15,268 nucleotides of DNA from a virus, in the UHGV virus genome UHGV-0136483; one strand, 5' to 3'. The notes under the pieces are model-generated. The model saw nothing but the letters and a program-made list of their open reading frames with translations. It searched no databases and had not been told where the DNA came from. How positions within the stretch are numbered: position 1 is the stretch's first letter; the number at the start of each line of letters is the position of its first letter. Of this stretch, positions 1-15,268 are shown piece after piece. A program made the translations under genes and the position numbers.

Positions 1-6825: not shown

Positions 6826-7107
6826 TTAGCAATTGATATTCACCTTTATCGCGTATACCTTTACCGGTTTATCGCCGAAGTGGGGATGTGTGATTGTCTT
6901 GATTTCATATCCGTCATACGGGACATCAATTCTGCGACTGAAGTCGTCGCGCTTCGGATATCCCTTCGTGATAATCAGGCGGTCATACTCCCGGAACATA
7001 ATTCGCTTATTCCAGTAGTCATTACACAAGCGATACTCTTCCGTTTTCTCCCCGCGAATCATGGCATCGAAGTATTCACCTTTAACGGCAAGTTGCAGAT
7101 TAGCCAC
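6826..7107 (-). CDS. Hypothetical early protein, about 93 aa, possibly ASCH/DUF3850-like
   Basis: A GTG at 7107-7105 overlaps the upstream stop (GTGGCTAA) and is preceded by AGGAGG with a 6-nt spacer. LQLAVKGEYFDAMIRGEKTEEYR...ITKGY is reminiscent of ASCH-type proteins; this assignment is tentative. Confidence 0.55.
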   Translation of the reverse strand: MANLQLAVKGEYFDAMIRGEKTEEYRLCNDYWNKRIMFREYDRLIITKGYPKRDDFSRRIDVPYDGYEIKTITHPHFGDKPVKVYAIKVNINC

Positions 7108-7792
7108 GGTTAACCTCCTGAGGCGGTTCTGGTAGAGGCATCCAGTGTGTGACATTGCTAATCAGACCATATTCATTAGTTTGAGGATGGTTGCCGTTAT
7201 CGTCTCCGTATTTAAGACTCTCCATAAAGCCATAATGCCTATCACCATTAACGCTCACAAAGCCGTAATAAGCAGGTATAACGCCGATCTCACACGTAAC
7301 CAGTAAAGGAAAACTAGTTCTCCAATTTAGCTCGCCGATTACAGGCATCTGCTCACTACAGCTTATCCAACCATCCGGAGTTACCGGAGAGTTGCCCGAC
7401 AGCTCGTTTAACTTGTAAGTCTGGCTTACAGGTTTGGCACCATGAAGCATGGCGGCGCGGCAGGCGTTCCAGTCTGTAGCGTATGCAGCCGCTTTGATGC
7501 TGCCTTCAACTGGCGCATCCTGCCAATATATTTCTTCCGGCACTTCCGGCGCTGGCGGCACACGATATAGCGGAATTCCTTTCCCTCCATCAGAAAATTC
7601 ATTGCGAGCGTTATACTCACGACCATCTGCGTCATCACGCATCCACGCCACCGGTTCTGCTTCCAGCGATGCCAGTGCAATTCGTGCCAGTTCTTCCGCT
7701 TCTTCTGCTGGCAGTACAACGTTGCTACCAGGTCCGTATGTTTCGCGCCACTGCTTGATTGTCAGTAGTCGCTCTTTGGTAATAGTGGTCAT
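7100..7792 (-). CDS. DUF551-like phage protein, 230 aa
   Basis: C-terminal ...HWMPLPEPPQE is the W-x-P-L-P-x-P-P tail typical of DUF551 proteins in lambdoid early regions. GAGGA RBS; ATG at 7792. Confidence 0.7.
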   Translation of the reverse strand: MTTITKERLLTIKQWRETYGPGSNVVLPAEEAEELARIALASLEAEPVAWMRDDADGREYNARNEFSDGGKGIPLYRVPPAPEVPEEIYWQDAPVEGSIKAAAYATDWNACRAAMLHGAKPVSQTYKLNELSGNSPVTPDGWISCSEQMPVIGELNWRTSFPLLVTCEIGVIPAYYGFVSVNGDRHYGFMESLKYGDDNGNHPQTNEYGLISNVTHWMPLPEPPQEVNRG

Positions 7793-7795
7793 GGG

Positions 7796-8083
7796 TTAGT
7801 CCTCATCCACTTCAACGCCATCTTTCAGCGTGATGCCGTGCCAATCATCAGCCCAACTGGTTAGCCCTGGCGCATCAATGCTAGGCATATAGACGCTTGC
7901 AGTGTGGTAGCCCTTATCGTTATCAATGCTGGCAACGTGCTCACCGTTGTATGCGCTCAGCGTGTCCAGGACGCTATAAAACTTTCCTCCGGATGCCCTG
8001 AAATCCTTTACAGCCTTCACAAGGCGATTCCACGCTTTTTCCTGTTCCGGCGTCAGGTCGATTAATTCCTGCAAAGTTGCCAT
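7796..8083 (-). CDS. Hypothetical protein, 95 aa (internal ATG of track ORF 7796-8251)
   Basis: ATG at 8083-8081 sits 1 nt after the upstream stop, with AAAGGAGAG just before it. The longer track ORF would overlap the upstream gene by 167 nt. Confidence 0.5.
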   Translation of the reverse strand: MATLQELIDLTPEQEKAWNRLVKAVKDFRASGGKFYSVLDTLSAYNGEHVASIDNDKGYHTASVYMPSIDAPGLTSWADDWHGITLKDGVEVDED

Positions 8084-8084
8084 A

Positions 8085-8945
8085 TCACTCTCCTTTGATG
8101 CGAATGCCTGCGGCGCGGAAAAGTTGAACATCACCATTTTCTGAATTTCTTTCGCTCCAGATGAGAGATGTCTCCCTTCCTCGTTCATTGATGTACTTAA
8201 GATTTCTCTCGTCAGTGAAGCATGCCAACTTGAAATTAACTGGGGATGCATAAAGCGCTACCGCATTATCTCCCCACTGCTCAACAGCATAGTTTTCGTT
8301 CTTGGTGAATATTGGTCCAAATGTAGTAATATCGTCGCTTCTCATCCACGCCACAGGTCGCATGGATTTAGATTGTAGTTCTGCCAGACGTTTCTCTGCG
8401 GCTTCCAGCTTCTCGCGCATATCGTCAACGTACTCGACCAGAGAACCGCCAGCAGGAATTTCGCACTCCTCGACCAGTTGGAAGTAGATATCAGCTGCGG
8501 CCCGTGTGTTGCTATGCCTAGCGTCGCCCATCTCACCTTCACGAAGAGCATCGCGTTCGGCGGTAAGATTGGCTATTTTGCTGTCTTTGCCTTCCAGCTC
8601 AACGCGCAGCCTCCCAACCGTAAGCGCAATATCCTCGTTCTCCTGGTCGCGGCGTTTGATGTATTGCTGGTTTCTTTCCAGTTCATCCAGCAGCGCCAAG
8701 ACGGTAGCCGGATTGGCTGCGGCGATGAATTCAGCATTGGCCTGCTGTTCTATTTGGAAATCTTCATCGAAACCGCTTTCAGGATGCGCTCCTTCAATTC
8801 TGCAAATGGGAATATATCCAGCAGCCTCGCGATGAATTAGTGCATCATCACCATCAAATCGGCCCTCTCCATACTCGAGAGACCACTCGCCACACGTTGC
8901 TTTTTCTGCCTTAGCACGCAGTGCCTGATAATCAATCTTGCTCAC
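8085..8945 (-). CDS. Ead/Ea22-like early protein with a central coiled coil, 286 aa
   Basis: GTG start overlaps the upstream stop (GTGA) and is preceded by AAAGGAGG. N-terminus [21 protein letters not shown] and a heptad-like central region resemble Ead/Ea22-like prophage proteins, from memory. Confidence 0.7.
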   Translation of the reverse strand: MSKIDYQALRAKAEKATCGEWSLEYGEGRFDGDDALIHREAAGYIPICRIEGAHPESGFDEDFQIEQQANAEFIAAANPATVLALLDELERNQQYIKRRDQENEDIALTVGRLRVELEGKDSKIANLTAERDALREGEMGDARHSNTRAAADIYFQLVEECEIPAGGSLVEYVDDMREKLEAAEKRLAELQSKSMRPVAWMRSDDITTFGPIFTKNENYAVEQWGDNAVALYASPVNFKLACFTDERNLKYINERGRETSLIWSERNSENGDVQLFRAAGIRIKGE

Positions 8946-9541
8946 TGGTTGCCTCCTTTGCGAAGCTGGTCGGCGAACAAACGTACACCAGACGCTTCAC
9001 TGCGTAGAAACTTAACGGCATAATCAAAACCACCTCGTTCTGCGTCGTCTGCTCCGTTGTCGAGGTTATCTGCGTACATCTCTACCCCCTGCGCCCGTAC
9101 TTCAGCCAGGAATGCGTAGGTGGCTGTGGTCTCGATTTCTGGCTTGGCATATACCGGCCAGCAATCAGTTCCATCGGAGTTTTTGTGTCCTGCCTCGTCA
9201 TGAACATCAAGATATTCACCGCATGGGAGCGGGTCTTCCCAGCTTGGTGGAATAGCGTGCCAGGATAGATATGCTTGAGGCTTATCAAACGCACCCTTCA
9301 GCCCCGCATTCTCCGCCGCCAGCGCCGAAAACTTCTCGTGTGCCAACTTAACAGCCGCATCAGCCTGCTTAATTGACTCAATCGCTTTCTGGTGGTCTTC
9401 GGACAGAGCCGAAATCTTGGCCTCCGCTTCAGCAAATTTACGCACCAGATACTCAGCGTTTGTTTCGTTAACCTTTAAATCACTTGGGATGCATTTACCT
9501 TTCAGAAAACCATCCATCTCAATTAGTGACATTTGTTTCAT
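8942..9541 (-). CDS. Hypothetical early protein, 199 aa from the ATG at 9541 (the track start at 9559 is a GTG)
   Basis: ATG at 9541-9539 overlaps the upstream stop (ATGA). Coiled-coil-like N-terminal half and an acidic C-terminal half. Confidence 0.65.
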
Positions 9542-9702
9542 TTTTTCCCACTCCGCCACATCGCATTCAGATATTTGTTGTCATTAACAGAACCGAAACT
9601 ATTTCTCTTAAGCAATTCCTCTCTCGATGGCATTGGCTTTAGGCGTTGGCGAATAATCATTTCTGCCGGAAGAATGCCGGGATTGTATGCAAGTCCTCTC
9701 AT
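9538..9702 (-). CDS. Small hypothetical protein, 54 aa (internal ATG of track ORF 9538-9855)
   Basis: ATG at 9702-9700 is preceded by GAGGAA with a 6-nt spacer and lies just after the upstream stop (9713-9715). The longer track ORF would overlap the upstream gene. Confidence 0.35.
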
Positions 9703-9712
9703 GGTAAATTCC

Positions 9713-10009
9713 TCAGTCATTACTGATAGCGCCATAGCGTGAGCGGTAATTACGCAGGCGCGGGTCGATATATTCAGGGAAGTGGGTATATGTGGCTTTG
9801 CGGAATGGTCGGATTGATGTCTGGTAAATTCGCTCGCGTTCTTCTTTCTCTGCAAGCCATATACAATGGCGAAATTCCTTTTCCTCTTTCGTTTCCTGCG
9901 GTAGCGACATTATCAGGTCGTAGTTTTTTCTGAATTTATCCAGCACCTCCGATACGGAATTGCCGGAACAGCGGCGCGCGTCATCCGCACCATACAAAGG
10001 CGCTGGCAT
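9713..10009 (-). CDS. Hypothetical early protein, 98 aa
   Basis: ATG at 10009 with AAGGA 8 nt upstream. No family recognised. Confidence 0.6.
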
Positions 10010-10032
10010 AATTAAATCCTTATTTTTCTAAA

Positions 10033-10416
10033 TCAGAATGGGATGGAATCGTCGTATTCAGGATGATTTTGATGATTGCTACTTTGCTGCTGTTGGCTGT
10101 TTCCTGAAGTTGCAAATCCAATCTTTGCATTCAGTAATTCAAGAGTGATTGATTGACCATTTTGCCCCTGATAAACATCAACCCTGATGTTTTCTCCGGT
10201 AATTTCTACAATGCCACCTTCAACAAGAACACTACGGTAGTAATCCGCTTGCGCTCCCGGCTTGGCAAATACAACGGCGCTGTAGTTTGTCCATTCTTTC
10301 TTTTTTGTCTGGCGATCGTAATACTGAACGCCAGCACGGATGTTGAATCCGATATTTTCCCCGGCCTGAAACTCTCTTGCGGGCTTGTTTAGTCTTACAG
10401 TAATCGAATGTGCCAT
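10033..10416 (-). CDS. Phage SSB-like protein, 127 aa, with an acidic C-terminal ...EYDDSIPF tail
   Basis: ATG at 10416-10414 overlaps the erf stop (TAATG). The C-terminal DDSIPF mimics the conserved bacterial SSB tail (DDDIPF); a Gln/Ser-rich linker precedes it. The track ORF start at 10506 lies inside erf. Confidence 0.6.
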   Translation of the reverse strand: MAHSITVRLNKPAREFQAGENIGFNIRAGVQYYDRQTKKKEWTNYSAVVFAKPGAQADYYRSVLVEGGIVEITGENIRVDVYQGQNGQSITLELLNAKIGFATSGNSQQQQSSNHQNHPEYDDSIPF

Positions 10417-11021
10417 TAAGCAGCCGCTCCTTCTAATTCTTCTCGTCTGATGTTGTAAACGTCCTGCGCTTTGTGCTGCTCCGGTGTGCCTTCGAGCATC
10501 TTCCACGCTTTGGCGAACGCCTGTTTAAGCTCTTCCACGGTGTTTTTCTGCATTGCTGCGTCAGTGAATGCTTTTAGAACCTGTTCAGGTGTAGGTGATG
10601 GTTTTGATTGCTTTGCTGCTGCGTTCTGCTGATGTTTATGCTCGTCTGTATCTGCATCTTTCGCATCATCTATGCCGAACAAACCATTGAGGCAATACTT
10701 GCGCGCATAAGAACTTGTAGCTCCCGTAACTTGTGCAGAATCCATTCCTTTCTTGCTTTCTTCCTCTCGTGCAAGAGCGGTTGCTGTATGACTGTTTTCG
10801 CCATCGGTAATAGTTGCCGTGGCTTTCACGTAATACCGATCACCAATCAACACAACTTCATCGCTGATTGATAAAAACAGGCCATTCAGTAACGGCTTAA
10901 CGCCTTCAAGAATGTCTTCGCAGCTTCTGTATTTATATTTGCCGAATGAGTTGTACTGATTCTTTGGCGCGTTCAGATTCTCCTGAATAGCTGCCAGTCT
11001 TGCGTAAAATTCTTTGCTCAT
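10416..11021 (-). CDS. erf: Erf single-strand annealing recombinase (P22 Erf-like), 201 aa from MSKEF
   Basis: MSKEFYARLAAIQENLNAPKNQYNSFGKYKYRSCEDILEGVKPLL...YARKYCLNGLFGIDD closely matches my recollection of P22 Erf. The track start at 11051 is a TTG; the ATG is at 11021. Confidence 0.9.
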   Translation of the reverse strand: MSKEFYARLAAIQENLNAPKNQYNSFGKYKYRSCEDILEGVKPLLNGLFLSISDEVVLIGDRYYVKATATITDGENSHTATALAREEESKKGMDSAQVTGATSSYARKYCLNGLFGIDDAKDADTDEHKHQQNAAAKQSKPSPTPEQVLKAFTDAAMQKNTVEELKQAFAKAWKMLEGTPEQHKAQDVYNIRREELEGAAA

Positions 11022-11031
11022 ATGATTGTTC

Positions 11032-11202
11032 TCAGAATGGACACGGCCCAAGGAAATAACGCTGATTTAATACTTCGACTCGGGACAAATTAAGGCATAC
11101 CCGCATTCCTTCGCGGTCACCCTTCTGGCGATACATTAACGCCTGCTGCGTGTACATGCGTCTCTGTAACTTGCTCTCCTTCACTGTGGTTGCAAGTGAC
11201 AT
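11032..11202 (-). CDS. Small hypothetical protein, 56 aa; one of two overlapping candidates between kil and erf
   Basis: ATG at 11202 is preceded by a near-ideal AAGGAG with a 6-nt spacer; the stop lies 10 nt before the erf ATG. Overlaps candidate 11117-11281 in another frame. Confidence 0.35.
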   Translation of the reverse strand: MSLATTVKESKLQRRMYTQQALMYRQKGDREGMRVCLNLSRVEVLNQRYFLGPCPF

Positions 11203-11281
11203 GAATATCTCCTTCGTTACCAATTAATTCTTTCATCTGACGAATGAATTCTTTGTCTGACCAGTTATCTGTAAAACTCAT
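11117..11281 (-). CDS. Small hypothetical protein, 54 aa; the alternative candidate, translationally coupled to kil
   Basis: ATG at 11281-11279 overlaps the kil stop (ATGA). Product MSFTDNWSDKEFIRQMKELIGNEGDIHVTCNHSEGEQVTETHVHAAGVNVSPEG. Below the track cutoff. Confidence 0.35.
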   Translation of the reverse strand: MSFTDNWSDKEFIRQMKELIGNEGDIHVTCNHSEGEQVTETHVHAAGVNVSPEG

Positions 11282-11400
11282 TTCCTGCGATACCACGGAA
11301 GGTTGATAGCTGATTTCATCGCTTTATTTGCTTCAAGCCACATTTTTGAATCACCAATAAATCTGGCTATTACTGCTTTGTTCTGTGCAGCACGAAGCAT
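11278..11400 (-). CDS. kil: Kil-like host-killing / cell-division inhibitor, 40 aa
   Basis: MLRAAQNKAVIARFIGDSKMWLEANKAMKSAINLPWYRRK; the ...IARFIGDSKMWLEA... core resembles lambda Kil, and the gene sits directly downstream of cIII as in lambda. No strong SD. Below the track cutoff. Confidence 0.55.
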   Translation of the reverse strand: MLRAAQNKAVIARFIGDSKMWLEANKAMKSAINLPWYRRK

Positions 11401-11414
11401 CTGGTGATTGATGG

Positions 11415-11546
11415 CTATTTCATTGCGCATAATAAGACCTCAACTCTTTTCCATCCGTCACGTAATTTACGGGTGATTCGTTCAAGTAAAGATTCATTTA
11501 ATTGGAAGGCACCCATGCGAGCGCCTCCCGCGATTGCGTAAATCAT
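11415..11546 (-). CDS. cIII: CIII-like protein (protects CII from FtsH), 43 aa
   Basis: MIYAIAGGARMGAFQLNESLLERITRKLRDGWKRVEVLLCAMK; ESLLERITRKLRDGWKR matches the conserved core of lambda CIII as I recall it. AAGGAA lies 7 nt upstream of the ATG at 11546. Below the track cutoff. Confidence 0.8.
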   Translation of the reverse strand: MIYAIAGGARMGAFQLNESLLERITRKLRDGWKRVEVLLCAMK

Positions 11547-11570
11547 GGGTGGTTCCTTATGTTGGTTTTA

Positions 11571-12539
11571 TTAGTAGGTTATTTTTGTTGCGAATACTTC
11601 GCCTTTTACGATGGCTGTTATGATATTTTTAGCAACATCTTCTGATGCGCCAACCTTGATAAGGTCAGCAAGTATTTTGTTATTTACTTCTTTCCGGTGA
11701 GCTTTATCCTTTGCTCTGTGCTCTTCTTCGTCCTTGATTCTTTTTTCTTCTGCGATTCTGGCTTGCTCTTTTGCTTCAGCCTCGCGCCGGATTCGTTCAG
11801 CCTCCTCCTGTGCTTTTCGGCGTTCTGCTTCAATTGCCGCCTGCTTTTCTCTTTCAGCTCGTTCTGCTGCCTCTTTTGCTTCGCGCTGTGCTCGTTGCTC
11901 GGCTTCAATGCGTTCACGCTCTGCACGTTCCGCTGCGGCCTTAGCTTCTGCTTCTCGCCTTGCTGCTGCTTCAATTTCGGCTTTTGCCTTTGCTTCGGCT
12001 TCTGCTCTGGCTTTCTCTTCAGCTTCTCTTTTTAAGCGTTCTTCATGCTCTCGCTTTTCCTGCTCCGCTTTGAGTCTTGCCTCTTCTCTTTGGCGGTCAA
12101 ATTCGCGATCCATCAAAATCGCTATTTCATGGTCAGACTCAATTTGCTTTGCGAGAGCTTCAGCTGCTGCCTTAGCTTCTTCTTCGGCTTTAATCCGCGC
12201 CTGTTCCTCTTCATAATCAGTAAGAGGCTGGCGTGCCTTGGCTTTCAGTTCATCAAGGCGATCGCGCACTGTCTTGCGGTTGGCATCAATTAGCTTTGGA
12301 ATTTCCTTCAGTTCAGCAACAAGGTCTTTTCCAAGACCATCGAGATATGTTTTCGTCTGCGCAACTTTATACGCCAGAGAAGCGATCTCCTTTCTGCCCT
12401 TTGCCGTTGTGATATCAGGCACAAAGGACATAACTTCACGTTCAACCTTTTGAAGGATTTCTTCAATCTGGTCGGCAGACTGAAATACAGTCATTGCATT
12501 TGATTTTTCAATAACAACTAAATCTGTTACTTCACCCAT
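11571..12539 (-). CDS. Highly charged Ala/Glu/Arg/Lys-rich coiled-coil protein, 322 aa, with a globular N-terminal domain of about 110 aa; function unknown
   Basis: ATG at 12539 with GAAGGAGG RBS. Residues from about 120 to 290 are almost entirely AEEKAR/AEAEAKAK-type repeats. The plus-strand ORFs across 11697-12453 are low-complexity artefacts of this gene. Confidence 0.75.
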   Translation of the reverse strand: MGEVTDLVVIEKSNAMTVFQSADQIEEILQKVEREVMSFVPDITTAKGRKEIASLAYKVAQTKTYLDGLGKDLVAELKEIPKLIDANRKTVRDRLDELKAKARQPLTDYEEEQARIKAEEEAKAAAEALAKQIESDHEIAILMDREFDRQREEARLKAEQEKREHEERLKREAEEKARAEAEAKAKAEIEAAARREAEAKAAAERAERERIEAEQRAQREAKEAAERAEREKQAAIEAERRKAQEEAERIRREAEAKEQARIAEEKRIKDEEEHRAKDKAHRKEVNNKILADLIKVGASEDVAKNIITAIVKGEVFATKITY

Positions 12540-12573
12540 ATATCCTCCTTCGTTGTATTCTTTAAAAACGCAC

Positions 12574-12942
12574 TCAGGCGGCCTTGATAGTCATATCATC
12601 TGAATCAAATATTCCTGATGTATCGATATCGGTAATTCTTATTCCTTCGCTACCATCCATTGGAGGCCATCCTTCCTGACCATTTCCATCATTCCAGTCG
12701 AACTCACACACAACACCATATGCATTTAAGTCGCTTGAAATTGCTATAAGCAGAGCATGTTGCGCCAGCATGATTAATACAGCATTTAATACAGAGCCGT
12801 GTTTATTGAGTCGGTATTCAGAGTCTGACCAGAAATTATTAATCTGGTGAAGTTTTTCCTCTGTCATTACGTCATGGTCGATTTCAATTTCTATTGATGC
12901 TTTCCAGTCGTAATCAATGATGTATTTTTTGATGTTTGACAT
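12574..12942 (-). CDS. Hypothetical early protein, 122 aa; same size and position as lambda ea10, but the assignment is tentative
   Basis: ATG at 12942 with GAGGA 9 nt upstream; acidic C-terminus. Identification is by synteny and length only. Confidence 0.55.
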   Translation of the reverse strand: MSNIKKYIIDYDWKASIEIEIDHDVMTEEKLHQINNFWSDSEYRLNKHGSVLNAVLIMLAQHALLIAISSDLNAYGVVCEFDWNDGNGQEGWPPMDGSEGIRITDIDTSGIFDSDDMTIKAA

Positions 12943-12960
12943 CTGTTCATATCCTCATAG

Positions 12961-12988
12961 ATAAAAAATCGCCCTCACATTGGAGGGC
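12961..12988 (-). terminator. Rho-independent terminator in the leftward operon (tL1-like)
   Basis: Minus strand: perfect 6-bp stem GCCCTC / GAGGGC (12983-12988 / 12971-12976) with a 6-nt loop, followed by GATTTTTTAT (complement of the A6 run at 12963-12968). Confidence 0.55.
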
Positions 12989-13124
12989 AAAGAAGATTTC
13001 CAATAATCAGAACAAGTCGGCTCCTGTTTAGTTACGAGCGACATTGCTCCGTGTATTCACTCGTTGGAATGAATACACAGTGCAGTGTTTATTCTGTTGT
13101 TTATGCCAAAAATAAAGGCCACCG

Positions 13125-13376
13125 TCAGGCAGCCTTGTTGTAAATGTTGCAGGTATCAAGTAAGTAATTAGATGGAGCGCCATAAATTATGAATTCATCG
13201 TTTGTCGGGTCCATCTCCATCTCTTGACCTATTGCCATTCTTGCGTCAGTGTCATCAGAGGCGAAGCATAAAACAGCCCACGCAACCATTGTTTTAAAAA
13301 GAACTGCAATTGGCTGTGGTTTTACTGAATTTGCGTTAGCGCGAAAATCACAAATCGCACTTTCATGAAACTCCAT
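13125..13376 (-). CDS. Hypothetical protein, 83 aa, immediately downstream of N (the position occupied by ral in lambda)
   Basis: ATG at 13376 with GAGGTGA RBS; the protein ends ...NKAA as lambda Ral does. No confident family. Confidence 0.5.
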   Translation of the reverse strand: MEFHESAICDFRANANSVKPQPIAVLFKTMVAWAVLCFASDDTDARMAIGQEMEMDPTNDEFIIYGAPSNYLLDTCNIYNKAA

Positions 13377-13384
13377 ATCTCACC

Positions 13385-13684
13385 TCAAATAAGTGGTTTG
13401 CTGCCTAATTTCATTTTCTGGCGACCAACACAAGTCACACCCATTTCACTGCGTGGCTTGCGGTAGTAAATACGATTCTGTTTACTCTCGACTTCTTCTG
13501 CCTTCTTGCAGAGAAGGCTTCCGAGTGATGCTGCTTTATCTGCTCTGACGCAACCAGAGAGCTTTAGCGCAATCTTTCGCGCCAGTCGCTGTTCTTGCAT
13601 TGCCTGTTCACGTTGAGCCTGTCTGCGTGCTCTGCGGCGATTTCTGGCGTTATCGTCAGCCAGATATGTAATGACTACTGTCAT
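13385..13684 (-). CDS. N: N-like transcription antiterminator, 99 aa
   Basis: Arg-rich motif NARNRRRARRQAQREQ near the N-terminus and a C-terminal ...RIYYRKPRSEMGVTCVGRQKMKLGSKPLI resembling the lambda N C-terminus. GGAGG RBS; ATG at 13684. Confidence 0.85.
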   Translation of the reverse strand: MTVVITYLADDNARNRRRARRQAQREQAMQEQRLARKIALKLSGCVRADKAASLGSLLCKKAEEVESKQNRIYYRKPRSEMGVTCVGRQKMKLGSKPLI

Positions 13685-13999
13685 GTTGACCTCCGATGAA
13701 ACAACTTTGGAATTTTTTTTATTACAAAGTGGTTTCCTTCCCCGCCAATTAGACGGGGATGGAAGAGCATTTATGAGCCTTCATGGACTCTGCTCGATCA
13801 GTTCTATTTAATTAATCTCTCAACTGAATGTAAGTATTCACATAAATCCTCCTACCTCTTGTGCAGCTTTCTTGAATATGGTGGCGACTGCATAACGCCT
13901 ATGGAATTGACTTTGGCGGTGACGCGCCGGGTGCTTATCTTCCGGTTGCCGTCGTGCAGCTGCACTTCACGTCACCCCAAAGCCAACTACTCTTTGGTT

Positions 14000-14040
14000 C
14001 CCGCATTTCGGCGGGACAATCCCATCAATGTTAAAGAGCC
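14000..14040 (-). promoter_or_regulatory. nutL: boxA (GCTCTTTAACA, 14029-14039) and boxB hairpin (CCCGCC-GAAAT-GCGGG, 14000-14015) on the minus strand
   Basis: boxA matches the rrn/lambdoid boxA consensus; the boxB stem-loop is identical to the one in nutR at 15156-15171. It lies in the pL leader about 315 nt upstream of N. Confidence 0.6.
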
Positions 14041-14080
14041 TGCCAATCTGTTCCGTTTGGCTACCAGCGTCCTGCTGATG

Positions 14081-14166
14081 GCTTAAATTTAAGATCTCTT
14101 TAATTAATGGTCAAGAGTATTTTTGAAGAAAACTTAAATTTTCTTTCGTAACTTAAGTTTGGCTTT
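14081..14166 (-). promoter_or_regulatory. OL/pL region: P22-type 18-bp operator atttaagatctctttaat (14087-14104), weaker operator-like sites to 14166, and a candidate pL (-35 TTGACC = complement of 14109-14114)
   Basis: The 14087-14104 site fits the same ANTNAAG-N4-CTTNANT pattern as the three OR operators. Further palindromes are cttaaatttaag (14082-14093) and aacttaagtt (14149-14158). The -10 is inferred (TTAAAT/TAAATT) and overlaps the operator. Confidence 0.5.
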
Positions 14167-14182
14167 GATTTTTAAAGGAAAT

Positions 14183-14205
14183 AAAAAAAAGGGGCGAATG
14201 CCCCC
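14183..14205 (-). terminator. Rho-independent terminator immediately after the c2 repressor gene
   Basis: Minus strand: stem GGGGC / GCCCC (14201-14205 / 14191-14195) with a 5-nt loop, followed by T8 (complement of the A8 run at 14183-14190), abutting the c2 stop at 14206-14208. Confidence 0.5.

Positions 14206-15268: not shown

Follow-up and report, generated by a model that had tools for sequence, protein, structure and literature searches.

What is the 322-residue, strongly charged protein encoded between an ea10-like gene and cIII in this virus genome, and what might it do? An initial annotation read the gene as an insertion between these two neighbours. We examined it in the window, meaning the whole stretch of DNA analysed (15,268 nucleotides), and in its relatives among phages, prophages and viral contigs.

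The gene and its family

The reading frame holds on the minus strand with an ATG start, and the strong ribosome-binding site ascribed to it is present 4 nt ahead of the ATG (Table 1). Its placement is also right: the gene lies between the ea10-like gene and cIII, which in lambda are near-adjacent, 72 bp apart with nothing between them. In the window, cIII and kil lie between the gene and the Erf gene. The gene is no assembly artefact: 35 phage records carry near-identical copies of the 969 nt, 80 IMG/VR contigs carry near-identical copies of the 322-aa gene, and it is present in 530 of 5,426 complete E. coli genomes (about 1 in 10).

Table 1. Features of the gene, its protein and its neighbourhood (positions are those of the window).
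Feature	Position	Strand	Basis or remark
CDS, 322-aa protein (Sf6 gene 33 / phrog_1376 family)	11571..12539	-	ORF list, ATG start, stop codon included
Shine-Dalgarno-like AAGGAGG	12544..12550	-	read from sequence; ATG 4 nt downstream
Conserved N-terminal helical part, aa 1-125	12165..12539	-	invariant or near-invariant columns in family alignments
Transition segment, aa 126-150	12090..12164	-	alignments and example sequences
ER/K-type charged helix, aa 151-282, predicted single alpha-helix spacer	11694..12089	-	composition, no heptad register, charge pairs, AF2
Conserved C-terminal mini-domain, aa 283-322	11574..11693	-	conserved from Alpha- to Gammaproteobacteria
Imperfect direct repeat copy 1, encodes AAAERAERE	11913..11939	-	one endpoint of the HK633 66-nt deletion
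Imperfect direct repeat copy 2, encodes EAAERAERE, 66 nt from copy 1	11847..11873	-	other endpoint of the HK633 deletion
ea10-like gene (DUF2528), immediately upstream	12574..12942	-	PF10800 E=1.8e-47
cIII, immediately downstream	11415..11546	-	PF02061 E=4e-15
Erf-family single-strand annealing protein	10416..11051	-	PF04404 E=2.4e-44; phrog_155
Phage SSB	10033..10506	-	phrog_44 E=1.2e-29; longest-ORF coordinates, true start probably internal
Abc2 anti-RecBCD protein, same operon	9713..10009	-	PF11043 E=4e-62

The idea of an insertion did not survive. The gene is widespread and already catalogued (as Sf6 gene 33 and phrog_1376), and is not specific to one lineage. The phrog_1376 profile matches the window protein over its full length (E=2.9e-109, residues 1-322 against profile positions 1-362), and diverse relatives match it as well. 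Sf6 gene 33, the "TolA" gene of mEp043 and the CUS-3 gene show 98-99% nucleotide identity over all 969 nt. Sf6 gene 33 and its orthologues (CUS-3, mEp043/213/234, HK633, IME10, Stx1a phages) likewise stand upstream of cIII-kil-erf, and Orf53 of phage D3 is counted as an orthologue by the Sf6 annotation. No substantive difference separates the window gene from these orthologues. Its allele has G2 and H273, where most orthologues have S and R, and it is preceded by ea10, where Sf6 gene 33 is preceded by Sf6 gene 34. The window gene is an ordinary, common prophage gene, catalogued first in phage Sf6.

A profile search with the N-terminal part, suggested along with the initial annotation, finds a very large family of 5,799 clusters at 50% identity (E<=1e-3), which ranges over Alpha-, Beta- and Gammaproteobacteria. 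In every case the domain stands at the N-terminus, and most of the proteins have 280-390 aa.

As for function, none had been recognised from the sequence, and the databases agree: there is no Pfam family (no match of the window protein at E<=0.1), and the PHROG family is annotated as "unknown function". Scans of the window protein gave nothing meaningful in NCBIfam, with no TolA model at E<=0.1, and no match in PADLOC. Sequence and profile searches of the PDB returned only low-complexity or sub-threshold matches. Foldseek with the model of the N-terminal part recovered only the protein's own family from the viral library and nothing at E<1 from the PDB. Searches of the literature on the gene, on TolA-like prophage proteins and on phage single alpha-helices found no functional study. 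phrog_1376 is among the largest phage protein families without a Pfam model or an assigned function.

Position at the head of recombination modules

An early suggestion of a link to recombination is supported by strongly conserved synteny with annealing-protein modules. In a sample of 60 loci from different species, we counted the next two ORFs of at least 100 aa. At least 42 of these 60 diverse loci have an annealing protein (Erf, Rad52, RecT, Sak4), an exonuclease or an SSB among the next two genes. The counts were 20 for ERF, 6 for RecT, 3 each for Rad52 and AAA_24/Sak4, and 11 for SSB, together with YqaJ (11), DUF3799 (8), RNase_T (3) and PDDEXK_1 (2). An Erf/Rad52-type annealing protein lies within the next two ORFs in 27 of the 60 loci, and is the first of the two in 26 of these 27. 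In 40 of the 60, the stop codon and the start of the following ORF are at most about 66 nt apart. The order is gene-ERF-YqaJ in P. aeruginosa prophages and gene-AAA_24 in Azotobacter. When the upstream neighbours were clustered for a conserved partner, none emerged, with 121 of 176 being singletons. Across Proteobacteria, the gene is almost always the 5'-most member of the cluster of annealing protein, exonuclease and SSB genes.

A narrower set of 74 IMG/VR loci, with alleles mostly >=96% identical and a few at about 75-78%, contains Erf-type (33), Rad52-type (31) and Sak4-type (3) annealing proteins, so that one allele type is paired with three families.

We tentatively favour, at slightly less than an even chance, a soluble rod-shaped accessory of the phage general-recombination module built around the single-strand annealing protein. 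It would be expressed as a delayed-early gene of the PL operon, alongside cIII, kil, erf, ssb and abc2. Because the same allele occurs with Erf, Rad52-type and Sak4-type proteins, a pairing that speaks against direct partnership with the annealing protein, its partners are likelier to be components common to all annealing pathways. Candidates would be DNA ends or SSB-coated ssDNA, the host replisome and host repair proteins. The position at the head of these modules, whichever annealing protein is present, makes a role in recombination testable by simple deletions.

The synteny could also mirror a conserved order of the early operon and not a shared function, and in Enterobacterales cIII and kil (with small ORFs) part the gene from erf, a looser coupling. 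An unlikely reading takes this further: the gene would encode a host-directed early protein, either an anti-defence decoy, as initially suggested, or a host-takeover factor, and its position would reflect only the order and timing of the early-left operon. The PL accessory region that holds the gene also contains ral, ea10, cIII, kil and abc2, all acting on host proteins. Independence from the annealing-protein family agrees with such a role, as does the reassortment of the N- and C-terminal heads, which is expected for modules tracking variable host targets. What counts against it is that in Alpha-, Beta- and Gammaproteobacteria alike the gene stays closely linked to recombination genes, often so closely that stop and start codons overlap, while the upstream neighbours vary freely. 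In addition, the N-terminal part shows high conservation from one class to another, whereas anti-defence proteins typically evolve fast. The defence models of PADLOC, a library without coverage of anti-defence proteins, gave no match.

Firmicutes phages have one of several genes in the slot ahead of erf-ssb or sak4 (Mu-Gam-like, DUF2483, Sipho_gp157 or DUF1351), and these alternatives have been interpreted as analogous in function (PMC8093625). The phrog_1376 family fills the same slot in Proteobacteria, which makes a Gam-type analogue conceivable, one that would clear the way for the annealing protein by protecting linear DNA ends or by blocking a host exonuclease. We consider this quite unlikely. 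The anti-RecBCD protein Abc2 is already present in 67 of the 74 near-identical enterobacterial loci (lambda Gam in one), and many loci have an exonuclease of their own. The rod is not a DNA mimic, because its net charge is about -1 over residues 151-290, and neither the window protein nor 116 relatives match the Gam families of Pfam (lambda Gam PF06064 / Mu Gam).

Comparison with DUF1351

One occupant of that slot resembles the phrog_1376 family in more than its position. DUF1351 proteins (PF07083; phrog_674), from Firmicutes and Bacteroides phages, are of similar size, about 280-350 aa, and their genes adjoin Erf, RecT or Sak4 plus SSB genes, like those of the phrog_1376 family (our own loci and PMC8093625). 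Alignment of the N-terminal profiles of the two families with hhalign gave a probability of 34% (P=4.2e-4) over 86 collinear columns. The reversed control scored 18.8 against 28.4, and that score was reached by none of 150 column shuffles and by 2 of 150 block shuffles. The N-terminal ~100 residues of both families have in common the pattern K..(A)(D/E)L.K..K.(L/I)D..R ... (K/R).P...(F/W)E, and one member of the phrog_1376 family is named DUF1351 in UniRef.

Other comparisons keep the families separate. PF07083 did not match the window protein, 116 diverse members or the UniRef-named DUF1351 member, even at E<=10. The hhalign comparison of the full-length family with a single DUF1351 sequence was negative, and the signal is limited to N-terminal profile against profile. 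PHROGs also keeps phrog_1376 and the DUF1351 family apart. DUF1351 proteins differ at the C-terminus, have a W.NK domain in the middle and lack a long ER/K helix, and the DUF1351 gene may be downstream of the annealing-protein gene. As judged from these sequence comparisons, a remote relationship is suggestive but unproven.

A broader proposal, which we hold to be unlikely, is that phrog_1376 and DUF1351 form one ancient superfamily. This would give the recombination modules of temperate phages a fourth, near-universal component that has gone unrecognised, beside the annealing protein, the SSB and the exonuclease, acting as a rod-like, two-headed adaptor between recombination intermediates and a host machine (for example the replisome or SSB-coated DNA), whichever annealing protein is used. 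If true, such proteins could supply a helper that has been lacking for carrying recombineering systems from one host to another.

A predicted charged rod between two conserved parts

In terms of composition, the protein is as hyper-charged as it was first described. Residues 151-290 are 83% A/E/R/K, with 59% charged residues and 8% large hydrophobics, and A/E/R/K make up 78% of residues 111-290. Opposite-charge pairs at i,i+3/i+4 number 89, against 56.1 +/- 5.7 in shuffles (~5.8 SD above), and this enrichment extends across the family (mean z=4.0). The AF2 monomer model predicts one continuous helix from residue 106 to 294 with pLDDT >90.

The charged segment had been described as a coiled coil, which is unsupported because it has no heptad hydrophobic register: in the best register of residues 111-290, large hydrophobics make up 14% of a/d positions against 11% overall. 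The modelled segment fits an ER/K single alpha-helix (SAH) better. ER/K SAH domains such as those of myosin VI/X and caldesmon (literature summarised in bioRxiv 10.1101/2022.02.18.481080) are dominated by E/K/R, with an enrichment of opposite charges from i to i+4 and no hydrophobic seam. The rod has the same features, and differs in being alanine-rich (25%). SAH domains are a structural class and not a homologous family, so the likeness gives no functional assignment. The protein would be a clear case, from a bacterial virus, of a long ER/K-type helix between two conserved heads.

A homo-oligomeric coiled coil, which would make the protein a dimeric or trimeric scaffold, appears distinctly improbable, given that no register of the segment exceeds the value above and that the charged fraction of 0.59 over residues 151-290, with its strongly enriched salt-bridge pairs, is the signature of an ER/K single helix. 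There are some points in its favour. RefSeq sometimes uses the name "coiled-coil domain-containing protein", residues 46-110 have one conserved face that could be an oligomerisation seam, and long helices in AF2 monomer models can really be coiled coils (bioRxiv 10.1101/2022.02.18.481080).

We give virtually no credence to a TolA-like cell-envelope protein, the identity used by RefSeq/PGAP and several phage records ("cell envelope biogenesis protein TolA", "TolA", "colicin import membrane protein"): the Ala/Glu/Lys-rich long helix does resemble TolA domain II in composition, but the defining features are refuted, with no transmembrane anchor (the 19-residue Kyte-Doolittle mean peaks at 1.03, at residue 293 and not at the N-terminus), no C-terminal domain III, no match to a TolA model in Pfam or NCBIfam, N- and C-terminal parts that are specific to the family, and a genomic context of phage recombination and not tol-pal. 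The domain II-like helix is probably the cause of the database name, which is wrong and should not be propagated.

Under the recombination-accessory reading, the ER/K single alpha-helix would be ~20 nm long, and the rod could reach ~37 nm if the helix spans residues 46-294. It would fix the spacing between the two conserved heads, making the protein a two-headed spacer or adaptor.

The N-terminal head carries the motifs VPD.TT.KGRKEIAS..KV..(S/T)KTYLD..GK ... R.PLT.(W/Y)E., present in the window protein. It was first taken for a globular domain. AF2 predicts it as all-helical and perhaps extended, not clearly globular: with a 134-sequence alignment, the model has a pLDDT of 91 and helices at 12-20, 22-37 and 46-139. 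Conservation over residues 46-110 follows a 3.6-residue period, reached by 0 of 500 permutations. Two AF2 models disagree on these residues, one giving a bundle and the other one extended helix, and the invariant G70 and P105 lie inside the predicted continuous helix. Residues 126-150 are a reduced form of the middle region, which is longer in non-enterobacterial relatives.

At the other end, a conserved domain of about 40 residues had been overlooked in the initial annotation. It follows the pattern HR..(I/V)N..a..aL...G..Ee.AK.ii.aIa.G.iP.v.I.Y, present in the window protein, and is kept in nearly all of 62 full-length genome loci from Alpha- to Gammaproteobacteria. An HMM of this domain, run against all ORFs of ~170 fetched loci, found it only in the family's own gene. 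Against PDB profiles, its best matches are all sub-threshold: 1bdx (RuvA domain III) at E=0.024, 1x2i (Hef HhH) at 0.025 and UBA domains at 0.5-0.9. RuvA domain III (1bdx, 1ixs), Hef HhH (1x2i) and UBA domains have a helix-Gly-helix pattern and a size similar to these 40 residues, whereas the terminal hydrophobic strand motif (I/V).(I/V).Y of the mini-domain is absent from those folds.

A fused P22 Arf (PF17585) was considered for the C-terminal domain and rejected. One relative gave a weak hmmscan match (E=0.61), which hhalign of the C-domain profile against P22 Arf did not confirm (probability 0.25%). The small ORF at 11117-11296 has only a 7-residue match in common with P22 Arf.

Length variation within the predicted rod

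The repeat region was expected to expand and contract, and in relatives it does. Alleles of 245, 275, 290, 296, 300, 302, 304, 306, 309, 321 and 333 aa were seen, with 322 aa the dominant length even among relatives from other genera at 77% identity. The in-frame indels of the relatives fall at about aa 125-240 of the window protein. In the DNA alignment, the 300-aa HK633 allele has a 66-nt deletion between two imperfect direct repeats (Table 1), and length variants arise between short imperfect repeats of this kind.

As for the DNA itself, the strong bias once noted is real (on the coding strand, purines make up 71% and T 9%), but the sequence is repetitive only cryptically. The longest exact direct repeat is 12 nt. 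A true tandem repeat was rejected, since TRF reported only weak arrays (scores 43-48) and a repeat finder gave short imperfect repeats.

Natural alleles lack up to 77 rod residues, and an exact length may not be essential. From the R.PL..WE motif to the C-terminal domain, the linker has a median of 200 aa (interquartile range 181-209). Across the family the charged helix differs in sequence, yet its length changes comparatively little. When proteins of equal length of the E. coli type and the Enterobacter/Cronobacter/Salmonella type are compared, the N- and C-terminal parts are 85-95% identical and the middle ~54%, and the two heads reassort between alleles. Together with the natural length variants (245-333 aa), this reassortment offers a ready allelic series for a spacer or ruler function.

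Gene, operon setting and spread

The initial annotation placed a 322-aa ORF with its own ribosome-binding site between an ea10-like gene and cIII. The ORF list and the motif before the ATG bear this out, with a DUF2528 gene and cIII on either side. As had also been stated, ea10 and cIII are nearly adjacent in lambda; we find them 72 bp apart there, with nothing between them. In the window, cIII is followed in order by kil, two small ORFs and the genes of an Erf-family annealing protein, SSB and Abc2. Further upstream, the same strand encodes an N-like antiterminator and a cI-type repressor. The setting is the early-left operon of a P22-like/lambdoid prophage.

Features in and around the 322-aa gene, in positions of the window
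Feature	Position	Strand	Remark
CDS of the 322-codon protein	12539 down to 11571	minus	ATG start; from the ORF list
AAGGAGG motif	4 nt 5' of the ATG		read in the sequence
ea10-like gene (DUF2528)	12574-12942		upstream of the 322-aa gene
cIII	11415-11546		downstream of the 322-aa gene
Imperfect direct repeats flanking the HK633 deletion	11913-11939 and 11847-11873
Spurious ORF	11734-12216	(+)	160 aa
Spurious ORF	11697-12035	(+)	112 aa
Spurious ORF	11684-11974	(-)	96 aa
Pair of overlapping small ORFs in the kil-erf interval	11032-11296	(-)	59 and 63 aa

Copies of this 969-nt gene at 96-99% identity occur in 35 phage records, among them Sf6 (gene 33), CUS-3, mEp043/213/234, IME10, HK544 and Stx1a phages, in 80 IMG/VR contigs and in 530 of 5,426 complete E. 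coli genomes (about 10%). Because it recurs across these collections, the gene is real, and an assembly artefact in the repeat region, raised earlier as a possibility, is ruled out. A 98% identical copy, followed by a Rad52-type annealing protein and SSB, was found on a 3.9 kb contig of an “Actinomycetes” MAG (locus L089, JAFADF010000066.1), most likely through contamination or mis-binning.

The full-length protein matches phrog_1376 (E=2.9e-109), a family that PHROGs annotates as “unknown function”. No Pfam or NCBIfam family matches it, and none of 116 diverse family members has a meaningful Pfam match. We found no study of the protein in the literature. A profile search with the N-terminal part (N-part, aa 1-125) recovered 5,799 clusters (50% identity) at E<=1e-3 and 2,201 at E<=1e-30, always with this domain N-terminal and mostly in proteins of 280-390 aa. 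In a species-dereplicated genome scan the family occurs in Enterobacterales, Aeromonas, Pseudomonas, Acinetobacter, Xanthomonadales, Burkholderiales and many Alphaproteobacteria, as well as in a few metagenome bins labelled as other phyla. It is an ordinary gene family, already known and catalogued since the Sf6 genome.

Many database entries for the protein are N-terminal partial fragments (one cluster with 245 member sequences), which suggests that breaks in or near the low-complexity region by short-read assemblies or gene callers are common. Long spurious ORFs in other frames or on the opposite strand (11684-12293) arise from the purine-rich low-complexity coding DNA, and some GenBank phage records have two CDSs annotated under the gene.

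Linkage to recombination modules

In 60 loci from different species, we scored the first two ORFs of 100 aa or more that follow the family gene. Families counted among these ORFs are ERF (20), RecT (6), Rad52 (3), AAA_24/Sak4 (3), SSB (11), YqaJ (11), DUF3799 (8), PDDEXK_1 (2) and RNase_T (3). By clustering, a gene of this kind is present in at least 42 of the loci. An Erf/Rad52-type annealing protein is one of the two ORFs in 27 loci, and in 26 of these it is the first. In 40 of the 60 loci the stop codon and the start of the next ORF are no more than about 66 nt apart; in Enterobacterales a gap of 300-600 nt is filled by cIII/kil-type small genes. P. aeruginosa prophages have ERF and then a YqaJ exonuclease directly after the family gene, and Azotobacter has a Sak4-type AAA_24 protein there. 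Upstream neighbours are mutually unrelated, with 121 singletons among 176. With conserved recombination genes downstream and unrelated neighbours upstream, the gene therefore behaves as the first one of the recombination module, and the family heads such modules across Proteobacteria.

We also compared 74 IMG/VR loci (within L009-L088) that carry the gene, in most cases at 96% identity or more and in a few at about 75-78%. Downstream annealing proteins are Erf-type in 33, Rad52-type in 31 and Sak4/AAA_24 in 3, and Abc2 is present in 67. There is clear module swapping at the junction between the gene and the annealing protein, and the synteny is independent of the annealing-protein family.

The linkage is family-wide, directional and tight. 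We consider a recombination-related role for the protein an evenly balanced proposition. Its strongest rival is a host-directed or anti-defence early protein, with the synteny reflecting operon order only; the defence-related models of PADLOC gave no match to the protein. A Gam-like end protector or nuclease blocker is a weakened alternative, since the gene co-occurs with Abc2 and with exonucleases.

Two P. aeruginosa prophage loci (L006 and L007) carry an insertion in the early operon, at about 2.7-3.9 kb and upstream of the family gene: an IS605-family OrfB/TnpB (Cas12f-like) gene on the other strand.

The DUF1351 family (PF07083, phrog_674) is reported to adjoin Erf, RecT/Redbeta and Sak4 genes in Firmicutes phages, in a slot also used by Mu-Gam-like, DUF2483 and Sipho_gp157 genes (PMC8093625). 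Of 10 fetched loci, 8 showed this adjacency to annealing-protein genes, as did phage phi9805. The two families share size class and neighbourhood, and one phrog_1376-family member is named “DUF1351 domain-containing protein” in UniRef. The PF07083 model matches none of the phrog_1376-family members tested, and PHROGs keeps the two apart. Profile-profile comparison of the N-terminal ~135 residues with DUF1351 aligned 86 collinear columns (probability 34%, P=4.2e-4). The reversed profile scored 18.8 against 28.4 for the real one, a score reached by 0 of 150 column shuffles and 2 of 150 shuffles of seven-column blocks. At the profile level this is suggestive of remote homology, and functional analogy is better supported than family membership. 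A Pfam-less family is hereby placed at the head of recombination modules, and it may be deeply linked to DUF1351.

A long charged helix between conserved ends

The protein is soluble, with two conserved ends parted by a long charged helix. We hold its identity and architecture with high confidence. Over residues 151-290, Ala/Glu/Arg/Lys make up 83% and charged residues 59%, with net charge near zero, so “hyper-charged” was an apt description. A canonical coiled coil, as initially annotated, is not supported, and a true coiled-coil scaffold is a rival that fares poorly. No heptad register is enriched (a/d hydrophobics at most 14%, 11% overall), and opposite charges at i,i+3/i+4 number 89 versus 56.1 +/- 5.7 in shuffles. 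Such an excess is typical of ER/K single alpha-helices (for a summary of their properties, see bioRxiv 10.1101/2022.02.18.481080). In the AlphaFold2 model, aa 106-294 run as one unbroken helix (pLDDT above 90).

The N-terminal part stands; its description as globular is doubtful. From a shallow alignment AlphaFold2 built a low-confidence bundle; from 134 diverse sequences it built two helices, 12-20 and 22-37, followed by a single one, 46-139 (pLDDT 91), that contains the invariant G70 and P105. In these models the N-part is all-helical and may not be globular, either bundled or extended. Conservation over aa 46-110 has a period of 3.6 residues, reached by 0 of 500 permutations; one helix face, rich in Arg, Lys and Asp, is therefore conserved. 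A fold search with the N-part model returned only its own family from a viral library and nothing from the PDB.

A conserved C-terminal mini-domain of about 40 residues was overlooked initially. It has the pattern HR..IN..A..AL...G..E..AK..I..IA.G.IP.V.I.Y, and its sub-threshold profile matches to RuvA domain III, the Hef HhH domain and UBA domains hint at a small helical interaction module. A weak match of one relative's C-terminus to P22 Arf failed direct comparison.

All groups in the genome scan share these three parts. From the R.PL..WE motif to the C-domain the family-wide linker has a median of 200 residues (interquartile range 181-209), and it always includes an SAH-like stretch, of 59 residues in the median and 156 at most, with salt bridges enriched (mean z=4.0). 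RefSeq mostly names the protein “cell envelope biogenesis protein TolA”, an annotation we reject. The likeness is compositional only: a membrane anchor is absent (maximum hydropathy 1.03), as is the C-terminal domain of TolA, and no TolA model in Pfam or NCBIfam matches. The three-part architecture is part of the added value here, together with the correction of two labels, TolA and coiled-coil.

Length variation and a putative adaptor

The DNA had been called highly biased and repetitive. The bias is evident (coding strand 71% purine, 9% T), and the repetition is only cryptic: the longest exact direct repeat is 12 nt, and TRF and a repeat finder gave weak arrays with imperfect repeats of 13-27 nt only. 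The predicted expansion and contraction did occur. Close relatives have 245, 275, 290, 296, 300, 302, 304, 306, 309, 321 or 333 residues, and all indels are in-frame within about aa 125-240 of the window protein. The 300-residue allele of HK633 lacks 66 nt, deleted precisely between two imperfect direct repeats encoding AAERAER.

By far the commonest length is 322 residues, which persists in proteins of Enterobacter, Citrobacter, Cronobacter and Salmonella at 77% identity. Here identity is 85-95% in the N-part and C-domain and only about 54% in the middle; composition and length are therefore conserved, not sequence. Of two mosaic relatives (P0166 and P0168), one is 87% identical in the N-part and 22% in the C-domain, the other 57% and 100%. 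The two heads reassort between alleles, presumably by recombination within the low-complexity helix-coding DNA.

Two E. coli contigs (P0018 and P0026) encode short chimeras, with the first ~70-85 residues of the protein and then unrelated sequence, in one case an Abc2 domain (PF11043). These look like prophage deletions that fused the gene to downstream genes.

Tentatively, the protein could act as a two-headed adaptor. Residues 151-282 would form a semi-rigid ER/K spacer of about 20 nm, or a rod of up to about 37 nm if aa 46-294 were one helix, and the heads would bind two different partners. These would be common to all annealing pathways, not the annealing protein itself; candidates are DNA ends or SSB-coated ssDNA, replisome proteins and repair proteins.

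The 59- and 63-aa ORFs between kil and erf have no Pfam match, and their Sf6 and HK633 counterparts carry the RefSeq label “recombinase”. The sole match of the 59-aa ORF to P22 Arf is seven residues (WSDKEFI/FSDEEFI), and both occupy the same slot upstream of erf.
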